The position numbers were made by a program, and so were the translations under genes. From Bacteroidales bacterium (lineage in GTDB: Bacteria; Bacteroidota; Bacteroidia; Bacteroidales; Muribaculaceae), in assembly GCA_014800685.1 (NCBI GenBank), contig JAAVFQ010000015.1, forward strand, positions 15,767 to 79,766: a stretch of 64,000 nucleotides of DNA. The letters run 5' to 3'. Below the pieces are notes generated by a model. The model was not told where the DNA came from. It ran no database searches and worked only from the letters and a program-made list of their open reading frames with translations. Every line of letters begins with the position of its first letter. Within the stretch, counting starts at the first letter, position 1. This document shows positions 1 through 64,000 of this stretch, in pieces.

Positions 1-1799
1 ACATTCTCATCATCTGTTGAGAGCGCATCTTCAAAAGCTCTGACTGCATTCTCCGGCTCTCCGAGTTTTAGATACACATTTCCGATAGCGGTCTTGAGCC
101 ATACTTCCTGCTCATCAAAGAAGGAGGCCCGGAGATAATAATCCAGAGCTTTTCTATATTCTCCCACATTCTGCAACGCATATCCGGCCTTCTGATAAAT
201 CACATATCCGGCGTCAGGGCCGGCTGCAAGCGACTCAAGATAGGGGAGAGCTATGCTATAGTACCCATTCTTAAAGAAGTACTCACATACCATCTCCTTG
301 AATTCAGAATCAAAAAGAGATTCGGAAAGCACAGGCAATCTGTCAGGAAGCACTGGATTTTTAAAGGGATTACTATAATTTTTATGCGCGTGATATAGAG
401 TGAAAAATCTGTATAAATCTTTTACGAAAGCATGAACTTCTGTAGTGAAGAGCGGGCTATGAGAGCGAAGATCATTTTCCTGCTCTTCACGGTTCATTTT
501 CACCATCTCATCTATCTGAGCCCTCATGCTTCCCATCATTCCCGCAGGAATTGATGAGATGGAGAATGCCATGGAATACTTGTCAGAATCACACAAATAT
601 CTGTTGGCATTCGTTTCAAGCATGGAGTTGATAAAAGACACGTCACCCTTAATTTCACTTCTATCTGCCTCAAACGGCAGGAACCAGTGGCTAATATCTC
701 TGAAGAATGCTCCTGTCTTCATCCTGCTAAAAGTGGCATACATAACGTCTCCACCACTCTCAAGCATTTCTGACATCTCCTGCATCTTCTTGTCAAGCCC
801 CGACTCTGCCATAAACTTTTCCCACTTCGGATTATATCCCAATGACTCCATCGACTCCATAATATCGTCGGGTGACAATCCCGCATCAAGATTCATCTCA
901 TCAAGCATACTCTTGATCTGAGGCTGCATTTTTAGCATGTCGGGAATAACGGTTTTGTTGAGTGTTCGCATTATTCTCGGAGTGTCAAAACCACTGATTA
1001 TGGCCATCTCCACCTCTCTCAGCCTACTGTAATTAACTATAGAATCTTGCCATGCCTCCAGCCTTATCCTGACGCCCTTATCAAAAACAGCTAATTCGCC
1101 ATATTCGCTTAGCGTAAGAATGATGGCCGTAAGAGCGCGGGCAGCGATACTTTCTTCTGTGGTACGCTCATAAATGTCAAGCAAGAGTCTGAACTTCGAC
1201 AGATTAAAATTGCGTAGCAGAGAAAGAAGTAAAGCCCCTATTATTTGATACTTCACGCTTACCGACTCCTCAGTGTCGGTGGATATCTCCATCAGCAAGT
1301 CATGTTCATCACCTGTCAGAGTGGCCACTACGAGTATTGATTCAAAGAGCTCGGAGAGAGTCCGTTCACGTTTCTTCACCAGAGCTTCATCTCTCTCTCC
1401 GCTTTCAATCATTATAGAGTATAGTGAAGCAAATTTTCTATATTCATTTAGAAAATCCGTGACCGTTCTACCCGAAAAATTCACTGTACGAACTATGCCC
1501 GAGAATGTATCGGTGGAATTTTCAGCGAGCATCCTCCTATCTATCGCTCCGATAAGGTCTACAGTCTTGACTGCAAGAGTATTATAAGTATCTTCACGCT
1601 GTGGATCACTAAAGCCATTGCGCAGATAGTCAAGCATATATCCGGAAGTGGATGAAATATTCTCAAATATCCCTTTAAACTCCCTGAGACCATGTTTTTC
1701 TATAAATTCACCTATCGAACGCAAAGCTCTTAGCAAGCCTCCTTGCTTCAATTCCTTAAGCCGGGCAGTTGCCCATTTGGATGAGTATTCTGTTTTCAT
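1..1799 (-). CDS. TPR-repeat protein, 3' end truncated by window edge (absent from ORF track)
   Basis: ATG at 1799 (MKTEYSSKWATARLKELKQGG...). The frame is open where I translated it, at the start and at the window edge (...AVRAFEDALSTDDEN). Helical TPR-like pattern; no stop before the edge. Confidence 0.75.
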   Translation of the reverse strand, partial: MKTEYSSKWATARLKELKQGGLLRALRSIGEFIEKHGLREFKGIFENISSTSGYMLDYLRNGFSDPQREDTYNTLAVKTVDLIGAIDRRMLAENSTDTFSGIVRTVNFSGRTVTDFLNEYRKFASLYSIMIESGERDEALVKKRERTLSELFESILVVATLTGDEHDLLMEISTDTEESVSVKYQIIGALLLSLLRNFNLSKFRLLLDIYERTTEESIAARALTAIILTLSEYGELAVFDKGVRIRLEAWQDSIVNYSRLREVEMAIISGFDTPRIMRTLNKTVIPDMLKMQPQIKSMLDEMNLDAGLSPDDIMESMESLGYNPKWEKFMAESGLDKKMQEMSEMLESGGDVMYATFSRMKTGAFFRDISHWFLPFEADRSEIKGDVSFINSMLETNANRYLCDSDKYSMAFSISSIPAGMMGSMRAQIDEMVKMNREEQENDLRSHSPLFTTEVHAFVKDLYRFFTLYHAHKNYSNPFKNPVLPDRLPVLSESLFDSEFKEMVCEYFFKNGYYSIALPYLESLAAGPDAGYVIYQKAGYALQNVGEYRKALDYYLRASFFDEQEVWLKTAIGNVYLKLGEPENAVRAFEDALSTDDEN

Positions 1800-1950
1800 T
1801 AAATATTAATCTCAATATGCAATCTTTCTTTATATACAGGAGAAAAGGAGCCTTGCAGCCTATATCTTATTCTCCTGCCAACATATACATAACAAAAAAC
1901 ATGCCACTTTTCCTTATTTGAAAAATATTGTCCCACTGCGCCTTCTCCAC

Positions 1951-1981
1951 TTGTGAGATTCTTTATATTTTATTAACTTTG
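1951..1981 (+). promoter_or_regulatory. Bacteroidetes sigma-A type promoter for DUF4293-proS
   Basis: TAACTTTG at 1974-1981 (TAnnTTTG); TTG at 1951-1953, 20 nt upstream. Confidence 0.55.
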
Positions 1982-2033
1982 CAGATTGAAATGCAATACA
2001 CTTTATTGAACCTTTAAAGACAATTATAAGATT

Positions 2034-2501
2034 ATGGTAATTCAGAGATGGCAATCCGTGCTTCTGCTGTGTGCTTGTCTGCTCATGGCAGCTTTCAGTT
2101 TTTGCTCGTTAGGTCAGGTGCAGACCCCGGAGTTTACTCTTAATTTCACCGCTTTAGGACTCTCATACGAAGGAGAACCGACGGGCAATGCTCCCTCAGG
2201 ATATTATCTCACCACGTGGTATTTTTTCGCCGTCTCTCTGCTCTCAGCCATTCTTCCTCTTCTCTCCATATTTTGCTTCAAAAATCTCCCTCTTCAGAAG
2301 AAATTATGTCTTGTAGAAGTTCTCCTCATCATAGCCGTCTGCGCTATTGCAGCCTCTTTAGGCTATAATGTGGAGCAGGGGAATATAGGATGGTCAAGTC
2401 TTATTTGCGCTCCCGTGCTTGCCCTTATTGCTAGTATTATGGCTTATCAGCGCATAAATAAAGACCACAAACTCATTCTCTCTGTCGATCGTTTAAGATA
2501 A
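2034..2501 (+). CDS. DUF4293 family membrane protein
   Basis: MVIQRWQSV start, four hydrophobic segments, C-terminal KDHKLILSVDRLR typical of DUF4293. Confidence 0.8.
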   Translation: MVIQRWQSVLLLCACLLMAAFSFCSLGQVQTPEFTLNFTALGLSYEGEPTGNAPSGYYLTTWYFFAVSLLSAILPLLSIFCFKNLPLQKKLCLVEVLLIIAVCAIAASLGYNVEQGNIGWSSLICAPVLALIASIMAYQRINKDHKLILSVDRLR

Positions 2502-2505
2502 CTCC

Positions 2506-2540
2506 TGCACACCCCTTTCTCAGTGAAGAACGGGTGTGCA
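2506..2540 (+). other. Intergenic stem-loop without U-tract
   Basis: TGCACACCC (2506-2514) / GGGTGTGCA (2532-2540) with inner TTCT/AGAA pairing. Confidence 0.55.
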
Positions 2541-2581
2541 CCAACAAGTAAAAATCATCGTTACATCAAAGTGCGTTTACA

Positions 2582-4063
2582 ATGGCAAAAGAACTAAAGA
2601 ATTTTACAAAACGCTCAGATAACTACTCTCAATGGTATAATGAACTCGTCCTCAAAGCTGACCTCGCAGAGCAGTCGGCAGTAAGAGGTTGTATGGTGAT
2701 AAAGCCTTATGGCTATGCCATTTGGGAAAAAATGCAGGCCGAACTTGACAGAATGTTTAAAGAGACAGGCCACCAGAATGCCTATTTCCCTCTCCTCATC
2801 CCCAAATCATTCATGAGCAGGGAGGCTGACCATGTAGAAGGGTTTGCAAAAGAATGTGCCGTAGTCACTCATTACAGACTGAAAAATGACCCCGATGGCA
2901 ATGGAGTCGTCGTTGACCCCGCGGCTCGACTCGAAGAAGAATATATCATCCGCCCCACGTCTGAGACGATAATATGGAATACTTACCGCAACTGGATTAA
3001 CTCATATAGAGACCTTCCCATACTTGTCAATCAGTGGGCCAACGTGTTCCGCTGGGAGATGAGAACGAGAATGTTTCTCCGCACAGCCGAGTTCCTTTGG
3101 CAAGAGGGTCATACGGCTCACGCCACAAAGGAAGAGGCGGAAGAGGAGGCTCACAGAATGCTTGAAGTGTATGCCGACTTTGCTGAAAACTTCATGGCTG
3201 TGCCTGTCGTTAAGGGCGTGAAGTCGCCCAATGAAAGATTTGCAGGCGCTCTTGACACCTTTACGATTGAAGCCATGATGCAAGACGGAAAAGCTCTTCA
3301 GTCGGGCACTTCACATTTCCTCGGTCAGAACTTCGCCAAGGCTTTCGACGTGACGTTCATGAATAAAGACAACAAGCAGGAATATGTATGGGCAACCTCC
3401 TGGGGAGTTTCCACCCGCCTGATGGGTGCCTTGATCATGACCCATAGTGACGACAATGGCCTTGTGCTCCCTCCCCGTCTGGCTCCGATTCAGGTTGTGA
3501 TTGTGCCTATTTTCAAGGATTCGGAGGGTCTTGAGGCTATCAGAAACAGAATGGAGCCCATCATGGCCGAACTTCGTAAACGTGGCATACGCGTGAAATT
3601 TGATGATGCTGACAATAAGCGTCCCGGCTTCAAGTTTGCCGATTATGAAGTGAAGGGAGTGCCCGTCCGTCTCGCCGTAGGCGCAAGAGACCTTGAAAAC
3701 GGCACTATCGAACTCATGCGCCGCGATACTCTTGAGAAGAGAGTCGTGAATCTTGAAGGTATCGAGAATCTCATTTCTGATGAGTTAGAAGACATTCAGA
3801 AGAGTCTCTTCGAGCGTGCCCTTAAATTCCGCGAAGACCACACTATCACGGTGGACAGCTATGATGAATTTAAGGAGAAAATAGAAGAGGGTGGTTTCAT
3901 TCTCGCTCACTGGGACGGAACCCCTGAGACTGAAGAAAAGATTAAAGAGGAAACAAAAGCTACCATACGCTGTATCCCTCTTGAGGGTGATAAGACCCCC
4001 GGAAAATGTATGGTGACCGGCAAGCCTTCAGCTCAGAGAGTGGTCTTTGCGCGTTCCTATTAA
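2582..4063 (+). CDS. proS: Proline--tRNA ligase (eukaryote/archaeal-like type)
   Basis: [31 protein letters not shown] motifs; C-terminal TIRCIP domain. Confidence 0.97.
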
Positions 4064-4074
4064 TTAATGAACAA

Positions 4075-4116
4075 TGGAGGGCGTGTCAAAATGCAAAATT
4101 TTTGACACGCCCTCCA
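4075..4116. repeat. 17-bp perfect inverted repeat (REP-like hairpin) after proS
   Basis: TGGAGGGCGTGTCAAAA (4075-4091) / TTTTGACACGCCCTCCA (4100-4116), 8-nt loop. Confidence 0.9.
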
Positions 4117-4136
4117 AGAGTATATTTTTAAATGAT

Positions 4137-4210
4137 TTCGGCGCGGAGCATAGGAGAATATAAACGTATTCGACAGAGCGACAAGCCGGAAGCGACAAAA
4201 AGAAGCCGAA
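4137..4210 (+). ncRNA. Candidate structured intergenic element, copy A
   Basis: Outer stem TTCGGC/GCCGAA and inner hairpin GAATA/TATTC; core 4152-4184 matches 49188-49220 at 23/33 ungapped positions. Confidence 0.5.
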
Positions 4211-4312
4211 GATAGTATAAAAGATTTCTAAACTCATATTATTGTTTAACTTTGAATACTGACTTAACCTTATAATCAATACTATCTTACACGACGGAAA
4301 AAACTATCTGAC

Positions 4313-6493
4313 ATGAAAAAATACCTAATCGGCTCAGCACTGATGTGCGTTGCACTCGGCAGTGGAGTCGCCAATGGTCAGCTCACCATAAAGGACTATT
4401 GCGACATAAAAACAGCTGCCCCGACAATGATAAAAGAAATGAGACCTCTTGCTGACGGCGTGAGCTATGCATGCATATCAGACGATGGCAAACGGATAGA
4501 AGTCTTCAACTATAAAACAGGGAAAAAGGTATCCACACTTTTTGATGTGGATGCAATTAAAGGAGACGTAAAGATATCTGAATTTGACGGTTATGCACTT
4601 AGCTCCAATGAGAAGAAAATTCTTTTATGGAACGAGAAGCAAAAGATATATCGCTACAGCTACAAAGCTGAATATTATGTCTACGACATAGCCAGAGGCA
4701 GCATGAAGCGAGTATCTGAGAATGGCAAGCAGCAGAGCGCCACTCTGTCTCACGATGGCAGAATGGTGGCATATCAGAGAGATAATAACATCTATATCTC
4801 TAATCTGGACTATGACACAGACAAGCCGATAACCACTGATGGTAAAATCAACGAAATCATCTATGGCACCACAGACTGGGGATATGAGGAGGAGTTCGGA
4901 ATGCTTAACACCATGATGTGGTCAGCTGATGACAATGTGCTCTCCTTTATGCGCTTTGATGAAAGCAAAGTGCCCACTTATAGTTTTGACAATTATTTGA
5001 GCTACTGCGATTCCGAGCCATTGTCAGACCCATATCCCAACACCTTCAGCTATAAATATCCCCTTGCCGGATATAATAATTCCGTCGTCTCTGTGCACTC
5101 TTACGACCTTAACACAAGGGTGACCAAGACTATGGATCTTCCGATTGGAGAAAAGGACTATGTTCCATGTCTCTCCCTTGATGGCAAAGAGCAGAACCTG
5201 ATGGTGATGATAGTAAATCGTGATCAGAATGAACTAAAGCTCTTCAGCGTAAATCCGGGGTCGACAGTTGCACGCCAGATTTATTCGGAAAAAAGTAATG
5301 CATGGCTTTCGCCAACGGCATATCAGATGGTGAAATATTTTGACACTCACTTCGTAATTGCCAGCGATAAATCCGGCTACCGTCATCTCTATAAATATGA
5401 CTATAACGGCAATCTCATAAAGCAGTTGTCATCAGGAGATTTCAATATTACAGCTTATTACGGCACCGACAAGTCCGGCAACTCCTTCGTTCAGACCACA
5501 AGTCTCGGAGCAATCAATAGAAATGTAGCCCGAATCTCCCCCTCAGGTCAGCTTACGCTTCTTCATAATATGGAAGGCACCGAACGAGCATCTTTCTCTC
5601 CGACATTTGACTATTATGTCAGGACGTATAGCTCAGCCAACGTGCCTCCCCAGTTTAGCGTTTGGAGCACAAAAGGCACTAAGATAGCTGACCTCGAAAA
5701 CAATGAAGCTTACGCGGCAAAATATGCCAATGCACCCAAAACGGAATTTCTGAAGGTGAAAAATGCCGTAGGGGAGGAGATGAATGCCTTTATGATCAAA
5801 CCGGCTGACTTCGATGCCTCTAAGAAATATCCTATTCTTATGTATCAGTACAACGGACCGGAATCTCAGCTTGTCACCAACAGCTGGAAAATGGAGGGAG
5901 TCTATTACATTGCCTCGCGTGGCTACATCGTGGCCTGTGTAGATGGCCGTGGCACCGGCAATCGTAGTCGCAGCTGGTCAGACGGAGTCTATAAGCAACT
6001 TGGCAAACTTGAGACTCAAGACCAGATAGCAGGCGCGAAATACTTTGCTACACTTCCTTACATAGACTCATCCCGCATGGCTTGCTTCGGCTGGAGCTAT
6101 GGAGGTTATATGACTCTTATGGAGCTCACTGAGCCGGGGTCTCCTTTCAAAGCAGGCATTTCCATGGCTCCCGTGACAGATTGGAGATGGTATGATTCCA
6201 TCTATACCGAACGCTATATGACCACTCCACAGCAGAATGAGAGTGGATATGACATCTCATCAGCGATGAATCGTACAGAGAATCTTAACGGCCGACTTCT
6301 GATTATGAGTGGAACCAGCGATGACAATGTCCACTATTACAATACTTTGAAATACACGTCAAAAATTGGATCAGAAGGTAAAGTCTTTGATATGATGTCA
6401 TTCACGGGATTTGAACATAGCCTTCCCATGTGTAATGCACGCGAACAGCTTTTCCGTAAAGTAGTAGATTTTCTTGATACTAACATTAAGTAA
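4313..6493 (+). CDS. Dipeptidyl-peptidase IV (S9B), signal peptide
   Basis: DWGYEEE propeller motif, GWSYGG nucleophile, DDNVH, FEH catalytic His. Confidence 0.93.
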   Translation: MKKYLIGSALMCVALGSGVANGQLTIKDYCDIKTAAPTMIKEMRPLADGVSYACISDDGKRIEVFNYKTGKKVSTLFDVDAIKGDVKISEFDGYALSSNEKKILLWNEKQKIYRYSYKAEYYVYDIARGSMKRVSENGKQQSATLSHDGRMVAYQRDNNIYISNLDYDTDKPITTDGKINEIIYGTTDWGYEEEFGMLNTMMWSADDNVLSFMRFDESKVPTYSFDNYLSYCDSEPLSDPYPNTFSYKYPLAGYNNSVVSVHSYDLNTRVTKTMDLPIGEKDYVPCLSLDGKEQNLMVMIVNRDQNELKLFSVNPGSTVARQIYSEKSNAWLSPTAYQMVKYFDTHFVIASDKSGYRHLYKYDYNGNLIKQLSSGDFNITAYYGTDKSGNSFVQTTSLGAINRNVARISPSGQLTLLHNMEGTERASFSPTFDYYVRTYSSANVPPQFSVWSTKGTKIADLENNEAYAAKYANAPKTEFLKVKNAVGEEMNAFMIKPADFDASKKYPILMYQYNGPESQLVTNSWKMEGVYYIASRGYIVACVDGRGTGNRSRSWSDGVYKQLGKLETQDQIAGAKYFATLPYIDSSRMACFGWSYGGYMTLMELTEPGSPFKAGISMAPVTDWRWYDSIYTERYMTTPQQNESGYDISSAMNRTENLNGRLLIMSGTSDDNVHYYNTLKYTSKIGSEGKVFDMMSFTGFEHSLPMCNAREQLFRKVVDFLDTNIK

Positions 6494-6520
6494 GATAGAA
6501 GATTACCAATAAAATACTAT

Positions 6521-6573
6521 TTCCCGTCAGGCGATTCCACAAACAAGAGGATGACCCTGACGGGAATTTTTTT
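6521..6573 (+). terminator. Rho-independent terminator
   Basis: TTCCCGTCAGG / CCTGACGGGAA followed by T7. Confidence 0.8.
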
Positions 6574-6715
6574 ATAATATTTCGTAATTTTTCATATCCG
6601 ATTTTAATTGAGCATTGTTATAAATGTACAGGGATGCGTAAACAACCCAAAGCAGTACCCTTTTTAACCTATCTGATACTACCGGACGGCGTTATAGTCT
6701 TCCGGACTATTCGTT

Positions 6716-8071
6716 ATGGAACAATTAAAGAAAGTTAATAGTTTCCAATTATACCTATTCTGGAAGAATTTCTCTATAGGGATTCTCGTAATGGTAGCAG
6801 TGGTGGTCATCTGCCGCATGCTACCGTACTATCTTGCACCGGTCATCTCTCTTCTTGGCGTAGCATTTTTATACACGATGCTCTTTAACAATAAGTCAAA
6901 CAATGAGTTCTCGTGCATGATAGGCCCATACGCCATTTTTGTTTGTCTGATTACATACAGTTTCGTTTCCATTGTCTTCAATATGCTCTTCGCCTGGAAA
7001 CTAATGAGCATCCCGAAGGAGTTCGTATTCTTCACCGACCCCTATATTCCGGCGCTCTTTATGATTCCGAGCAGCTTTGTGACAATGATATTTGTCTATA
7101 TCTTCAGGAATAATCTTTCGATATGCAAGGAATGTAATCTGAAGTTCGGAGGAATACATGAAAGGGGAAAATTTGGTAGAATCATCAACTATGAGAGCAA
7201 ATTTCAGCTTGCCAATCTGCTGCTTGTCTTCGGAGTGCTTTCAGCCATAATATGGTCATATTATCTGGGGTTCTATAAAAATATTAATCAGAATGCGCGC
7301 GACTGGTATGTCTTCACATGGCTTGTGGTAATCACCCTTGTGCTCGATGAGCTATATTTCGCAATGCGATATTATAATCTTTATCTGGATCTTAAGGAGA
7401 ATGATGAGCTTCTCACTCCTGAAGATCTGATGAACATGACCTCAAAGATTTACCTTCGCTTCTATGTAGTATGCGGCAATAACATCTACATGAATGTTCA
7501 TGAGATAGATCCCAAAACTCACTTGCGTGAAATTATCGACACACCCTTCATGACCAAACGCAGCATTACCGGCATTACGATAGATGAAGTCAAGAATATA
7601 ATAGTCAGAATGACAGGGGTGGATAATGGAGAACTTCGATTCTTCTTCGGACGTAAGGGATCGGCCTCTGAAAAGCAATCTATCCTTCGCTATTTCTATT
7701 TTCTTGACGGAAAGATAGAAGACTATCCTTCACTGAAGACGCCCGGAGAATGGCTTGACTTCAATCAACTCAAAAAGATATATTCCGCAAGCCCCGGATT
7801 GCTTTCAGACATGACAGTAGCAGACACCAATCGCTTGGCAACTATTATCATAACCGAAAAACTCTTCAATGATAAGGGCTTTAGGAAATCAAAAATAAAG
7901 TCATACGTACCCACTTTTTCGCTCGAAGAAGTCAGAGACTCCGTGCTTGACTTTCAAGATGATAAGTGGATAAAAATCTCTTCATTCAATTCAGACAGAC
8001 GCTTTTTCAGGCTTAGAACATGGTGGAGAAAACTTATGAGGGGCTCAAGAAAGAAAGCGACATGGATGTAG
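6716..8071 (+). CDS. Multi-pass membrane protein with soluble C-terminal domain, function unknown
   Basis: About six hydrophobic segments in the first ~220 aa, then a soluble domain; overlaps miaA. Confidence 0.7.
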   Translation: MEQLKKVNSFQLYLFWKNFSIGILVMVAVVVICRMLPYYLAPVISLLGVAFLYTMLFNNKSNNEFSCMIGPYAIFVCLITYSFVSIVFNMLFAWKLMSIPKEFVFFTDPYIPALFMIPSSFVTMIFVYIFRNNLSICKECNLKFGGIHERGKFGRIINYESKFQLANLLLVFGVLSAIIWSYYLGFYKNINQNARDWYVFTWLVVITLVLDELYFAMRYYNLYLDLKENDELLTPEDLMNMTSKIYLRFYVVCGNNIYMNVHEIDPKTHLREIIDTPFMTKRSITGITIDEVKNIIVRMTGVDNGELRFFFGRKGSASEKQSILRYFYFLDGKIEDYPSLKTPGEWLDFNQLKKIYSASPGLLSDMTVADTNRLATIIITEKLFNDKGFRKSKIKSYVPTFSLEEVRDSVLDFQDDKWIKISSFNSDRRFFRLRTWWRKLMRGSRKKATWM

Positions 8072-8976
8072 CAGAAAGCACAAAGCCTCTGATAGCAGTA
8101 GTAGGACCGACTGCCTGTGGCAAGACGCAGCGAGCCGTGGAGATATGCAGACATCTCCATGGCGAAATTTTATCCGGAGATTCGAGACAGATATATCGTG
8201 ATATGTCCATTGGCACGGGAAAGGATTTAGAAGAATATGGCGAAGTGCCTTATCATCTTATAGATATTCGTCCGGCCGGATATCGATATAACCTTCATGA
8301 ATATGTAAGGGATTTTCACAATGCTCTGTCTGATATCAGATCACGAGGATGTCAGCCAGTGCTTTGCGGAGGAACGGGTCTATATGTGGAAACTGTTCTC
8401 TCAGGAGTAAGGCTCCCGGAAGTGCCGGAAAACAGACGCCTGCGCGAAACACTTGAAGGGAAATCTCTTGAAGAGCTTGCCGAAATCCTCCGGAGCATGA
8501 AAAGTCTTCATAACGTCACTGACATAGATACTTCCAAGAGAGCCATCCGGGCTATTGAGATAGCCACCTACTATGCTGAAAATCCGCAGGAAGCAGCAAA
8601 AGCCTCCAGAGACACTGCCCAACCTCTTGATGCCTATATTATAGGGCTTGACATAGCGAGAGAGATGAGAAGAGAAAAGATATCGCAGAGACTGAGAAGT
8701 CGTCTTGAAGAGGGAATGATAGATGAAGTGAAAGGCTTGCTAAACGATGGCATCCCGGCCGAAAATCTAATCTATTACGGCCTTGAATATAAGTTTGTCA
8801 CTGAATACGTCACCGGTCAGCTTTCCTACGAGGATATGTATCGTAGGCTCGAAATCGCCATCCATCAATTTGCAAAGAGGCAGATGACATGGTTCAGAGG
8901 TATGGAAAAGCGAGGTTTTAAGATCAACTGGCACCCCTACGATGCTCCATTGGAAGAATTGCTCTCCGGATTTTAA
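8062..8976 (+). CDS. miaA: tRNA dimethylallyltransferase
   Basis: GPTACGKT, DSRQIY, GGTGLY, AKRQMTWFR; likely start is ATG 8062 rather than 8020. Confidence 0.93.
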   Translation: MDVAESTKPLIAVVGPTACGKTQRAVEICRHLHGEILSGDSRQIYRDMSIGTGKDLEEYGEVPYHLIDIRPAGYRYNLHEYVRDFHNALSDIRSRGCQPVLCGGTGLYVETVLSGVRLPEVPENRRLRETLEGKSLEELAEILRSMKSLHNVTDIDTSKRAIRAIEIATYYAENPQEAAKASRDTAQPLDAYIIGLDIAREMRREKISQRLRSRLEEGMIDEVKGLLNDGIPAENLIYYGLEYKFVTEYVTGQLSYEDMYRRLEIAIHQFAKRQMTWFRGMEKRGFKINWHPYDAPLEELLSGF

Positions 8977-8994
8977 TAAGTCTCCTACTCGTCA

Positions 8995-9048
8995 AAATGA
9001 AGTGAACCCCAGAAGTCCGACACAAAACTTTTGGAGTTCACTTCATTT
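8995..9048. repeat. Long hairpin resembling joined IS3-family terminal repeats
   Basis: AAATGAAGTGAAC / GTTCACTTCATTT (13 bp perfect) plus 8 further pairs; TG...CA core at 8998-9045. Confidence 0.7.
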
Positions 9049-9071
9049 CTTACGGGTTGGAGTCAATATTA

Positions 9072-9103
9072 TTTGTAAGAGTGAAAAAAATCACCTATCT
9101 TTG
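9072..9103 (+). promoter_or_regulatory. Promoter for udk-lptB
   Basis: TTTG (9072-9075) - 20 nt - TATCTTTG (9096-9103). Confidence 0.75.
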
Positions 9104-9180
9104 TATCTGAAAACAGATGAATTGATTTACGGCACTATAGCCCAAAGAAATCAAAAGACAGATACAAAGAAATAGCATCT

Positions 9181-9801
9181 ATGTTGGTAATAGGAATAGC
9201 CGGAGGGACAGGGTCCGGAAAAACTACCGTAGTAAGAGACATCATTGCCTCACTTCCCAAAGATGAAGTGGCAGTAATGCCGCAAGACTGCTACTATAAA
9301 GATAACGCCCATATTCCTCTGGAGGAACGACTGAAAATGAACTATGATGAGCCGGCTTCAATAGAATGGAGTCTTCTCACAAAACAGCTGCAAGAGCTCA
9401 AGGAGGGTAAAAGCATAGAGATGCCCACATACGAATTTATCACCTGTTCCCGCCTGAAAGAGACTATCACCATTCATCCGCGCGAGGTAGTAGTAGTGGA
9501 AGGCATTCTTGTGCTTACTGATAAGACTTTGCGCGAGATGATGGACGTAAGGGTCTTTGTGGATGCTGATGCAGACGAAAGACTTATTCGTGTCATTCAC
9601 AGAGACTGCATAGAGCGCGGACGCACGCCTCAGATGGTAATAGACCGCTATCAGGAAACTCTGAAACCGATGCATGAGCTTTATATAGAACCCTCCAAGA
9701 GATATGCAGACCTCATAGTGCCTCAGGGAGGACACAATAAAGTAGCGGTGAAATTGCTTACGGATTATATCCGCTCACTGCTTCCATCATCTGCAAAATA
9801 A
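9181..9801 (+). CDS. udk: Uridine kinase
   Basis: GIAGGTGSGKTT, NYDEP, VEGILV, YIEPSKRYADLIVP. Confidence 0.95.
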   Translation: MLVIGIAGGTGSGKTTVVRDIIASLPKDEVAVMPQDCYYKDNAHIPLEERLKMNYDEPASIEWSLLTKQLQELKEGKSIEMPTYEFITCSRLKETITIHPREVVVVEGILVLTDKTLREMMDVRVFVDADADERLIRVIHRDCIERGRTPQMVIDRYQETLKPMHELYIEPSKRYADLIVPQGGHNKVAVKLLTDYIRSLLPSSAK

Positions 9802-9848
9802 ATGTCCGGAACCCAATGTTGAGTTTTCCTGCTTAATGCCTACACACA

Positions 9849-10883
9849 ATGAGTAAAATACCATTCCTGCGTCGCAAAAACCGGATAGCCGAACCTTCAG
9901 ACAATCAAAGACCGGATAAGGATGCTTCGCCATCAGACAAGAAAAATGCAGGGGAAGCAGACACGCGATATATGCCCTCAGGCAATGATACCGAGCCGGA
10001 TATCTGGTACAACGTGGAAGGAGAGGTATCTGAAGAGGCTACGGCAGAGGGTGAAAGAATAGAGGTGGAAGCCGAGGCCTCTCCCCAAAAAGGGTGTCTT
10101 CGCACAGAAAACCTCGTAAAGAAATATGGTAAAAGGACAGTAGCAAATCATGTTTCAATAGAGGTGCATCAAGGAGAAATAGTGGGATTATTAGGTCCAA
10201 ATGGAGCCGGCAAGACCACAACTTTCTACATGACTACCGGACTTATAACTCCGAACTCAGGTAAGATCTTTCTGGATGACAAAAACATCACGGACTATCC
10301 CGTCTACAAAAGAGCCCAGCAGGGAATAGGCTATCTGGCTCAGGAGGCTTCCGTCTTTCGCAAATTAAGTGTGGAGGACAACATTCGGGCGATACTTGAA
10401 ATGACGGGCACCACCAAAGAGTATCAGAAGGAAAAACTTGAATCACTAATAGAAGATTTCGATCTTCAGGAGGTAAGACACAATCTTGGCGACCGACTCT
10501 CCGGAGGCGAAAGAAGACGAACTGAAATAGCGAGATGTCTTGCTATCAATCCGAAGTTTATAATGCTCGATGAGCCCTTTGCCGGTGTGGATCCCATTGC
10601 CGTAGAGGATATCCAGAAAGTGATTTATAAGCTGAAAGAGAAGAACATCGGCATCCTGATTACTGACCATAACGCTACTGAAACTCTGAATATTACTGAT
10701 AGAGCCTATTTGCTCTTCGAGGGTAAAATACTTTTTCAGGGCACGAGCGAGGAATTAGCTGAAAATCCGATAGTTAAAGAAAAATATCTTGGCAGTCAGT
10801 TTGTTTTCCGAAGAAAGAATTTCGAACAGCTTCTCAACACCTCAAGGAAAAGCCAAACTAAAGAGGTGGCTGGAAAAGATTAA
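9849..10883 (+). CDS. lptB: LPS export ABC transporter ATP-binding protein with N-terminal extension
   Basis: [53 protein letters not shown]. Confidence 0.93.
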
Positions 10884-11128
10884 TATACATAAGTAAGTAT
10901 TCAAATTTAACGGGTAATATAACTTTAGAGATTTCACGAGATAAGGAGTAAGAAGCTCAATTAATTGCCGGAGTGAGAGTCTCTCTTCATTTCTTATAGC
11001 GGCTCTTGCATATATGTTTCTTCACTCCTTGACTTCGATAAGAATTGTCTTTATTTGCAGGCAGAGAAGTAAGTTCGAAAAATTTCACTTACTTAAAAAA
11101 TACTCATTTACTTGAAACAGATTCCATA

Positions 11129-12016
11129 ATGGGATTAAAGCAACAATCCGACCGCATTGATATTACCGGCCTTCTAAGACAGCTACTTCTTGTGGGAGGA
11201 GCCTGTCTGGGTGGCTTTGCCCTTACTATTATAGCAGCTGCCATAACCGGAAGTATTTTAGGACCGTCAAGCCGGGCCACACTTCTGATAGTTTCAGCAA
11301 TTCAGGGAATACTATTATTCGCACTTCCGGCCTTCCTGGCCGGTTACCTGACAGACAAAAGTCATCCGCTGAGATTACTTGGAGCTAACCGAGGAGTTAC
11401 GTTAATATCAGCAAGTGCCGCAATATTCGCATTTCTTCTCGGTCTTCCTGCTTTAAATCTGATAATAGATTACAATGCCAACATAGTAGTGCCCTGGCCA
11501 GAACTTGAATCCTTGTTGAGGAAATGGGAAGAGTCGGCTGCCTCAGGCACGGAAATACTTCTCAATACCGAGAGCTGTGGAGGACTCATTTCGGGCATAT
11601 TGGTAATTGGTGTCATTACCGGTTTTTGTGAAGAGATTTTTTTCAGGGGCTGCCTGCAGCGGAGTCTGACTTATTTTAAAGTAAATCCACACATAGCAAT
11701 ATGGACAGCCGCCTTACTTTTCAGTGCAGCTCATTTTCAGTTTTACGGATTTCTGCCACGTCTGTTGTTGGGAGCCTTCTTCGGCTATCTGCTCTATTGG
11801 AGCCAATCTATATGGCTGCCGGTAATCTGCCATAGTCTTAACAACAGTCTTGTGGTGATTTTCACATGGTTGTCACGCAGAGGATTCTTGACAGTAGACG
11901 TAGAAAAATTCGGAGTAAGTGATAGTTTTCCATGGGTCGGACTTTTTTCAGCAATAGTCTGTCTGGTGATACTATATTATGGCCGTAACACAGTCTTCGT
12001 ACCGGAGAAGAAATAA
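11129..12016 (+). CDS. CPBP/Abi (CAAX-like) intramembrane metalloprotease
   Basis: EEIFFRG, FSAAH, HSLNN motifs; likely start ATG 11129. Confidence 0.9.
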   Translation: MGLKQQSDRIDITGLLRQLLLVGGACLGGFALTIIAAAITGSILGPSSRATLLIVSAIQGILLFALPAFLAGYLTDKSHPLRLLGANRGVTLISASAAIFAFLLGLPALNLIIDYNANIVVPWPELESLLRKWEESAASGTEILLNTESCGGLISGILVIGVITGFCEEIFFRGCLQRSLTYFKVNPHIAIWTAALLFSAAHFQFYGFLPRLLLGAFFGYLLYWSQSIWLPVICHSLNNSLVVIFTWLSRRGFLTVDVEKFGVSDSFPWVGLFSAIVCLVILYYGRNTVFVPEKK

Positions 12017-12038
12017 GTCTTAGAAATAAATTAAAAGT

Positions 12039-13076
12039 ATGTCAAAAGCCCCTACATTCCGAGAGATAGTCACTTCCATACGCAAGAAGAGTCTTTCCAA
12101 CGTCTATCTGCTGATGGGAGATGAGCCATACTATCTTGACAAAATAGTAGAAGCCCTGGAAGAGAATGTAATAGCTGAGGAATATCGTGATTTCAATTCT
12201 ACCACTTTTTACGGTGCTGAAGTAAAGCCTGACATAGTAATCGGAACTGCCCAGCAGCTCCCTATGATGAGCGAGCGTCAGCTGGTGATACTGAAAGAGG
12301 CTCAGGCTATGCAGAATGCAAAAAGTTCATTGGAGAAATTCGCTCCATATCTTGAGCATCCCAATCCTCAGACCATTTTAGCTATAGTCTACAAAGGGGA
12401 CAATCTCAACGCTACTTCCCGTCTTATGAAAGTGGCATCGAAGAGCGGTGCCATAGTTTTCAAATCTCCAAAGCTAAGGGAATATCAACTGGCTGCCCCT
12501 ATCAAAGAGTATTGCACGGAACGCAAGGTGACCATAGACGACCGCGCCATAGAAATGCTGGGAGAATATATCGGGACATCCCTGGAGGCACTTAGCGGTG
12601 CGATAGATAAAATCATTATTGCAAAGGGATCCTCTTCGTCACGCATACATCCGGAAGATGTGGCGGCTAATATAGGATTAAGCAAAGAGTATAATTCTTT
12701 TGAACTGGTATCGGCCATAGGTTCCAAGAATCATCTGAAGGCACAGATGGTGTTGAGATATTTCAGACAGAATCCTAAGCAGAATCCTATGGTGGTCGTT
12801 TCCTCGCAGCTGTTCAACTACTTCTCGAAGATAGTAATCGCCCATCTTACTAAGGACAAATCAGACACAGCACTAATGGCAGCCACCGGCACAACAAATG
12901 CCTACGCATTCAAACAGCTCCGCAAGAGCATGCAGCTATTTAATTTCCGTCAGGCTATGCAGGCTATCGGTGCTATCAGGGATTTTGATGCACGCAGTAA
13001 AGGAATCGGGTCAACAATGAATGAACAGGGACTGCTCAGCGAGCTCGTATTCACACTATTCACTTGCACAGGATGA
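12039..13076 (+). CDS. holA: DNA polymerase III delta subunit
   Basis: YLLMGDEPYY, AQQLPMMSERQLVILKEAQ, N-terminal clamp-loader delta pattern. Confidence 0.9.
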   Translation: MSKAPTFREIVTSIRKKSLSNVYLLMGDEPYYLDKIVEALEENVIAEEYRDFNSTTFYGAEVKPDIVIGTAQQLPMMSERQLVILKEAQAMQNAKSSLEKFAPYLEHPNPQTILAIVYKGDNLNATSRLMKVASKSGAIVFKSPKLREYQLAAPIKEYCTERKVTIDDRAIEMLGEYIGTSLEALSGAIDKIIIAKGSSSSRIHPEDVAANIGLSKEYNSFELVSAIGSKNHLKAQMVLRYFRQNPKQNPMVVVSSQLFNYFSKIVIAHLTKDKSDTALMAATGTTNAYAFKQLRKSMQLFNFRQAMQAIGAIRDFDARSKGIGSTMNEQGLLSELVFTLFTCTG

Positions 13077-13849
13077 TATTTTGGTTTTCAGGGACAGGAA
13101 ATTCCCGATATGTAGCAGAGAGATTGGCATCGGAGCTTCATGATATGTCGCTGGCAATTATGGCGACAGATGTCAGTTCTCTCAAGATGGAAGGAGAGAG
13201 TCTGGGATTCATATTTCCGGTATATTCCTGGGGAGTGCCTCCACAAGTAGTTGAGTTTATCGACAGATTGCCTGCTTCTTTTCTGACCGAAGCCGACAAG
13301 CGGGGAATATGGATGGTCTGCACCTGTGGGGATGAAACGGGAATGTGTCCGGAAATGCTTGAAAAGAAATTAAAGGATAGGGGAGTGTCACTGCGAGGCG
13401 TATGGTCAGTTATTATGCCGAATGACTATGTATTACTTCCGGGATTTGACGTGGACTCCAAGGCCGTTGAAAGAGAGAAACTCTCGGAAGCACCTGAAAG
13501 AATCCGGACGATTGCAAAGTCAATCTGCGATAAAGAGTGGCAACGCGATTTCACCCGAGGGTCATGGGCAAAGCTTAAAACTTCTCTGATATATCCATTA
13601 TTCAAAAGATGGGGCATCTCATACAAGAAATGGCGATCAGAAGCGAGATGTATAGGCTGCGGAAAATGCGCGCAAGTATGTCCGATGAAAAACATTGAGA
13701 TGAAGTCAAAGCGTCCGTTATGGGGGAATAATTGTGCGAGTTGCTGCGCATGCTTCCATATCTGCCCGGTAAATGCCGTGCAGTATGGGAAGGCGACAAT
13801 TAAGAAACATCAATATATGTTTCCCGGCAAAAGTGAAAATAAAACTTAA
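13073..13849 (+). CDS. Flavodoxin-fold/4Fe-4S ferredoxin fusion (EFR1 family)
   Basis: FSGTGNS flavodoxin motif; CIGCGKCAQVCP and CASCCACFHICP clusters; ATGA overlap with holA stop. Confidence 0.9.
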   Translation: MIFWFSGTGNSRYVAERLASELHDMSLAIMATDVSSLKMEGESLGFIFPVYSWGVPPQVVEFIDRLPASFLTEADKRGIWMVCTCGDETGMCPEMLEKKLKDRGVSLRGVWSVIMPNDYVLLPGFDVDSKAVEREKLSEAPERIRTIAKSICDKEWQRDFTRGSWAKLKTSLIYPLFKRWGISYKKWRSEARCIGCGKCAQVCPMKNIEMKSKRPLWGNNCASCCACFHICPVNAVQYGKATIKKHQYMFPGKSENKT

Positions 13850-14006
13850 AGTAAAAAGGGGCAGATGTCAGCACGGCAGATAAGTTTTAACATTTGTTAT
13901 GAATTGATATCTAAACTATTTAAAGCTAATCTTGTCTTACTTATGTAAGATCTCCATAAAAAAGAGAAATACAAAAAATAATTCACAGACGAAAAAAGCT
14001 GTAGCT

Positions 14007-15212
14007 ATGAAAAGAAAATTATTACTTATGTCAATCCTGCTTGCCGGAACGCTGTATTCATTCGGGCAGGACTATGACGATGATATATATTACAATCCTA
14101 AGAAGGATAAGACGGAAAAGAAATCATCCGATTATAATAGAAAGAAAAAGGGAAGCTCGTATATAGCTAATTTTGAGGACATGGACGTGGACACTTATAA
14201 TCGGCGCGGCCAGTATTATCTCTCACCTGTAGACACCATTGGAGCGGCTGCAGAGAATGGAGAAGATTTTGTCTATACGCAGCAGATCCAGAAATATTAT
14301 AATCCTACTATTGTCATAGACAATGCTGATATTCTGGCCGATGTCCTTGAAAACTCATACGGCAATGTCAACATCGAAGTAGACATGAATGGCATGCCTT
14401 ATTTCGGCCCATATTATAATAACTGGACTTACGCTTCACCCTATTATTCCGCATATTGGGGGCCTTCATGGTCATGGAACTGGGGCTTCGGCAACTGGGG
14501 CTGGAGCATCGGTTGGAGCAATCCCTGGTATTGGGATGCATGGGGCCCGGCATGGGGATGGGGACCCTCATACGGTTGGACTTGGGGATCCGGATGGTAT
14601 CCCGGTTGGAATTGGGGCTGGAACGGATATAATCAGCATTGGGTAGCTAATCACTACCGTCCTGGAGGAAACCGCAGAGTAGGAGCCGGCTCAAATTGGG
14701 CTTATAATACTCGCCCCGGCACAGTAATTAATGGCAATCACAATACTCGCCCCTACAGAGGCATCCAGACTTCTACCGGCGGATATAATGTCTCCGGAAA
14801 TCATCGTACCGGCGGAGTGGCCACTTATAACAGAAATAGCGGAAGCACCCATCGCAATAGCTCTACGCTTGGCACTTTCAATAACAGAAACATCGGCACC
14901 ATCGGCACAGGCAATAATCGTGGAGGCTATCGTCAGGGGACATCCGGCGGCAACTCAAGAACCGGCTCTACCGGCGGATTCAACAGAAATTCCAATTATA
15001 ATTCTACCCGAAACAGCGGAAATAACCGAACCACAAATTCCGGAAATTCAAGCTATCGGAGCACATATAATTCCGGCTCTAACTCCGGCAGAAGCAGCGG
15101 TGGCTATTACAATACCGGAGGCAACCACAGGTCCGGGGGCTCAGGCAGCTTTGGCGGTGGCAGCCGCGGCGGATTCGGAGGAGGAGGCGGTCGCTCCGGT
15201 GGTCACAGATAA
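14007..15212 (+). CDS. Secreted low-complexity protein (Trp/Gly-rich block, Asn/Gly/Arg/Ser-rich tail)
   Basis: Signal peptide MKRKLLLMSILLAGTLYSFG, YDDDIYY motif, WG-rich core, GR-rich C-terminus; likely start 14007. Confidence 0.8.
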   Translation: MKRKLLLMSILLAGTLYSFGQDYDDDIYYNPKKDKTEKKSSDYNRKKKGSSYIANFEDMDVDTYNRRGQYYLSPVDTIGAAAENGEDFVYTQQIQKYYNPTIVIDNADILADVLENSYGNVNIEVDMNGMPYFGPYYNNWTYASPYYSAYWGPSWSWNWGFGNWGWSIGWSNPWYWDAWGPAWGWGPSYGWTWGSGWYPGWNWGWNGYNQHWVANHYRPGGNRRVGAGSNWAYNTRPGTVINGNHNTRPYRGIQTSTGGYNVSGNHRTGGVATYNRNSGSTHRNSSTLGTFNNRNIGTIGTGNNRGGYRQGTSGGNSRTGSTGGFNRNSNYNSTRNSGNNRTTNSGNSSYRSTYNSGSNSGRSSGGYYNTGGNHRSGGSGSFGGGSRGGFGGGGGRSGGHR

Positions 15213-15225
15213 ATATTTGCACAGC

Positions 15226-15266
15226 GATTGCCTTGGGAATAATTCCTCCCGAGGCAATCTTTTTTT
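15226..15266 (+). terminator. Rho-independent terminator
   Basis: GATTGCCTTGGGA / TCCCGAGGCAATC followed by T7. Confidence 0.9.
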
Positions 15267-15580
15267 CGCTCGCGGACTCTATTTGGCTCAAATCCAAGCA
15301 TGCTCAAAAATCAGAACACCAAAAAAGTGATGCTTAGAATGAACAAAGCGGAGCAAAAGAAATTATAATATTATATCGGTAAGTTAGTTTAGAGAATTTA
15401 ATAATATATGTGAGATGAAAACTCGTGTACTATAAAACTTGTCATCTTGCTGATTTCTCAGTGGCACTCAGATAGATATACATAAATCTTCGTTCGGCTC
15501 TCTGAGAAATTAACAGTAAAACAACTTCGTTCTATATGTGCACTACACCTTCTCCCTTACATACAATATAGACTATATCT

Positions 15581-17191
15581 ATGAAAAGACTTTTACTTTA
15601 CAGCACACTGCTCGGTCTTCCGGGAATAGCCTTTGCACAAAGTGCATTTGAAGGTGCCACGATTGCACAGAATGATTTAAAGGGTACAGCAAGATTTATG
15701 TCGATGGGTGGCTCATTCGGCGCACTTGGCGCAGACCTAAGCACTCTATCTCAAAATCCCGGAGGTATCGGCGTCTACCGTAATTCCGAACTTGGCTTCA
15801 CCCTTGATCTGGATATGCAGAATGCAAACGCCAAAAGCATGGGAAGCAATATGAGTCAGGATCAGACAAAATTCCTTCTAAATAACATAGGAGGTGTGGC
15901 CACGTTCCGTCTGAATTCTTCCGCAGTGCCAAATATCAACATAGGTTTTACTTACAACAAGGCTGCCTCATTCAACCGCGCATTCAGAGGCTCTATCCCG
16001 ACGCTGCATAATTCGATGAGCAATTATATAGCCGGCGTGACCAATAACGACGGCGCGAGCGTGGATATGCTGCAGTCGAACAATATTTACGGGTCGGCCT
16101 ACACTGGAAATGCCCAATGGATTTCTATCCTGGGATATGACAGCTTTCTTATCACGCCCATAGGAAATGAGAATTCTCCGACATGGGTAGGCCAGTGGGA
16201 CGATGGCACATCAGGCTCCGGACAATTTGCTTCAGTAGAGAAAGGGAGCATTGACGAATATAACATTGCCTTCGGTGGTAATATTAATAATATCGTCTAT
16301 TGGGGTATGGATTTCGGTATTATTGATTTCAATTACACAGCGGAAACCCGCTGGGCCGAGTCTCTTGACAATGCGTGGGTAGCAAATCCGAATAACGAAA
16401 TAGTCAAAACAAAAGCCAACTGGAATCTCTATAACTACTATAACCTTCAGGGGTCGGGATTTAACTATAAGCTTGGCTTCATAGTTAAACCGATTCAGGA
16501 ACTTCGTCTGGGATTTGCATTCCACACTCCGACATGGTATTCGTTTGATCAGTACTACTACGCGGCAGTGAATTATGATTATAATAATGGGATTAATTCC
16601 GGTTATGCCGAGACCAACGATGGATATGACGGATACAGCTCATTTAATTTCCGCACGCCATGGCATCTGATTTTCTCCGCCGCCGGTGTGATAGGCAATA
16701 ATCTGATAGTATCAGCCAACTATGAATGGGAGCCTACTCATGCCATCCATTTCTCTGACACATATTCCTACGGCAATGAACTTCAGGATTCTTACTACTT
16801 GACGAATGAGGATGCAAAGAACTATTTCAAAAGCACCAATATCATAAGCCTCGGTGCGGAATATAGGATCACTCCACAATTCAGCGTACGCGCCGGATAT
16901 AGATACGTAACATCACCGACAAAGAGTGAAATCGCGGACAATCAGCTGGATGTTTATACAGCCGGGACCCGTCCTCAATATGTGCTTTCGGATGCTACCA
17001 ATTACGTGACTTGCGGTCTTGGCTATAAGTATAAGCATTTCTATGCTGATCTGGCTTACGTCTACAAGCATCGAAAAGGCTCCTTCCATGCCTATACTCC
17101 GGACCCCAGCACTCCCAACATACCATCACCACAAGCTGACGTCGCCTTTAATAATAATCAGCTTGTACTCTCAATGGGCTTCAAGTTTTAA
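15581..17191 (+). CDS. OmpP1/FadL-like outer-membrane beta-barrel transporter
   Basis: Signal peptide, GTARFMSMGGSFGALGAD and NPGGIG FadL-type N-terminal motifs, C-terminal Phe (GFKF). Confidence 0.85.
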   Translation: MKRLLLYSTLLGLPGIAFAQSAFEGATIAQNDLKGTARFMSMGGSFGALGADLSTLSQNPGGIGVYRNSELGFTLDLDMQNANAKSMGSNMSQDQTKFLLNNIGGVATFRLNSSAVPNINIGFTYNKAASFNRAFRGSIPTLHNSMSNYIAGVTNNDGASVDMLQSNNIYGSAYTGNAQWISILGYDSFLITPIGNENSPTWVGQWDDGTSGSGQFASVEKGSIDEYNIAFGGNINNIVYWGMDFGIIDFNYTAETRWAESLDNAWVANPNNEIVKTKANWNLYNYYNLQGSGFNYKLGFIVKPIQELRLGFAFHTPTWYSFDQYYYAAVNYDYNNGINSGYAETNDGYDGYSSFNFRTPWHLIFSAAGVIGNNLIVSANYEWEPTHAIHFSDTYSYGNELQDSYYLTNEDAKNYFKSTNIISLGAEYRITPQFSVRAGYRYVTSPTKSEIADNQLDVYTAGTRPQYVLSDATNYVTCGLGYKYKHFYADLAYVYKHRKGSFHAYTPDPSTPNIPSPQADVAFNNNQLVLSMGFKF

Positions 17192-17240
17192 GAGTAAATT
17201 TCTCTAAAACTTCAATCCATAAGAAGGTAAAAGAACAGAA

Positions 17241-18434
17241 CTACAGACGTTGTGCCAGCAGGCGCAGCGTCTTTTTCTTTTGAGTGCGGAAACAGAATAG
17301 GAAGTCGTCTTGACCACTCCTTACGTTAAGTCTTTTACGAACTTCATCAGCTGTCTCGGGAAAATTCCGGCACACTATATTAAGTGGCGTATGTTTGAGA
17401 TCTCTGATAGTCGCTTTGTCAGCGACAGCCCGGATGCTGAATGTGCGTCCGGGAAAGTCGGAATAGAGCTTATCACTAACGTATAGATGAGTATTTGGAG
17501 CTATTTTTGTGATTTCAGGAAATTTTAATGTGAGAGCCATCCACGGAGCCACTTTCATTATATTGGCATCCGGATCATACAGATATTTTGGAGTGTGACC
17601 GGCATCAAAAGAAGCAAAGCAGGATGGCTGCTTTCCTATGTCATTTACTGAAAACGACATAATAGACCTCTCGCCATTCTTTAGAAGAGCCACACACAGC
17701 AGCTCAGTGGCAGCATTTCTTCCGGGAAAGATTTCAAGAAGCAATTCTTTGCATTCACCACCTGCCGAAACTACGTGAACCCGACTGACATCTCTTATCT
17801 CCCTGAGAACTTGCTTGACGTCAAGCATAGGGGAGGCCTTTATAAGGATATGGTCTGATTTCTCCTGAAGAATGGGCAGGAGAGAGACTACGTCAGGCTC
17901 GCAGTCTCCAAAGGCATACGTGCGCTTATTGGAAGAGGAACGTCGAGCCGGGTCTATAAAAATAGCATCAAAGTGTGAGTCTGAAGCCGTAATCCATTCG
18001 GAGGAATCGGCATTAATCACTTTATAGTTGGCCAGACGCAGTAAAGATGAATTATGACGTAACACGTCGGCATACAAAGGGAAACGCTCTATGGCCGTCA
18101 TGGAAGCAACTTTGCGAGCTATTGTCATAGAGTCAATACCCAAGCCGGCCGTAAGATCAACTACCTGCTCAGAGGGACGGAAGAGGGATGCATGATATGA
18201 GGCAACAAGCTCGTTAGACGCCTGCTCAGCAGAGAGGGTAGAGGGGAAGATAAAATCAGGATTGGCTGTAAAGCTATCCAGCTTGCCGGAAGCCTTTCTA
18301 AGTGACTCAATCTGCGTTATAGCATCCACTCCACAGAAAATGGGAACAGCCTTATATTTAAGTCGCAAGGAGGCGGAATCCTCTTTCTTATGATCCTCTA
18401 CAAATGCTTGAAACTCTTCTGAGACGATGCACAT
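17241..18434 (-). CDS. Class I SAM-dependent methyltransferase with THUMP-like C-terminus
   Basis: DLTAGLGID, FIDPARR, KASPMLD; likely start 18434 because TAATTTTG promoter boxes lie at 18462-18477. Confidence 0.85.
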   Translation of the reverse strand: MCIVSEEFQAFVEDHKKEDSASLRLKYKAVPIFCGVDAITQIESLRKASGKLDSFTANPDFIFPSTLSAEQASNELVASYHASLFRPSEQVVDLTAGLGIDSMTIARKVASMTAIERFPLYADVLRHNSSLLRLANYKVINADSSEWITASDSHFDAIFIDPARRSSSNKRTYAFGDCEPDVVSLLPILQEKSDHILIKASPMLDVKQVLREIRDVSRVHVVSAGGECKELLLEIFPGRNAATELLCVALLKNGERSIMSFSVNDIGKQPSCFASFDAGHTPKYLYDPDANIMKVAPWMALTLKFPEITKIAPNTHLYVSDKLYSDFPGRTFSIRAVADKATIRDLKHTPLNIVCRNFPETADEVRKRLNVRSGQDDFLFCFRTQKKKTLRLLAQRL

Positions 18435-18532
18435 AAACTCTCGAATATTGTATTTGCGATGCAAAATTACAAAATTAGTCAGCAATATAAAAGACCAAAT
18501 ATCGTTAAAATCTATAACCTAAGTAAGAAACA

Positions 18533-19027
18533 ATGAAAGATTTTGCTGCTATAGACTTTGAAACAGCCAACGGATACAGGTCAAGCGTATGTAGTGTAGG
18601 GGTTGTAATCGTTAGAGATGGGAAAGTGGTGGATAAGTTTTACAAATTGATTCATCCGGTACCAAACTATTATAATCCGATGAATGTCAAGATACATCAC
18701 ATCACACGCGAAGATACAGACAGTGAAGACACATTTCCTGAAGTATGGGCGGAAGTGGTGCAGAAAATAGAGGGCTTACCACTGGTGGCTCATAATAGTC
18801 CGTTTGATGAAGGATGCCTGAAAGCTGCACATGAACGCTTCGGCATGGATTATCCGGGATACGAGTTTCATTGCACATGCCGCGCCTCCCGCCGAAAGCT
18901 CAGTGGCAAAGTGATTAACCACAGACTCAACACAGTGGCCAAGTATTGCGGCTATAACCTTGAGAACCATCATCACGCACTAGCAGATGCTGAAGCCTGC
19001 GCCGCTATAGCTCTTAAACTCCTATAA
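18533..19027 (+). CDS. DEDDh 3'-5' exonuclease (DnaQ-like)
   Basis: AIDFETAN, VAHNSPFD, HHHALADAEAC. Confidence 0.92.
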   Translation: MKDFAAIDFETANGYRSSVCSVGVVIVRDGKVVDKFYKLIHPVPNYYNPMNVKIHHITREDTDSEDTFPEVWAEVVQKIEGLPLVAHNSPFDEGCLKAAHERFGMDYPGYEFHCTCRASRRKLSGKVINHRLNTVAKYCGYNLENHHHALADAEACAAIALKLL

Positions 19028-19050
19028 ATGAAGCTGGAGGAATAAGAACG

Positions 19051-19082
19051 TTTGCAGGGGAAGATTTTTTTTAGTATATTTG
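19051..19082 (+). promoter_or_regulatory. Promoter for S1/P1 nuclease operon
   Basis: TTTG (19051-19054) - 20 nt - TATATTTG (19075-19082). Confidence 0.8.
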
Positions 19083-19107
19083 CAGTTAGAATTTAGTTAC
19101 CTCAAAT

Positions 19108-19896
19108 ATGAAAAGACTTGCTTTTTTATCTTCATCCCTGATATTCTGCGCATTCCTCGCGGGAGCATGGGGACAGAAAGGTCATGATACTACTGCACAC
19201 ATTGCTGAAAGACATCTCAATGCAGCTGCCCGAGACTCTGTAGCAGCGCTTCTTGATGGGAAATCGCTCGTGTATTGGGCCAACTGGCTTGACAATGCCT
19301 CCCACACTCCGGAGTATGCATATTCCAAAACGTGGCATTATAAGAATATCGACAAGGATATAGAATTTGACAAGGCTCCTCTCAATCCGGATGGAGACAT
19401 AGTCACGGCTCTGGAGAAGCAGATTTCAGTGCTTAAAGATAAAAATGCTCCACGGGCAACCCGTCAGCTTGGCCTGAAGATGGTGACTCATCTTCTTGGC
19501 GATCTCCATCAGCCACTTCATCTTGGCCACGCCTCAGACCTTGGAGGGAATCGAGTGGACGTAAAATATTTTACTCGAAAGACAAATCTTCATTCAGCAT
19601 GGGACAGTTCGCTTCCCGAGTCTGCTCATAAATGGTCATATACGGAGTGGGCTGACCAGATAGACAGACTGACAGAGGAAGAAATTGCAGAAATAGTGGC
19701 CGGAAGCGTAAAGGACTGGGCAAAGCAGACATACGAAATTTGTGGGACAGTATATGAGACCACACCGGCCAATTATACTATCTCGTATGATTATATAGCA
19801 AAATGGACTCCCACTATGGAGAAGCAATTTCTTAAAGGCGGCCTGCGTCTTGCATCTATTCTAAATGAAATATTTGCTCCGTCAGCTGAACAATAA
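19108..19896 (+). CDS. S1/P1 family zinc nuclease, secreted
   Basis: Signal peptide then mature W-G-Q-K-G-H; WLD, WHY, HLLGDLHQPLH, LHSAWD. Confidence 0.93.
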   Translation: MKRLAFLSSSLIFCAFLAGAWGQKGHDTTAHIAERHLNAAARDSVAALLDGKSLVYWANWLDNASHTPEYAYSKTWHYKNIDKDIEFDKAPLNPDGDIVTALEKQISVLKDKNAPRATRQLGLKMVTHLLGDLHQPLHLGHASDLGGNRVDVKYFTRKTNLHSAWDSSLPESAHKWSYTEWADQIDRLTEEEIAEIVAGSVKDWAKQTYEICGTVYETTPANYTISYDYIAKWTPTMEKQFLKGGLRLASILNEIFAPSAEQ

Positions 19897-20375
19897 TGGC
19901 CTCCAATCCTGTGCTAAATCTGCCTCCATACGATATGAAGCTCATCAGGGAGGAGGATGCCATAAAGGTATTTGACGTGCTTAGACAGAAATATGTTGCC
20001 CTCACGCCGGAAGAATACGTGAGGCAACATTTTGTCAATTATCTATGCAACCATCTCGGTTATCCATCTTCACTCGTAGCAAATGAAGTGAGCATAAATG
20101 TCAACGAGATGTCAAAAAGATGTGACACTGTCGTATTCCGAAATCCTGACCATCCCCTTATGATCGTGGAGTATAAGGCTCCCGGGGTAGCTATATCCCA
20201 GGCTACATTTGATCAGATAGTCAGATATAATATGGCATTAAAGGCTCGATATCTTGTAGTCTCCAATGGCCTGAATCATTACTGCTGCGTGGTAGACTAT
20301 GAGAATGACACCTATCATTTTATTCCGGAAATACCTGACTATCCTTCAGTTATTACGGGCAACAGAGATAACTGA
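19896..20375 (+). CDS. Stand-alone type I restriction enzyme HsdR N-terminal (PD-(D/E)XK-like) domain protein
   Basis: TPEEYVRQHF, KRCDTVVF, IVEYKAP, QIVRYN, SNGL. Confidence 0.88.
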   Translation: MASNPVLNLPPYDMKLIREEDAIKVFDVLRQKYVALTPEEYVRQHFVNYLCNHLGYPSSLVANEVSINVNEMSKRCDTVVFRNPDHPLMIVEYKAPGVAISQATFDQIVRYNMALKARYLVVSNGLNHYCCVVDYENDTYHFIPEIPDYPSVITGNRDN

Positions 20376-20384
20376 TATTTTATC

Positions 20385-22721
20385 ATGAACCAGACAACAG
20401 ACCAGCCTTCTGTCTCATATAATTACCTTGATCTGCTCAATCCTCAACAGCGGGCGGCAGTAGAGTATAAGGATGGTCCGGCACTTGTAATCGCTGGAGC
20501 CGGCTCAGGAAAGACGCGAGTTCTAACGTATAAGATAGTTGACCTGCTGGCTTACGGAATAGAACCGTGGAGAATCCTGGCCCTTACTTTCACTAATAAG
20601 GCAGCGCGTGAAATGAAGGATAGAGTGGCAGGAGTGGTAGGAGAAAAAACTGCCCGACGCTTATGGATGGGGACATTTCACAGCGTATTTCTCAGAATCC
20701 TTCGTGAGAATCATGAAAAAATCGGGATGTCTCAGGGGTTTACCATTTATGACACCTCCGACTCACGCTCTCTGGTGAAAAGTATCATCAAGGATATGAA
20801 TCTTGATGATAAAAAGTATAAGCCCAATACCATCCAATCCATAATTTCAAATGCAAAGAATGCGCTCATAACGCCGAATGCATACCTTGCCGATGCCTCG
20901 CTCATGGAAAGCGACCGAAGAGCTTCACGTCCTCTGACCGGCGAGATATATAAGGTCTATTGTGCAAGATGCCGCAGTGCGTCTGCTATGGATTTTGATG
21001 ACATACTGCTTTACATGAACTTCCTGCTCAGAGATCACCCCGACGTTTTGCGTCATTATCAAGAGTATTTCAAATACATCCTTGTAGATGAATATCAAGA
21101 CACAAACTTTGCGCAGCATCTGGTCATCTCTCAGCTGGCTGCACATCATGGCAAAGTTTGCGTAGTGGGAGATGATGCTCAAAGCATCTACTCCTTCCGA
21201 GGTGCAAATATCCAGAATATACTGAATCTTGAAAAACAGTTTCCCGGTCTTAAGGTTTTTAAGCTCGAACGCAACTACAGGTCTACTCAGAATATCATCA
21301 ATGCAGCCGGTTCTCTAATTGAAAAGAATACGGTGCAGATGAAGAAAAATGTATATTCGGAGAATGACCCGGGAGAGAAAGTAAGGGTGGTCCGCACTTA
21401 TTCCGACCTTGAAGAAGCCGGACTCGTAGCCACCCGCATATCCGAGTCAAAGATGACCAGACATGACAGTTATGATGATTATGCGGTTCTTTATAGAACT
21501 AATGCTCAGAGCCGAACTCTTGAGGAATCTTTAAGGTCTCGTAATATCCCTTATCGCATATATGGAGGCTTGGCCTTCTACCAACGCAAAGAGGTTAAGG
21601 ATGCGCTATCGTATTTCCGTCTGGCCATAAATGCAGATGACGACGAGTCTCTGCGCAGAGTGATTAATTATCCGGCAAGAGGAATAGGGGAGACCACTCT
21701 TAAGAAACTTACGGCGGCAGCTATGGCTAACCGTGTTAGTATCTTCACTGTGCTCAAGGACCTTGAGAAATATAATGTAGCGGTCAATAAAGGAATGGCT
21801 AATAAGCTACGTATCTTCGTGGAGCACATTGAAGATTTCAACGAGCAAGCCAAGACCAAGGACGCTCTTGAAGTGGCTCAATATATCTATGACAAGACGG
21901 GTATCTTGGCAATGCTCATTCATGACAACGCCCCGGAGGCAATAGCACGACAGGAAAATCTGACTGAGCTTCTTGCAGGAATCAAACAATACATTGACTC
22001 TCGAACGGAAGAGGGTGAGACTGACATAGACATGACCAGCTTTCTCAATGGAGTTTTCCTTGCCACAGATCAGGATAAGGAGGCTGATGATAATGAGCCA
22101 AGAGTAACTCTTATGACTGTGCATGCCTCGAAGGGTCTTGAGTTTAAACATGTTATTATAGTTGGCGTGGAGGAGGAATTATTTCCATCAGCTATGTCTA
22201 TGGACACTTTATCTGAAATCGAAGAGGAGCGCAGGCTTCTTTACGTTGCTATAACAAGGGCAAAAGAGACCTGCATGATCACTTGTGCAGGTCAGCGCTT
22301 CAGAAATGGACAAAACGTTTTCTCAAGGCCATCAAGATTTCTGTCTGATATGAATAGAAAATATCTTGACGTACAGTCTTCCGCGTCGATAGGAGGCTTT
22401 CAGCAGAGGCCAAAATTCCAAAATCGCAATCCCTATCAGGGCGCTTATTCCCAAAAGACAACAAGCTCCTCCCCCGTAAGAGACTCTTCTGTAACGACTG
22501 CTGCACGCCCTCAAGCATCCTCCGATCTTAAAGGTGATTTCAGAGCCCATTCTTCTTCTGAACTGAAAGAGGGGATGAACATCCGACACGCAATATTCGG
22601 AGAAGGAGTTATTAAAAATCTCCTGAATCCGGGACCGGATGCTGTGATAATTGTCGATTTCAAGAATGTAGGGCAAAAGAAACTGATGGTGAGATTCGCA
22701 AAGATTGAAATTAGCGAGTAA
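20385..22721 (+). CDS. pcrA: ATP-dependent DNA helicase UvrD/PcrA
   Basis: AGAGSGKT, TFTNKAA, DEYQDTN, VGDDAQSIYSFRG, NYRS, HASKGLEF, EERRLLYVAITRA. Confidence 0.95.
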   Translation: MNQTTDQPSVSYNYLDLLNPQQRAAVEYKDGPALVIAGAGSGKTRVLTYKIVDLLAYGIEPWRILALTFTNKAAREMKDRVAGVVGEKTARRLWMGTFHSVFLRILRENHEKIGMSQGFTIYDTSDSRSLVKSIIKDMNLDDKKYKPNTIQSIISNAKNALITPNAYLADASLMESDRRASRPLTGEIYKVYCARCRSASAMDFDDILLYMNFLLRDHPDVLRHYQEYFKYILVDEYQDTNFAQHLVISQLAAHHGKVCVVGDDAQSIYSFRGANIQNILNLEKQFPGLKVFKLERNYRSTQNIINAAGSLIEKNTVQMKKNVYSENDPGEKVRVVRTYSDLEEAGLVATRISESKMTRHDSYDDYAVLYRTNAQSRTLEESLRSRNIPYRIYGGLAFYQRKEVKDALSYFRLAINADDDESLRRVINYPARGIGETTLKKLTAAAMANRVSIFTVLKDLEKYNVAVNKGMANKLRIFVEHIEDFNEQAKTKDALEVAQYIYDKTGILAMLIHDNAPEAIARQENLTELLAGIKQYIDSRTEEGETDIDMTSFLNGVFLATDQDKEADDNEPRVTLMTVHASKGLEFKHVIIVGVEEELFPSAMSMDTLSEIEEERRLLYVAITRAKETCMITCAGQRFRNGQNVFSRPSRFLSDMNRKYLDVQSSASIGGFQQRPKFQNRNPYQGAYSQKTTSSSPVRDSSVTTAARPQASSDLKGDFRAHSSSELKEGMNIRHAIFGEGVIKNLLNPGPDAVIIVDFKNVGQKKLMVRFAKIEISE

Positions 22722-22769
22722 ATCAAAGTTGCATGCAGACTGTATTTCTTAACCTCACTAACACTTTTG

Positions 22770-23915
22770 ATGATAATGCAGACACCATATTATATCGTCT
22801 ATGAAGACAAGTTGCGACGCAACCTCAAGCTGATAAAGGATGTAGAAAACAGAGCCGGTATAAAAATTATCATGGCTTTTAAGGCTAACGCGCTTTGGAA
22901 GACATTCCCGATTATCAAAGAGTATTGCCTCTCATCAACGGCAAGTTCCTTAAACGAGATGAAGCTGTCTCTGGAATTTCTTGGGAAAGATGTGCACACC
23001 TATTGTCCGGTATATACCGAGAACACCTTCCCGGAATTTCTCGCCGGTTCATCTCATATCACATTCAACTCTTTAAGCCAGTTTGAGAAATTTTATCCAC
23101 AAATTAGAGAGAGGAACTCGAATCACCCTGAAAAGAGAGTGAGTGCCGGACTGCGCGTAAATCCTCATTGCTCAGTTATAGAGACCGACATATATAATCC
23201 TTGCATGCCGGGCTCTCGTTTCGGAGAGAAATCGGATAAGCTGACACAACTGCCGGAGGGGATAGAGGGACTGCATTTTCATGCCCTTTGTGAATCAGAC
23301 AGTCACGACCTCGCCAAGGTGCTTAAAGCATTTGAAGAACAGTTCGGGCATCTTATCCCCGGGCTGAAATGGATAAATATGGGAGGAGGTCATCTTATGA
23401 CTCGCAAAGGATATGACATAGAATATCTTATCTCCCTGCTTAAAGATTTCAAGAAAAGACATCCCGGCATAGAAATCATACTCGAACCCGGAAGTGCTTT
23501 TACCTGGCAGACCGGTGACTTGAAGACCACAGTGCTCGATGTGGTGGAGGATGCCGGAATAAAAACGGCTGTTATTGACGCAAGTTTCGCCTGTCACATG
23601 CCGGATTGCCTTGAGATGCCTTATCAGCCTGAAATAGAAGAAGCGCACCCGCTTTCCGACAATAGTGGAGAGTATCGATATAGGCTTGGTGGCAACTCAT
23701 GTCTCAGTGGAGACTTCGTGGGAGACTGGACTTTCGACCGTCCATTGGAGCCGGGGGACGTCTTAACTCTCAAAGACATGAATCACTACACTACGGTTAA
23801 GACTACAATGTTTAATGGCATTCAGCATCCTTCAATTTGGCTGCAACCCTCTCATGGAGAACCAGTTTTGCTCAGGGAGTTTACTTATGAAGATTATAAA
23901 AGAAGAATGTCATGA
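22770..23915 (+). CDS. nspC: Carboxynorspermidine/carboxyspermidine decarboxylase
   Basis: MAFKA PLP lysine, GLRVNP, YNPC..GSRFG, HFHALCE, GNSCLSGD, YTTVKTTMFNG. Confidence 0.93.
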   Translation: MIMQTPYYIVYEDKLRRNLKLIKDVENRAGIKIIMAFKANALWKTFPIIKEYCLSSTASSLNEMKLSLEFLGKDVHTYCPVYTENTFPEFLAGSSHITFNSLSQFEKFYPQIRERNSNHPEKRVSAGLRVNPHCSVIETDIYNPCMPGSRFGEKSDKLTQLPEGIEGLHFHALCESDSHDLAKVLKAFEEQFGHLIPGLKWINMGGGHLMTRKGYDIEYLISLLKDFKKRHPGIEIILEPGSAFTWQTGDLKTTVLDVVEDAGIKTAVIDASFACHMPDCLEMPYQPEIEEAHPLSDNSGEYRYRLGGNSCLSGDFVGDWTFDRPLEPGDVLTLKDMNHYTTVKTTMFNGIQHPSIWLQPSHGEPVLLREFTYEDYKRRMS

Positions 23916-23943
23916 GTCTAAGACTCATGACATTCTTCTTTTA
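23897..23943. repeat. 47-nt palindrome (23-bp arms, 1-nt spacer), probable bidirectional terminator
   Basis: TAAAAGAAGAATGTCATGAGTCT-A-AGACTCATGACATTCTTCTTTTA spanning the nspC stop. Confidence 0.9.
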
Positions 23944-24010
23944 AGGGATATAGAGGAATCTCTCTACATCAATATTCGTAATGGTTTATAAATTTCTAAA
24001 GCTTAGAATC

Positions 24011-24835
24011 TTATAGCGATGCGAGATTGTAGAAGCTAAGCAGGACAAAATAAATGAATGCCGCAGGCATTGCAAGGAGCATAGAGTCAATGCGGTCAAG
24101 AAGACCTCCATGCCCGGGAATAATATTACCGGAATCCTTAAGATGCATGGTACGCTTGACAAGAGACTCAACGAGGTCTCCCCACGTGCCGAAGATGGTG
24201 ACAATTACTCCAAGTCCTATCCACTGCCATACATTGTGAAGGTATCCGAAAAATCCGGGGAAATGAGAGAATAGAACTGCCGCGGCAATGTTAAAAACTA
24301 AACCTCCTAAGAAACCTTCCCAGGATTTTTTAGGTGAAATTCTTTCAAAAAGACGTCTCTTCCCGATAAGAGAGCCTACAAGAAAGGCACCGGTATCGTT
24401 AATCCAAAGAAATAGGAAGATTGCGAGCAGAATGTATCCGGTAGAAAATATCAATCCATTTGCAAGCATAAGACCGCAGGGCAGTCCTATCATAAGCTGA
24501 GTAAGACATGAAGTGGAGAGACTCTGCACCGGATTCTCATCCTTGGCATAAAGCTCTTCTACAAATCTGAGCAGGAGACAAAACAGCCAAATAAGAAGAG
24601 GGACAATATAGCATCCCAGAGCAAGACAGATGCTTCCGGCCACATCTATAGCAACCAGAGGCATTCTGTTTACCCTCATGCCACCAAGAACTTTAGTTAA
24701 TTCAATCGTAGCAAATCCCGCTATAAGTGAGACAAGAAGGCTGAGCCAGAGTTCTCCTCCAAGTATGCATCCTACTATAATAGCTACATATATTACACCC
24801 GAGAGGGTGCGAATTCCGAGTGATTTCAGTTTCAT
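24011..24835 (-). CDS. cdsA: Phosphatidate cytidylyltransferase
   Basis: WINDTGAFLVG, SPKKSWEG, GDLVESLVKR, PGHGGLLDRIDS. Confidence 0.95.
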   Translation of the reverse strand: MKLKSLGIRTLSGVIYVAIIVGCILGGELWLSLLVSLIAGFATIELTKVLGGMRVNRMPLVAIDVAGSICLALGCYIVPLLIWLFCLLLRFVEELYAKDENPVQSLSTSCLTQLMIGLPCGLMLANGLIFSTGYILLAIFLFLWINDTGAFLVGSLIGKRRLFERISPKKSWEGFLGGLVFNIAAAVLFSHFPGFFGYLHNVWQWIGLGVIVTIFGTWGDLVESLVKRTMHLKDSGNIIPGHGGLLDRIDSMLLAMPAAFIYFVLLSFYNLASL

Positions 24836-24950
24836 CTGGTACTTTTAAGCTTAAATCAAACTTTTGGAATACGAGAAATTACCTCAACAGACTGCGTTCC
24901 ATTCTACGTGGATAGGATTCAACGGCACTCCTGTTAGCAATTTCAGACTG

Positions 24951-24958
24951 CAAAGGTA
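24951..24958 (-). promoter_or_regulatory. -7 promoter box for cdsA
   Basis: TACCTTTG on minus strand, about 115 nt upstream of ATG. Confidence 0.6.
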
Positions 24959-25044
24959 GCCAATTTTTATCATTCCGCAAAGTATCACATTGCCAAATGG
25001 AGATATTTGAATTAATAAAAAAGGAAGAGAGCTAACTAAAGAGA

Positions 25045-25077
25045 GCGGTATGCCATAAATCAATTATGACATACCGC
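25045..25077 (-). terminator. Hairpin/terminator downstream of fusA2
   Basis: GCGGTATG-C-CATAA / TTATG-A-CATACCGC. Confidence 0.6.
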
Positions 25078-25105
25078 CCACCATTATGTTGAATGTTTTT
25101 AAAAA

Positions 25106-27262
25106 TCAGTCTTCATCGTCAGCCTCATGATACTCTTTGAGAAGCTTCTCCTGAACATCACCGGGCACAAGTTCATAGCCGGAAAATTCCATTGAGAATG
25201 AACTGCGACCACCTGTAATTGAGCTGAGAGCAGTGCTGTAAGAAGCCATTTCCTTAAGAGGCACTTTAGCATTGAGCTTTTCGATACCGTTTTCAGACTC
25301 CATACCCATGATGAGAGCTCTGCGAGACTGGAGATCGCTCATGACATCACCCATTGTGTCTCCGGGGACAAGAACCTCAACATCATAGATAGGCTCAAGA
25401 ATTTTGGGGTTGGCATTGCGGAAAGCCTCTGAGAAGGCATGGCGTCCTGCAAGGCGGAAGGATATTTCATTAGAATCTACCGGATGCATTTTGCCGTCAT
25501 AAATCATTACGCGAACGTCACGGGCGTATGAACCGGTGAGAGGGCCTTGCTCCATGCGATCCATGAGACCCTTTACAATAGCTGGGATGAAGCGGGCGTC
25601 AATCGCGCCGCCCACGATGCAGTTATAGACGATGAGTTTTCCACCCCATTCCAAAGGTATCTCCTGCTTGTCACGGACGTTAAGCTTGAACTCCTGGTTG
25701 CCGAACTTGTAGGTGTCTGGTTCGGGCATTCCCTCAGTGTAGGGCTCTATTATCAGATGAACTTCACCGAACTGACCGGAACCGCCGGATTGCTTCTTAT
25801 GGCGATAGTCCGCGCGGGAGGCTTTAGTGATAGTTTCACGATAAGGCACTTTCTGCTCGCTGAACTCAATCGGCAGTTTTTCATTATTCTCTATGCGCCA
25901 TTTAAGAGTGCGGAGGTGGAATTCACCCTGTCCCTTGACAAGTGTCTGCTTGAGTTCCTTTGACTGCTCTACCACCCATGTAGGATCCTCTTCGTGCATT
26001 CTTGTGAGAATACCCATCAGCTTCTCTGAGTCAGCTTCATTCGCGGGTTTGATGGCACGAATATATTTAGGAGCGGGATACTGGATGAAGTCAAACTGGT
26101 ATTCGCATCCTTTTGCATCCAGCGTATTGCCTGTGCGCACATCTTTTAACTTCACAGCAGCTCCGATGTCACCGGCTTCAAGTTTATCCACTGCAGTGCG
26201 AATCTGGCCACAGGTAGTATAAATCTGACTTAGACGCTCCTTGCCACCTCTTGACACGTTTTCAAGATCTGCACCTGAGGTGAGAGTGCCGCTCATGACT
26301 TTGAAGAACGCTACTTCACCGATATGCGGTTCTACGGAAGTTTTAAAGAAATAGAGCGAAAGAGGACCGTTTGAGTCAGGTTTAACCTCTTCTCCGGTGA
26401 CAGTGTGGGGCGCGGGCATATCGCTGACGAAGGGACAGACGTTACCGAGGAATTCCATCATGCGTCTTACGCCCATGTCTTTGAGCGCACTGACTACGAA
26501 GACGGGGAGGATAGAACGATCTATAAGACCCTTTCTGATACCTTCTCTCATCTCGTCTTCAGTGAGATGACCCTGTTCGAAATATTTATCCATGAGAGTC
26601 TCATCGTTCTCGGCAGCGGCTTCCACGAGAGCGTTATGAAGCTCATTGGCACGCTCCATCTGGTCTTCGGGTATTTCCGAAATGGTGGGCACGCCGCCAT
26701 CAGGGCCCCATTCATATTTCTTCATGAGAAGAACATCGATCATTGAATTGAAACCGGGACCACACTGAAGCGGATATTGGATGATGGTGACTTTCGGACC
26801 GAAAGTTTCACGCATCTGCTCAATGACATTATCGAAATCAGCCTTTTCGCCGTCAATTTGATTGAGTGCGAAGATGACGGGTTTCTGAAGTTTAGCTGTA
26901 GTGCGGAAGATATTCTGGGTGCCGACCTCAACGCCGTATTCCGCATTAATAGTGATTAGCCCTGTGTCGCAGACACCAAGAGCTGTATAAGCATTTCCTA
27001 CGAAATCATCTGCTCCCGGGCAGTCAATTACGTTAAGTTTCTTTCCATTGAACTCCGCATTGAAGACGGTAGAGAACACGGAATATCCATATTCCTTTTC
27101 TACGGGGAAATAGTCGGAGACAGTATTTCCAGCCTCGATTGAACCTCTGCGTTTGATTACTCCACACTCGAAGAGCATTGACTCGGCGAGTGTGGTTTTC
27201 CCGGAGCCCTTGCTTCCGAGCAGGGCAATGTTTTTGATTTCGTTGGTCGGGTAGATTTTCAT
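25106..27262 (-). CDS. fusA2: Elongation factor G paralog EF-G2
   Basis: GSKGSGKTT; DCPGADDF lacks the catalytic His of DTPGH; NQID replaces NKxD; domain IV insertion; N-terminus resembles my recollection of B. thetaiotaomicron BT2167. Confidence 0.9.
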   Translation of the reverse strand: MKIYPTNEIKNIALLGSKGSGKTTLAESMLFECGVIKRRGSIEAGNTVSDYFPVEKEYGYSVFSTVFNAEFNGKKLNVIDCPGADDFVGNAYTALGVCDTGLITINAEYGVEVGTQNIFRTTAKLQKPVIFALNQIDGEKADFDNVIEQMRETFGPKVTIIQYPLQCGPGFNSMIDVLLMKKYEWGPDGGVPTISEIPEDQMERANELHNALVEAAAENDETLMDKYFEQGHLTEDEMREGIRKGLIDRSILPVFVVSALKDMGVRRMMEFLGNVCPFVSDMPAPHTVTGEEVKPDSNGPLSLYFFKTSVEPHIGEVAFFKVMSGTLTSGADLENVSRGGKERLSQIYTTCGQIRTAVDKLEAGDIGAAVKLKDVRTGNTLDAKGCEYQFDFIQYPAPKYIRAIKPANEADSEKLMGILTRMHEEDPTWVVEQSKELKQTLVKGQGEFHLRTLKWRIENNEKLPIEFSEQKVPYRETITKASRADYRHKKQSGGSGQFGEVHLIIEPYTEGMPEPDTYKFGNQEFKLNVRDKQEIPLEWGGKLIVYNCIVGGAIDARFIPAIVKGLMDRMEQGPLTGSYARDVRVMIYDGKMHPVDSNEISFRLAGRHAFSEAFRNANPKILEPIYDVEVLVPGDTMGDVMSDLQSRRALIMGMESENGIEKLNAKVPLKEMASYSTALSSITGGRSSFSMEFSGYELVPGDVQEKLLKEYHEADDED

Positions 27263-27430
27263 TCCGTATCAGGTTTTAGTGTCTAACAGACGTGATGCCT
27301 GAGAGGAGAAGGGTCAGACAGGTCCGAAGACTGAATTAATATGTATTTCGATGCTTAACGATGTGAAAAAGGCTCTCTTTTCGTTAGCGCTTGCAATTTA
27401 CATAAATTTTTCCAAATAGAAAGAATAAAA

Positions 27431-27452
27431 AAATATGTTGTGTAACATATTT
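27431..27452. promoter_or_regulatory. Cur (BT4338-type) binding palindrome
   Basis: AAATATGTT-GTGT-AACATATTT matches the TATGTT-N4-AACATA motif. Confidence 0.8.
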
Positions 27453-27608
27453 CCACAACATCTCCGAAATCTACAAATTTTTATATCTTGTTTAATGCAT
27501 GTAAATATCCCAAGTAACGCCTCTTACAGGTGGGATATTAGGAAGTTTGGAGGAATTATTATGCAATTTTAATTTCTTATTTTCGTTGAAATAGAATAAA
27601 GAGAATAT

Positions 27609-28733
27609 ATGGCCGGTCTTTACATTCATGTACCCATCTGCAGAAGGAAGTGCCTTTACTGCGATTTTTATTCATGCGGTGAGGATGTGGTAGCCACGTC
27701 AGCGCTCATGAATGCTCTGACAAGAGAGATTGAGCTTCGGAAGAAGGAGGTTACGGAGGCGATTGACACCTTATATATAGGTGGAGGGACACCATCGCTA
27801 CTTTCAGCGTCAGACATAAACAGACTGCTGACTACTGCTTATGATTCTTTTGAAATAAGCGCAAATGCGGAAATAACAATGGAGGTTAATCCCGATGACA
27901 TTTCACATTCTTATGCAAACGATTTGAAAAGGATAGGCATCAATAGAATCAGCGCAGGCATACAGTCGCTTAATGATAGCGAACTCAGAGCAGTAGGGCG
28001 TCGCCATGATGCCTCCGGAGCTATCAAGGCAATGGAGATACTGCGTACTACTTTTGATAATTGCAGCTTTGACCTAATTTTCGGACTTCCCGGACAGACT
28101 TTATCCAGCTGGAAACATTCGGTAAAGGGCGTGCTTGATTTTTCTCCCCAACATCTGTCGGCATATTCTCTGATGTATGAACCCGGCACTCCTCTTTCTG
28201 CATTGAGAGATGCCGGAAGAATCAGAGAAATGGAAGAAGAGCTAAGCGTAGAAATGTTTACCACTCTCATAGGGCAGACTGACAAGGCCGGCATGATACA
28301 GCATGAAATATCAAACTTTTCTCTTCCGGGTTATGAATCAAGACATAATTCTTCCTATTGGAAAGGGAAGCCATATCTTGGAATAGGCCCCTCTGCTCAT
28401 TCTTTCGATGGCAAAAATACCAGAAGATGGAATATATCTGACATTAAGCAGTATGTAAAGATTGAGACAGAGACCACCGAAGCCTTGTATCAAGAGGAAT
28501 ATCTTTCTGACGTGGAGAGGATCGAAGAATACATCATGACTCGCTTACGGATGAAAGCAGGAATACCGCTTCAAGAATTTGCACAGCTTTTCGGGACACA
28601 ACAGAGCGAACGCCTTTTAAACAAAGCGGCCCGGATGATTAATAACGGCGAGCTGCTTCTTTCGGAAAATCACCTCGCATTAAGCAGAGAGACCATCCTG
28701 ACGAGTGATGCCGTAATCGTGAGACTGTTTTAA
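27609..28733 (+). CDS. hemW: Radical SAM heme chaperone HemW (HemN-like)
   Basis: YIHVPICRRKCLYCDF, GGGTPS, EVNP, DLIFGLP, HNSSYW. Confidence 0.9.
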   Translation: MAGLYIHVPICRRKCLYCDFYSCGEDVVATSALMNALTREIELRKKEVTEAIDTLYIGGGTPSLLSASDINRLLTTAYDSFEISANAEITMEVNPDDISHSYANDLKRIGINRISAGIQSLNDSELRAVGRRHDASGAIKAMEILRTTFDNCSFDLIFGLPGQTLSSWKHSVKGVLDFSPQHLSAYSLMYEPGTPLSALRDAGRIREMEEELSVEMFTTLIGQTDKAGMIQHEISNFSLPGYESRHNSSYWKGKPYLGIGPSAHSFDGKNTRRWNISDIKQYVKIETETTEALYQEEYLSDVERIEEYIMTRLRMKAGIPLQEFAQLFGTQQSERLLNKAARMINNGELLLSENHLALSRETILTSDAVIVRLF

Positions 28734-29431
28734 CCGAATTTAGAGATCTTTCTCAGTTGAGGCTCATTAAGGATCTTAATGCGTCTGCCATCTACTATCA
28801 GCAGCTTCTCGGTCACAAAACTCGTAAGGGTTCTAATAGCATTAGAGGTAGTCATATTACTCAGATTCGCAAGATCCTCCCGGCTCATATATATCTTCAG
28901 GGTAGCATCGTCATCCTCTAATCCATAGTTTTCAGCCAAAAGCAGAAGAGCTTCAGCAAGCCTGCCCCGTATATGCTTTTGAGTAAGATTCACAATCTTT
29001 GTGTCTGAACCTCCCAGATTGCAAGCAAGTTCATGGATAAAGAACATCGCTAGATTATTATTGGCTCTGATGAGGTCTTCTACTACTCTCATAGGAATCG
29101 AACCAAGCACTGAGGTCTCAAAAGCACTTGCTGAAGAGACGTATGGCTCTTTAGCGAAATAAGCTCTATATCCAAAATACTGCACAGGGCGGTAAAGACG
29201 TAGTATCTGAATACGATCGCCTATACCTTTTTTATGCATTTTAACCTTGCCCTTCAGCAGACACCATAGATATTCAGGCTCCTCCTTCTCGGCATATATT
29301 ATCTGATTCTTTTTGAAATTATGTATGGTGAAGTTGTCTGTAACAATTCTTTTTTGTTCAGACGTCAGTGCATTCCACATATCAGCCATGTCCTGACTGA
29401 TGATATGCTCCAGTGTGCTCTTTTTAATCAC
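28730..29431 (-). CDS. Crp/Fnr family regulator, probable Cur (BT4338) ortholog
   Basis: cNMP-binding fold plus HTH; NLTQKHIRGRLAE and SREDLANLSNMTTSNAIRTL resemble BT4338 as I recall it; start uncertain (GTG 29431, track gives 29473). Confidence 0.85.
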   Translation of the reverse strand: MIKKSTLEHIISQDMADMWNALTSEQKRIVTDNFTIHNFKKNQIIYAEKEEPEYLWCLLKGKVKMHKKGIGDRIQILRLYRPVQYFGYRAYFAKEPYVSSASAFETSVLGSIPMRVVEDLIRANNNLAMFFIHELACNLGGSDTKIVNLTQKHIRGRLAEALLLLAENYGLEDDDATLKIYMSREDLANLSNMTTSNAIRTLTSFVTEKLLIVDGRRIKILNEPQLRKISKFG

Positions 29432-29513
29432 GCGTATTTCTATTTTACCTAAAGATAATCCCTGCAATATCAATTTTTATAATCACATGCTGGAGGATTA
29501 TGTTTTACAGCAG

Positions 29514-29521
29514 CAAAGTTA
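29514..29521 (-). promoter_or_regulatory. -7 promoter box for Crp/Cur gene
   Basis: TAACTTTG on minus strand. Confidence 0.6.
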
Positions 29522-29532
29522 CAATTTTTTTA

Positions 29533-30492
29533 TCATATAAGCAACCGTCTGACAATTTTTCCACTCTCTGTCCGCGGGAATTTCTCTATAAAAGTGATCT
29601 CTTTAGGCGCTTTATATGCTTCCACCGCTTCGCGTATTCTTTTCAATGCGAGAGTGCCTTTCAATTTTTCTGTTTGGCCTTCTACTATAAGAGTGACTCT
29701 GTTCACCCATTTTTCATCTTCGCTACCTGCGATAACAAAATTCTGACCGGGAAAGAGAGCCGCCATAATGTCGGATATTTCCCTCTCCACAAGAGCCGGA
29801 TGCACTTTAAGTCCGCCTGTTATTATAGCATCGTCCGTCCTTCCTAATATACGAAATTTCCGATCACTTATCACTTCAGCTACATCCTTTGTATGAAATA
29901 CGTGATTGCCGTCTATTACGATAATTAACGTGCTACCATCTTCATCTGTCTTGACCTCAATTCCGTCCAAGGTGGTGAAATATTTTTCTCCTACCTCACG
30001 CAAAGCTATGTGAGAAGCAGTTTCTGTCATTCCGTAAGTTTCCACAATTCTAACACCTGACTGCCTGCATTTCTTTTCTAATGACGGGGAGAGGGGAGAG
30101 CCTCCCACAATTATATTTTTCACTTTCTTGCCAAGAGATGCGTCATCGAGAAGGTGGCTGAGCTGAGAGGGAACAACCGCAAGAAGATCCAGAGGGAACT
30201 TACTGCCAGAAAAAGATACATGATTGCAGGGCTCCTCCACACTTAACTCTGCCTCGGCGAGTAAGCTACGCACTATCATCATTTTGCCAGCTATGTAGTC
30301 CGGAGAAAGGCAAAGATGCAGACGCGACGACGATGATAAACCGAAGTAGCGGATAGTGCGCAAAGCACTCTTCCTCACCAAGTCTTTCTCAAGCAGTATC
30401 TCTTTCGGGTCTCCTGTAGAACCGGAAGTATGAGCCTTGATAACATCTGACTCACAATCATTCCATTCTCTTATAAATTGCTCTACCGTCAT
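29533..30492 (-). CDS. menE: O-succinylbenzoate--CoA ligase (short Bacteroidetes form)
   Basis: HTSGSTGDPK, YGMTETASH, GRTDDAIITGGLKV, PRTESGK; in men operon. Confidence 0.85.
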   Translation of the reverse strand: MTVEQFIREWNDCESDVIKAHTSGSTGDPKEILLEKDLVRKSALRTIRYFGLSSSSRLHLCLSPDYIAGKMMIVRSLLAEAELSVEEPCNHVSFSGSKFPLDLLAVVPSQLSHLLDDASLGKKVKNIIVGGSPLSPSLEKKCRQSGVRIVETYGMTETASHIALREVGEKYFTTLDGIEVKTDEDGSTLIIVIDGNHVFHTKDVAEVISDRKFRILGRTDDAIITGGLKVHPALVEREISDIMAALFPGQNFVIAGSEDEKWVNRVTLIVEGQTEKLKGTLALKRIREAVEAYKAPKEITFIEKFPRTESGKIVRRLLI

Positions 30493-31550
30493 CAGTATCT
30501 CCAGTCAAGAGTATCGAAAAATGACCTGTCCGGCCTATTTTCAGTATCATATCTTAGGTTTTCCCCTTCAAGGAAAAGAGCAGAAGGAGTGTTATTGGTA
30601 AATAAATTACCGGTGCCGAGACCCTGAGGTCCTTTCGCTCCAATGTAAGAAGTCCACTGAGAAATCGCGGATAATCCCACGTTTGATTCAAGAGCAGACG
30701 TCACCCACCATCCGGCTCCTCTTTCTTCAGCTAAATCTATCCATTCCGTAGCTCCGGAGAAGCCACCGCAAAGAGCCGGTTTAAGAATGACGTATTGCGG
30801 TTTTATCGTGTCGAGAAGTCTCTTCTTCTCTGCGGTGTCGCTTATTCCAATCAGTTCTTCATCGAGGGCAATGGGCACAGGACTCAACTCACACAGTTTC
30901 GCCATCGCTTCCCAATTACCTTTCGCTATAGGCTGTTCTATAGAGTGAATTCCAAAATCGGCAAGCCGGTTGAGTTTGATCATAGCATCTTCTACAGAAA
31001 ATGCGCCGTTGGCATCCACTCTAAGCGTCACTTCATGTTCACTATATCTGCTTCTTATCCCATTCAGAATTGCCATCTCCTTTTCCCAGTCAATAGCTCC
31101 TATCTTCAGCTTGATGCAGTGAAATCCGTCTTTTAACTTCTCTTCAAGTCTATCCATCATCTCCTTCTGAGTGCCCATCCAGATGAGACCATTGATAGTT
31201 ATTTCAGACTGGCCTTCAGTAAACTTCGATGGATAATATATCCCGTTACATTTGTTGGAATAATCGAGGATAGCCTGTTCAAGCCCGAACTGCACGGAAG
31301 AATGTTTTGAAAGATCAGTTGGCGCCCCGATAGCCACGTTTGCAGCGAGTTCCAGAAACTTGTAGGGCAATGACTCATTAGCTTCAGGCGAAAGATTAGG
31401 AAAGACGGCAGCCTCCCCGATGCCATAGACATCAGGGACGCTTTCGTCATAAATTTTTACAAATACTGTCGGCTTGGTGAGCATGACGCCCCTTGAAGTG
31501 CCGGCAGGTTGCTTGAAATCAAGAATATATGGAGCAAACGCCAGACGCAT
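30492..31550 (-). CDS. menC: O-succinylbenzoate synthase (enolase superfamily)
   Basis: KLKIG, RVDANG, IEQP, ALDEEL, ILKP, SALES. Confidence 0.88.
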   Translation of the reverse strand: MRLAFAPYILDFKQPAGTSRGVMLTKPTVFVKIYDESVPDVYGIGEAAVFPNLSPEANESLPYKFLELAANVAIGAPTDLSKHSSVQFGLEQAILDYSNKCNGIYYPSKFTEGQSEITINGLIWMGTQKEMMDRLEEKLKDGFHCIKLKIGAIDWEKEMAILNGIRSRYSEHEVTLRVDANGAFSVEDAMIKLNRLADFGIHSIEQPIAKGNWEAMAKLCELSPVPIALDEELIGISDTAEKKRLLDTIKPQYVILKPALCGGFSGATEWIDLAEERGAGWWVTSALESNVGLSAISQWTSYIGAKGPQGLGTGNLFTNNTPSALFLEGENLRYDTENRPDRSFFDTLDWRY

Positions 31551-31596
31551 AATTTCCTAAGAATCTTTGAAAATCAATTGAAAAGGGAAGTGGCTT

Positions 31597-32412
31597 TCAG
31601 GGGAATTTGGGGAATTGATCAAAGTCTGGATCGCGCTTTTCAAGGAAGGCGTTTTTACCCTCCTGAGCCTCCGCCATCAGATAATACATGAGAGTGGTGT
31701 CTCCGGCAAACTCCATGATACCGTGTTGTCCGTCGAGTTCTGCATTCAGCGCACGCTTGATCATTCGGATAGCCATTGGAGAACGTTTCAGAATGGTACG
31801 ACACCACTCCACAGTCTCCTCTTCAAGGCGTTCAAAGGGTACGACTTTGTTTATCATCCCCATCTCAAGCGCCTCTTCAGCCGAATATTGTTTGCAGAGA
31901 AACCAGATCTCTCTCGCCTTTTTCTGTCCTACACAGCGGGCAAGATAAGAGGAACCAAAGCCGGCATCGAAACTACCCACCTTGGGGCCAGTCTGACCGA
32001 AACGTGCATTATCTGAAGCAATGGAGAGGTCACAGACCACGTTTAGCACATTGCCGCCTCCTATGGAATATCCATTGACCATAGCTATCACCGGCTTAGG
32101 GAGAGAACGAATGGCTTTGTGAAGATCAAGAACGTTGAGTCTCGGCACGCCATTGTCATCAATGTATCCGCCTACACCCTTTACATTCTGGTCACCTCCT
32201 GAGCAGAAAGCCTTGTCGCCTGCACCGGTAAGAATCACCACGCCAATATCGTTGCGCTCGCGACAAATATTCATGGCGTCAAGCATTTCAGAATTGGTAA
32301 GAGGGCGGAAGGCATTGTAGACTCTCGGTCTATTTATTGTTATTTTGGCAATTCCTTCAAATTGCTCAAAAAGAATATCTGTATATTCTTTAATAGGTTT
32401 CCAATCAAACAT
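31597..32412 (-). CDS. menB: 1,4-dihydroxy-2-naphthoyl-CoA synthase
   Basis: [39 protein letters not shown]. Confidence 0.97.
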
Positions 32413-32426
32413 ATATCTATTCGTTT

Positions 32427-34130
32427 TTATTTTTCTTCTCTCTTCATAAACGCTTTAAGGATTTCCCCACTTTCATTTCCCGGTGCCATAACTTCAAGAA
32501 TGGCCGGGCCATCCGTGATTCGAAATAACTGCCTCAGGGATGTAGTCAGCGACTCTTCATCATGCGCTCTCAGATACTTATATCCCACTCCTCGAGAAAT
32601 GGATTCCACATCAATTCCCGGAGCCACACTGAAATATTTCTCTCTACTATCTAATTCTGATGTAGACTTTATGAAGCGAAATATTCCCCCTCCCGAATTA
32701 TTTATCAGTATTATCTTGAAACTATCGGGAACTTCTTTTATAGTCAGTGCGGAAAGGTCGTAGGTAAAAGACATATCACCTGTTATCAGGATAGTTGGTC
32801 GCTCAGTAGCTCGCGAGGCTCCGACAGCAGTTGATGTGCAACCGTCTATTCCGCTCACCCCACGATTGCAATGCGTGGAATGATAGGGAGTAGAAGCAAG
32901 AAGCTGATTATATCTCACGGGGGTTCCATTGGAAAGCTGGAGATTTATACCATCCGGAAGTGCTTTGAAAATCTGATGAAAAATTTTCAATTCAGACCAG
33001 TCCCCGGCTGATATAAAAGTTTCTGCGGATTCTTTTGCTCTGGTTCTATATTGATGCCAAAGAGAATTATAAGATGATTTAAAGGGGCGTCGGCTTAAAT
33101 TGTTGTATAATTTTCTCAGCAGATAGCCAGGCTCAATTTCAATTCTCTTAGTGAGCAGTCTAAGACAATCCACAGTTGTGCGATGGTGACCAATAGACCA
33201 ATGCTCCGGCCTATCCTCCGAGTCTCCAAGTCCTCTCAGATATTCTTTAAGTAGTCTGGAGACAAGAGCACCCCCAAGCGTTATTATAATGTCCGGGCGC
33301 AGAGTCATCTTTTCTGAAGCGGAGAGAGTTGAAAGCACTTTATCTATGCTGTAACATTCAGGCTCGAGATAAAGGTTGGATAGCGTTTCTGCCATTACAG
33401 CAACGTTAGGCAAAGAGGCAAAGCGCGAAACAGCTGACTGCAATTTATGGTCAGGCTCCATGAATCCCGCTATAAGTAGAACTCTTTTATCCGCAAGCGT
33501 GTCGGCAAGTATCTTAATTATAGAATCATCAAGCTTCTGAGCAGCCCCGACTTCAGAAATTATCCTTTCTTCTACCTGCTGAAAATCACCTGTTTTCCCG
33601 AGCGGTTCACGAAGTTGCACATTAATATGCACCGGACCCGGCACGGCTCTTACGGCTTCAATAACGGCGTCGTTGACAGTACGATTCACAAACCAGCAAA
33701 AGTCCTTAGTGGCACATTCCTTTTCAGGGATGTCATAACTCCTCTTCACCACATTTTCCAGACATCTGAATTGTCGGATAGTCTGTGAATCGTCTTGATC
33801 TATCCATTCAAAAGAGCGGTCGGCTGTCAGAGCTATCAGCGGGACTCCACGGTAATAAGCTTCCGAGAGGGCAGGGGCATAATTTAAAGGGGCAGACCCC
33901 GAAGTGCATATAAGGGCCACCGGCCTGCGCGATATCTCACAAAGACCGAGGGCATAAAAGGCAGCTGCTCTCTCATCTATTACCACATGTTTCCTGAGAC
34001 TCTCTTCGGCATCTGCGGCAAGGATAAGAGGCGTATTCCTGGACCCCGGAGAAATAACAACATCTTTCACTCCGGAACGCGTCAGAACATCAATTATTAT
34101 GCGGCAAGCCGTCTTCTCAGTTGTCTTCAT
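32427..34130 (-). CDS. menD: SEPHCHC synthase
   Basis: [48 protein letters not shown]. Confidence 0.95.
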
Positions 34131-35091
34131 TTACAATGAATTGTTCAGGGGTATATCCTAAAAGAAATGCAGAAGCCGGCATCCTTTTCTTGCCTGAGGG
34201 CTGCAGTTCTAACAACTCAATATACATATCTGCACAAGCGACATAAAGGTGGCCATCTGAGATCCTCACACAACCGGGGTATGCATCATCAGCTTTCATA
34301 TCGGTAAGAGATGTAGAAAAGACCTTTATCTCCATAGGCGCATGAGACGCCATTCTTGCACTGCAACGGGCACCCGGATAGGGAGACAGTCCTCTGACTT
34401 GGTTATGAATAGATTCAGCCTTATTATTCCAATGCAGGATGCAGTCTTCCGCAAAAATTTTGGGAGCAGGAGTGTATTCTCCGGAGGGCTGAGGAGAGGA
34501 TGTCACACTTCCATCAAATATTTTGTCTACGGTGCTCACGACCATGCCGGCACCGAGTTTCATAAGACGGTCATAGACTGTGCCTACATTATCTTCGGGG
34601 AGTATCTTTATCTTTTTCTGTTCGATAATATCTCCGGTGTCTATCTCGTGCTGGAGGAAAAAGGTAGTGACTCCCGTTTCGGTGTCGCCATTCATCACAG
34701 CTCTATTAATTGGAGCGGCCCCACGATATTTCGGCAGTAGTGATGCGTGGAGATTAAAAGTGCCGAGCGGTGGCATCTGCCATACTGATTTTGGAAGCAT
34801 CCTGAAGGCAATTATCACGAAAAGGGAGGCGTCTATCTCCCGAAGTTCTTTTAGAAAATTCTCATCTTTGAGATTGACCGGCTGAAGGAGTCTGAGACCT
34901 TTGCTTACTGCATATTTCTTGACATCACTTTCTATAAGCTTATGACCTCGCCCGGCTATCTTGTCCGGCATGGTCACCACAGCCGCCACATTATGCCCCG
35001 TTTCTAAAAGTGCATTTAAAGACTCCACGGCAAACTCCGGAGTTCCGAAAAAAACTATCTTATTGTTTTCTGTATGACTCATATTATGCAA
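34117..35091 (-). CDS. fmt: Methionyl-tRNA formyltransferase
   Basis: FFGTPEFA, VTMPDK..GRG, NLHASLLPKYRGAAP, EIDTGD. Confidence 0.96.
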   Translation of the reverse strand: MHNMSHTENNKIVFFGTPEFAVESLNALLETGHNVAAVVTMPDKIAGRGHKLIESDVKKYAVSKGLRLLQPVNLKDENFLKELREIDASLFVIIAFRMLPKSVWQMPPLGTFNLHASLLPKYRGAAPINRAVMNGDTETGVTTFFLQHEIDTGDIIEQKKIKILPEDNVGTVYDRLMKLGAGMVVSTVDKIFDGSVTSSPQPSGEYTPAPKIFAEDCILHWNNKAESIHNQVRGLSPYPGARCSARMASHAPMEIKVFSTSLTDMKADDAYPGCVRISDGHLYVACADMYIELLELQPSGKKRMPASAFLLGYTPEQFIVNEDN

Positions 35092-35116
35092 GTGAGAAAT
35101 GTAGTTGGATTCTTAC

Positions 35117-36916
35117 TTATTCATCACAATAGTGTCTGAGCACACTGCGGTAAGAATTAAATATTTTTGATTTGGACACAAATCCGATATATTTCCCATT
35201 ATCCACCACCGGAAGATTCCAGGCATTCGTCTTATCGAATGTCTCCATTACTTTTTCCATGGGCTCCGTTATCTCGATGCAGGCAGGTGGCCTTGACATA
35301 AATCGGCTGACGTGCATTTTCTTGTAAAGGTCAGGACGAAACATTATGTTTCTTATGTCATCAAGCAGCACGATACCCTTCAGCATCCCTTCGCTGTCGG
35401 TAACCGGGAAGAGATTACGGTTGCTCTGAGCCACAATATCTACCATCTCTTTTAGCGTCATCTCCGGGTGAACCTCCCGAAACTCCCTTTCTATAAGGCT
35501 ATCCACTTTTAAAAGTGTCAATACAGACTTATCTTTCTGGTGAGTGAGAAGGTCACCCTGCTTTGCCAGACGCATCGTATAGATACTATACGGCTCAAAT
35601 AGTCTTATAGTCATATAAGAAAGTGTGGATACTATGAGCAAGGGGAGAAAGAGATTATATCCACCGGTCATCTCAGCTGTAAGGAATATTGCCATAAGTG
35701 GAGCGTGCATCACGCCGGCCATCACGCCGGCCATTCCCATTAGGGCGAAATTTTTATTCGATATATCACCTCCCACACCGAAATGATTAAGTATAAAGGC
35801 AAAAAGAAATCCGCAGAGAGCCCCTACGAAAAGGGAGGGAGCGAATGTGCCGCCGACACCACCGGCTCCATTTGTGCAACTTGTGGCTATTACCTTGGTA
35901 AGAATTACAGCACCGATAAAAAGAGTTATCATAAGGAAATCATTCCTTTCCAGATAGAAAGGCGAGCCATCCATCACAGAGGCCACATCGCCATCCAGTA
36001 GTTGATTGATGGCCTCGTAACCCTCACCATAGAGCGGAGGCATGAGGAAGATCAGAATAGCAAGTGCTATTCCACCGATGGAAATCTTGAGCCAACGCTG
36101 ATTGATCAGACTGAAGAAATTCTCCATCATATTCATCATGCGGGTGAAATAAAGAGATATAAACCCACATACTATTCCGAGCAGAATACTGTACGGAATT
36201 TTTCTTGTAAAGAAGGGCTCGCTTTGTGAGAAGAAGAATTCCGAATCATATCCCTCCAGCACATAAGCCACAGTAGCTCCCGTAATGGACGAGATAAGAA
36301 GAGGCATCACAGTAGCCCCCGTGAAGTCTATCATGAGCACTTCAAGCGTGAAAAGCATTCCTGCAATCGGAGCGCGGAATATGCCGGCAATGCCGGCAGC
36401 GGCTCCACATCCACAGAGTATCATCAGCAACTTGGGAGACAATCTGAACGCCTGTCCAATATTAGAACCGATAGCGGCACCGGTGAAGACTATCGGGCCC
36501 TCGGCTCCCACTGACCCGCCGAAGCCTATAGTTATAGAGGAGGCCACAAGAGAGGCATACATATTTCTTGGCTTCAGTCTTGACTTTCGTCGTGAGATCG
36601 CAAACAGCACTCTTGTGACGCCGTGCGAGATATTATCTTTTACCACAAAGCGAACAAAGAGAGTGGTAAGCACAATACCGATTACGGGATAGATGAGATA
36701 AAGATAATTGGCGCCGTAAGTTATCACATGACTTGTGAGGGCATGTGATATAAGATGAATGAGAAATTTAAGCAACTGAGCGGCAAGGCCTACTATCACT
36801 CCCACAGCAAGCGATAGTATGATGACCAGTGTGCGCTGCTTTATATGCCTGGATGACCAGTCAATGACCGTCATCCACCATTCCGTAAATCTATTATGTC
36901 GTTCCTTATATGCCAT
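35117..36916 (-). CDS. ClC-family chloride channel/antiporter with CBS pair
   Basis: GGSVGAEGP, GEGYE, GGVGGTFAP, C-terminal CBS domains; likely start 36916. Confidence 0.92.
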   Translation of the reverse strand: MAYKERHNRFTEWWMTVIDWSSRHIKQRTLVIILSLAVGVIVGLAAQLLKFLIHLISHALTSHVITYGANYLYLIYPVIGIVLTTLFVRFVVKDNISHGVTRVLFAISRRKSRLKPRNMYASLVASSITIGFGGSVGAEGPIVFTGAAIGSNIGQAFRLSPKLLMILCGCGAAAGIAGIFRAPIAGMLFTLEVLMIDFTGATVMPLLISSITGATVAYVLEGYDSEFFFSQSEPFFTRKIPYSILLGIVCGFISLYFTRMMNMMENFFSLINQRWLKISIGGIALAILIFLMPPLYGEGYEAINQLLDGDVASVMDGSPFYLERNDFLMITLFIGAVILTKVIATSCTNGAGGVGGTFAPSLFVGALCGFLFAFILNHFGVGGDISNKNFALMGMAGVMAGVMHAPLMAIFLTAEMTGGYNLFLPLLIVSTLSYMTIRLFEPYSIYTMRLAKQGDLLTHQKDKSVLTLLKVDSLIEREFREVHPEMTLKEMVDIVAQSNRNLFPVTDSEGMLKGIVLLDDIRNIMFRPDLYKKMHVSRFMSRPPACIEITEPMEKVMETFDKTNAWNLPVVDNGKYIGFVSKSKIFNSYRSVLRHYCDE

Positions 36917-36936
36917 ATAGTGATTAAAGACCGGAA

Positions 36937-38346
36937 TCATACGCCCAGCCCTGAAAGTACAGTTTTGATAGTGTAAATAATGATTTTGCAATCTACAAGA
37001 ATACTCATATTCTGAAGATATACCAAATCGAACTGAGCACGGCGCACCATGTCAGGAATATTGCTGGCATAACCGAATTTCACCATTCCCCATGAAGTAA
37101 TTCCCGGGCGCACCTGATGAATCATATTATAATAGGGGGCTTCTTTCACTATCTGCCTGATGAAATATTCTCTCTCAGGCCTGGGTCCGACGATCGACAT
37201 CTCTCCCTTGAAAACATTCCAGAATTGTGGAATTTCATCAAGGCGATATTTCCTCAGGAATGCGCCCACTTTTGTCACTCGTGGATCTTGCGCTGAGGAG
37301 AGCGCTGGCCCATTGACTTCCGCATTTACATGCATTGTACGGAATTTCAGTATCTCAAAGGGCTTACGCCGAAGACCTATTCTGGTCTGACGATAAATAA
37401 TGGGTCCGGGAGACGATATTCTAACTGCCAAGGCTGTTAAAGCATATACCGGAGAGAGCAAAATCATCGTGACTCCGGAGAAAAGCACGTCAATAGTGCG
37501 TTTAATATTTTTAGTGGATTCACTTATCCGAGGGCTGGAAAGCTCTACAAGAGGCTCACCATATATATCATTAAGATGAATGCCGTAAGTGACGTATGAA
37601 AAGGTGGCTGGAGCTATTTTCACCGATACCGGAAGGGTATAAAGCCGGCTCAGCAAATCAAGGAGTCTGACGTCATCGAATGAGTCGGGAGAAATAATAA
37701 TCTGCGAGACTCCCAGCTCAACAGCCTTTTTCTCAATGTCGATAAATGAAATCCCCTTGGTATCATATTTTGTCTCTCCGGGAATATCTACAAAGCCTAC
37801 TACATCATATCCCATTAATGCCACGCTGTTTCTGAGTGAGTCTGCAGTGTGGTGCGCTGAGGCTGAATTGCCTATAATCAGTGTTTTAAAAGATATCTGA
37901 TGTCTTTTTATTTTCCTGATCGACATAGAGGTTAGCATCCATCTGCCGCTATAAGGAAGAAGAAATAGCAGACTGCCAAGCACTACAAGAAGATAGAAAT
38001 TGGTAGTGAGCAGCTTTCCCATATCATTTGTCAGGAAGATGAGGAAGAAGAGAAGAGTGTTGATAATGGCCGAGGCCATTGTTGTCACCAATTCCTGAAG
38101 CCTTGACTTATTGAAGGGATGATTATAATATCCCGAAAGCCAGTAGACGCCGAGCATAATTATGGGGAGCAACCATGTTTCAGCAATCAGCTGGCGTTGA
38201 AAAATATAGTTTTCTACACCGCGAAGCCCAAGACGTGAAAGATCAAGCGTATAGTATCTAAAGATATTAAAGACAAGCAGAGCAATGCCCGATGTGATGT
38301 AATCGGACACAACATATTTTAGTCTCTGTTTGGCCTCTGCTGTCAT
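36937..38346 (-). CDS. Polyprenyl glycosylphosphotransferase (WcaJ-like sugar transferase)
   Basis: N-terminal TM segments; KRTIDV, KFRTM, DPRVT, RLDEIPQF, GPRPE, PGITSWG. Confidence 0.92.
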   Translation of the reverse strand: MTAEAKQRLKYVVSDYITSGIALLVFNIFRYYTLDLSRLGLRGVENYIFQRQLIAETWLLPIIMLGVYWLSGYYNHPFNKSRLQELVTTMASAIINTLLFFLIFLTNDMGKLLTTNFYLLVVLGSLLFLLPYSGRWMLTSMSIRKIKRHQISFKTLIIGNSASAHHTADSLRNSVALMGYDVVGFVDIPGETKYDTKGISFIDIEKKAVELGVSQIIISPDSFDDVRLLDLLSRLYTLPVSVKIAPATFSYVTYGIHLNDIYGEPLVELSSPRISESTKNIKRTIDVLFSGVTMILLSPVYALTALAVRISSPGPIIYRQTRIGLRRKPFEILKFRTMHVNAEVNGPALSSAQDPRVTKVGAFLRKYRLDEIPQFWNVFKGEMSIVGPRPEREYFIRQIVKEAPYYNMIHQVRPGITSWGMVKFGYASNIPDMVRRAQFDLVYLQNMSILVDCKIIIYTIKTVLSGLGV

Positions 38347-38368
38347 GTTAACTTCTGATGGGAACTTC

Positions 38369-38938
38369 TTACTTCCGTATTATCTTTATGACACCGTTAT
38401 TACGAACCTTTATTATCGAGGATGGCTTGGCAGATAATTTTTCATCTCTGCGATATTCAGCCACGTAATCTGCATTTTCAAGTATCTCGCCGGTGATTTC
38501 AGTAAATAGGGCCGGAGAGGGTGCCCCACTGATATTTGCAGATGTAGATACTATGGGACGTCTCAGACGCTTGCATAATTCGGCGCTGTATTTTTCGTGA
38601 GTTATTCTCATGGCTGCAGACCCGTCCTCAGCTATAAGCTGTGGAGCAAGACCGAGAGGGGAGTCATAAATAATGGTCAGAGGAGCCACAGCGGCCTCTA
38701 TTAGCATCTCTGCTGCCTCGGGGAATACCATAAGATACCGCTCGAGCATGGCATCGTTATTCACCAAGGAGATACATGCCTTTGCTTCACATCTCTGTTT
38801 AAGAGCATAAAGTTTGCTCACTGCTTTCTCATTAGTGGCATCACACCCTATACCCCAGATAGTGTCAGTGGGATAGACGATTATTCCTCCGTTCCTGAGT
38901 GTTTCTACAGCACTCTTTATGTCTTCTTCAAATGTCAT
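38369..38938 (-). CDS. tsaC: L-threonylcarbamoyladenylate synthase (Sua5/YrdC)
   Basis: YPTDTIWGIGCD, STSANISG. Confidence 0.93.
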   Translation of the reverse strand: MTFEEDIKSAVETLRNGGIIVYPTDTIWGIGCDATNEKAVSKLYALKQRCEAKACISLVNNDAMLERYLMVFPEAAEMLIEAAVAPLTIIYDSPLGLAPQLIAEDGSAAMRITHEKYSAELCKRLRRPIVSTSANISGAPSPALFTEITGEILENADYVAEYRRDEKLSAKPSSIIKVRNNGVIKIIRK

Positions 38939-39020
38939 CTTAAGATGTGTAGATGGTTATTATCATGGCTGACTTCATTTTTCAAAAATCTGTCAGACGA
39001 AACTTGATGGGAATTTTCTT

Positions 39021-39052
39021 CAAAGTTAGATAAATTCGCATAGAAATGCAAA
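39021..39052 (-). promoter_or_regulatory. Promoter for tsaC-sugar transferase-ClC-fmt-men genes
   Basis: TTTG (39052-39049) - 20 nt - TAACTTTG (39028-39021), directly after the nadE stop. Confidence 0.75.
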
Positions 39053-40990
39053 TTACTGTTCCAAACTTTCAAGCCACAATCTTGCCGATGCATCACTTGG
39101 CATACGCCAGTCTCCGCGCGGAGAGAGACATACGGATCCTACTTTGGGCCCATCAGGCATACAGCTTCTCTTAAACTGCTGACTGAAGAATCTTCGGTAG
39201 AAGGTCAGTAACCAGTGATGAATGGTTTCCGGTGAATAAACTGATTCGAAAGCCTTTATGGCAAGTGCCTCAATCTTTTGCGGCGAAAACGCATAGCGCA
39301 AAACGTTGAAAAGGAAAAAATCATGAAGCTCGTATGGCCCTACCAAGTCTTCAGTCTTCTGCTCAATGCTACCATCGGGATTTGCCGGAATTAATTCCGG
39401 ACTGATGGGAGTGTCAACTATATCGCGCAGGCAGTCTCTAAGGGCTTTGTCATCTACGGATTCTGCCACACAGCTCACGAGATGACGCACAAGAGTCTTA
39501 GGCACTGAAGCGTTTACACCGTACATGGACATCTGGTCGCCATTGTACGTGCACCAGCCGAGAGCTAGCTCTGAGAGGTCTCCTGTGCCGAGCACCATGC
39601 CATTCACTTTATTGGCATAATCCATCAGTATCTGCGTGCGCTCTCTTGCCTGACCATTCTCGTAGGTGACGTTGTGGATATTGATGTCATGTTCAATGTC
39701 TTGAAAGTGTTGGGACACTGAAGGAACTATAGAAATCTCTTTGCCGCTTACCCCAAGCCTTTTTATCAGCATTAGGGCATTCTGATAGGTTCGGTCTGTA
39801 GTGCCAAATCCCGGCATTGTAATAGCATGAATCCCCTTGAGATCAAGTCCGAGACTCTTGAATGCTCTATGTGCCACGAGAATGGCAAGCGTAGAATCAA
39901 GTCCGCCAGATAAGCCCACTACCAGATTTTTACAATTTGTCACGGACAGTCTCTGCTCAAGTCCTGCCGATTGTATCTCCAGGATCTCCTCGCAGTGTTC
40001 GAATAATCGTTCTTTAGAGGATGGGACGAAGGGATGGGCATCTATCGGCCTCTTGATGTCGGGCACACTCTCTGCAATCTTATTTTCGTTATATGAAGTG
40101 CGGATAAGAATGCAATTATTGTGATGAATTGAAGCACAGTCACCGAAGGAGGACGTATTGCGACGTTCATTTCTTAAGCGCTCTACATCAATATCTGCAA
40201 AGACCATTCTTTCCCCTTTTAAGAATCTTTCTGAATGGGCTAACACGACTCCATCCTCAGCTATTATGGCATTGCCGGTATAAACAAGGTCTGTAGAAGA
40301 CTCTCCACGACCTGCTGAGGCATATACATATCCGCATCTGCAGGCGGCAGACTGATGCTTGATTAAAGACATCAGATATGAATGTTTGCCAATGAGTTCG
40401 TTTGTGGCTGAGAGATTGGCAACTATATCTGCTCCGCACATCGAGGCAAATGAAGAGGGGGGAACCGGCGCCCATAAATCCTCACAAATTTCTGCCGAGA
40501 TTTTCACTCCATCCTTTTCGATAAGCAGATTTGTGCCGAATGGATAGTTTTGTCCGCAAATAGCTATTTCCGGCGAATGATTATCTGAAGCAGAAAAGAA
40601 CCATCTTTTTTCGTAAAACTCATTAGTATTCGGAAGGAATGTCTTTGGAGTCACGCCCAGGATCTTTCCGTCCGCTAAATATACCGCGCAGTTATACAGT
40701 TTATTGTCTGAGCATAAGGGCGCGCCGATTATAGCAATCATATCCTTGCCTGCCGTCTGCTTTGCAAGCGAGGTTATATTCTCTTCTACTTTGTCAAGAA
40801 GTAGAGTCTGCCTAAAGAGGTCTGCGGGAGTATATCCGCTGATGGATAGCTCCGGAAAGACAGCCAATTTGCAGCCGGCTTCTGCCAGTGATTCAAGATG
40901 CCGGCATATTTCTTTGCAATTATACTCCACATCGCCGGGCCTGACATCCGGAGAACAGGCACCTACTCTGAAAAATCCGTATTTATTCAT
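39053..40990 (-). CDS. nadE: Glutamine-dependent NAD(+) synthetase
   Basis: Nitrilase domain (FPELSISGY, EFYEKRWF, EICEDLW) plus GLSGGLDST, ENGQARERT, MPDGPKVG. Confidence 0.96.
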   Translation of the reverse strand: MNKYGFFRVGACSPDVRPGDVEYNCKEICRHLESLAEAGCKLAVFPELSISGYTPADLFRQTLLLDKVEENITSLAKQTAGKDMIAIIGAPLCSDNKLYNCAVYLADGKILGVTPKTFLPNTNEFYEKRWFFSASDNHSPEIAICGQNYPFGTNLLIEKDGVKISAEICEDLWAPVPPSSFASMCGADIVANLSATNELIGKHSYLMSLIKHQSAACRCGYVYASAGRGESSTDLVYTGNAIIAEDGVVLAHSERFLKGERMVFADIDVERLRNERRNTSSFGDCASIHHNNCILIRTSYNENKIAESVPDIKRPIDAHPFVPSSKERLFEHCEEILEIQSAGLEQRLSVTNCKNLVVGLSGGLDSTLAILVAHRAFKSLGLDLKGIHAITMPGFGTTDRTYQNALMLIKRLGVSGKEISIVPSVSQHFQDIEHDINIHNVTYENGQARERTQILMDYANKVNGMVLGTGDLSELALGWCTYNGDQMSMYGVNASVPKTLVRHLVSCVAESVDDKALRDCLRDIVDTPISPELIPANPDGSIEQKTEDLVGPYELHDFFLFNVLRYAFSPQKIEALAIKAFESVYSPETIHHWLLTFYRRFFSQQFKRSCMPDGPKVGSVCLSPRGDWRMPSDASARLWLESLEQ

Positions 40991-41016
40991 TTTACCTGAA
41001 TGGTCTGTATAGGTGT

Positions 41017-41700
41017 TTATCTATGCCTACAAGCTTGTTTATTTAGCAGATTACACAAGATATCAGCCACACGGATGGCTGCTCCCTCAAAGTCAATATT
41101 TTGGCCTAATTCTTTTTCCATAGAAGTCACACCCTTATCCTGAAAGCCGCAGGGATTAATCAATGAAAAATAGTTGAGGTCTGTATTGACATTAAGAGCC
41201 AGCCCGTGCATTGTGACGAAATGGCTGCATTTTACCCCTATGGCGCAAATCTTTCTCTCTCGCGGAGTCCCCTTATCAAGCCACACTCCGGTGGCTCCTT
41301 CCACTCTTTCACCCTTTATATTATATTCCGCAAGAAACTGAATTATCGTCTCTTCAAGCAAATTTACATAATCTTTTACACCGAGCGAATATTCGGCAAG
41401 TGAGATGATAGGGTAGAGCACCAACTGTCCCGGGCCATGAAATGTAATATCACCTCCTCGTTCTATGCGGATACACTCTGCACCGGCATTGCGCAGTCTT
41501 GCCTCGTCTGCCAGAAGGTTTTCCTCCTTTCCATGCTTCCCGAGGGTATAAACGGGATTATGCTCAACTATAAGAAGATGTTCCGACGGATACTCCTCTT
41601 TATTCCGCACCTGCTCTATAAGATTATTGAAATAACGCTGTTGCTTCTCCCACATGGGTCTATAATCACAGCGTCCGCAATATTCTATCTCAATCATCAA
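41017..41700 (-). CDS. lipB: Lipoyl(octanoyl) transferase
   Basis: EHNPVYTLGK, RGGDITFHGPGQ, KICAIG, HGLALN, INPCG. Confidence 0.96.
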   Translation of the reverse strand: MMIEIEYCGRCDYRPMWEKQQRYFNNLIEQVRNKEEYPSEHLLIVEHNPVYTLGKHGKEENLLADEARLRNAGAECIRIERGGDITFHGPGQLVLYPIISLAEYSLGVKDYVNLLEETIIQFLAEYNIKGERVEGATGVWLDKGTPRERKICAIGVKCSHFVTMHGLALNVNTDLNYFSLINPCGFQDKGVTSMEKELGQNIDFEGAAIRVADILCNLLNKQACRHR

Positions 41701-41733
41701 AAAAAATATAATTACCGGGAGATTATAATTCCA

Positions 41734-42600
41734 TCAATGAATATGGCGCTCTGCATGATAACTTGACCTTACCATCGGAGCACTCTCTATGTGTCTGAAT
41801 CCTTTTTCTTTTCCTATCAGACGATATTCTTTAAACACATCCGGATGCACATATTCCTGAATAGGATAATGCTCCTTAGTAGGCTGAAGATACTGGCCTA
41901 TAGTCATAACCTCGCAGCCAACCTCACGCAAATCATCCATTGTCTGAATTATTTCCTCACGAGTCTCTCCGAGCCCGAGCATTATGCCTGATTTAGAGCG
42001 TATTCCACTTTTGGCGATATGTCTGAGCACGTCAAGGGAGGTATCATAAGTGGCAAAACATCTCACTTCAGGCGTCAGTCTTCTCACTGTTTCCATATTG
42101 TGAGAAATGATATCCGGACGCTCTGCTATAACCACGTCTACCAAATCAAGATTTCCCTTGAAGTCAGGGATAAGGACCTCCATGGTCACCCCGGGACACT
42201 CTCTCTTTAACGTTCGGATCATATCCGCCCAATGAGAGGCGCCGCAGTCAGGCAAGTCATCACGGTCTACAGATGTTATGACTATATGCTTGAGCCCTAA
42301 TTCTTTCACGGACTTTACAATATCATCGATTTCCCGGCGGTTGAGAGGCTCCGGTTTGCCGGTGGCCACATTGCAGAATTTGCAGCTTCGGGTGCACACG
42401 TTTCCGCCAATCATGAAGGTAGCCGTTCCGGCCCCCCAGCATTCGCCTCTATTAGGACACATGCCGGAACTGCATATAGTGTGCAGATGCTTCTCATTTA
42501 GTAATCCTACCACCTGACTTGTCTTAAAACCTCGTGGAAGTTTTATTTTAAGCCAATCCGGTTTTCTTCTGAAATCAGCAGGGGATTTTTTATCTTCCAT
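41734..42600 (-). CDS. lipA: Lipoyl synthase
   Basis: CSSGMCPNRGEC, CTRSCKFC, VRSSYHA. Confidence 0.97.
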   Translation of the reverse strand: MEDKKSPADFRRKPDWLKIKLPRGFKTSQVVGLLNEKHLHTICSSGMCPNRGECWGAGTATFMIGGNVCTRSCKFCNVATGKPEPLNRREIDDIVKSVKELGLKHIVITSVDRDDLPDCGASHWADMIRTLKRECPGVTMEVLIPDFKGNLDLVDVVIAERPDIISHNMETVRRLTPEVRCFATYDTSLDVLRHIAKSGIRSKSGIMLGLGETREEIIQTMDDLREVGCEVMTIGQYLQPTKEHYPIQEYVHPDVFKEYRLIGKEKGFRHIESAPMVRSSYHAERHIH

Positions 42601-42650
42601 AATTATTAATCGTCCGTTCTAAAAGATGTAATTATTTTAAATTTGTCAAA

Positions 42651-43244
42651 TCACTTTAAATTGTGAGGTCGGTCGGCCTCAGTGATTTTGCGTACTACTT
42701 TGCAGGGATTTCCCACAGCGAAAACTCCGGCAGGGATAGATTTGGTGACTACGCTTCCGGCTCCTATTACGCTTCCGGCTCCTATTTCCACTCCGGGAAG
42801 TATCTTGCAGTCTCCGGCTATCCACACGTCGTCTCCTATACTCACAGGCTTTGCAGTCATTATCCCTTCATTTCTTTCGGTTGCGGTCAGAGCATGTATT
42901 ATAGTATAAATGCTGCAATTAGGGCCTAAGAACACGTTGTCTCCGATAGTCACCTGCGCCTCATCAAGAATGATGAGATTAAAGTTAGCTACGAAATTTT
43001 CACCAATCGAGATATAGCATCCGAAATCGCAATGAAATGGCGAATTGATGACAAATCTCTCCCCGAGACGCCCAACTATTTGACGGATAAGAGCCTCTCG
43101 TTCCTCAATGCGTGATGGAGGAAGAGAATTATACCGAAAGCATTTGTCGGCTACTTCTGTCAGCTTTTCCGAAACGTCAGGACGTATGCCCGGCACCCAC
43201 TCTCCGTTTTGCATTCGGAGCATAAGTTCTTCAATCTTTTTCAT
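42651..43244 (-). CDS. Maltose/galactoside O-acetyltransferase family (hexapeptide repeats)
   Basis: PFHCDFG, IGDNVFLGP, PVSIGDDVWI, GAGSVVTK, GNPCKV; likely start 43244. Confidence 0.9.
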   Translation of the reverse strand: MKKIEELMLRMQNGEWVPGIRPDVSEKLTEVADKCFRYNSLPPSRIEEREALIRQIVGRLGERFVINSPFHCDFGCYISIGENFVANFNLIILDEAQVTIGDNVFLGPNCSIYTIIHALTATERNEGIMTAKPVSIGDDVWIAGDCKILPGVEIGAGSVIGAGSVVTKSIPAGVFAVGNPCKVVRKITEADRPHNLK

Positions 43245-43968
43245 CTTTATCCTCTTCGGGCAGCGCTGTCTGAATAGCTTCACGACACTGTGCCATTAAC
43301 TGCTTAGTATTAAACCCACGCTCACCTGGGAAGATAGGCTTATGGATTGTCATCGTAATTGTGCAGGGAGTGACGTTATATGTACTTCTGGGCATTGCCT
43401 TGAAGGCGCCATCTATCGTAATGGGCACCACCGGGAGCTTAAACTCTGAGGCAAGCATAAAGGCTCCTCTTTTGAACGGAATCATTTTCCCGTCCCAAGT
43501 TCGGCTTCCCTCCGGAAATATCACCAGCGACATACCGTCTCTTAGCGTTTCTTCCGACTCTTCGATAGTTTCACGGATTGAAGCCAGCTTAGTGTCATCT
43601 ACCAATATATGATGCGCGCTTTTACATGCTCTCCCCACGAGAAATATTTTCTCAAGACTCTTCTTCATGAGCCATTTAAAATTGTGGTTGAGATAGCCAT
43701 AAATGCTCCAGATGTCAAAGGCACCTTGATGGTTAGCTACAAAAACGTATGAGGTGCCCTTATCAATATTTTCACGGCCAACGACTCTGACTCTGATACA
43801 AAAGAAAAAGCAGACTGCCCTTGACCACCAGTGTGCCGGCCAGTAGCCCCAATAGTTTCCGTTGCCGAGCGAGCAGCCTATAATGGTCACCAAAGCAGTC
43901 AGAATTGTTAGCACAAGCAGAATAGGCGCCGCTATGACCCATTGATATACTCTGAACAGATATTTCAT
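43231..43968 (-). CDS. plsC: 1-acyl-sn-glycerol-3-phosphate acyltransferase
   Basis: ANHQGAFD (HX4D), FPEGSRT, FKRGAF. Confidence 0.92.
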   Translation of the reverse strand: MKYLFRVYQWVIAAPILLVLTILTALVTIIGCSLGNGNYWGYWPAHWWSRAVCFFFCIRVRVVGRENIDKGTSYVFVANHQGAFDIWSIYGYLNHNFKWLMKKSLEKIFLVGRACKSAHHILVDDTKLASIRETIEESEETLRDGMSLVIFPEGSRTWDGKMIPFKRGAFMLASEFKLPVVPITIDGAFKAMPRSTYNVTPCTITMTIHKPIFPGERGFNTKQLMAQCREAIQTALPEEDKDEKD

Positions 43969-43972
43969 ACTA

Positions 43973-44004
43973 CAAAGTTAGCGATTTTGATTGAGATACA
44001 CAAG
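43973..44004 (-). promoter_or_regulatory. Promoter abutting plsC start
   Basis: CTTG - 20 nt - TAACTTTG, ending 4 nt before the ATG. Confidence 0.7.
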
Positions 44005-44166
44005 AAGTTAATCAACAAACAAAGTGCTGCAATACCGCCTATCATGATATTAACCTCAAAACACTCGAAGACCACTTGCGGCAGGGATTAGGCTCTCTTT
44101 ATTTTTGTTTGTGGGTTTGGTTCTAAATCAGGACAAAGAACAGTTTAAACAACTTCATTGAAAAAG

Positions 44167-44198
44167 TTTGGTCAATACCGATTTTTTAATTAATTTTG
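44167..44198 (+). promoter_or_regulatory. Promoter for rfbA-rfbC
   Basis: TTTG (44167-44170) - 20 nt - TAATTTTG (44191-44198). Confidence 0.75.
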
Positions 44199-44266
44199 TA
44201 TTCATATCCTGATTTAATATTTGGGAGATCTACGTTGTATAATTTGTTAGAAAACGTTCAAGCATA

Positions 44267-45199
44267 GTGGCACTAAAAGGTATCATTCTTGCCGGAGGAA
44301 GCGGCACTCGTCTCTATCCGATTACCAAGGGGGTAAGCAAGCAGCTTCTTCCTATATATGATAAGCCCATGGTATATTATCCTTTATCTACCCTTATGAT
44401 GGCTGGTATAAGGGATATTCTTCTTATATCCACTCCGGAAGACCTACCCTCATTTAAAAGGCTTCTGGGCTCCGGAGATTCTTTTGGAGTCACTATGAGC
44501 TATGCGGAACAGCCGTCGCCCGACGGACTTGCTCAGGCATTCATAATAGGACGTGATTTTATCGGCGATGACGATGTTTGCCTTGTGCTTGGTGATAACA
44601 TCTATTATGGAGCCGGATTTGAAGATATTTTGAAAAGTGCCACTTCCGCGCTGCGTGATGAAAGAATGGCTACTGTATTCGGCTATTGGGTGAATGACCC
44701 TCAGAGATATGGTGTTGCCACTTTCGATGAGAATGGAAGATGCATAGATATTGAGGAAAAACCGGAGCATCCTCGTTCCAATTATGCAGTTACGGGATTA
44801 TATTTTTATCCTAATGAGGTAGTGGAGATAGCTCAAAATATCAAGCCCTCAGCCCGTGGCGAATTAGAAATCACAAGCGTTAATCAGGAGTTTCTCAAGC
44901 GCGGATTGCTTAGGGTCGAGCCTCTGGGCCGTGGCTTTGCATGGCTTGACACCGGCACGCATGACTCTCTGGCTGACGCCTCGATATTTGTTGAAGTGAT
45001 TGAAAAGAGACAGGGGCTGAAAATCGCTTGTCTGGAGGGGATAGCTTTCCGGAAAGGCTGGATATCAAAGGAGCAACTGCTTCGTCAGGCTGAAATTATG
45101 AAAGGGAATCAGTATGGTCGTTATCTTCTTAAAGTAGCAGAGGAGGGAAACGCAATAAATCGCTACGAATTTTGCCAGAATGGAAATAGAAAAAACTGA
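44267..45199 (+). CDS. rfbA: Glucose-1-phosphate thymidylyltransferase
   Basis: [52 protein letters not shown]. Confidence 0.97.
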
Positions 45200-45722
45200 C
45201 ATAGAAGGCGTTGTTCTCATTCGCCCAAAGGTTTATACGGATGAGAGAGGATATTTCATGGAGACTTTCTCCGATAGGTGGTTCAGAGAGAACGTAGCCG
45301 ACGTGGATTTCGTACAAGACAATGAAAGCCGGTCTACATTCGGCGTAATACGAGGCCTTCATTTCCAGCGCCCTCCCTTTGCGCAAGGCAAACTGGTGAG
45401 ATGCACGCGAGGTAAAGTGCTTGATATCGCTTTAGATATCCGCTCCGGATCGCCCACCTACGGACATTGGGTATCTGCTGTCCTTTCTGATGAGAATAAA
45501 TGTCAATTTTATGTGCCGGAGGGGTTTGCCCATGGATTCGCAGTTCTGAGTGGAGAAGCTGTGTTCCAATATAAATGTACGAATTATTACCATCCGGAAG
45601 CTGAGGGAGGAATAGCGCTTGATTCTGTCGGCATCGAATGGCAAATACCGGCCTTAAAGAGAATCATATCAGCAAAGGACTTGAATCACGTTGACTTTTG
45701 TGATTTCAAGACTCCTTTCTAA
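45180..45722 (+). CDS. rfbC: dTDP-4-dehydrorhamnose 3,5-epimerase
   Basis: [29 protein letters not shown]. Confidence 0.96.
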
Positions 45723-45758
45723 ATTCAGAAAAGAATACACCCGCTGAAAACAACCTTT

Positions 45759-46718
45759 TTATTTGTCTTTCATGCCATCTTCTCCGGATGAAGGTGGAGT
45801 GACTTCATTTATAAAATATACCGGTCGCTGCTTGGTCTCGAGGAAAATTCTTCCTATATATTCACCTATGATTCCAAGTGCAAGAAGAATGAATCCGCCG
45901 AGAAAAAGAATAACGGCCATCAGAGAGGGATATCCTGCCACCGGTTCTCCCCATATAATGGTCTTAATCAAGACATATATCAGATAGCAGAAAGCTCCCA
46001 AAGAGACTATGATTCCTGCATAGCTCGCCAGCCGTAAAGGCAACACCGAATGAGCCATCAGTCCATCCATAGCAAGATGAATAAGTTTCGGAAGTGTCCA
46101 TTTGGTCGTTCCTGCCACTCGTGGAGCAATATCATAGTCTACCGGCGTCTTATCATAACCGATCCAGGCATACATCCCCTTAGTATATCGCTGAGACTCC
46201 CGCATGGATCTGAGTGCATCCACGCATTTCCTGTCGAGCAGACGAAAATCTCCGGCATCATCAGAAAGGTCTACGTCTGACACATTAGAGAGTATCTTAT
46301 GATATAGTCGTGAAGAAAACTTCTTTGCTGCAGACTGTCTGCGCATCCTTCGTCTGCCATATACGTCACAACTGCCATTTTCCCACTCTGCCAGCATCAT
46401 AGGAATGACGGAAGGGGGCTCCTGCAAATCTGCATCAAGAGTAATGACACAGTCCCCGGTGGAATAGTCAAATCCCGCAAGCATGCCCACCTCTTTGCCG
46501 TAGTTCCGCGATAAGTCCACGATTCTTACCCTTTTGTCTTTACCGGCAAACTCTCTGAGCAGCTGAAGGGTATTGTCTTTGGATCCATCATTTATGAATA
46601 GCAACTCGAAGTCATATCTATTTTCGAGACTCGCCATCACGCGGCATATTTCCGCATAAAAATAGGGGAGTGCTTCCTGCTCATTATAGCAGGGCACAAG
46701 AAGGGTCACTCTCTTCAT
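45759..46718 (-). CDS. GT2 polyprenol-phosphate glycosyltransferase (GtrB/YkcC-like)
   Basis: VPCYNE, INDGSKD, SRNYGKE, LDADLQ, GDFRL, two C-terminal TM helices, GEYIGRI. Confidence 0.9.
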   Translation of the reverse strand: MKRVTLLVPCYNEQEALPYFYAEICRVMASLENRYDFELLFINDGSKDNTLQLLREFAGKDKRVRIVDLSRNYGKEVGMLAGFDYSTGDCVITLDADLQEPPSVIPMMLAEWENGSCDVYGRRRMRRQSAAKKFSSRLYHKILSNVSDVDLSDDAGDFRLLDRKCVDALRSMRESQRYTKGMYAWIGYDKTPVDYDIAPRVAGTTKWTLPKLIHLAMDGLMAHSVLPLRLASYAGIIVSLGAFCYLIYVLIKTIIWGEPVAGYPSLMAVILFLGGFILLALGIIGEYIGRIFLETKQRPVYFINEVTPPSSGEDGMKDK

Positions 46719-46726
46719 CGTGAATT

Positions 46727-47407
46727 TTAATCGGAGGGATTCTCTTTTTTAGCACCTGCGTCCTCAGCTGTTTCCGCTTCCGCTTTCACTTCTTCTTTCT
46801 GAGACTCACGCACCTCTCTATTGATTTTGTCTATATAGTCAAGGAGTTCTTCGCGTCCCCTGGCTTTTTCTGAAGAGGTTATAAAAATGGGTGGCAACTC
46901 CTCCCAATGCAGATGCAAGAAACGTTTATATGCCTCTACATTGCGAAGGGCTGCATTTGGTCCGAGTTTGTCTGCTTTTGTAAATACGATGGCAAAGGGG
47001 ACTTCGTGCTCGCCAAGCCAATCAAGAAACTCACAGTCTATTTTCTGCGGATCATGGCGAATATCTATAAGCACAAATAGACACGTCATCTGTCTGCGAT
47101 GAAGTATATACGTCTCTATGATTCTGCCAAATTCTTCGCGCTGCGATTTTCCTCTCGCTGCATAGCCATAGCCGGGCAAATCCACTATATACCATTCTCC
47201 ATTATTTATGGAAAAATGATTGATCAGCAAGGTCTTTCCCGGTTTCTGAGATGTCTTCGCAAGCGATTTGTTGCGGCAGAGCATATTTATCAACGAGGAT
47301 TTTCCCACGTTAGAGCGGCCGATAAATGCATATTCCGGCACATCTGTATCGGGACATTTTTTGACATCGGCATTGCTGATTAAATATTTTGCATTCTTGA
47401 TTTCCAT
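46727..47407 (-). CDS. yihA: Ribosome biogenesis GTPase EngB
   Basis: [29 protein letters not shown]. Confidence 0.96.
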
Positions 47408-47517
47408 AAAACCTTTAAATAAGTAATCGAGAATGATATGAAGAATCTATCTCAAATCTCGAATATTTCACAAAGAGTAGGGGCTTTCTCTATCATATTT
47501 TCCGCCCTTACCCTCCA

Positions 47518-48915
47518 TTATAACGTTTCAGAATCCGAAATTCCTGTTCCTCCGAAAAATGATGAGTGCGCCAGACGAAGTGCACGCGTCACGTCTTGCT
47601 CCGGTATGACGAAAGATATCGTAGTCTGAGAAGAGCCGGTAGAGGAGGCAAGAACGTCTATACCATCTCTTTGTAAAGTATTGAAAAGTCTGGCCTTTAT
47701 TCGCGTATCTGAGCGTATATTATCTCCTACCACAGCCAGTGTGGCAAGATCCGGGATGGCAAGAGTTTCTGTAATGTCGCCGGAAAGTATTTCCGGAGCA
47801 AACTCCTCTTCCACTACTTTAAGCGCTCTTTCAAGATCGGGAGTGCCCACTGCGAAAGCGAAAACAGCCTTTTCGTCATCTGGCTGTCTCACGAGATAAA
47901 CATTTATACCATTCTTAGCTAAGGCATTAAATGTCCTGGAATTAATCTCCGGAACGTTAGATGCACATTCTCCATAAATTTCCACAAGTGAGGTCTGTCT
48001 CACCGCTGATATGCCCTTGACAGGAATGTCTGTGACCTTTGCCGAGTCGGTGATCCACGTGCCCGGCGCCTCCGGATTAAAAGTATTCAGAATCCTGATA
48101 GGGATGTTTTTATGAAACACAGGGTAAATGGTAGGGGGATAAATCACCTTGGCACCGAAACTACATAGCTCCATACTCTCGATAAATGTCATGTGAACCA
48201 CTACAAATGCCTCCGGAATTATTCTCGGATCAGCCGTCATGAATCCATCTACATCTGTCCATATCTGAAGCACCTCAGCATCAAGGGCTGCCGCTATCAA
48301 AGCAGCCGTGTAGTCACTACCCCCTCTGCCAAGGTTTGTTATCTCACCGGTGTCACGATCCGTGGAAATAAATCCTCCTGCGACGGCTATTTCATAGTCT
48401 TCAGAGAATGTGTCTTTTATGAGAGTATTAGTAAGTTCTGTGTCAGCTATATTCTTATTAAACCATTTTTCGGTCTTTACATAGTCAAGAGAGTTGAAAT
48501 GACGCGCGCCATCTATCATTCTGCTGACGATGACACTGGAAATTCGTTCTCCAAAACTAACCACTACGTCAAGGGTTCTACCCGGCAAGTCGCCAAGCAA
48601 TGCGATTCCATCATAGTTTCTTTCCAACTCATCAAGTAGCGGATTGATAATCTCAAGGACTTCTCCCTTCTTATCCTCAGCAATGACATCATTCACTATG
48701 TTATAATGACGCAGGCGTATACTCTGCATTTCGTCTTTATATGAGCCATTCCCCTCCGCAGCCATTTTTGCGGTGGCTATGAGTTTATCTGTAAGACCTC
48801 CGAGAGCCGAAACAATTACTACACACCTGTCTTTAAGTCCCTCAACTATCTTTTTGACATTGCCGAGACTTTCTGATGTGCCGACGGAGGTTCCTCCAAA
48901 TTTTAGAACTTTCAT
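47518..48915 (-). CDS. Aspartate kinase (ThrA-type kinase plus two ACT domains, no homoserine dehydrogenase)
   Basis: KFGGTSVG, VSALGG, SFGE, LGRGGSDYTA, WTDVDG, FGAKVIYP; ends HSSFFGGTGISDSETL. Confidence 0.9.
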   Translation of the reverse strand: MKVLKFGGTSVGTSESLGNVKKIVEGLKDRCVVIVSALGGLTDKLIATAKMAAEGNGSYKDEMQSIRLRHYNIVNDVIAEDKKGEVLEIINPLLDELERNYDGIALLGDLPGRTLDVVVSFGERISSVIVSRMIDGARHFNSLDYVKTEKWFNKNIADTELTNTLIKDTFSEDYEIAVAGGFISTDRDTGEITNLGRGGSDYTAALIAAALDAEVLQIWTDVDGFMTADPRIIPEAFVVVHMTFIESMELCSFGAKVIYPPTIYPVFHKNIPIRILNTFNPEAPGTWITDSAKVTDIPVKGISAVRQTSLVEIYGECASNVPEINSRTFNALAKNGINVYLVRQPDDEKAVFAFAVGTPDLERALKVVEEEFAPEILSGDITETLAIPDLATLAVVGDNIRSDTRIKARLFNTLQRDGIDVLASSTGSSQTTISFVIPEQDVTRALRLAHSSFFGGTGISDSETL

Positions 48916-48966
48916 AAGCTACGATTAATGTAAAAGCTCTATTATTAGCTTTCATTTCTTAATCTG

Positions 48967-48998
48967 CAAAGTTAATAAAAACTACACAAATTTGCAAG
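48967..48998 (-). promoter_or_regulatory. Promoter for aspartate kinase
   Basis: CTTG - 20 nt - TAACTTTG (48974-48967). Confidence 0.6.
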
Positions 48999-49086
48999 AC
49001 GTGTCCGGGGCATGTCTACGAAGCCGAAAGATGTCACGGCATCTATATAATGTATATAATGATTTTTTTGAGTCTGAGATTTAATA

Positions 49087-49238
49087 AAAGTGCCCCCCGA
49101 ATATGAAGGGCACTTTGTAAGTAAGTGAGAAAAATTAATGTACATATAAAACGAAGTGATTTTGGATATAATTTCGCGGCGAAACGAAGGGAGATATAAG
49201 CATATCTGACTGAGAGTCAACGCAAAATGAGTCCAAAA
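49087..49238 (+). ncRNA. Candidate structured intergenic element, copy B (with preceding hairpin)
   Basis: AAAGTGCCC/GGGCACTTT hairpin; outer stem TTTTGGA/TCCAAAA; AGATAT/ATATCT and GAC/GTC hairpins; core homologous to 4152-4184. Confidence 0.5.
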
Positions 49239-49324
49239 GGGCAAGTTTTATTGTACAAGAGTTTTCATCTCACATATATCGTTTAATTTTTCGAACTTAC
49301 TTAATTATTTTATGAAGGAAATTT

Positions 49325-49990
49325 TTAATGGAGCCAATAGAGTATAGAGGCAGACACGCACCTCTGCTTGCCATTTCCATAATAGGATGCGTTGGCCAGA
49401 CCCAAATCATATTCCACCTTTAAGCCAAGGTGTCGCCATTTCGCATTAATGGCGAATGACAGACCGCCATCCGCTCTGTTACACGGGCGATAGGATGGTC
49501 TGTAGGAATATGAATTACTCTTATCATTCCCGAAAGTGCTGACTCTGACGTCGTATGGCTGATTAAAAGCATCTATGCCTCTTACAAACGAATCCCCATT
49601 CACACCAACGGCAAAATATGCCCCAAGCTCCGGTTTGAGAGTAAAGCCATTTCCTAAATCGAATTTGTAGCCTGCCATGACCGGTATCTGCAAATAATCC
49701 ATCTCTGAAAATTTAACAGAGCTAATCGTTGTATTCATGAGAGTCTCGCCCTTTATCGTGGCTCCTTTCCGGATATAGAATAGTCCGGACTCAAAGCTAA
49801 GATTATTCCGGAGGGTAAACTCTGCGTCGGCTCCAACCTTAAACCCATTTCTTGATTTGGCACTTCCATCACTGACAGAGAGTGTGCTATTTACATATCC
49901 TGCTTCTATGCCGAAGTTCCAGCTTTGAGCATTAGCAGAGAAGGCAGCTGCCATCAAAAGAAATGATGATAAAATCTTAATACATTTCAT
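49325..49990 (-). CDS. Outer-membrane beta-barrel (porin family) protein
   Basis: Signal peptide ending ANA, amphipathic strands, YLQIPVMAGYKF, aromatic C-terminus. Confidence 0.8.
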   Translation of the reverse strand: MKCIKILSSFLLMAAAFSANAQSWNFGIEAGYVNSTLSVSDGSAKSRNGFKVGADAEFTLRNNLSFESGLFYIRKGATIKGETLMNTTISSVKFSEMDYLQIPVMAGYKFDLGNGFTLKPELGAYFAVGVNGDSFVRGIDAFNQPYDVRVSTFGNDKSNSYSYRPSYRPCNRADGGLSFAINAKWRHLGLKVEYDLGLANASYYGNGKQRCVSASILYWLH

Positions 49991-50105
49991 ACTATTACGG
50001 TTTTTATATTATTCTCACACCTTGACAGTGCTCTTTTTCCCATTAATTCTCAGCTTTACTTTTGGATTAGAGAATTGTGAGACATAAGGAGAATGTTATC
50101 TTATG

Positions 50106-50137
50106 CAAAATTAGCAATATTTCTTTAGGCAAACAAA
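50106..50137 (-). promoter_or_regulatory. Promoter for the beta-barrel gene
   Basis: TTTG - 20 nt - TAATTTTG on minus strand. Confidence 0.65.
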
Positions 50138-50247
50138 TTCTTAAAGTAATAAATAACATTAATATAAAACTTACTGCGACAGCCAACCATTACTCTTATA
50201 AATAGGTTGTAATAGTATGAAAGGATGAACATCAGAAAGAAAATATA

Positions 50248-50853
50248 ATGCCTATTATGGAATGGAACAAAATATTACGCTTTTCAGGAGGCGACGCACG
50301 CGAATTGATTCGTGGTGATCTTCTCATTGCCGAGCCTCTTCTCAGGGAACAGTTCTTTAATAGAGCTGTCATACTTCTTCTTGATGTAGAGAAGAATAGC
50401 GTCATGGGACTCGCTCTTAACAAACGCACTAATCTGTATCTTTCAGATATTATCCCGGAATGGGAAGGAGGCGCCGGCATCCCACTTTATTGCGGTGGTC
50501 CGGTAGATACTTCACGTCTCTTCATGCTGCACACTCTTGGCGATATTTTCACTGGATCAAATGAAATATGCCCCGGAATATATGTCGGCGGGAGGTTAGA
50601 GGATATAATTGATTATATTGAGGAAGGTGGCGATATTTCGGGCAAAATTCGCTTCTTTTTAGGATATAGCGGTTGGGACGGAGACCAATTAAGAGAAGAG
50701 CGTAGCGAGGGTGTGTGGATTTCCAATTATGCCGATAACTCGACGAATCTTCTTAGTGGAAGCGGGAATACATTCTGGCGAACACAGGTTAAAAGACTTG
50801 GTCCGAAGTTCCGTAGCTGGCTGTCTGTGCCTCAAGACCCCTCTATGAACTGA
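50248..50853 (+). CDS. YqgE/AlgH family protein
   Basis: LLIAEP, FNRAVI, GLALNK, CGGPV, RFFLGYSGW..QL, PSMN end. Confidence 0.92.
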   Translation: MPIMEWNKILRFSGGDARELIRGDLLIAEPLLREQFFNRAVILLLDVEKNSVMGLALNKRTNLYLSDIIPEWEGGAGIPLYCGGPVDTSRLFMLHTLGDIFTGSNEICPGIYVGGRLEDIIDYIEEGGDISGKIRFFLGYSGWDGDQLREERSEGVWISNYADNSTNLLSGSGNTFWRTQVKRLGPKFRSWLSVPQDPSMN

Positions 50854-51408
50854 CTACAAGTTTTTTTGCAGCAACATTACATCTCTTTCACGGTGCCAAT
50901 TTTTTAAAGTGCCGGCGTGCATAAAACCACACCGCCGGAATACCGAGAAGCTAATCTCTTCGCCAACAAGAATATGTGCGAGCAAATTCTTTAATCCCAG
51001 AATATGTCGGCAATAATTCATGCCTGCCTTCACACTCTCTACTGCCAACCCTCTTCCTCTCCACGAGGGAAGAATATAAATGCCAATGATAGCTCTTCTG
51101 TGAAGCATTGACACCTCAAACAGGTCAAAAATACCTATCGGCTCTTCCTCTTCTACATCCTCTATTACAAGTCGTAGTTGTCCTTCATTAAAGGGGTCGG
51201 CAGAGTAGGAGAGGGCATATTGCAGAAGTAGGTCTCTGGAATATGGAGCCACCGTGTCGGTGACTGCCCAGTGAGAACTATCGTTCTCCACTGCATAAAG
51301 GAGTTCAACATCCGACACTTCCAACGCCCGAAGTCTGACTCTCTTTGTCGTCTCTTCAGGCATCTGAATTTTTATCTCTGTTTCACTCTGCATATTCTGT
51401 ATCGACAT
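50854..51408 (-). CDS. GNAT family N-acetyltransferase (RimJ/SpeG-like)
   Basis: LRALEVSD, LRLVIE, IGIYILPSWRGRG, GTLKNW. Confidence 0.85.
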   Translation of the reverse strand: MSIQNMQSETEIKIQMPEETTKRVRLRALEVSDVELLYAVENDSSHWAVTDTVAPYSRDLLLQYALSYSADPFNEGQLRLVIEDVEEEEPIGIFDLFEVSMLHRRAIIGIYILPSWRGRGLAVESVKAGMNYCRHILGLKNLLAHILVGEEISFSVFRRCGFMHAGTLKNWHRERDVMLLQKNL

Positions 51409-51417
51409 GATTGCCCT

Positions 51418-52041
51418 TTATTTGTGAAACGTATCAGAAAAAAGCACCCTGTCCTGAATAGAACGGCCAAGTGTGAGCTCATCAGTATATTCCAATTCAT
51501 TGCCTATACTTAGCCCACGTGCGAGCAGACTCACCCGAACGGGCAAATCAGATAGTTTACGATAAATATAATAGTTGGTGGTGTCTCCTTCCATCGTAGG
51601 GCTAAGAGCAAGAATCACCTCCTTAATACCCTCATTCTTAACCCTCTCTACAAGCGAATCTATCTCAATATCAGATGGCGCAATTCCTTCAAGAGGTGTT
51701 ATAAGACCGCCAAGCACGTGATATAGACCATGGTGAACATGAGTGGCCTCAACCGTTATGACGTCCTTAACATTCTCGACTACACAAACTGTGGTCTGAT
51801 CTCTCTTCCTATCAGCGCAGATAGGACACTCAGGAGTCTCGCTTATGTTGTGACACCGATGACAATAGCTTATCTCTTCTCTCATACGGATAATGGATTT
51901 GCCCAAAGCATCGGCTACTTCTTTATCCTGTCTTAAAAGATGAAGTGCCAGACGCAACGCAGTCTTTGACCCTATGCCCGGAAGCTTGGATAGTTCAGAG
52001 ACTGCATTCTCCAGGAGAGGAGAGTTGAAATTAAAGTCCAT
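51418..52041 (-). CDS. recR: Recombination protein RecR
   Basis: [12 protein letters not shown]4 zinc finger CHRC..CPIC, YHVLGG, TMEGDTT, ELEYTD. Confidence 0.97.
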
Positions 52042-52213
52042 TTCTGAAAAATATTAATTCAAATTTCGCAAATACGATATTTACACGGGAATTTCTCGTA
52101 TATTCGCTTGGCCATAAGTTTATATAATCAAATATCAAAGGAGTAGACCCCCACTACTAATAAACTTTAAGGAGAACTTGCAAAACTTGAGTTTATAAGA
52201 TTCCGAAGGATGA

Positions 52214-52435
52214 CTATTTGTCGTTTCTACAACTATACATTTTGTCATAACATTGCTGATAGGCGCCGGACGTGACTTCCTCAAGCCATTTCTCATTCTC
52301 AAGCACATTGCAGCAGAGTCAAAGTCCCGATGACATAAGATATTGCGGATACTTTCTCACCAAAAGACGGACAAGGTGGCTACCGATGAATCCGGCGCCA
52401 CCTGTCACTATTATTCTTTTCTTAAAGCTATTCAC
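52214..52435 (-). pseudogene. rfbB: Deleted relic of dTDP-glucose 4,6-dehydratase
   Basis: GTG overlapping the glnS TGA gives NSFKKRIIVTGGAGFIGSHLVRLLVRKYPQY; shifted frame gives VIGTLTLLQCA; then LENEKWLEEVTSGAYQQCYDKMY-stop. These match the RfbB N-terminus, middle and C-terminus in only 222 nt. Confidence 0.85.
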
Positions 52436-54138
52436 TTTTTTGAAACTTTAGCCCAGGTATCTCTCAGGCCAATGGTCTTATTAAACACGGGCTTGTCTGC
52501 CGTTGTGTCAGGATCGACTGTATAGTAGCCCAGGCGTTGGAATTGATAATGATCACCAGCCTTAAGTCTCTCTGCTAGCCAAGGTTCTATCATTACGTTT
52601 TCTCTGATTTTCAGAGAATCAGGATTGAGAAGGTCGCGGAAATCACCCTCTTCAGCGGAGGGGTTTTCCACTGAGAAGAGCCTGTCATAGTCGCGCACCT
52701 CAGCCTTGACAGCTGTGGGAACTGATACCCAATGGAGCGTACCCTTTACTTTTCTGTCAGCGCCGGGGAGTCCGCTTTTACTTTCGGGATCATATTCAGC
52801 ATATATCTCCTCTATTTCGCCATCCTCATTCTTCTTCACACCCGTGCATTTTATAATGTATGCACCTTTAAGTCTCACTTCTTTGTCCGGGGAGAGACGG
52901 AAGAATTTCTTAGGAGGATTCTCCATAAAGTCTTCGCGTTCTATCCAGAGTTCGCGTGTGAAAGGCATCTGGTGCTTACCCTCTTCGAGATTTTCAGGAT
53001 TGTTATCCATCTCCATCATTTCGGTCTTTCCCTCTGGATAGTTGGTCAGAATGAGTTTGACGGGGTTTTGCACAGCACTAACTCTGGTGGCATGCATGTT
53101 CAGATCCTCTCTGACAGCATGTTCGAGCAGCTCGATGTGATTAAGCGCTTCATAGCGGGTATATCCGATTTTGTCTATGAAATTTTTGATGGATTGAGGA
53201 GTATATCCGCGACGACGCAGACCTCGAAGTGTCGGCATGCGCGGATCGTCCCAGCCCTTCACCAGACCCTCTTTGACGAGCTGAAGCAGTTTACGCTTGC
53301 TCATCACGGTGTAAGTGAGGTTTAGACGATTAAACTCTATCTGTCTCGGACAATAGGAATCATCAGCCAGTTCCTTTACGAAATACTCATAAAGAGGACG
53401 ATGTGGCACGAATTCAAGTGTGCAGATAGAGTGGGTGACTCCCTCAAAATAATCGCTCTGGCCATGCGCATAATCATACATCGGATAAACTTTCCATTTA
53501 TCTCCAGTGCGCCAGTGAGGAGTCTTAATGATTCTATACATAATAGGGTCACGGAAATGCATATTGCTATGGCCCATATCAATTTTCGCTCTGAGCACCA
53601 TGCTACCCTCCTCAAACTCTCCTTTATTCATTCTTTCAAAGAGGTCAAGGTTTTCCTCTACGGGGCGATTTCTGAAAGGACTGTCTGTTCCGGGAGAGGT
53701 AGGAGTGCCTTTCTGAGCCGCTATCTCTTCGCTTGACTGCTCGTCGACGTATGCTTTACCCTCTTTTATCAGACGGATGGCAAGGTCATAGAGTTTCTGG
53801 AAATAGTCACTTGCATAATAAAGCCTGTCGCCCCAGTCAAATCCAAGCCAGTGAATATCCTCCATTATGGAATTTACATACTCCATATCCTCTTTCTGAG
53901 GATTAGTATCATCAAAACGAAGATTGCATGTGCCGCCGAATTTCTCAGCAGCTCCGAAATCCATAATGAACGCTTTGGCATGACCGATATGAAGATAGCC
54001 GTTGGGCTCAGGCGGAAATCTCGTGTTGAGACGTCCTCCATTCTTTCCGGCATCAAGGTCATTCTTTATCTCTTGTTCAACGAAGTTCAGACCGCCTTCG
54101 CTGACTATTTCTTCTTTAATTTCTGTCATCTTTTCCAC
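52432..54138 (-). CDS. glnS: Glutamine--tRNA ligase
   Basis: RFPPEPNGYLHIGH, RFDDTNP, YPMYD, HSICTLEF, MSKRKL, WDDPRMPT, QFQRLGY. Confidence 0.97.
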   Translation of the reverse strand: MEKMTEIKEEIVSEGGLNFVEQEIKNDLDAGKNGGRLNTRFPPEPNGYLHIGHAKAFIMDFGAAEKFGGTCNLRFDDTNPQKEDMEYVNSIMEDIHWLGFDWGDRLYYASDYFQKLYDLAIRLIKEGKAYVDEQSSEEIAAQKGTPTSPGTDSPFRNRPVEENLDLFERMNKGEFEEGSMVLRAKIDMGHSNMHFRDPIMYRIIKTPHWRTGDKWKVYPMYDYAHGQSDYFEGVTHSICTLEFVPHRPLYEYFVKELADDSYCPRQIEFNRLNLTYTVMSKRKLLQLVKEGLVKGWDDPRMPTLRGLRRRGYTPQSIKNFIDKIGYTRYEALNHIELLEHAVREDLNMHATRVSAVQNPVKLILTNYPEGKTEMMEMDNNPENLEEGKHQMPFTRELWIEREDFMENPPKKFFRLSPDKEVRLKGAYIIKCTGVKKNEDGEIEEIYAEYDPESKSGLPGADRKVKGTLHWVSVPTAVKAEVRDYDRLFSVENPSAEEGDFRDLLNPDSLKIRENVMIEPWLAERLKAGDHYQFQRLGYYTVDPDTTADKPVFNKTIGLRDTWAKVSKK

Positions 54139-54201
54139 CTTATGTTTTTAAAGACCCCAAGAATGAAGTCCAACGTGTCTAAAAGAGAAAATTTAATATT
54201 G

Positions 54202-54233
54202 CAAAGTTACTAAATTCTTCATACAATAGCAAA
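54202..54233 (-). promoter_or_regulatory. Promoter for glnS
   Basis: TTTG (54233-54230) - 20 nt - TAACTTTG (54209-54202). Confidence 0.8.
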
Positions 54234-54244
54234 TTTAAGATAGG

Positions 54245-55066
54245 CTAATCGCCACTCTCTTCGGCTAGTTTTCTATACTCCGCGCTCTTTGTTGAGTTCT
54301 TTATCTGGCCACACTTGCCATTCTCAAGAATATCTGCCATAAGGAGACAGCAGCTGGAATTACCGGCATCAGCATGTTCTTTCAGATAATTGTATGCTTT
54401 TATGCTTCCTGCTTCGGCGGCCTTCAGCAAATAGTCAAGCCCTTTTTCTTCATTTTTTTCTGTCACGACACCTTCGAAACAATAGCGCCCCACAGTGAAG
54501 AGAGAGTATCTATGACCCTGCTGAGCTGCCATCTCGGAATATTTATAAGATTTTTCAGGATCTGCAGCCAACCCATATTCCTTCATGCCATTTTCGTAGA
54601 AAAATCCAAGATTTGCTTGAGCTGTGACACACCCTTTTTCAGCCGATTTTGTCAGATAATCAAGTCCTTTAGTGACATTTCTTGCGATTCCTCCCTCTGC
54701 ATCGAGATAAATTATGCCGAGACTGCACATTGCATCCACATTATTCATCCCCTCTGCAATCTGATAATAACCGATGGCGCGAGCCACATCGATCTTCTCC
54801 CAATACTCTCCCTTGCGATAAATATCGCCGAGCAGTAAGGCTGCCGATGAGTTATATGTAGCTATTTTATCCAGGCATTTAATCGCCTTCTTAGTATCGG
54901 AACTTAAAATGGGTAACAGCTTCTCGACATACTCGTAGGAAGACAATCGGGCTGTCTCGTCCGACATGGGTATTTCACCCAATACGTTTGAGCGGACGCC
55001 TATGGCTCCGACCAGGCTGAGTTGCAATAGGATAATTGCACAAATCAATCGTCTGCCTATTACCAT
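54245..55066 (-). CDS. Secreted Sel1-like repeat protein
   Basis: Hydrophobic signal; repeats such as AMCSLGIIY..GIARNVTKGLDYLTKSAEKG and AQANLGFFYENG..AAQQG; 7-nt overlap with the upstream kinase. Confidence 0.9.
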   Translation of the reverse strand: MVIGRRLICAIILLQLSLVGAIGVRSNVLGEIPMSDETARLSSYEYVEKLLPILSSDTKKAIKCLDKIATYNSSAALLLGDIYRKGEYWEKIDVARAIGYYQIAEGMNNVDAMCSLGIIYLDAEGGIARNVTKGLDYLTKSAEKGCVTAQANLGFFYENGMKEYGLAADPEKSYKYSEMAAQQGHRYSLFTVGRYCFEGVVTEKNEEKGLDYLLKAAEAGSIKAYNYLKEHADAGNSSCCLLMADILENGKCGQIKNSTKSAEYRKLAEESGD

Positions 55067-56925
55067 GGTATCTCCTTTCCTGATTTTTCATACCATTTGC
55101 CACCCTCTTTGTAGCCCTCTCCATTCTTGAATTTACCCACATAGTAGGAGCCATCCTCCTTTATGGTATAGCGTCCGTTTTCATACTCGTTATTGAGCCA
55201 TGTACCCTCAAAGGTATCTCCGTTGGGAAGAGTGTAATGAGATTCTCCGGTCATGTTTCCATCTTTCCATTCACCATCATACACAGAGCCGTTAGGGAAT
55301 TTTGCCACGCCTTTTCCATTAGGGATATTTTCTGGATTAACCTCTCCGGTATACTTAACTTCACCAAGAACAGTCTTATAGTCCATATCCTCTACCGAGA
55401 CGGGCAGCGAGATTTCTGTCTGCTCCATGGCCTCTTTTTTCTCATCAGAAGAGTCTCCCCCCGAAATAAAGAATACTCCCGCACCGACAATTATCAGACC
55501 GATGACAAGCCCGATAATTATGGGCAAGTTACTCTTCTTTGCAGGTACCTCTATCTGAATATCCGGAATATTCTTCTCAACATCCTTTTGAGAAGAATAA
55601 TTCTCTTTGGGAGTCTGCATGACCTGTTCAGATTCAGATGGAGAGGTCAGCTTAACTTCTTTCCGAGCATTTTTATTCTCAGCCTTTCTTCCGGATTCCG
55701 CCTTTTTCTTTGAATCATTCTTCTCCTTTGGAGAGGGGATACCTTCCACAATATTATCGGAAATAGAGGATGCTTTTTCCGCAGCAGGCTGCACACTCTT
55801 TTTCACTGGAGAGGGGTGTGCATCATCCGGACCGATTTTCACCTCCGGACTCTCTTCTTCTTGCGGTATTTCAGTCTCTGCGACAGCTCCATTCTCTATA
55901 TCTGCATTCTCGCTATTCACCGGAGTAGATTCTTCCACACTTACCTCCGGATTTGATTCTGCCGGAATAGCCGATACAACTTCAACCACTTGAGCCTGCG
56001 GCTTTCCTTCTATTATAACTTCCTCGCTGTCATCGTTTTTTATAGCGAGAAGCATCTCTTGCATAGTCTGATAACGATTGCGTATCAGTGCAGACATAGC
56101 CTTGATAACGATTGCCTTCAGCCGGTCAGAGACTCCCGCTGCACTGAGTTTTTCCGCAGGATCCTCTATGCCATTAAGTATCAACGAGGCTTCAGGCGGA
56201 CGCAGGCCGGTAAGCATTTTAAACATTGTGGCTCCAAGCGCGTAAACATCCATTGTAACAGGGATGCCATTCCCCACACGATAATTCGATTGTTCCACAG
56301 GGGCATATCCCGGAGTTCCCGCTCCAATTTTAGTGCTTGCCTCAGGCTCTCCGCCCTCATCGAAATGCTTTGACAGTCCGAAGTCGATAAGCACAGGATT
56401 CATGTCTTCAGTCAGCATGACATTACTTGGCTTAATGTCAAGATGAAGCATTCCTTTACTATGAAGGGCACTCAATGCTGAAGCCAACTTGATGCTCAGG
56501 CTGATAACTTCATTTTCAGGCAGCCTTCCTCTCTTTTTAATATAATCGTCAAGGGAGCCCCCCTCTATGTATTGCATAGCATAATATACGGTGCCGTTAG
56601 CCTCAAAGACTTCCATCACATTTATGATGTTTTCGTGATTTACTTCTCCAAGATTGAGCGCTTCTCTGACAAATTTCTTCCGATAATCCTGCACCATTCC
56701 CATCTTATTCCCACTTGTGACCTGCGAGCCTTCACGCCCATTTATGTCACTCATGTAGAATTCCTTGAGGGCGACTTTGGAAGTAATGGCACCGAGTTCG
56801 CCCTGAAGAGTAATGGTAGCTTGATAGGTGATACCGAAAGAACCACGCCCAAGTACTTTTTTTATAGTGTAAGAATAGCGACTTCCCTGAAGAACAGTCC
56901 CGGGAGCCAATATGTCATTATTCAT
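55060..56925 (-). CDS. Hanks-type Ser/Thr kinase - acidic linker - TM - MORN repeats
   Basis: LGRGSFG, VALKE, HLDIKPSN, DFG, GTPGYAPVEQ, DVYALG; TM IIIGLVIGLIIVGAGVFFI; YDGEWKDG, FEGTWLNN and YVGKFKNG MORN repeats. Confidence 0.93.
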   Translation of the reverse strand: MNNDILAPGTVLQGSRYSYTIKKVLGRGSFGITYQATITLQGELGAITSKVALKEFYMSDINGREGSQVTSGNKMGMVQDYRKKFVREALNLGEVNHENIINVMEVFEANGTVYYAMQYIEGGSLDDYIKKRGRLPENEVISLSIKLASALSALHSKGMLHLDIKPSNVMLTEDMNPVLIDFGLSKHFDEGGEPEASTKIGAGTPGYAPVEQSNYRVGNGIPVTMDVYALGATMFKMLTGLRPPEASLILNGIEDPAEKLSAAGVSDRLKAIVIKAMSALIRNRYQTMQEMLLAIKNDDSEEVIIEGKPQAQVVEVVSAIPAESNPEVSVEESTPVNSENADIENGAVAETEIPQEEESPEVKIGPDDAHPSPVKKSVQPAAEKASSISDNIVEGIPSPKEKNDSKKKAESGRKAENKNARKEVKLTSPSESEQVMQTPKENYSSQKDVEKNIPDIQIEVPAKKSNLPIIIGLVIGLIIVGAGVFFISGGDSSDEKKEAMEQTEISLPVSVEDMDYKTVLGEVKYTGEVNPENIPNGKGVAKFPNGSVYDGEWKDGNMTGESHYTLPNGDTFEGTWLNNEYENGRYTIKEDGSYYVGKFKNGEGYKEGGKWYEKSGKEIPW

Positions 56926-56992
56926 TCTAAATATTACTTAATTTTACTTTTTTACTCTCCACTCATTCTGAGACTTGTGGAAACCTCATTAC

Positions 56993-57547
56993 TCATTTCC
57001 CGGACACGAATACTATTTCTTTAATTTGCTGGTCAGGGCCGGCGTATGTGCCACGGAATGAGCCGTCACTCATTTTATTAAGCTCAATCCTGTCTGAAGT
57101 GGCTCTGCCTCTTATGCTGATATGATTGCCGGAGGAGGTGCCTTTCATTTTTATAGAGGCTATACGCGTGTTCCATACGCCTTTCACATTCTCTCCCTCT
57201 ATCTCCAGATGAAGAGTGGTCTTGTGGCCGTTCTCCACAGATTCAACGAGCACAAGAGAAGAGGGAAGGGATGAGGGGATAACCTCAGCTGTGGTATTTA
57301 TTTCAGATTCAACTGCCTCGGATGCAGAAGAATTGCTATATCGCCAATACAGATATCCACATAGCGTAACCATTATTAATCCTGCCACGGCTAAAATTAT
57401 CACGATAGCCGTTGATTTCTTACGGCTTTTAACCACTTTCGGCTCAAGATCTAATGCTGACTGAAAATCTTCTTTGACCATTGAGTCAGACATCTCATCT
57501 TTTTGCGCAGGAAGATAATCTCTATCATTATCATTATTTATACTCAT
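56993..57547 (-). CDS. Single-pass membrane protein with small C-terminal beta domain, function unknown
   Basis: Acidic N-terminus, KSRKK then TM AIVIILAVAGLIMVTLCGYLYW, S/T-rich linker. Confidence 0.75.
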   Translation of the reverse strand: MSINNDNDRDYLPAQKDEMSDSMVKEDFQSALDLEPKVVKSRKKSTAIVIILAVAGLIMVTLCGYLYWRYSNSSASEAVESEINTTAEVIPSSLPSSLVLVESVENGHKTTLHLEIEGENVKGVWNTRIASIKMKGTSSGNHISIRGRATSDRIELNKMSDGSFRGTYAGPDQQIKEIVFVSGK

Positions 57548-57634
57548 ATCCTGTTATTTTGAAGCAAGTTTACTATCAAAGACATATAGAAGAATCCCAT
57601 CGGAATATTTCCAATCTGATTGAGACAGCTCCAA

Positions 57635-59002
57635 TCAGTCTGCTTCCAGAACTACACATTCCACCGGAGTACGGAAAAGTTCTCTTATCCAACCCGTATA
57701 GAAATCAGTGGCTATCATCACTCCTATGATAGCTATGATTAATCCAATCAGCAAGAAGGCCAAAGTGCGATTCTTTTTTGAAGTGTCCTTTCCTGTCACG
57801 TTATAACTCTGAGCAGGAAACGCTGGCATTTCTTCTACTCGCGTTCTTTCATCTGACTGATAACCTGCAGCAGGCATTATATCTAACGATGTATTCTCAA
57901 GATCAACTGTAGTTCTCTCATCTTGAAATCCTCCTGATGCTGAAACCACCTCAAGACTGGTGGCCTCGTCTTCCTGATAGTCTATGGCTGTAGCCTCCTC
58001 ATTTATCATTTCCGGAATCGGCTGAGAGGGCATCACAGTCTCTACCGGAATAACTTCTGCAGACTCTGCAACCGGTTCCGGCTTATCACTCTCTCCATCA
58101 AGAGCTATCTTTATTGCTTTCTCCAAATGTGCAGCTGACTGATATCTGTCTTTCCACAGAGGCTGCATAGCTTTAGTCACTATCTCTATCGTGGGCCTAC
58201 TGACTCCCGCAGCTGCCAATTCATCTTCAGAAAAACCATAATTAAATATTTCCGGCGCGGAAGGGGGCACTTTGCCGGTCAGCATATTATATAGTGTAGC
58301 GCCAAGGGCGTAAATATCCATTGTCTTGGGCACCCCGAATCCGGCATGATAAGATGTCTGCTCCATAGGCACATATCCGGACTCTCCATTACCGAGACCC
58401 ACGATTGTGTCAGGCTCACCTTTTTCATCAAAATGCTTGGCTAATCCAAAATCAATGAGTACAGGCACCTTTCCGCTATTCATGAGAATATTATCGGGTC
58501 TGACGTCAAGATGAAGCAGTCCGTGAGAATGCAGTTCATCAAGCGCTCCGGCCAGCATTATTGTAATCTCCAGCGCCTCCTTTTCCGGGATGCGCCCTTT
58601 AGTCTTGATAATATCGGCCAAGCTCTCTCCACTAATATATGACATGGAATAGTAAGCAGTATCATTAGCTTCAAATCCCTCATATACGTTTATGAGATTG
58701 TTGTGTGAGATGGAGTGCAGATTCTGAGCCTCTCTTTTAAACTTGCGGTAAAGCTGGTCAAAGAGTTCTTTATTGCTGAAAACGGAGACAGTAGAGTCTT
58801 TTCGATCATTGCATTCAGCCACAAATAGCTCTTTGAGTGCGACCTGCATATTTGTTCTCTCACCGGCCTCGTTAATGATGTCGGCGAGATAAGTAATTCC
58901 GTATGATCCAAGTCCAAGAACCTTCAGTATGCGATATCTGAAATTTACACCCTTGAGAACGGAACCCTCCTTGAGGGCTTCTTTTATGTTGTTTTTTATC
59001 AT
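57635..59002 (-). CDS. Hanks-type protein kinase with C-terminal TM anchor (variant catalytic loop)
   Basis: LGLGSYG, VALKE, HLDVRPDN, DFG, GESGYVPMEQ, DIYALG; TM LAFLLIGLIIAIIGVMIA; short tail. Confidence 0.92.
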   Translation of the reverse strand: MIKNNIKEALKEGSVLKGVNFRYRILKVLGLGSYGITYLADIINEAGERTNMQVALKELFVAECNDRKDSTVSVFSNKELFDQLYRKFKREAQNLHSISHNNLINVYEGFEANDTAYYSMSYISGESLADIIKTKGRIPEKEALEITIMLAGALDELHSHGLLHLDVRPDNILMNSGKVPVLIDFGLAKHFDEKGEPDTIVGLGNGESGYVPMEQTSYHAGFGVPKTMDIYALGATLYNMLTGKVPPSAPEIFNYGFSEDELAAAGVSRPTIEIVTKAMQPLWKDRYQSAAHLEKAIKIALDGESDKPEPVAESAEVIPVETVMPSQPIPEMINEEATAIDYQEDEATSLEVVSASGGFQDERTTVDLENTSLDIMPAAGYQSDERTRVEEMPAFPAQSYNVTGKDTSKKNRTLAFLLIGLIIAIIGVMIATDFYTGWIRELFRTPVECVVLEAD

Positions 59003-59057
59003 TGCTATCTATGCTGCTCTTTATTTGACCATTAATTTATCTTCGAGCCTCCGAGAA

Positions 59058-60686
59058 TTATTCTCCTGTATTTTCCGAGTTTTCTGAAGCGGACTGCGGG
59101 GCTACCGGTTCTCGTGATTCCACGTTAGTCGGTGAGACTTCCTTTGCGGATGTTTTTAGCTCTTCGGAATTCTGATTCTTATGCGCATTTTCATCTTTAT
59201 GAGATTCCTCCAAATTCTCCTTTTTCTCTTCTCTGCGGACGCGTGAATCATTCTCCGGAGCTTTTGATTCTTCCGGAACTATAGTGGCAGCCGAAGGTGT
59301 CATGGAGGATGAATCCTGCGCTGAGGGGATTACGATTTCGGTAGTATCGCCCAACTCTTCCCGATTTTCTATCGTTTCCTCAGAGCGGGAAAGCAGGAAG
59401 AAATATAATATCAAACCACACGCTATAATAAGAATGGCAGCCATAACGTAAACGGCCACATGGAGATGTCTTTTTTTCTGACTATTACTGATTCTTTCCT
59501 CCTCAAGAACTTCACTTTCGAGAACATAATCATCTGCAGAGTTGTCCGAAGCAGTATCAAAGACTATCTTTTCCGGCTTATTTTCAGTGGGCGATAAGGA
59601 AGTATCAGCCTCGGTTGCCGGAGGCGTAATCACATTTTGAGGATCCGGAATACTCCTTTCTTCTGTCATATTTTCCGAAGTATTCTCTACTTTCTCCACT
59701 ATGGCAGAGCTTGAGACGACCGGAGGCTTAACACTTTCAGTTATAGGGATGACGTCTGATTTTTCCGTGACAGAAGAGCTATCATGTTGCTTTTCATCGA
59801 CTTCCACATCGACGGTATTATTCGCTTTTTGATGGGGAAGAGAATAAAGTTGCCTCATAATGGCATCCTGCATCTCCATTAAGGCATGAAATCTCTTCGT
59901 TACGGAAGGAGACATGGCTTTCTCTATAATAGAAATTGTCTCGCCACTGACTCCGGCTGCTTTCAGAGGCCCTGCCGGGAAACCGAAATTAAGAATTTTA
60001 GCAGCATCAGCAGGAGTTTCGCCGGTGAGCATCGCATACATTACGGCGCCGAGACCATATTCGTCTATTGCGACGCCACTCCCCATGCCTTTTCTGTAGT
60101 ATGCTCTCTCGATAGATGAATATCCGGGAGTCAGGAAAAGGGGAGAGGCGCTTCCATCTTCCTTAGTATCTCCGACAACGAATCCAAAGCCGGCTATAAC
60201 CGGTATGTTATCTTTGGTGAGGATGATATTATCGGGTGTAACGTCAAGCAGAGAAATACCTCTTGAATGAAGATAGTCAAGAGAACTGCAAAGAGCAGTT
60301 GCAATTCTCAGTGTATCTGATTCTGAAAATCGGCCTCTTTCTCTTATGCATTCAGCAAGAGTATTACCCTCGATATAGTCAGAAACGTAAAATATCACAC
60401 CGTTCTCCTCAAACGATTCCTTAATCGTCTGAATATTGGCGTTTCTCAGATTTAATAGAGCAAAGATCTGACGGACATAATCGTCATGAATATTAGAATC
60501 ACCCTCTCGGGTCAGGACAAACTCCTGGAGAGCCACGAATTCACCGGTGCTTTCATCGCTGATAGTAAGCACTTCTGCGAGATAAACATTAGTATGCGGC
60601 GACTTTCTCAATAAGCGGATTATCCTGTAATTTTTGCCGCGGCCCTTCACTATCATTCCGTCGGCGAGCCGAATATTGTTTGTCAT
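59058..60686 (-). CDS. Membrane-anchored pseudokinase (Hanks fold, catalytic motifs degenerate)
   Basis: No Gly loop (RKSPHT), VALQE, LLDVTPDN, AGFG; retains GYSSIE, DEYGLG, MLTGETP; TM near residue 410. Confidence 0.85.
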   Translation of the reverse strand: MTNNIRLADGMIVKGRGKNYRIIRLLRKSPHTNVYLAEVLTISDESTGEFVALQEFVLTREGDSNIHDDYVRQIFALLNLRNANIQTIKESFEENGVIFYVSDYIEGNTLAECIRERGRFSESDTLRIATALCSSLDYLHSRGISLLDVTPDNIILTKDNIPVIAGFGFVVGDTKEDGSASPLFLTPGYSSIERAYYRKGMGSGVAIDEYGLGAVMYAMLTGETPADAAKILNFGFPAGPLKAAGVSGETISIIEKAMSPSVTKRFHALMEMQDAIMRQLYSLPHQKANNTVDVEVDEKQHDSSSVTEKSDVIPITESVKPPVVSSSAIVEKVENTSENMTEERSIPDPQNVITPPATEADTSLSPTENKPEKIVFDTASDNSADDYVLESEVLEEERISNSQKKRHLHVAVYVMAAILIIACGLILYFFLLSRSEETIENREELGDTTEIVIPSAQDSSSMTPSAATIVPEESKAPENDSRVRREEKKENLEESHKDENAHKNQNSEELKTSAKEVSPTNVESREPVAPQSASENSENTGE

Positions 60687-60756
60687 TTATAATTGCATTC
60701 TAAAAAATTAAACGATATTATTCCGGACTAAACATCCTAAATAGCATCACAGTAAT

Positions 60757-62217
60757 TTATTCCGGTGTCTTATCATTTCCGGTGGATTTTCCGGAGTGCT
60801 CGGGCGCCGGAGCCTGCGATGTACTTTTTTGCGGTGCTCCGGCACGATTGGGTTGCGTTAGCACTCCCTCATCTTGAGGAGCCTTGATAGAGCCCGGAGT
60901 GTTTTTTGCAGGTACCTTCTGAGCCTTATCCTGTTTACTCTTTTTAGAAAGAGCTGCAGAAGACCTCTCAGAGGATTTTTCTTTACTCAATTCTTCAGGG
61001 ATGGGAGAAATACTTTCACCTCCTTCGTCTAAAACGGATACCTCTGACTCAGTAGTTTTAACAACATCTACCTCTTCCTCCTCATATACCCGCTTTCCGG
61101 TATCTTTCCCTCTGCCTTCTCCATTAATCTTTTCAATGAAAAGATAAGCGATTACCATCAGCAAGAGAGCAAGTATTGCGCTTAGAATATATATGAGAAC
61201 TTTGGATTTTCTCTTTTTTTTGACAGGCAGAGGAGGAGCCATATTTATCGAAGAGGAGTATGCAGGTTCGCTCTTCGACTTAATTGGATTTTCTGACGTC
61301 CTTCCCTTATGATTGACTTCAGAGACTACCTGTGAGGGGGCTGATCGGCGTGAAGCCAGCTTATCCTTGTCTATGAGAAGGGGACATTCCTTAGAATCGA
61401 CCTCTAAGGGCGTGGCCGGTCTTCCTTCTATAGCTACAACTTCTATGATGAAGGCTGTATGATTGTCTCTATTTTCAATCGTAGCCATTCGAAGAGCTTG
61501 CACCTTCTTGTCAATATCGTCTACGGCCGGGGAGTCTGAGAAGAAAAACTTCAGGTTTTCATCATCGGCCTCTTCAAGCATTCCATCTGTACAAAGATAG
61601 AAATAATCTCCCGGCATAATATTAGAAGAGTGGTGCACATCCGCCATTGAACGTCTCTCATCATTAGGCTGCATAGCTCTTGTGATAACGTTTTTCTGAG
61701 GAAACATCTTTGCTTCTTCCTCAGTAAGCTGACCGACTTTGATTAGGTCGTTTACCAGAGAATGGTCCTCGCTTTTAAAGATAATCTTTGTCTCGGCAGG
61801 AGTGTTTCCGGGGCGAAACTGATATATACGGCTATCTCCAAGGTGAGCAGCAGTATAGCCTGCATCATGAAATTTCAGGAACGTCATAGTGGTTCCCATT
61901 TTTTTTGTAGCACCGGAGTCTTTTGCATCGAGAGCCTTGTAAGCCTCGCTAATGGCATGCTGCAGGATTAAATCTGAGAAACTACCCTCAGGGGAGGATT
62001 CCGTCTCAACGACTTTGCCCATGGTCTCAACCACCGTTTCGCTGGCCACTTCTCCTTTATCATGTCCTCCCATGCCATCACACAGCACAAATACCCGACA
62101 GCTATCCGAGATTGCATCCATTGAGGGATACATGCTATCTTCCTGGTGCGGATGACCACTTTCATCGGTTCGTTTACCAAACTCTATGATGCCTCGAACT
62201 CTTAGTTTAAATTTCAT
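60757..62217 (-). CDS. PP2C/PPM Ser/Thr phosphatase with TM anchor and low-complexity C-tail
   Basis: QEDS, LCDGMGGH, HLGDSR, ITRA, LCTDG, DNHT; KKKRKSK before the TM. Confidence 0.93.
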   Translation of the reverse strand: MKFKLRVRGIIEFGKRTDESGHPHQEDSMYPSMDAISDSCRVFVLCDGMGGHDKGEVASETVVETMGKVVETESSPEGSFSDLILQHAISEAYKALDAKDSGATKKMGTTMTFLKFHDAGYTAAHLGDSRIYQFRPGNTPAETKIIFKSEDHSLVNDLIKVGQLTEEEAKMFPQKNVITRAMQPNDERRSMADVHHSSNIMPGDYFYLCTDGMLEEADDENLKFFFSDSPAVDDIDKKVQALRMATIENRDNHTAFIIEVVAIEGRPATPLEVDSKECPLLIDKDKLASRRSAPSQVVSEVNHKGRTSENPIKSKSEPAYSSSINMAPPLPVKKKRKSKVLIYILSAILALLLMVIAYLFIEKINGEGRGKDTGKRVYEEEEVDVVKTTESEVSVLDEGGESISPIPEELSKEKSSERSSAALSKKSKQDKAQKVPAKNTPGSIKAPQDEGVLTQPNRAGAPQKSTSQAPAPEHSGKSTGNDKTPE

Positions 62218-62260
62218 GACGTTTTTCTTAGATTGTCGCTTTATCCAATACCAGATTACT

Positions 62261-62890
62261 TCAATTTACAATAAGAATCAGAGAGGCATCCGGCAATGAA
62301 ATCTGCATGCCGGGAATGATAGGCATTCTGCATCCAAAATACAAACGATTCCCGTTAATATAAGTTTCGTTGCAATTAGGCTTACATAGTGATGCTGTGA
62401 ACTGAAGACCACCGTAGGCATCAGTATTAACATCAATCAGGAGATGCTCCCTGCTCATTTTAAGACTTCCTCCGGTATTAATCTTTACATTTGCGGATGA
62501 GCTGGCACTATATCTGCCTATAATATTGCTACCGATTAAAAGCGGGTAACGTTCCTGGGTTCCTTGATTAAGAAGCATGGCATAGTGTCCCTGCGAGGGT
62601 TGCCCGTAAGGGCGGGGGGGACGCTGGGCGGGAATTCCTTGTCTCGGAGGGACACCGGAGGAAGCCGGAGGTGCTGAAGAGTACCCCGGATAATTACCGT
62701 TGAAGTCGGGAGTTTTATGAGGAGGAGGAGTCTGCACTCTGCCGGGGACAGCCACATCCTTCATCTTAATAAAGGGGTAGGTGTTATGGCATACAGGACA
62801 AGTGACAGTGGTATTCTGAATACCGGCCTGATTTCTTATGGTCAGTATCGCCCCGCAGGTTGGACATTTTTTTTGTATAAATTCATTCAT
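62261..62890 (-). CDS. Zinc-ribbon - Pro-rich linker - FHA domain protein
   Basis: CPTC...CPVC; FHA motifs IGR, SREH, NETYING; likely start 62890. Confidence 0.88.
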   Translation of the reverse strand: MNEFIQKKCPTCGAILTIRNQAGIQNTTVTCPVCHNTYPFIKMKDVAVPGRVQTPPPHKTPDFNGNYPGYSSAPPASSGVPPRQGIPAQRPPRPYGQPSQGHYAMLLNQGTQERYPLLIGSNIIGRYSASSSANVKINTGGSLKMSREHLLIDVNTDAYGGLQFTASLCKPNCNETYINGNRLYFGCRMPIIPGMQISLPDASLILIVN

Positions 62891-62944
62891 AATTATAGTC
62901 TTTACAGGGATAGTCAAGTTATTAATATATCTCTCTTACATTTC

Positions 62945-62984
62945 TGCTCTTCAACAAGTCATTTTGGCTGAACTTTGAAGAGCA
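62945..62984. other. Intergenic stem-loop within the signalling cluster
   Basis: TGCTCTTCAA / TTGAAGAGCA 10-bp arms with inner pairing; no U-tract on the coding (minus) strand. Confidence 0.6.
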
Positions 62985-63026
62985 AATTAATTTATCAACT
63001 TGCTTATCCATTCTCTTTATTAATTA

Positions 63027-63503
63027 TTAGTAATAGACTCCTTTTTCCCCGTTAAGGATACTCTGTAAAGATTTCAGTCTGCTTTCTTTTTCTTTTTTGG
63101 AAAGAATCAATGCTACATATTCTGATCTCTTTTCTGAATATTCTCTTTCTAAGGACTTGTCCTTTCGCTCCGAGTTTGAGAGCCGTTTTTCAAGACTAAG
63201 CAAGTCTGATGATCGGATTTCAATTTTTATTTCAATAGTCTTCAAATGCTCGGATAGTAGGGCAGCTTCCTTTTCAATGCATTTCAAAGAGTCTGCCGAA
63301 AGGCCCTCTAATCCAATACTCTTTGGGGCTGTCTCATCTTTTCCGGCTCCCTTCATGATACCTGTTCGTTTCATGGACAGCATCCTCTCAGCTGCACGCT
63401 GCTTCTGCACTCTCTCCGGGGGCGCTTGACTTTCGGAAGCTCGAGAGCCAATAGAAATCACCAGGCATAACAATGTAGTTATTATTTTTTCTGACGTTTT
63501 CAT
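63027..63503 (-). CDS. Secreted coiled-coil protein, function unknown
   Basis: Signal-like N-terminus (KIITTLLCLVISIGSRA), heptad-rich charged C-terminal half. Confidence 0.7.
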   Translation of the reverse strand: MKTSEKIITTLLCLVISIGSRASESQAPPERVQKQRAAERMLSMKRTGIMKGAGKDETAPKSIGLEGLSADSLKCIEKEAALLSEHLKTIEIKIEIRSSDLLSLEKRLSNSERKDKSLEREYSEKRSEYVALILSKKEKESRLKSLQSILNGEKGVYY

Positions 63504-63526
63504 CTCATATTCACTGTTTGTTCCGA

Positions 63527-64000
63527 TTAATTCTCGCTCTCATCAAGCAAAATATTATCTTCTTTTACTTGGTCTGCATTCCCATTATATTTCTGATATT
63601 CCTTCAGGGCATTGCGATATTTTCTTAAGACATCTTTTTTCACATATACCTTGAGATTTGGACAATGAGTCTTGAGAGTCCACATCGGCTTGTCTGTATT
63701 CATGTTTTCATACAAGACGTTAGCTGAAAAAGGGCCCTCAAGTAAAACCTGTGTAACCGGCGAATTAAGCAACAAATCAGGCTTCAGAATTATTCCTGCA
63801 GGAGCTATCACTCTATCAATTTTACAATCTTTCTGCCACACTCCCTCGGCGATGTCTTCCAGTTTTTCCGACAACTTAAGATCGCCACATTTCGAACTTG
63901 GTATCAGAAGCAGGCGTTTACTATCGGCCGAATAAAGACAACCATCATAACACTCATATTTCTTTTCCTCATCGGAAGACTTCATGCTGATGTTTTGCAG
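63527..64000 (-). CDS. C-terminal part of a BspA-like leucine-rich-repeat (LRR_5) protein, start outside the window
   Basis: Frame open to the edge (LQNISMKS...); YECYDGCLYSADSKRLLLIP resembles the Y.S.DGVLYSKD...LI.YP spacer of LRR_5 proteins; LKVYVKKDVLRKY C-terminal cap. Confidence 0.6.
   Translation of the reverse strand: MQNISMKSSDEEKKYECYDGCLYSADSKRLLLIPSSKCGDLKLSEKLEDIAEGVWQKDCKIDRVIAPAGIILKPDLLLNSPVTQVLLEGPFSANVLYENMNTDKPMWTLKTHCPNLKVYVKKDVLRKYRNALKEYQKYNGNADQVKEDNILLDESEN

What the first reader, a model, noticed from the sequence alone, without database searches (positions are those of the whole stretch)
4137..4210. Dispersed structured element with compensatory base changes (copy A; partner at 49160-49238)
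Seen: AGGAGAATATAAACGTATTCGACAGAGCGACAA (4152-4184) aligns without gaps to AGGGAGATATAAGCATATCTGACTGAGAGTCAA (49188-49220) at 23/33 positions. Four of the ten differences are two compensatory swaps in one hairpin (G-C to A-U, A-U to G-C), and another turns U-G into U-A. Both copies sit inside an outer stem and follow a strong separate hairpin by about 20-45 nt. Copy A is sense to its neighbours and copy B antisense. Inference: a conserved ncRNA or ssDNA-structured REP/MITE-like family selected for structure.
Basis: partly seen in the sequence, partly recalled or inferred. Interest (0 to 1): 0.62.

Follow-up and report, generated by a model that had tools for sequence, protein, structure and literature searches.

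The report
Miniature transposon copies with structured core
The two similar hairpins are the cores of small non-coding transposons (MITEs), derived from the long palindromic ends of an IS5-family insertion sequence of Muribaculaceae gut bacteria: a real, structured repeat family, but an ordinary kind of mobile DNA rather than a new RNA gene.

Summary
Copies A and B align over about 145 nt, not 33. A third copy lies at 15380-15559 on the minus strand.

Each is a roughly 180-bp imperfect palindrome with terminal inverted repeats (TA|AGTAAGTG...ACTTACT|TA) flanked by TA. B and C are complete. A has lost its 5' end.

The host is an uncultured Muribaculaceae. A covariance model finds 36 related "rods" in about 1.4 Mb of related genomes. 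All 29 copies checked for context are intergenic, in every orientation relative to their neighbours. Several are precisely absent from the same site in sister species.

Intact IS5-family insertion sequences (254-aa DDE transposase) carry the same rod just inside both ends. The window copies are therefore MITE or solo-end derivatives. No transposase lies in the window.

The rod shows strong compensatory variation, a mostly G-U closing pair, and a conserved apex: GAAGGAG, a 6-bp hairpin, then GACUGA, giving two tandem G-A loops. This argues for selection on a folded single strand. Its role is inferred only.

There is no Rfam match. RNA data are uninformative.

Verdict: new member of a known kind, modest interest.

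The parts
49118..49303 (+). MITE copy B, complete. Element 49120-49301 (AGTAAGTG...AACTTACT), flanked by TA at 49118-49119 and 49302-49303.
   Evidence: Inverted termini match at 18/20. The whole 190 nt folds as one rod at -55 kcal/mol, z -6.4. The family HMM covers positions 1-186, E 1.4e-46.
49152..49248 (+).
   Evidence: Covariance model R1, 82.2 bits, E 1.4e-16.
49192..49207 (+). Apical 6-bp hairpin of B (AGAUAU-AAGC-AUAUCU), between GAAGGG and GACUGA.
4123..4266 (+). MITE copy A, truncated at its 5' end (family HMM positions 41-186 only). The 3' terminus ...ACTGACT ends at 4264, followed by TA at 4265-4266. The 5' break abuts the ProRS terminator (4075-4118).
   Evidence: nhmmer E 1e-19. 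Present in all 9 strain-level loci.
4116..4212 (+).
   Evidence: R1, 64.1 bits, E 5.7e-12. Fold.
4156..4171 (+). Apical hairpin of A (GAAUAU-AAAC-GUAUUC). Its flanking motifs are degenerate in this strain: AUAGGAG and GACAGA, where other strains have GAAGGAG and GACUGA.
4247..4254 (+). TAACTTTG inside the 3' inverted repeat of copy A, 59 nt before the DPP-IV start codon (4313). It matches the Bacteroidetes -7 promoter box TAnnTTTG (consensus recalled from memory). It may serve as the promoter of the downstream gene; this is inference.
   Evidence: The same position is TAAATTTG in L055, which also precedes a gene.
15380..15559 (-). MITE copy C, complete. Element 15557 down to 15382, flanked by TA at 15559-15558 and 15381-15380. 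It ends 22 nt before the ATG (15581) of the FadL-like gene on the other strand.
   Evidence: nhmmer E 7e-37. Sequence. Fold.
15433..15529 (-). Rod core of copy C, with a degenerate apex (GAACGAAG ... AUCUGA, and a mismatch in the hairpin).
   Evidence: R1, 58.3 bits, E 1.7e-10.
10888..11097 (.). Possible relative D. A TA-flanked pair of inverted termini TAAGTAAGT lies 190 bp apart. The interior has no rod and no other copy in the data held.
   Evidence: Status uncertain.

Best explanation
The finding is the central hairpin ('rod') of a family of non-autonomous miniature transposons (MITEs) in an uncultured Muribaculaceae genome.

Shown:
- Each complete copy is a roughly 180-bp imperfect palindrome. 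It ends in inverted repeats (AGTAAGTG...) and is flanked by a duplicated TA.
- The copies lie only between genes, in any orientation. Some are present and some absent at the same site in related species.
- The same rod lies just inside both ends of intact 1.2-1.3-kb IS5-family insertion sequences. These encode a 254-aa DDE transposase (DUF4096 plus DDE_Tnp_1).

Inferred:
- The window copies arose from one palindromic IS end, which carries the terminus and an inverted copy of it.
- They are, or were, moved by cut-and-paste by such a transposase supplied in trans.
- They now decay in place: A is truncated and mutated in the apex, and C has a degenerate apex.

Inferred, with less confidence:
- The rod is kept by selection acting on the element, as a folded single strand.
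- It most likely folds in RNA made by transcription running into the IS from outside. Both ends present the same strand to inward transcription. There it could block, terminate or mark read-through for cleavage, shielding the transposase gene.
- Alternatively, it is a structure that the transposase or a host factor recognises.
For: - Extent and third copy.
- Organism.
- Termini and TA flanks.
- Precise filled and empty sites: L038 has GTCA-TA-[element]-TA-ATTC where L037 has GTCA-TA-ATTC. Also L064 (two sites) against L062, L023 against L018, and L018 against L023.
- 29 copies in 1.37 Mb, all intergenic, in all four orientation classes.
- DNA metagenomes show 40- to 900-fold excess depth over the element.
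- L052 14510-15558 is a decayed IS with a rod at each end and a DDE_Tnp_1 fragment between them.
- Intact transposases of 254 aa match NF033580 at 168.8 bits. They have rod(+) upstream and rod(-) downstream in L096-L100, L103, L107-L109 and L187-L190. Direct TAA or TTA repeats flank 5 of 7 copies.
- Structure: 87.6% of cells pair, against 60% in shuffles and 39-47% when partners are slid. 289 cells change on both sides, against 100 in shuffles.
- AAGGAG/GACUGA alternates with AGGGAG/GACCGA. The closing pair is G-U in 21 of 36 copies. G-U+U-G total 76 against 32 for A-C+C-A.
- Within one IS, the terminal 37 nt of the two ends are 31-36/37 identical. The rods are only 58-67/98 identical, yet both fold at -49 to -68 kcal/mol.
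- Decay of A's apex relative to other strains.
Against: - No autonomous element with the window's own terminus type (AGTAAGTG) was found. All intact IS copies carry TAAGACCCC-type ends, so trans-mobilisation of the window subfamily is unproven.
- No empty site was seen for A, B or C themselves. Only near-identical strains were available.
- In an ordinary MITE the termini are the best-conserved part. Here it is the central apex.
- The flanking repeats differ between subfamilies (TA against TAA/TTA), and 2 of 7 IS copies lack a direct repeat.
- The proposed role of the rod rests on structure and polarity alone. There is no strand-specific RNA evidence.
Confidence: 0.85

Rival explanations
1. The copies began as MITEs but the host now uses them. 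The long hairpin, transcribed as part of neighbouring mRNAs, would act as a stabiliser, an RNase site, a terminator or a promoter donor, as reported for Correia and ERIC elements.
For: - B lies between the OMP gene's stop codon (49325) and its terminator (49115-49091 on the minus strand), so it is part of that 3' UTR.
- C ends 22 nt before the FadL-like ATG.
- A supplies TAACTTTG 59 nt before the DPP-IV ATG.
- A is fixed in 9 of 9 strain loci.
- The reverse strand of B also folds, z -4.0.
Against: - B and C would be transcribed in the antisense orientation of the conserved motif.
- The apex is mutated in A and C, and A is truncated.
- Copies in other species sit in all orientations.
- No expression data exist.
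Confidence: 0.15
2. The copies are a family of independent small-RNA genes. Each would have its own promoter and make a rod-shaped RNA of about 100-150 nt that acts in trans.
For: - RNA-like covariation, a conserved G-U pair and tandem G-A loops.
- Five copies, including B and C, have both neighbours on the opposite strand. The sense strand there could be made only from an own promoter.
- Contigs of RNA runs cover the rods of a relative.
Against: - No conserved promoter box or terminator was seen by eye. The flanks that looked promoter-like are the inverted termini.
- Rods sit at both ends of transposase genes.
- Insertion polymorphism is precise to the termini.
- The depth excess in RNA runs is smaller than in DNA runs, so it reflects repeat collapse.
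- No Rfam match.
Confidence: 0.06
3. The copies are REP or REPIN elements, moved as folded single-stranded DNA by a RAYT (Y1 HUH) transposase.
For: Intergenic palindromes in many copies, with strand-asymmetric pairing.
Against: - The size is about 180 bp, not 20-40 bp units.
- There are target duplications.
- There is no GTAG-type head.
- The associated enzyme is a DDE transposase.
- RAYT genes were not searched for.
Confidence: 0.03
4. The similarity between two AT-rich intergenic hairpins is due to chance.
For: 23/33 alone occurs for 3.4% of random 33-mers of this window.
Against: - The alignment score of 35 is far outside the shuffles.
- There is a third copy at E 1e-14.
- 36 model hits reach E 1e-18.
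Confidence: 0.01

Closest known systems
IS5-family insertion sequences (NCBIfam NF033580, 'transpos_IS5_3'; Pfam DUF4096 + DDE_Tnp_1)
   Same: The rod lies inside both ends of intact elements of this family. These have a DDE transposase of 254 aa, inverted termini of about 37 nt, and 2-3-bp A/T target duplications. That duplication size is the one I recall for some IS5 subgroups (memory of ISfinder). It is documented for the related eukaryotic PIF/Harbinger-ISL2EU group (PMC12730594).
   Different: The window copies encode nothing and have a different terminus subtype. 75 more distant IS5-family relatives from metagenomes (44% identity or less to P0001) have no rod. The rod is therefore a feature of one clade.
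Correia elements (CREE/NEMIS) of Neisseria
   Same: Intergenic MITEs of about 104-157 bp, whose mobility was inferred from strain comparisons. They carry promoters and a host-factor (IHF) site (review PMC3184786). From memory: they have a TA target duplication, and their long inverted repeats fold in RNA and are cut by RNase III.
   Different: The sequence and the host are unrelated. No parent IS is known for Correia elements, whereas a parent-type IS was found here. The best-conserved part here is the apex of the hairpin.
ERIC/IRU and related enterobacterial MITEs
   Same: Imperfect palindromes of about 127 bp in intergenic, often transcribed, DNA. They have inverted termini and 5'-TA-3' on both flanks (PMC3184786).
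   Different: The sequence and the lineage are unrelated. They have no known transposase partner.
Tourist-type MITEs of plants (PIF/Harbinger superfamily)
   Same: Non-autonomous derivatives of transposons whose DDE transposase is related to the IS5 family. They have TA or TAA/TTA target duplications (PMC12730594; the Tourist detail is from memory).
   Different: They are eukaryotic and have no conserved structured core.
Solo stem-loops derived from IS200/IS605 ends in Borrelia
   Same: End structures of an IS found apart from any transposase gene. One shows base-pair compensatory changes at the RNA level (described in PMC3184786).
   Different: The IS family and the chemistry differ: single-strand Y1 transposition with no target duplication.
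REP/REPIN-RAYT systems
   Same: Abundant intergenic palindromes, with pairs forming long hairpins.
   Different: See the membership test: the size, the target duplication and the DDE partner do not fit.

Membership tests
MITE (miniature inverted-repeat transposable element) | Short (tens to a few hundred bp) and non-coding | tested here: met
   Elements are 166-199 bp. B is 182 bp, C is 176 bp and A is about 142 bp, truncated. All 29 copies checked lie outside ORFs of 110 aa or more.
MITE (miniature inverted-repeat transposable element) | Terminal inverted repeats | tested here: met
   B matches at 18/20, L081 at 20/20, L055 at 19/20 and L038 at 18/20. C's termini were read by eye. A has kept only the 3' terminus.
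MITE (miniature inverted-repeat transposable element) | Target-site duplication | tested here: met
   TA lies on both flanks of B, C, L055, L081 and L038. The empty site in L037 has a single TA where L038 has TA-element-TA. Less clean in L064 against L062.
MITE (miniature inverted-repeat transposable element) | Many dispersed copies, with presence or absence differing between related genomes | tested here: met
   29 copies in 1.37 Mb. Depth excess is 40- to 900-fold in DNA metagenomes. At least five filled/empty pairs. Not shown for A, B or C themselves, because only near-identical strains were available.
MITE (miniature inverted-repeat transposable element) | A related autonomous element with matching ends | tested here: inconclusive
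   The rod and the general end architecture are shared with intact IS5-family elements. All of those have TAAGACCCC-type termini. None with AGTAAGTG termini was found, and there is no transposase in the window.
IS5 family insertion sequence (autonomous) | Encodes a DDE transposase of the family | tested here: not met
   There is no tblastn match of P0001, P0008, P0025, P0048 or P0112 in the window. The window copies are non-autonomous derivatives, not IS elements.
REP/REPIN-RAYT | GC-rich imperfect palindromes of 20-40 nt with a conserved head, no target duplication, and an associated Y1 (RAYT) transposase | tested here: not met
   The palindromes are about 180 bp and AT-rich (GC 0.36-0.42). 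They have TA duplications. The partner is a DDE enzyme. RAYT genes were not searched for.
Any described RNA family (Rfam 15) | A match at or near the family's gathering score | tested here: not met
   No match at gathering score in the window or in 7 related loci. In E-value mode, nothing came near its family's gathering score (best match 20.9 bits against a cut-off of 80; E 0.13 or higher).
Independent sRNA gene | Own promoter and terminator, and a discrete transcript | not testable with these tools
   No RNA run exists for this species. For a relative, only undirected contigs exist, and their depth is explained by repeat collapse. Promoter boxes were inspected by eye only.

The most novel reading that the evidence does not exclude
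The rod may be more than a by-product of palindromic ends. It could be a functional structured nucleic-acid module acquired by one clade of IS5-family elements. It would be an RNA (or a folded non-transferred DNA strand) with two tandem G-A loops and a conserved G-U pair. It would control the element, for example as an insulator against incoming transcription, a nuclease target or a transposase-binding scaffold. Its MITE derivatives would then have seeded hundreds of copies of this module between Muribaculaceae genes, where some may now shape host gene expression.
Probability: 0.25. Interest if true: 0.55.

Novelty: new member of a known kind. Interest (0 to 1): 0.3.

Why it matters
Muribaculaceae are dominant gut bacteria of rodents, are also common in other animals, and remain poorly annotated. 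I found no paper or Rfam family that describes this repeat family.

Knowing that these roughly 180-bp palindromes are MITEs has practical uses:
- It stops them being annotated as sRNA genes.
- It explains assembly breaks and depth spikes in gut metagenomes.
- It gives markers for strain typing.
- It points to places where an insertion may have altered a 3' UTR (OMP gene), a 5' region (FadL-like gene) or a promoter (DPP-IV).

The one feature beyond routine is that structure is selected at each IS end separately. The two rods of one element share only about 60-68% of positions, yet both fold. The apex motif is conserved. This is a tractable case for asking what subterminal hairpins do for a DDE transposon.

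Tried and rejected
1. A strict degenerate pattern from the three window copies found nothing in genome contigs. It was too strict: even strains of the same species break it. That cost one of the two scans.

2. Synteny comparison through the uridine-kinase locus did not work. The 80 related loci do not share the ProRS/DPP-IV or FadL neighbourhoods. They did, however, supply 1.3 Mb in which family members were found.

3. Rfam gave nothing, in gathering and in E-value mode.

4. RNA evidence was uninformative. There is no RNA run for the species. For a relative, the high contig depth over the rods in RNA runs looked like an abundant sRNA. DNA runs then showed a still larger excess. I rejected it as repeat collapse.

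5. I first read the conserved 3' flank (TTAATTTT-N5-ACTTACTTA) as an outward promoter, and the 5' flank as the element's own promoter. Both are the inverted termini and outer arms of the palindrome.

6. CUGAUGAG...GAAA strings in some copies recalled a hammerhead core. The spacing does not allow stem II, most copies lack the string, and no Rfam ribozyme model matches.

7. Exact-protein look-ups for the neighbours of B and C returned only near-identical strains, so no empty site for the window copies was obtained.

8. A search for long inverted TAAG-type termini enclosing a gene gave one true case (L052) and several chance pairs around housekeeping genes.

9. Look-ups of further transposase homologues (P0045, P0048, P0069, P0112) did not yield a parent with AGTAAGTG ends.

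10. Element D has no relatives beyond its 10-nt termini.

Full report
**1. The observation**

Their 6-bp hairpins differ by two double (compensatory) changes and one U-G to U-A change. The 74- and 79-nt segments fold better than all 200 shuffles, with z -2.9 and -3.6.

Taken alone, 23/33 is not remarkable. 3.4% of random 33-mers of this window find such a partner.

The similarity is much longer than reported, however. The two intergenic regions align over about 145 nt, A 4124-4268 with B 49161-49305, both on the + strand. The score is 35, against 12.4 +/- 1.7 (maximum 20) in 500 shuffles. nhmmer gives E 5e-6 for A against B.

nhmmer also finds a third copy, C, at 15377-15512 on the minus strand, at E 1e-14 to B. 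The '23/33 chance match' of B that I had seen near 15493 was this copy.

**2. Anatomy in the window**

An HMM of full-length relatives covers B over 49118-49303 and C over 15380-15560. In A it covers only model positions 41-186, at 4123-4266.

B and C are complete elements.
- B reads TA|AGTAAGTGAGAAAAATTAATG...CGTTTAATTTTTCGAACTTACT|TA.
- The whole 190 nt of B fold into one rod at -55 kcal/mol, z -6.4.
- C has the same layout on the other strand.
- A has lost about 40 nt at its 5' end, exactly where the ProRS terminator (4075-4118) abuts.

What I first took for a promoter-like conserved 3' flank (TTAATTTT-N5-ACTTACTTA) is the 3' inverted terminus.

One (4075-4118) follows the ProRS gene. The other (49091-49115) reads on the minus strand as stem plus UUUUAUU and ends the OMP gene (49325-49990).

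B therefore sits between that gene's stop codon and its terminator. C sits between the terminator of the gene 13932-15212 and the ATG of the FadL-like gene at 15581, 22 nt from it.

A fourth TA-flanked pair of TAAGTAAGT termini encloses 190 bp without a rod, at 10888-11097. Its status is uncertain.

**3. Organism and family size**

The ProRS protein is identical in a MAG (GCA_014800765.1) and in several gut metagenome assemblies. The closest uridine-kinase loci, as far as their record titles name a family or genus, are Muribaculaceae or genera placed in it (some carry older labels).

Iterated nhmmer found copies in other species. I then built a covariance model from 16 copies. It finds 29 distinct copies in 1.37 Mb, and 36 once IS-borne rods are added.

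The opposite strand scores far lower, for example 85.5 against 33.9 bits.

All 29 copies lie between ORFs. The four possible orientation classes relative to the neighbours are all populated, at about 11, 6, 5 and 5 of the 27 copies with a called ORF on both sides (ORF calls are crude).

I laid two DNA metagenome runs on a relative's locus. Depth over the element is 350-6800, against 7-19 on the flanks. The family is therefore highly repeated in mouse-gut communities.

**4. Mobility**

Flank comparison among the 80 loci gives precise filled and empty pairs.
- The cleanest is L038, GTCA-TA-[AGTAAGT...ACTTACT]-TA-ATTC, against L037, GTCA-TA-ATTC. Their flanks are 92-97% identical.
- L064 carries two copies that L062, L056 and L067 lack.
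- L023 and L018 each carry an insertion that the other lacks.
- L078 has, at the place of L069's element, a 44-nt palindrome made only of the two termini.

TA flanks both ends of B, C, L055, L081 and L038.

**5. The parent element**

Some loci have two rods facing each other (L018, L041, L050). In L052 the pair encloses 785 bp with a frameshifted DDE_Tnp_1 fragment.

A read-through of that fragment finds 1395 homologues. The closest are 254-aa proteins with DUF4096 and DDE_Tnp_1. They match NCBIfam NF033580, 'IS5 family transposase', at 168.8 bits against a cut-off of 110.

Their contigs show a constant architecture:
- a terminus of about 37 nt (TAAGACCCC..AAAATGTTAACGCAGGGG);
- rod(+);
- 120-180 nt;
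- the transposase gene;
- about 100 nt;
- rod(-);
- the other terminus.

Direct TAA or TTA repeats flank 5 of 7 copies.

Among 80 IS5-family relatives from metagenomes, only the closest five carry rods: L107-L109 at both ends, L147 at the one end the contig holds. In L110 one of the two rods is a MITE lying next to a cut IS copy. The 75 more distant ones (44% identity or less to P0001) carry none.

The window has no transposase homologue. No intact IS with the window's terminus type (AGTAAGTG) was found. This is the main gap.

**6. Is the structure selected?**

Yes.
- On a MAFFT alignment of 16 copies, with a structure taken from the single-sequence folds, 81.8% of cells pair. Shuffles give 60%, and partners slid by 1-3 columns give 37-48%. 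25 of 29 pairs change on both sides.
- On 36 model-aligned copies, 87.6% of cells pair. 289 cells change on both sides, against 100 in shuffles. The covariation score is 0.70 against 0.21. This alignment leans towards the model.

The apex is the best-conserved part: GA-AG-GA-[6 bp, usually GCAUAG CGGG CUAUGY]-GA-CU-GA. That is two 2x2 loops of tandem G-A, separated by two Watson-Crick pairs.
- AAGGAG/GACUGA alternates with AGGGAG/GACCGA, as 23 A-U against 11 G-C.
- The pair closing the apical helix is G-U in 21 of 36 copies. On the other strand that would be an A-C mismatch.
- Overall, G-U+U-G outnumber A-C+C-A by 76 to 32. In the apical helix the count is 26 to 2.

The most telling result concerns the two ends of a single IS. 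The terminal 37 nt are 31-36/37 identical. The adjoining rods are only 58-67/98 identical. Yet each rod folds end to end at -49 to -68 kcal/mol.

The fold of one particular strand is therefore what is kept. That strand reads inward from each terminus.

**7. What the rod does (inference)**

Because both ends present the same strand to transcription entering the IS, I favour an RNA-level role against read-through from host promoters. Many insertion sequences are known to guard against this (general knowledge, not tested here).

A role as a recognition structure for the transposase or a host factor is the alternative. This would parallel the IHF site in Correia elements (PMC3184786).

Selection seems to act on the element rather than on the host.
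- The window's copy A reads AUAGGAG...GACAGA, where other strains of the same species still read GAAGGAG...GACUGA.
- C's apex is degenerate, and A is truncated.
- B and C can be transcribed with their neighbours only in the antisense orientation.

**8. RNA data**

There is no RNA run for this species. For the relative L018, contigs of four RNA runs cover both rods at depth 13-160, against 0-9 on the flanks. The excess is larger still in DNA runs, so it reflects collapsed repeats. Contigs carry no strand. The data are uninformative.

**9. Comparison with known families, and novelty**

The element works like Correia, ERIC and Tourist-type MITEs. It is tied to the IS5 family. It meets the MITE criteria, except that a parent with identical termini was not found.

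It is not a REP/REPIN and matches no Rfam family. I found no paper that describes it. A bulk MITE census of Bacteroidota exists (PMC11602168) but does not single it out.

I file it as a new member of a known kind. The separately maintained, motif-bearing hairpin at each IS end is the only aspect that may repay experiment.

Noticed in passing
window 4091-4098 (loop of the hairpin 4075-4118): The loop of the ProRS terminator is TGCAAAAT in the window and four strain loci. It is the exact reverse complement, ATTTTGCA, in four others. This is a loop-inversion polymorphism within one species.
   Followed up: no
window 10888-11097: A TA-flanked pair of inverted TAAGTAAGT termini, identical to the MITE ends, lies 190 bp apart. 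The interior has no rod and no other copy in about 1.6 Mb of data held. It may be a cargo-swapped or decayed relative, or chance.
   Followed up: partly
window 49091-49325 (minus strand): MITE B lies between the stop codon of the OMP beta-barrel gene (49325) and that gene's intrinsic terminator (49115-49091). The mRNA should therefore carry a 180-nt hairpin in its 3' UTR.
   Followed up: no
window 15559-15581: MITE C ends 22 nt before the ATG of the FadL/TodX-like gene. That gene's promoter must lie within or beyond the insertion.
   Followed up: no
window 4247-4254; L055 about 13440: In A and in L055 the 3' terminus reads TAACTTTG or TAAATTTG, a perfect Bacteroidetes -7 box. Both copies have a co-directional gene close downstream. 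Most other copies, including some that also precede a gene (L068, L038), read TAATTTT[TC]. This may be exaptation as a promoter.
   Followed up: partly
L018 13336-13671; L041 18683-19022; L050 17287-17651: Two IS ends (terminus plus rod) face each other across 75-100 nt of unique AT-rich DNA, with no transposase. These are 336-365-bp 'two-rod' non-autonomous elements. In L023 the whole L018 pair is absent from the same site.
   Followed up: partly
L097 1600-1860: An intact IS has inserted at a TAA inside the 3' arm of a window-type MITE, giving a nested insertion.
   Followed up: no
L078 about 690-735, against L069 7380-8350: L078 has a 44-nt palindrome made only of the two MITE termini. At the same place L069 has a full MITE, a HigA-like antitoxin gene and a further terminus fragment.
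   Followed up: no
IS copies L097-L100, L107-L109, L187, just inside each rod: GGTAAYTT(T) follows the rod at both ends, reading inward. It resembles a -7 box (TAACTTTn). Alternatively, it is the partner of the GTTAAC in the terminus.
   Followed up: no
L038, L064, L014, L065 and other rods: Some copies carry CUGAUGAG...GAAA on the 3' arm, which recalls the hammerhead core. The spacing does not fit, and no Rfam ribozyme model matches.
   Followed up: partly

Follow-up and report, generated by a model that had tools for sequence, protein, structure and literature searches.

The question raised by positions 54,245 to 64,000 of the window, by which we mean the whole stretch of 64,000 nucleotides analysed here (contig JAAVFQ010000015.1 of a Bacteroidales bacterium), is whether the nine neighbouring genes found there form one signalling system and, if so, what that system does. 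In our reading, which we hold to be fairly probable, the cluster is a trans-envelope Ser/Thr phospho-signalling operon, a reduced member of a Bacteroidota family that combines a Zn-ribbon-FHA protein (ZnR-FHA), a PP2C phosphatase with a transmembrane segment (PP2C-TM) and non-RD kinases.

Gene content and boundaries of the cluster

All nine open reading frames claimed in an earlier note on this DNA were found, co-oriented and tightly packed on the minus strand, on which all the features located below also lie. Their gene content was confirmed and, judged by the predicted products, the nine-gene membrane-spanning signalling cluster is real. The intergenic gaps range from −7 to 136 bp, and from this close packing alone we infer that the genes are co-transcribed, as their operon-like arrangement suggests; no RNA run was found to contain the locus. 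No terminator-like site and no Bacteroides −7 motif was detected in any of the internal gaps scanned, and every ORF was also complete in a sister strain and in several independent assemblies. Downstream, glnS is preceded at 80 and 108 bp by two Bacteroides-type −7 motifs (TAnnTTTG; 54202..54237), which mark the boundary and are candidate parts of its own promoter.

The upstream region was read from contig L001, whose 10,974-nt overlap with the window is free of mismatches. Beyond the window edge come the remaining 5′ half of the LRR gene, a non-coding spacer of 720 bp with two Bacteroides −7 motifs, the strong hairpin terminator with which the preceding gene ends, a CN-hydrolase gene and mreBCD-mrdA-rodA. 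The cluster had been said to run past the window edge, which holds for the remainder of the LRR gene but not for further cluster genes, as the extension contained none. No output gene or secretion locus, either of which had been considered possible upstream, was found there, the next genes being the CN-hydrolase gene and mreBCD-mrdA-rodA.

The first gene (63527..64000 in the window, extending to 64576 outside it; L001 8928-9977 in full) encodes a predicted exported BspA-type LRR_5 protein of 349 aa with a signal-like hydrophobic segment at its N-terminus. The LRR assignment stood for the full gene, in which Pfam detected LRR_5 on L001, but not for the window part by itself, as no LRR was found by Pfam in its C-terminal 157 codons. 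In seven GTDB loci, and also in loci L088 and L091, an LRR_5 gene is found at this same place. The second gene (63027..63503) encodes CC158, a 158-aa putative exported coiled-coil protein that had no match in Pfam and NCBIfam searches; its AF2 model shows an N-terminal hydrophobic helix (aa 3-20) and long helices at aa 70-109 and 116-150 (pLDDT > 93). Relatives also encode a small exported coiled-coil protein at this position, after LRR_5. Homology between that protein and CC158 was unsupported, as the score of 1.5 bits was lower than those of shuffled controls.

The last gene (54245..55066) encodes a Sel1-repeat protein (Pfam Sel1, E 2e-23), also predicted to be exported, with a hydrophobic segment at its N-terminus and a pN/pS of 0.13. 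Its start overlaps the stop of the preceding MORN-kinase gene by 7 bp, and in related clusters, such as L008 and L037, Sel1 repeats are found as outer domains fused to kinases. Because MORN, Sel1 and LRR_5 are all fused to kinases of related clusters, and because of this gene overlap, the LRR_5, coiled-coil and Sel1 proteins, together with the outer domains of the membrane proteins, would be the ligand-binding or sensor parts of the system.

Kinases, pseudokinase, reader and eraser

Pkinase was detected by Pfam in three of the proteins, encoded at 59058-60686 (E 1e-23), 57635-59002 (E 9e-32) and 55060-56925 (E 2e-35). In agreement with the earlier note, which had proposed two Hanks kinases as writers, the catalytic residues are all kept in the second and third, which are predicted to be active non-RD kinases, each with a single TM anchor and the kinase domain in the cytoplasm. 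The K3-type kinase (57635..59002) has the catalytic Lys, Asp, Asn and DFG and the catalytic loop HLDVRPDN, followed by a juxtamembrane linker, a TM segment (aa 413-431) and about 24 outer residues; its pN/pS was 0.10, and it is 55% identical to L091_K3, from the orthologous locus L091. The MORN kinase (55060..56925), likewise with intact catalytic residues, has a 170-aa acidic/basic linker, a TM segment (aa 469-487) and an outer domain of four MORN repeats, which would be displayed outside the membrane. Pfam scored MORN in its C-terminus at 23.8 bits against a cut-off of 22.5, the four repeats being counted by eye, and the protein is 55% identical over its full length to L091_K5, which also bears MORN. 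All the family kinases are non-RD (HLD/HYD/HFD). Among 77 family kinase tails, MORN was found on 10, Sel1 on five and LRR_5 on one, and a PASTA domain was found neither on these tails nor, by Pfam, in the kinases of the window.

The claim of a dead kinase was confirmed for the protein encoded at 59058..60686, in which the G-loop is missing, the VAIK Lys and the alpha-C Glu are both replaced by Gln and DFG reads GFG. Its motifs are RKSPHT / VALQ / VRQI / LLDVTPDN / GFG, compared with the reference motifs GxGxxG / VAxK / xxE / HxDxKxxN / DFG. The kinase-like part (aa 1-290) is followed by an acidic linker, a TM segment (aa 414-432) and a low-complexity outer tail of 100 aa. Its positional counterpart, L091_K1, is an intact kinase, and close relatives of the pseudokinase were confined to one protein cluster in a search of 5.8e9 sequences; by these comparisons, it has arisen recently, and in this lineage only, from a kinase that was intact. 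The kinase-like domain is under purifying selection (pN/pS 0.11, p 5e-5). The protein would be unable to bind ATP/Mg, yet it is kept by selection, and it is probably a non-catalytic partner of the active kinases, acting as a scaffold, an allosteric regulator or a substrate.

A 184-aa protein encoded between the two active kinases (56993..57547) has a short cytoplasmic N-tail, a TM segment (aa 48-66) and a predicted beta-rich outer domain. It aligns with aa 354-514 of L091_K4 (E 8e-19) and with aa 366-505 of L090_K5, so that, in sequence, it matches solely the post-kinase part of a fourth kinase. Only five matches were found among 1.84e9 representative proteins, one of them a standalone homologue of 219 aa with 48% identity from another lineage. 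The AF2 model, a TM helix plus eight strands, was of low confidence (pLDDT 56), and nothing significant was found when this model was used in a fold search.

The ZnR-FHA adaptor (62261..62890; 209 aa) is the putative phospho-threonine reader. By comparison with relatives, its most likely start is the ATG at 62890 rather than the TTG at 62917 of the mechanical ORF. The FHA domain of the window protein alone was sub-threshold in Pfam (18.7 bits, cut-off 20.7), whereas a profile of 25 family members matched the solved FHA domain of Mycobacterium tuberculosis FhaA (Rv0020c) with an E of 8e-7, its best solved relative. In the family alignment, C9, C31, C34, G125, R126, S146 and N174 are invariant and R147 and H149 nearly so; the G-R, S-R-x-H and N-x-T residues for pThr binding and the CxxC...CxxC ribbon are thus invariant or nearly invariant. 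The pN/pS of the gene was 0.11. The putative eraser (60757..62217; Pfam PP2C_2, E 6e-11) consists of a phosphatase part (aa 1-265; pN/pS 0.14), a linker, a basic patch, a TM segment (aa 340-358) and a low-complexity outer tail of 125 aa. Among solved structures it matched Stp1 (2PK0, E 2e-23), PppA (6JKV) and PstP, and the residues of its DGMGG, GDSR and DG/DN motifs are invariant in 22 homologues. The layout claimed for five of the cluster proteins (cytoplasmic part, acidic linker, basic patch, single TM segment and outer part) was recovered, the exception being the MORN kinase, which has no basic patch before the TM segment, the net charge there being 0.

Candidate targets for these enzymes were found in the cytoplasmic juxtamembrane region of the K3-type kinase (aa 336-390; 57833..57997), where five [DE]-x-T-x-hydrophobic-[DEQN] repeats occur (EATAID, EATSLE, ERTTVD, ENTSLD and ERTRVE). 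The motif also occurs in L091_K3, L090_K3, P0323 and the tails of the relatives' ZnR-FHA proteins, and recurs across four protein types of the cluster family. It is enriched, at 2.85 per 1000 aa in the N-tails of the u320 family (55 of 75 in the first 80 aa) against a background of 0.39 per 1000 aa in the other ORFs of the window, in statistics that are post hoc because the motif was defined after being seen. The repeats of the K3-type kinase are candidate phospho-acceptor and FHA-docking sites.

In the trans-envelope signalling system that we favour, the activated kinases would phosphorylate Thr in such acidic E-x-T-x-hydrophobic-(D/E) repeats, chiefly the five of the K3-type linker in the window copy and, in most relatives, those that a Ca-loop TM protein carries on its cytoplasmic tails. 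The ZnR-FHA protein, with its binding residues all kept, would dock on the pThr sites, and the TM-anchored PP2C would erase the marks and reset the system.

Relatives in the Bacteroidota and the reduced window copy

At least 574 GTDB species genomes, most of them from Bacteroidales, carry the core order ZnR-FHA, PP2C-TM and non-RD Hanks kinases, this number of genome matches being a lower bound. The genes of the kinase/PP2C/FHA circuit proposed for the window are also found together in relatives: of 77 GTDB loci, 60 have ZnR-FHA as the immediate upstream neighbour of PP2C-TM and 55 have one kinase or more. Usual additions are an FHA-TM protein, the Ca-loop TM protein with ExTxΦ(D/E) tails and a caspase-like peptidase, the last found with a conserved active site in 44 of the 77 loci; it carries a signal peptide and would therefore be exported. 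The number of kinases per locus varies from 0 to 8, the C14 peptidase, the Ca-loop protein and the LRR protein come and go, and no other gene family is conserved in the flanks of 83 loci. By these comparisons, the family is large, fast-changing and present in hundreds of Bacteroidota species. The earlier statement that no functional description was known in gut Bacteroidales agrees with our literature search, in which no functional study of the cluster family in Bacteroidales was found.

The orthologous locus L091, which adjoins a glnS 94% identical to that of the window, has the order LRR, s165, u466, C14, FHA, PP2C, K1-K5(MORN), Sel1 and glnS, and yet the cluster proteins of the two organisms are only 30-57% identical. 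By comparison with L091, one entire kinase, the kinase domain of a second, the C14 peptidase and the Ca-loop protein have been lost from the window copy, which appears as a reduced, lineage-specific derivative of the family. Three components found in most relatives (FHA-TM, Ca-loop protein and C14 peptidase) are missing here; therefore, the window circuit may depart from the way the family usually works, or may have been disabled in part.

These losses, together with the missing catalytic residues of the first kinase, the kinase stub and the absence from the window ZnR-FHA of the C-terminal ExT tail present in relatives, could also mean that the window copy is a functionless, decaying remnant. 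We consider this very improbable, as it is already disfavoured by the selection test: pN/pS was 0.10-0.35, significantly below 1, for all cluster genes with enough substitutions (binomial p ≤ 0.002 for LRR, FHA, PP2C, pseudokinase, K3 kinase and Sel1). The low value in the pseudokinase domain, the intact ORFs in independent assemblies and the sister strain, and the standalone homologue of the 184-aa protein also argue against decay.

As the operons of most relatives encode the exported caspase-like peptidase, envelope proteolysis is suggested as part of the output of the family. In the window copy this peptidase is absent, and there is no recognisable effector at all. The same peptidase, with its conserved active site, the rapid gene turnover, the divergence of the cluster proteins beside a conserved glnS and the variable genomic neighbourhood would also fit an anti-phage, abortive-infection or inter-bacterial conflict system, in which the kinases serve as envelope sensors of invasion or attack, full versions release the caspase-like protease by a phospho-signal and the window copy is an effector-less variant. 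The window kinases share the Hanks fold of the PADLOC defence kinases PD-T4-6, MADS mad6 and Mokosh MkoA, whose models they match with good scores (E 1e-34 to 1e-54). However, the PADLOC matches covered nothing but the generic domains, kinase or caspase, no further component of those systems is present here, and the FHA, PP2C, FHA-TM and Ca-loop proteins had no PADLOC counterpart. Moreover, the inspected flanks contain housekeeping or ordinary regulatory genes rather than defence islands, the caspase-like protein is exported and not a cytoplasmic suicide effector, and the window copy lacks an effector. A defence role is therefore rather unlikely, although the least so of the alternatives considered.

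Comparison with known systems

The actinobacterial operon known from M. tuberculosis as Rv0014c-Rv0020c encodes FhaA, FhaB, PstP, RodA, PbpA, PknA and PknB. Like it, the signalling cluster of the window combines an FHA reader with a PP2C and receptor kinases that each cross the membrane once, the PP2C also having an outer tail, with FhaA as the best solved FHA relative and PstP among the PP2C matches; PstP and the kinases of that operon are described in PMC12088040. In contrast, the kinases of the window family are all non-RD, with MORN, Sel1, LRR or nothing as outer parts instead of PASTA, a Zn ribbon is present at the N-terminus of the FHA protein, and the cluster adds a pseudokinase and exported proteins, with a caspase-like peptidase and a Ca-loop TM protein in relatives. 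The likeness, the presence in relatives of two FHA proteins, one of them membrane-anchored, and the location of mreB, mreC, mreD, mrdA and rodA 2.8 kb upstream on the same strand would be expected if the cluster regulated the cell wall or elongasome through the mreBCD-mrdA-rodA genes or proteins. This is improbable, as the rodA and pbp genes lie outside the cluster, rodA being set apart from it by three unrelated genes, the hairpin terminator and the 720-bp spacer, and the adjacency is restricted to the window lineage (0 of 83 related loci). No mre/rodA family is conserved in these loci, one of which carries, 5 kb downstream and in the opposite orientation, an ORF weakly resembling RodA, and the lack of PASTA domains also argues against it.

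The threonine phosphorylation pathway of the Pseudomonas aeruginosa H1-T6SS consists of PpkA, PppA, Fha1 and TagQRST. The same writer/eraser/reader triad is present here, with TM kinases that have a periplasmic domain, a PP2C related to PppA and an FHA reader, and by analogy the exported accessory proteins could act as TagQRST, relaying to the kinase a signal from the periplasm or outer membrane. The window cluster departs from that pathway in having a membrane anchor on its PP2C, several kinases together with a pseudokinase, and no vWA domain in the kinases. That the cluster itself serves a secretion system as an accessory regulator is already disfavoured and in our view extremely unlikely: Pfam maps of L001, covering 10 kb upstream and about 1 kb downstream, contained no secretion-system gene, none was found in the 3.5 kb after Sel1 in L093 or in the inspected maps of relatives, T6SS genes included, and such a gene family was conserved nowhere in the 83 loci.

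The Deinococcus radiodurans operon DRA0331-DRA0334 encodes a vWA protein, an STPK, an FHA protein and an FHA-PP2C; kinase phosphorylation is modulated by FHA docking, PP2C opposes it, and the module is tied to radiation and DNA-damage kinases, an envelope role not being described (bioRxiv 10.64898/2026.01.23.701218). Unlike the window cluster, it has a vWA partner and a PP2C with its own FHA domain, and lacks the kinase array, the pseudokinase and the exported modules. Both share an operon-encoded 'push-pull' module of kinase, FHA and PP2C.

Gene content and limits of the cluster

ORF calling placed nine co-oriented genes on the minus strand of the window, between positions 54245 and 64000, and Pfam backed most of the domains that had been assigned to them from the sequence alone. 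The Pkinase model was matched by the products of 59058–60686 (E 1e-23), 57635–59002 (K455, a 455-aa kinase; E 9e-32) and 55060–56925 (K_MORN; E 2e-35), PP2C_2 by the phosphatase PP2C-TM (60757–62217; E 6e-11) and Sel1 by the product of the last gene (54245–55066; E 2e-23), all on the minus strand. The MORN match at the C-terminus of K_MORN reached 23.8 bits against a cut-off of 22.5, with four repeats visible in the sequence. A search of the entire window against Rfam gave no match.

The protein ZnR-FHA (minus strand, 62261–62917; the limits 62261–62890 were also used) scored 18.7 bits with the Pfam FHA model, just below the 20.7-bit cut-off. When 25 homologues were aligned, the cysteines of the Zn ribbon and the motifs for pThr binding (G-R, S-R-x-H and N-x-T) proved invariant or nearly so, the corresponding positions of the window protein (G125-R126, S146-R-x-H149 and N174) being conserved, and comparison of the family profile with solved structures gave the FHA domain of M. 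tuberculosis FhaA (E 8e-7). The predicted FHA assignment is firm at the level of the family, though the score of the single sequence is sub-threshold. For PP2C-TM, the closest solved relative was Stp1 (E 2e-23), PppA and PstP being also matched, and the metal-binding motifs D47-G-M-G-G, G127-D-S-R, D211-G and D251-N were invariant across 22 homologues; its sequence is that of a canonical PP2C.

The catalytic Lys, the catalytic-loop Asp and Asn and the DFG Asp were all present in K_MORN and K455 and missing from the third kinase-like protein (59058–60686). In the latter the glycine loop is absent, the VAIK Lys and the alpha-C Glu are both replaced by Gln and DFG reads GFG, so that the dead kinase proposed earlier is, judged by its residues, a true pseudokinase. 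K455 and its orthologues in two related loci (window 57635–59002, L091 8936–10318 and L090 4833–6170; K3-type kinases) all carry Arg in place of the catalytic-loop Lys (HLDVRPxN) with the other catalytic residues intact, an unusual but conserved replacement.

Hydropathy and charge analysis revealed in five proteins a common layout of cytoplasmic domain, acidic linker, single TM and outer part. The trans-membrane topology claimed in the earlier note was thus recovered, as was the order of the parts, but the basic patch that it had placed before the TM of all five was found in four and is missing from K_MORN (net charge 0). The predicted structure of CC158, a 158-aa protein, has a hydrophobic helix at its N-terminus and a pair of long helices modelled with confidence, in agreement with a secreted coiled coil. 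Homology of CC158 to the small exported proteins encoded after LRR_5 in relatives was rejected, since the profile score of 1.5 bits was exceeded by shuffled controls (up to 10.4) and BLASTP gave an E of 10; positional analogy alone is left. For TM184, a 184-aa protein, the single-sequence AF2 model was of low confidence (pLDDT 56), and Foldseek returned nothing significant (best E 0.05, to small beta-barrels).

The cluster had been thought to continue past the window edge, with its output gene possibly upstream. An ENA contig, L001, overlaps the window across 10,974 nt without a mismatch and is therefore a valid extension of it. On this contig, the ORF at the edge proved to encode the C-terminal part of an LRR_5 protein of 349 aa whose N-terminus is signal-like, and the full gene is preceded by a 720-bp AT-rich spacer in which no ORF was called. 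The spacer starts with a strong hairpin closing a CN-hydrolase gene; because this perfect 19-bp inverted repeat lies after the CN-hydrolase stop and is followed by a T-rich run, L001 8211–8258 is a likely terminator. Farther upstream lie two small genes and then rodA, mrdA, mreD, mreC and mreB, all on the same strand as the cluster, the complete mreB-mreC-mreD-mrdA-rodA set occupying L001 1–6131, 2.8 kb upstream of it. No secretion locus was found upstream of the cluster in L001. The extension therefore contradicts the idea of an output gene upstream and speaks against both a continuation beyond the LRR gene and a cluster that is the accessory part of a secretion locus upstream.

A role in the cell wall is suggested by these nearby elongasome genes and by the similarity to FhaA, but the adjacency is unique to the window lineage, and the terminator and three unrelated genes intervene. 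The presence of an mre-rodA set near the cluster recalls the actinobacterial rodA-pbpA-pknAB operon; such adjacency is absent from all related loci.

Within the cluster, intergenic gaps range from -7 to 136 bp, the Sel1 gene overlapping the K_MORN gene by 7 bp. In a sigma-70 promoter scan, matches were no more numerous than in shuffles, and therefore the Bacteroides-type -7 motif (TAnnTTTG) was used instead. It occurred twice in the 720-bp spacer, twice just before glnS, the gene that follows the cluster, and never in the internal gaps, in which no terminator-like site was detected either. This pattern of motif and terminator fits a single transcription unit from LRR to Sel1. Judged from their packing, the lack of internal terminators or promoter motifs and the conserved synteny, the genes would be co-transcribed; their products may phosphorylate, bind and dephosphorylate one another. 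The sequencing runs containing the locus were four gut-metagenome DNA runs only, with no RNA run among them.

Related loci across Bacteroidota

When the pseudokinase was searched against 5.8 billion sequences, one close protein cluster (96% identity) was obtained, the next match being 32% identical in the kinase domain only. This nearest non-self match (P0002) was rejected as a relative by its context, as it is an unrelated kinase beside a NusG-like gene. PP2C-TM gave more than 6,000 matches, the best 120 all below E 1e-90; the few members with a named source came from Prevotella or Prevotellaceae MAGs, some protein clusters held 400 to 1,800 sequences, and family members were annotated merely as 'PP2C domain-containing protein'. 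A scan of one genome per GTDB species detected at least 574 relatives. Among the matches listed the highest identity was 59%, from which it follows that the GTDB representatives do not include the species of the window.

ORFs were called in the best 80 of these at least 574 loci and searched with iterated profiles. A separate PP2C was encoded in 77 of the 80, with ZnR-FHA directly upstream of it in 60 of the 77 and at least one kinase in 55 (range 0 to 8 per locus); the co-occurrence of kinase, PP2C and FHA genes expected by the earlier note was thereby observed. Also recurrent in the 77 loci were a Ca-loop TM protein, u320 (60), an FHA+TM+Zn-finger protein, FHA-TM (49), a Peptidase_C14 protein (44) and an LRR_5 gene with the gene of a small exported coiled-coil protein after it (7). 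The remaining three of the 80 loci contained PP2C-kinase fusions, further evidence that both enzymes may act together; these ORFs, of 858–893 aa and from Prevotella MAGs, lie at L060 9914–12595, L068 1101–3764 and L072 784–3360. The order of ZnR-FHA, PP2C-TM and kinases on one strand in the window is the core order of the family. De novo clustering of all ORFs in 83 related loci revealed no other conserved family in the flanks; therefore, the unit is self-contained, as had been proposed, and sits in varying neighbourhoods.

All 86 intact aligned kinases (84 from relatives and the two of the window) are non-RD, reading HLD, HYD or HFD. The four catalytic residues were kept in all 84 full-length kinases of relatives, and three divergent ones look intact by eye, which rules out pseudokinases as a regular feature of the family; the pseudokinase of the window is therefore a lineage-specific novelty.

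From their signal peptide and their SGHG and DACxSG motifs, both conserved, the C14 proteins are predicted to be exported, active caspase-like peptidases. Proteins of the u320 type have an acidic N-tail in the cytoplasm and a single TM helix, and their outer part carries a conserved motif (SFxEAFAAAR..VGxGGxFxWxG, also written SFxEAFAAAR..GGVFEWxG) and EF-hand-like DxDxDG loops. No Pfam match above threshold was obtained for them, and u320 is an undescribed protein family. Members include L088 7610–8572, L091 1743–3143 and about 80 other ORFs in loci L007–L088, many loci having two paralogues.

Bacteroidales-type clusters were also found under other labels, in L018 (CAVBFD010000065.1; PP2C 52% identical to that of the window; genome labelled 'Candidatus Methanomethylophilaceae archaeon') and L053 (CAVJZJ010000001.1; PP2C 35% identical; 'Flexilinea sp.'). 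For the 5.6-kb contig from the archaeal bin, mis-binning seems more likely than real transfer.

Reduction, selection and probable exchange in the window lineage

An orthologous locus, L091, ends in a glnS fragment 94% identical to the window glnS and has the order LRR, s165, u466 (u320-like), C14, FHA, PP2C, K1, K2, K3, K4, K5(MORN), Sel1, glnS. The pseudokinase aligned over its full length with K1 (31% identity), K455 with K3 (55%) and K_MORN with K5 (55%), and identities of the other proteins were 50% for FHA, 57% for PP2C, 35% for LRR and 30% for Sel1. TM184 aligned with residues 354–514 of K4 (E 8e-19), that is, with its linker, TM and outer domain only. According to this alignment, the window lineage is without the u320-like gene, the C14 gene, K2 and the kinase domain of K4. 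The K1 protein of L091 is catalytically intact; its counterpart in the window has lost the catalytic residues. Family profiles for FHA-TM, for the Ca-loop TM protein with ExT tails and for exported C14 matched nothing in the 64-kb window. As this accessory set, which L091 does have, is missing, the copy in the window counts as a reduced representative of a far larger and richer family, which had been overlooked at first reading.

The window was compared by Nei-Gojobori counting with a sister strain, L093, which has the same gene order. The pN/pS was 0.19 for LRR, 0.11 for FHA, 0.14 for the catalytic part of PP2C, 0.10 for K455 and 0.13 for Sel1; TM184 and K_MORN had too few substitutions for the ratio. 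For the pseudokinase, the value was 0.11 in the kinase-like domain (binomial p 5e-5) and 0.77 in linker and tail, and the low value in the kinase-like domain indicates that the protein is kept by selection. When 1.84 billion representative proteins were searched exhaustively, TM184 proved to have only five relatives, one of them a 219-aa standalone form (48% identity), whose existence argues that the gene for the kinase-less TM184 is stable rather than a recent relic.

Between the window strain (L001) and L093, mreC-rodA, K_MORN and glnS are 99.7–100% identical, and identity is only 94–98% in a stretch beginning with the small genes that follow rodA and ending with the K3 kinase, and again in Sel1. 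These divergent tracts, L001 6100–15700 and 18400–19260 (about 57800–64000 and 54245–55100 of the window), form a mosaic that points to imported recombination tracts; the first also spans the CN-hydrolase gene and so is not cluster-specific.

A role in defence or conflict is suggested by the rapid gene turnover in the family, by cluster proteins only 30–57% identical beside a 94%-identical glnS and by the caspase-like partner, but no known system matches, the flanks inspected hold ordinary genes, and the caspase-like peptidase is exported. With PADLOC v2, neither the window nor the family gave a system-level match; there were generic kinase and caspase domain matches only, and the FHA, PP2C, LRR, Sel1, TM184, CC158, FHA-TM and Ca-loop proteins matched nothing. 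When metagenome contigs were scanned with glnS as the anchor, 80 loci (glnS 64–86% identical) were obtained, none with a cluster component upstream; these loci were also without mre genes, general synteny being broken, so insertion is not distinguishable from rearrangement.

Candidate signalling mechanism and relation to known systems

The juxtamembrane linker of K455 contains five [DE]-x-T-x-hydrophobic-[DEQN] repeats in 55 residues (aa 336–390), and the motif recurs in the linkers of its orthologues; elsewhere in the ORFs of the window its frequency is 0.39 per 1000 aa. The motif reaches 2.85 per 1000 aa in the cytoplasmic N-tails of u320 proteins, 55 of its 75 copies there falling within residues 1–80. 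Many ZnR-FHA proteins carry it as well, in linker and C-terminal tail, and four tandem copies of E-x-T-Q/R-Y-D/I are present in the N-tail of P0323, the standalone TM184 homologue. An acidic residue at +3 of pThr is a classical preference of FHA domains (Rad53 FHA1). The kinases would write these candidate ExTxΦ(D/E) repeats and the FHA proteins would read them, the linker of K455 itself standing in, in the window copy, for the lost u320 substrate. As the motif was defined after being seen, the enrichment figures are post hoc and the phospho-code must be read as a hypothesis. A conserved C-terminal tail, ...IPD-E-x-G-T-D/E-Φ, which is similar to the candidate phospho-motif and could be a self-binding, GarA-like switch, is present in most ZnR-FHA proteins but missing from that of the window.

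Pfam searches of 77 kinase tails from related loci detected FGE-sulfatase-like (10), MORN (10), Lcl_C (8) and Sel1 (5) domains and, more rarely, WG repeats (4), TPR (3), TonB_C (2) and LRR_5 (1), with explicit kinase-TM-Sel1 fusions in L008 and L037. In relatives, therefore, counterparts of Sel1 and LRR_5, which the window encodes as separate exported proteins, are joined to kinases, and this fusion-type evidence, together with the overlap of the Sel1 and K_MORN genes, argues that Sel1 and LRR_5 may work with the kinases outside the cytoplasmic membrane. The variable sensors and fast turnover suggest that the family monitors a fast-changing surface cue, for example from host, diet, phage or competitors.

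As the mechanism, a trans-envelope Ser/Thr relay has reasonable support. A more far-reaching proposal, which we hold to be rather unlikely, is that of an undescribed and widespread envelope system of Bacteroidota, in which arrays of non-RD receptor kinases with swappable outer sensors (MORN, Sel1, FGE-sulfatase-like, Lcl_C, WG repeats, TonB_C and others) would write a shared code, E-x-pT-x-hydrophobic-(D/E), on membrane-anchored cytoplasmic tails, two FHA proteins would read it and PP2C-TM erase it, and the signal would be coupled to an exported caspase-like protease. Were this proposal correct, the family would be a bacterial counterpart of receptor-kinase and pseudokinase surveillance signalling, and the window its natural 'minimal' version, in which the juxtamembrane repeats of the kinase replace the substrate protein and a selected pseudokinase joins the complex.

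Accounts of signalling in gut Bacteroidales usually centre on two-component, hybrid two-component and ECF systems. With this family they are joined by a Ser/Thr phospho-relay that is common among uncultured gut and rumen bacteria of the Prevotella-like type, and the interest of the family would be greater if the phospho-code and the protease link hold up. The window copy, which comprises two kinases, one selected pseudokinase, a reader and an eraser, is a simple experimental start and supplies a concrete candidate phospho-motif.

In the literature searched, no functional study of a cluster of this kind in Bacteroidota was found, in line with what the earlier note had stated for gut Bacteroidales. 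The closest operon-level study concerns a vWA-STPK-FHA-PP2C module of Deinococcus (bioRxiv 10.64898/2026.01.23.701218). The vWA-centred 'ternary' conflict systems (Kaur et al. 2020) were set aside, as PP2C is mentioned there only for an actinobacterial GTPase-centred system (kinase + PP2C + vWA) that is unlike this cluster.

In the T6SS threonine phosphorylation pathway, the genes adjoin the T6SS core genes, whereas this cluster does not: no T6SS genes were present in the Pfam-annotated maps of L001, L087, L088, L091 and L093, and no such family was conserved in the 83 loci. The actinobacterial PknB/PstP/FhaA operon has kinases with PASTA tails, whereas PASTA was matched neither in the window kinases, which scored 141–151 bits with NCBIfam PknB_PASTA_kin against a cut-off of 450, nor in the 77 kinase tails of the family. 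That operon also embeds rodA and pbpA, whereas here rodA and mrdA lie upstream, beyond three genes, the hairpin terminator and the 720-bp spacer. The key residues predict in the window the kinase, PP2C and FHA components of a generic Hanks kinase/PP2C/FHA module, and the cluster belongs with the known modules of this kind, as a variant.

Follow-up and report, generated by a model that had tools for sequence, protein, structure and literature searches.

Genes that encode a protein kinase fold with altered catalytic motifs raise the questions of what they descend from, whether they are maintained or decaying, and what their products may do beside intact kinases. One such gene, PsK, lies in the window (the whole stretch of DNA analysed, 64,000 nt) within a co-directional cluster having the order FHA, PP2C, PsK, K1, small membrane protein, K2 and Sel1, with gaps of 43–87 nt and one overlap:

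62261..62917, minus strand: zinc-ribbon and FHA-domain protein with GR, SxxH and NG phosphothreonine-binding motifs (weak Pfam FHA match)
60757..62217, minus strand: PP2C-type Ser/Thr phosphatase with a C-terminal TM helix, directly upstream of PsK (Pfam PP2C_2, 5.8e-11)
59058..60686, minus strand: PsK, 542-aa pseudokinase gene (ATG start, uninterrupted ORF)
57635..59002, minus strand: K1, receptor-type Ser/Thr kinase with intact motifs and the catalytic loop HLDVRPDN (Pfam, alignment)
56993..57547, minus strand: TM184, a TM helix and an extracytoplasmic domain, no kinase domain (sequence comparison; dN/dS 0.05)
55060..56925, minus strand: K2, receptor-type Ser/Thr kinase, all motifs intact, MORN repeats in its extracytoplasmic part (Pfam, alignment)
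54245..55066, minus strand: Sel1-repeat protein, whose gene closes the cluster and overlaps the end of K2 by 7 nt (Pfam; syntenic in the related arrays L013, L016 and L018)

Orthologues of the FHA protein have clear Pfam FHA matches. The PP2C also matches NCBIfam Stp1_PP2C (5.7e-43, under the cut-off of the model), and its orthologues in Prevotella MAGs are 55–60% identical. K1 is orthologous to the third kinase of related arrays (55–63% identity), and TM184 has its homologue in the sensor portion at the C-terminus of a receptor kinase found there. The gene order is kept with every PsK allele and in five related operons. A sigma-70 promoter scan of the cluster, using a consensus that does not cover Bacteroidales promoters, gave matches at shuffle level, and in a terminator scan the minus-strand terminator-like matches fell inside coding sequence. 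A look for RNA runs turned up none. PADLOC kinase models (anti-phage PD-T4-6, MADS Mad6, Mokosh MkoA) match PsK, K1 and K2 alike (E 1e-34 to 1e-54), no partner gene in the cluster matched any PADLOC model, and all NCBIfam matches are far under their cut-offs; these matches read as generic kinase similarity.

PsK is organized as a cytoplasmic kinase-like domain, a disordered linker, one TM helix and an acidic extracytoplasmic tail, and by sequence it is a homologue of Hanks-type (eukaryotic-like) protein kinases. The kinase domain is its sole Pfam domain (Pkinase PF00069, E 1.3e-23, 84.2 bits with a cut-off of 31.7, residues 37–227). Both NCBI copies of PsK that bear a name (n = 2) are called "serine/threonine protein kinase", which overstates what can be read from the sequence.

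59817..60686, minus strand: kinase-fold domain, aa 1–290 (AF2 model, Foldseek, dN/dS)
59862..60086, minus strand: αF–αI region, aa 201–275, including ILNFGFP..AAGVS..TISIIEKAMSP..KRF (regional identity)
59391..59465, minus strand: single TM helix, aa 408–432, with KKRH just before it (hydropathy)

The AF2 model of the kinase domain has a pLDDT of 87.7 and a pTM of 0.87, and its top Foldseek matches are Staphylococcus aureus Stk1 (9ymt) and Mycobacterium tuberculosis PknB (1mru, 6b2q), with E ~1e-17 and TM scores of 0.72–0.85. PsK is thus confidently predicted to keep the two-lobed kinase fold and to superpose on Ser/Thr kinases of known structure. The C-lobe motifs APE-Glu193, αF Asp208 and Arg265 are present. 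An earlier, sequence-only reading of this DNA had described an intact ORF of 542 aa in which the fold, the C-lobe motifs and a TM helix were kept, and these points all hold: the ORF starts with ATG on the minus strand and has the same length in 10 alleles.

Conservation is unevenly distributed over the domain. The αF–αI region is the best-conserved stretch, 41–52% identical between PsK and its active orthologues, as against 45–49% among the active kinases themselves. Corresponding values are 28–33% vs 61–69% for the N-lobe and 20–31% vs 63–66% for the activation segment. The αF–αI region is also a candidate docking surface.

The motif comparison, in which PsK was aligned with the neighbouring kinases K1 and K2 and with related arrays, gave the following replacements:

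60591..60608, minus strand: Gly-rich loop, R27-K-S-P-H-T32 for GxGxxG (alignments; invariant in 10 alleles)
60525..60527, minus strand: β3 (VAIK) lysine replaced by Gln54, VALKE to VALQ54E (alignments; invariant in 10 alleles)
60468..60470, minus strand: αC glutamate replaced by Gln73, VREA to VRQ73I (alignments)
60228..60251, minus strand: catalytic loop, L146-L-D148-V-T150-P-D-N153 for HLDxKPxN, His to Leu and Lys to Thr (alignments)
60183..60191, minus strand: DFG replaced by G166-F-G, the Mg-binding Asp being gone (alignments; invariant in 10 alleles)

The substitutions in the Gly-rich loop (RKSPHT), VALQE, LLDVTPDN and GFG, which the sequence-only reading had listed, are each present in the alignment with the two neighbouring kinases. 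Three further changes (n = 3) lie beyond that list: the αC Glu, a deletion of ~15 residues in the family-specific β3–αC insert, and an activation loop 3 residues shorter than in the orthologues. The claim that all catalytic landmarks are lost is overstated, as the catalytic-base Asp148 at the HRD position and Asn153 are kept and invariant, together with the F-G of DFG. Among 68 columns invariant in six orthologues, 25 are changed in PsK, including the whole Gly-loop, K54, H146, K150 and D166. Of the elements that hold or orient ATP·Mg, four out of five are replaced (Gly-loop, β3 Lys, αC Glu and DFG Asp). A pseudokinase is defined by sequence as a kinase domain without at least one of VAIK-Lys, HRD-Asp and DFG-Asp, and PsK falls under this definition with two of them absent (Gln54 and Gly166 in their place) and the HRD Asp kept. 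Since these four ATP/Mg elements and the catalytic-loop His and Lys are replaced, PsK is most likely without productive nucleotide binding or phosphate transfer; residual or atypical chemistry may be conceivable given Asp148 and Asn153. The losses are neither an assembly artefact nor chance, the same degenerate residues being found in 10 distinct alleles from independent assemblies.

The origin of PsK can be approached through syntenic Prevotella-like operons, located via the PP2C orthologues. Five such operons were found, each with 4–6 tandem kinases, and the kinase in the first slot, right after PP2C, corresponds in position to PsK:

L012 10421..12001: P0090, first-slot kinase, positional orthologue of PsK
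L013 5941..7422: P0091, first-slot kinase, positional orthologue
L016 5857..7293: first-slot kinase ~98% identical to P0100, positional orthologue
P0099: first-slot kinase, positional orthologue

The first-slot kinase keeps its catalytic residues in all five operons and has all motifs intact in four; the closest relative of PsK (L016/P0100, from a sister species) has DYC for DFG. All motifs are likewise intact in 11 of 11 kinases of the arrays L012 and L013 and in the first-slot kinases of L018 and L019. As the first-slot kinases keep their catalytic residues, the orthologues of PsK are classed by sequence as active-type kinases. They resemble PsK in the slot directly after PP2C, the TM helix and juxtamembrane motif, the acidic tail and the overall architecture; they differ from it in keeping GxGxxG, the β3 Lys, HLDxKPxN, the DFG Asp (except L016/P0100) and the β3–αC insert. 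The TM helix and juxtamembrane motif (RHLHV...LYFFLLSRSEETIE) recur in the positional orthologues, and the PsK tail matches P0100, P0091 and P0099 in BLAST (E 6e-22 to 8e-15). Per-domain scores with PsK are 154–178 bits for first-slot kinases vs 144–147 bits for K1 and K2. Identity of PsK to first-slot kinases is 31–38%, whereas K1 and K2 are 55–80% identical to their own orthologues. In an NJ tree PsK groups with P0100, but beside the long-branched degenerate domains of fused proteins, and it joined the rest of the first-slot kinases cleanly in only 1 of 100 bootstraps; for this reason the orthology is taken from position, best score and shared tail, not from the tree. A profile search with PsK and its positional orthologues returned essentially the candidates of the first search and did not recover P0090, P0091, P0099 or P0100.

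A primary kinship with the degenerate N-terminal domains of P0086 and P0092, which have two kinase domains, was considered and rejected, since the per-domain scores favour the first-slot kinases. These degenerate domains and PsK have Gln, Ser/Thr and GFG changes in common, and the shared substitutions look convergent.

No relative of PsK closer than 28–29% identity was found when one genome per GTDB species was scanned, a set in which the species of PsK itself is absent, and PsK is known from a single species-level lineage. With its ATP- and metal-binding residues lost and selection still acting on it (see below), PsK is a genuine bacterial pseudokinase, young in evolutionary terms, an offshoot of a canonical family at the species level.

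Selection on PsK was assessed within this lineage. The 10 distinct protein alleles are all of 542 aa, with no stops or frameshifts and with every degenerate residue invariant. The kinase domain has a dN/dS of 0.11–0.12 in three comparisons, with 12:5, 11:4 and 15:6 synonymous to non-synonymous changes and P of 3e-6 to 5e-5 against neutrality. The tail has a dN/dS of 0.44–0.77, and variable columns among the alleles number 11 of 290 in the domain vs 44 of 252 in the tail (Fisher P 1e-7). K1 and K2 have dN/dS of 0.04–0.05 vs 0.11 for PsK, a difference that is not significant at such counts. Between PsK and its nearest orthologue (32% identity) synonymous sites are saturated. The kinase domain is held by purifying selection and is not decaying, as sampled within one species-level lineage. 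The sequence-only reading had stated that intact motifs in orthologues, together with neutral decay of this allele, would refute it; intact motifs were indeed found (four of five orthologues, the fifth having DYC), and neutral decay was not (dN/dS 0.11–0.12, 10 full-length alleles). Its picture of a maintained pseudokinase beside active kinases, PP2C and FHA is borne out by the same values; that PsK acts as a regulator or decoy is something we infer. The operon of this lineage looks reduced, having lost a caspase-like gene, an ORF of 400–466 aa and two or three kinases, so that PsK, too, may slowly be on its way to being lost.

That such proteins are rarely described in bacteria, as that reading also had it, is a dated view. 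Seven families of bacterial Ser/Thr pseudokinases are described (ActPs1–3, GLW, CP1, DYD and DLHK; bSTK atlas and review), and MviN, YukC/EssB, SidJ and SelO are catalogued as well. The seven families resemble PsK in having Hanks-type domains without the VAIK Lys, often without the DFG Asp, and several have a C-terminal TM anchor. They are ancient and conserved, whereas PsK is young, and they occur in Actinobacteria, Proteobacteria, Cyanobacteria and Firmicutes, not in Bacteroidota, the phylum of PsK. GLW proteins have GLW for HRD and a poly-Leu LLLL/W for the β3 Lys, where PsK has LLD and VALQE; DYD proteins have Arg for the β3 Lys and DYD for DFG, where PsK has Gln54 and GFG. CP1 (COG3899 ATPase fusion) and DLHK (helicase/DNA2 fusion) are cytosolic without TM, whereas PsK has the kinase domain only and a TM helix at 408–432. 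The ActPs families carry actinobacterial indels absent from PsK. Set against the descriptions of these families, PsK fits none of them.

On balance, PsK probably descends from the first receptor kinase of the array and, still anchored in the membrane but catalytically dead, serves as a non-catalytic partner in an FHA–PP2C–kinase module. In such a module PsK would bind K1, K2 or both at the membrane and be phosphorylated by them in trans on Thr or Ser of the activation segment or linker; once phosphorylated, it would bring in the FHA protein, and PP2C would return the system to its starting state. The physical interaction, the phosphorylation, the FHA recruitment and the absence of ATP binding are steps that we infer. 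The module would follow the logic of MviN–PknB–FhaA in M. tuberculosis, where the pseudokinase MviN is phosphorylated by PknB and then recruits FhaA (PMC12599244). Like PsK, MviN (ActPs3) has a membrane-associated kinase-fold domain without ATP-binding residues, and its partners, PknB and FhaA, are an active kinase of the Hanks type and a protein with an FHA domain; PsK is encoded beside genes of both kinds, two of them for active kinases, and a PP2C gene. The MviN domain is actinobacterial and occurs in fusion with a membrane protein of the lipid II flippase type, whereas PsK is a stand-alone single-pass protein of Bacteroidales; MviN/ActPs3 has all three motifs degraded and an activation-loop deletion of ~40 residues, whereas PsK keeps the Asp at the HRD position and has a loop 3 residues shorter. 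In sequence the two are not closely related, the nearest relatives of PsK being active Prevotella-type kinases. The operon logic of a Hanks kinase with PP2C, with or without an FHA reader, is also that of PpkA–PppA–Fha1, StkP/PhpP and Stk1/Stp1, and among solved structures StkP, Stk1 and PpkA come nearest to PsK in sequence. Each of these systems has one active kinase and lacks a pseudokinase, and the PsK cluster is without T6SS, cell-division context and PASTA domains.

Two intact paralogous kinases directly downstream, with PsK, K1 and K2 all single-pass membrane proteins, would also suit a PsK that allosterically activates or inhibits K1/K2 by forming kinase-domain heterodimers, as HER3 or STRAD do, without itself being an FHA phospho-scaffold. 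Joint working is suggested too by fused two-domain proteins of the same broad family, in which a degenerate and an intact kinase domain are combined. By per-domain score, however, PsK has closer relatives than these fused domains, and no part of it has diverged more than the N-lobe, through which PknB-type kinases form their back-to-back dimers; this alternative is rather unlikely. Quite unlikely is an arrangement in which PsK (kinase fold, no catalysis, no sensor) and TM184 (sensor, no kinase) are leftovers of receptor kinases, rewired as a non-catalytic co-receptor pair that gates K1/K2, with the DYC orthologue as an evolutionary intermediate. If true, the pair would represent the species-level birth of a HER3-like pseudokinase co-receptor, caught in a bacterium.

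We consider it very unlikely that PsK is still an enzyme, either an unconventional kinase with relocated residues (WNK-like, or CASK-like with GFG) or a catalyst of other chemistry (SelO, SidJ). Asp148, Asn153 and the F-G of DFG are kept and invariant, and R27 and K28 are located in the former Gly-loop, as such an enzyme might have them. CASK has the GFG motif and needs no Mg for its activity, but its β3 Lys, αC Glu and Gly-loop are still in place. PsK shares the GFG with CASK-like atypical kinases, but the Gly-rich loop and the functional lysine present in both CASK and WNK are absent from it, as is the αC Glu; the WNK-type lysine position is Thr32, and PsK showed no further conserved grouping of basic or acidic residues. 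Early neutral decay in which a stop codon has not yet been acquired is hardly credible and is largely refuted already by the selection analysis, for even if the orthologues are active-type, the PsK branch has evolved ~3.5 times faster than L013_k1, other genes have been lost from the operon and PsK occurs in a single species-level lineage, neutrality is rejected for the kinase domain (dN/dS 0.11, P ~3e-6), the 10 alleles have no stop or frameshift, the divergence is patterned rather than uniform (αF–αI conserved, ATP site lost) and the fold prediction is confident.

PsK as a non-catalytic partner in an FHA–PP2C–kinase module would be another case of a kind already known, and its impact is limited because the host is an uncultured gut Bacteroidales and the phenomenon has been described. 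Bacterial pseudokinases have been catalogued yet almost untested by experiment, and the described families are ancient, whereas PsK is young. Because of this youth, its active-type orthologues, the partly altered form in the sister species (DYC) and the likely partners that adjoin it, the PsK cluster may be regarded as a compact natural experiment, in which a receptor kinase is turning into a selected non-catalytic protein. PsK points to αF–αI as the part of the kinase domain that remains under constraint once catalysis goes.

The pseudokinase PsK is encoded in a tight, co-directional cluster (gaps 43–87 nt, one overlap) running zinc-ribbon/FHA, PP2C phosphatase, PsK, K1, TM184, K2 with MORN repeats and Sel1-repeat, then glnS and recR. 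This gene order is common to all PsK alleles. K1 and K2 are intact receptor-type Ser/Thr kinases, TM184 is a 184-aa membrane protein, and the FHA protein shows recognizable GR, SxxH and NG motifs.

PsK and its downstream neighbors
59058..60686, minus strand: PsK, intact ORF, 542 aa
57635..59002, minus strand: K1, kinase just downstream of PsK
56993..57547, minus strand: TM184, aligns to the C-terminal part of a receptor kinase
55060..56925, minus strand: K2, kinase with MORN repeats, downstream of PsK

PsK matches Pfam Pkinase with 84 bits (threshold 31.7). Alignment with K1, K2 and eleven kinases of related operons bears out the substitutions noticed in the sequence-only reading: GxGxxG of the Gly-rich loop is replaced by R27-K-S-P-H-T32, the β3 lysine by Gln54, HLDxKPxN of the catalytic loop by L146-L-D-V-T-P-D-N153, and DFG by G166-F-G. 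Three further changes had escaped that reading: the αC glutamate has become Gln73, the family-specific β3-αC insert has lost about 15 residues, and the activation loop is shortened by three. The statement that all catalytic landmarks are lost is nevertheless too strong, because the catalytic base Asp148 and Asn153 are kept. The C-lobe motifs (APE-Glu193, αF Asp208, Arg265) are retained as described, and so is the TM segment, a single hydrophobic helix at 408–432 preceded by KKRH and flanked by a Glu/Ser-rich linker of 115 residues on its N-terminal side and an acidic tail of 109 residues on its C-terminal side. The AlphaFold2 model of residues 1–300 is confident (pLDDT 87.7, pTM 0.87) and most similar to Staphylococcus aureus Stk1 and Mycobacterium tuberculosis PknB (TM 0.72–0.85); the solved structures nearest by sequence are StkP, Stk1 and PpkA.

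PsK is no artefact. The exact protein is present on two other assemblies, its 90% cluster has nine members, and these together with the window's own protein gave ten distinct sequences, all of 542 aa and with every degenerate residue invariant. The contigs originate from gut metagenomes, and no close relative was found among 185,579 GTDB species representatives. Two of the copies bear the name 'serine/threonine protein kinase' at NCBI. When the window was compared with three other haplotypes (L001, L007, L020), dN/dS of the kinase domain (codons 1–290) was 0.11–0.12, with synonymous to non-synonymous counts of 12:5, 11:4, and 15:6, and neutrality was rejected (binomial P 3e-6 to 5e-5). For the linker and tail the ratio was 0.44–0.77. 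Over the first 290 codons of the neighbors, the L020 comparison gave 0.04 (K1), 0.05 (K2), and 0.17 (PP2C); at these counts PsK does not differ significantly from K1 or K2. Variable columns among the ten alleles number 11 of 290 in the domain and 44 of 252 in the tail (Fisher P 1e-7). Neutral decay, which the sequence-only reading had named together with intact orthologues as the case against a maintained protein, is therefore false for PsK, given the low domain dN/dS, the few variable domain columns and the confident model.

Homologues were sought among 5.8 billion proteins with a word-indexed search and, exhaustively, among 1.84 billion cluster representatives with HMMER; outside PsK's own cluster neither gave a match closer than about 41% identity. 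The best per-domain scores (154–178 bits) belong to P0090, P0091, P0099, and P0100; K1 and K2 score 144–147 bits. Five syntenic operons (L012, L013, L016, L018, L019) were reached through PP2C orthologues (55–60% identical) in Prevotella and Prevotellaceae MAGs. Their order is LRR_5, a small ORF (~160 aa), a 400–466-aa ORF, caspase-like Peptidase_C14, FHA, PP2C, a tandem run of four to six kinases and Sel1, with glnS following Sel1 in L016. P0090 is the first kinase in L012 and P0091 that in L013, and P0100 shares 98% identity with the kinase that comes first in L016. PsK shares with these first-slot kinases the TM/juxtamembrane motif RHLHV..YVM..LYFFLL(S/G)(R/K)(S/T)E..IE..E and an acidic tail (BLAST E of the tail alone 6e-22 to 8e-15). 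Position, best scores and this shared motif and tail identify them as the positional orthologues of PsK. K1 matches the third kinase of the related arrays (55–63% identity) and K2 the last, MORN-bearing one (55–80%). A neighbor-joining tree placed PsK beside P0100, but long branches disturb it and orthology was not based on it.

The window's lineage has only three kinase-family genes instead of four to six. It also lacks Peptidase_C14 and the ORF next to it, of 396–500 aa, which separate the ~160-aa ORF from the FHA gene in the four relatives covering the stretch; its operon is therefore reduced.

Stretch holding Peptidase_C14 and the 396–500-aa ORF
L012: 5980..8309
L013: 1743..3878
L016: 1742..3668
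L018: 1316..3446
Window, corresponding site: about 62918..63030

TM184 aligns with the TM helix and the last ~160, extracytoplasmic residues of the penultimate, 515–530-aa receptor kinase of the related operons (27–31% identity, E 5e-11 to 2e-18), and so is a sensor domain without the kinase domain it once had. A 204-aa ORF in L016 (10685..11299) matches TM184 at 48% identity, and purifying selection on TM184 is strong (dN/dS 0.05). At the window edge, the ORF at 63527..63985 (minus strand) forms the C-terminal part of an LRR_5 protein of 349 aa extending beyond the window end; at every related locus this protein stands at the head of the cluster. Between the window and L016 the whole signaling operon (54245..62917) evolves far faster than the housekeeping gene beside it, identities being 94% for GlnRS, 59% for PP2C, 58% for K1, 55% for K2, 48% for TM184, 44% for FHA, 33% for Sel1, and 32% for PsK.

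In the L012 and L013 arrays the Gly-loop, β3 Lys, αC Glu, HLDxKPxN and DFG are intact in all 11 kinases, except for Arg at the HLDxKPxN Lys in the K1 type, and no motif is altered in the first-slot kinase of L018 or L019. That orthologues have intact motifs, the other part of the refuting case named by the sequence-only reading, is therefore true. The closest relative is L016 (GlnRS fragment 94% identical). Its first-slot kinase (5857..7293) keeps the Gly-loop, Lys and HLDLKPSN; DYC replaces DFG, and the activation segment is rewritten (21–29% identical to other orthologues). This kinase may be weakened or regulated differently, and hence be an intermediate state. All kinases of the related arrays are 'non-RD', with HLD instead of HRD. 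In the K1 orthogroup (K1; L012 13500..14879; L013 8936..10318) Arg replaces Lys two residues past the catalytic Asp (HLDVRP[DQ]N), as is typical of Src-type tyrosine kinases.

Unique changes in PsK and in its L016 orthologue are each about 3.5 times those in the first kinase of L013 (Tajima relative-rate tests, P about 1e-7 to 1e-8), and the two have mutually similar rates. PsK keeps 43 of the 68 columns invariant in six orthologues; the 25 changed ones include the whole Gly-loop, K54, H146, K150, and D166. Identity to the active orthologues is 28–33% in the N-lobe and 20–31% in the activation segment, whereas the actives share 61–69% and 63–66% among themselves; over αF-αI (residues 201–275) the values are 41–52% and 45–49%. 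Constraint was lost at the nucleotide site and activation segment but fully maintained on the distal C-lobe, which in kinases generally serves protein–protein docking. In the same broad family, P0086, P0092, P0082, P0081, P0095, and P0087 are two-kinase-domain proteins in which a degenerate domain is fused to an intact one, some also carrying FGE-sulfatase-like or repeat domains. The degenerate domains have αC Glu changed to Gln/Lys, the catalytic-loop Lys to Ser/Asn and DFG to GFG/GFD/DFA, and therefore PsK-type substitutions recur, apparently independently.

PsK has lost its ATP·Mg-binding residues, retains the fold, is under purifying selection in its domain and is co-encoded with partner genes. 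It would not bind nucleotide productively and probably acts at the membrane as a partner of K1 and K2 that does no catalysis itself; most plausibly one of these two would phosphorylate it in trans, with the FHA protein reading the phosphorylated form and PP2C resetting it. A documented precedent is the M. tuberculosis pseudokinase MviN, which is phosphorylated by PknB and recruits FhaA (PMC12599244). That PsK acts purely by allosteric heterodimerization with K1 or K2 seems rather unlikely. Residual or unconventional enzymology is less probable still: Asp148 and Asn153 speak for it, and GFG is also present in CASK, an active kinase, though there the Lys and Gly-loop are preserved. Early decay, opposed by the selection analysis, is largely excluded.

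Pseudokinases can no longer be called rarely described in bacteria, since seven families (ActPs1-3, GLW, CP1, DYD, DLHK) are on record and MviN, YukC/EssB, SidJ, and SelO are also discussed (bacterial STK atlas; 2025 review); experimental tests are still almost absent. The defining motifs and architectures of the seven families are absent from PsK, its phylum is named for none of them, and 'Bacteroid' is not mentioned in either source. With the corrections on Asp148/Asn153 and on rarity, the pseudokinase observation is confirmed and its interpretation supported. The kind is already known in bacteria and PsK is a new case, its reach limited by an uncultured host, a single known lineage and a function deduced from sequence. 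Its value lies in its recency, its partly altered sister orthologue in L016 and its co-encoded partners, and it is best described as a young, species-level pseudokinase born inside a canonical Bacteroidales receptor-kinase family.
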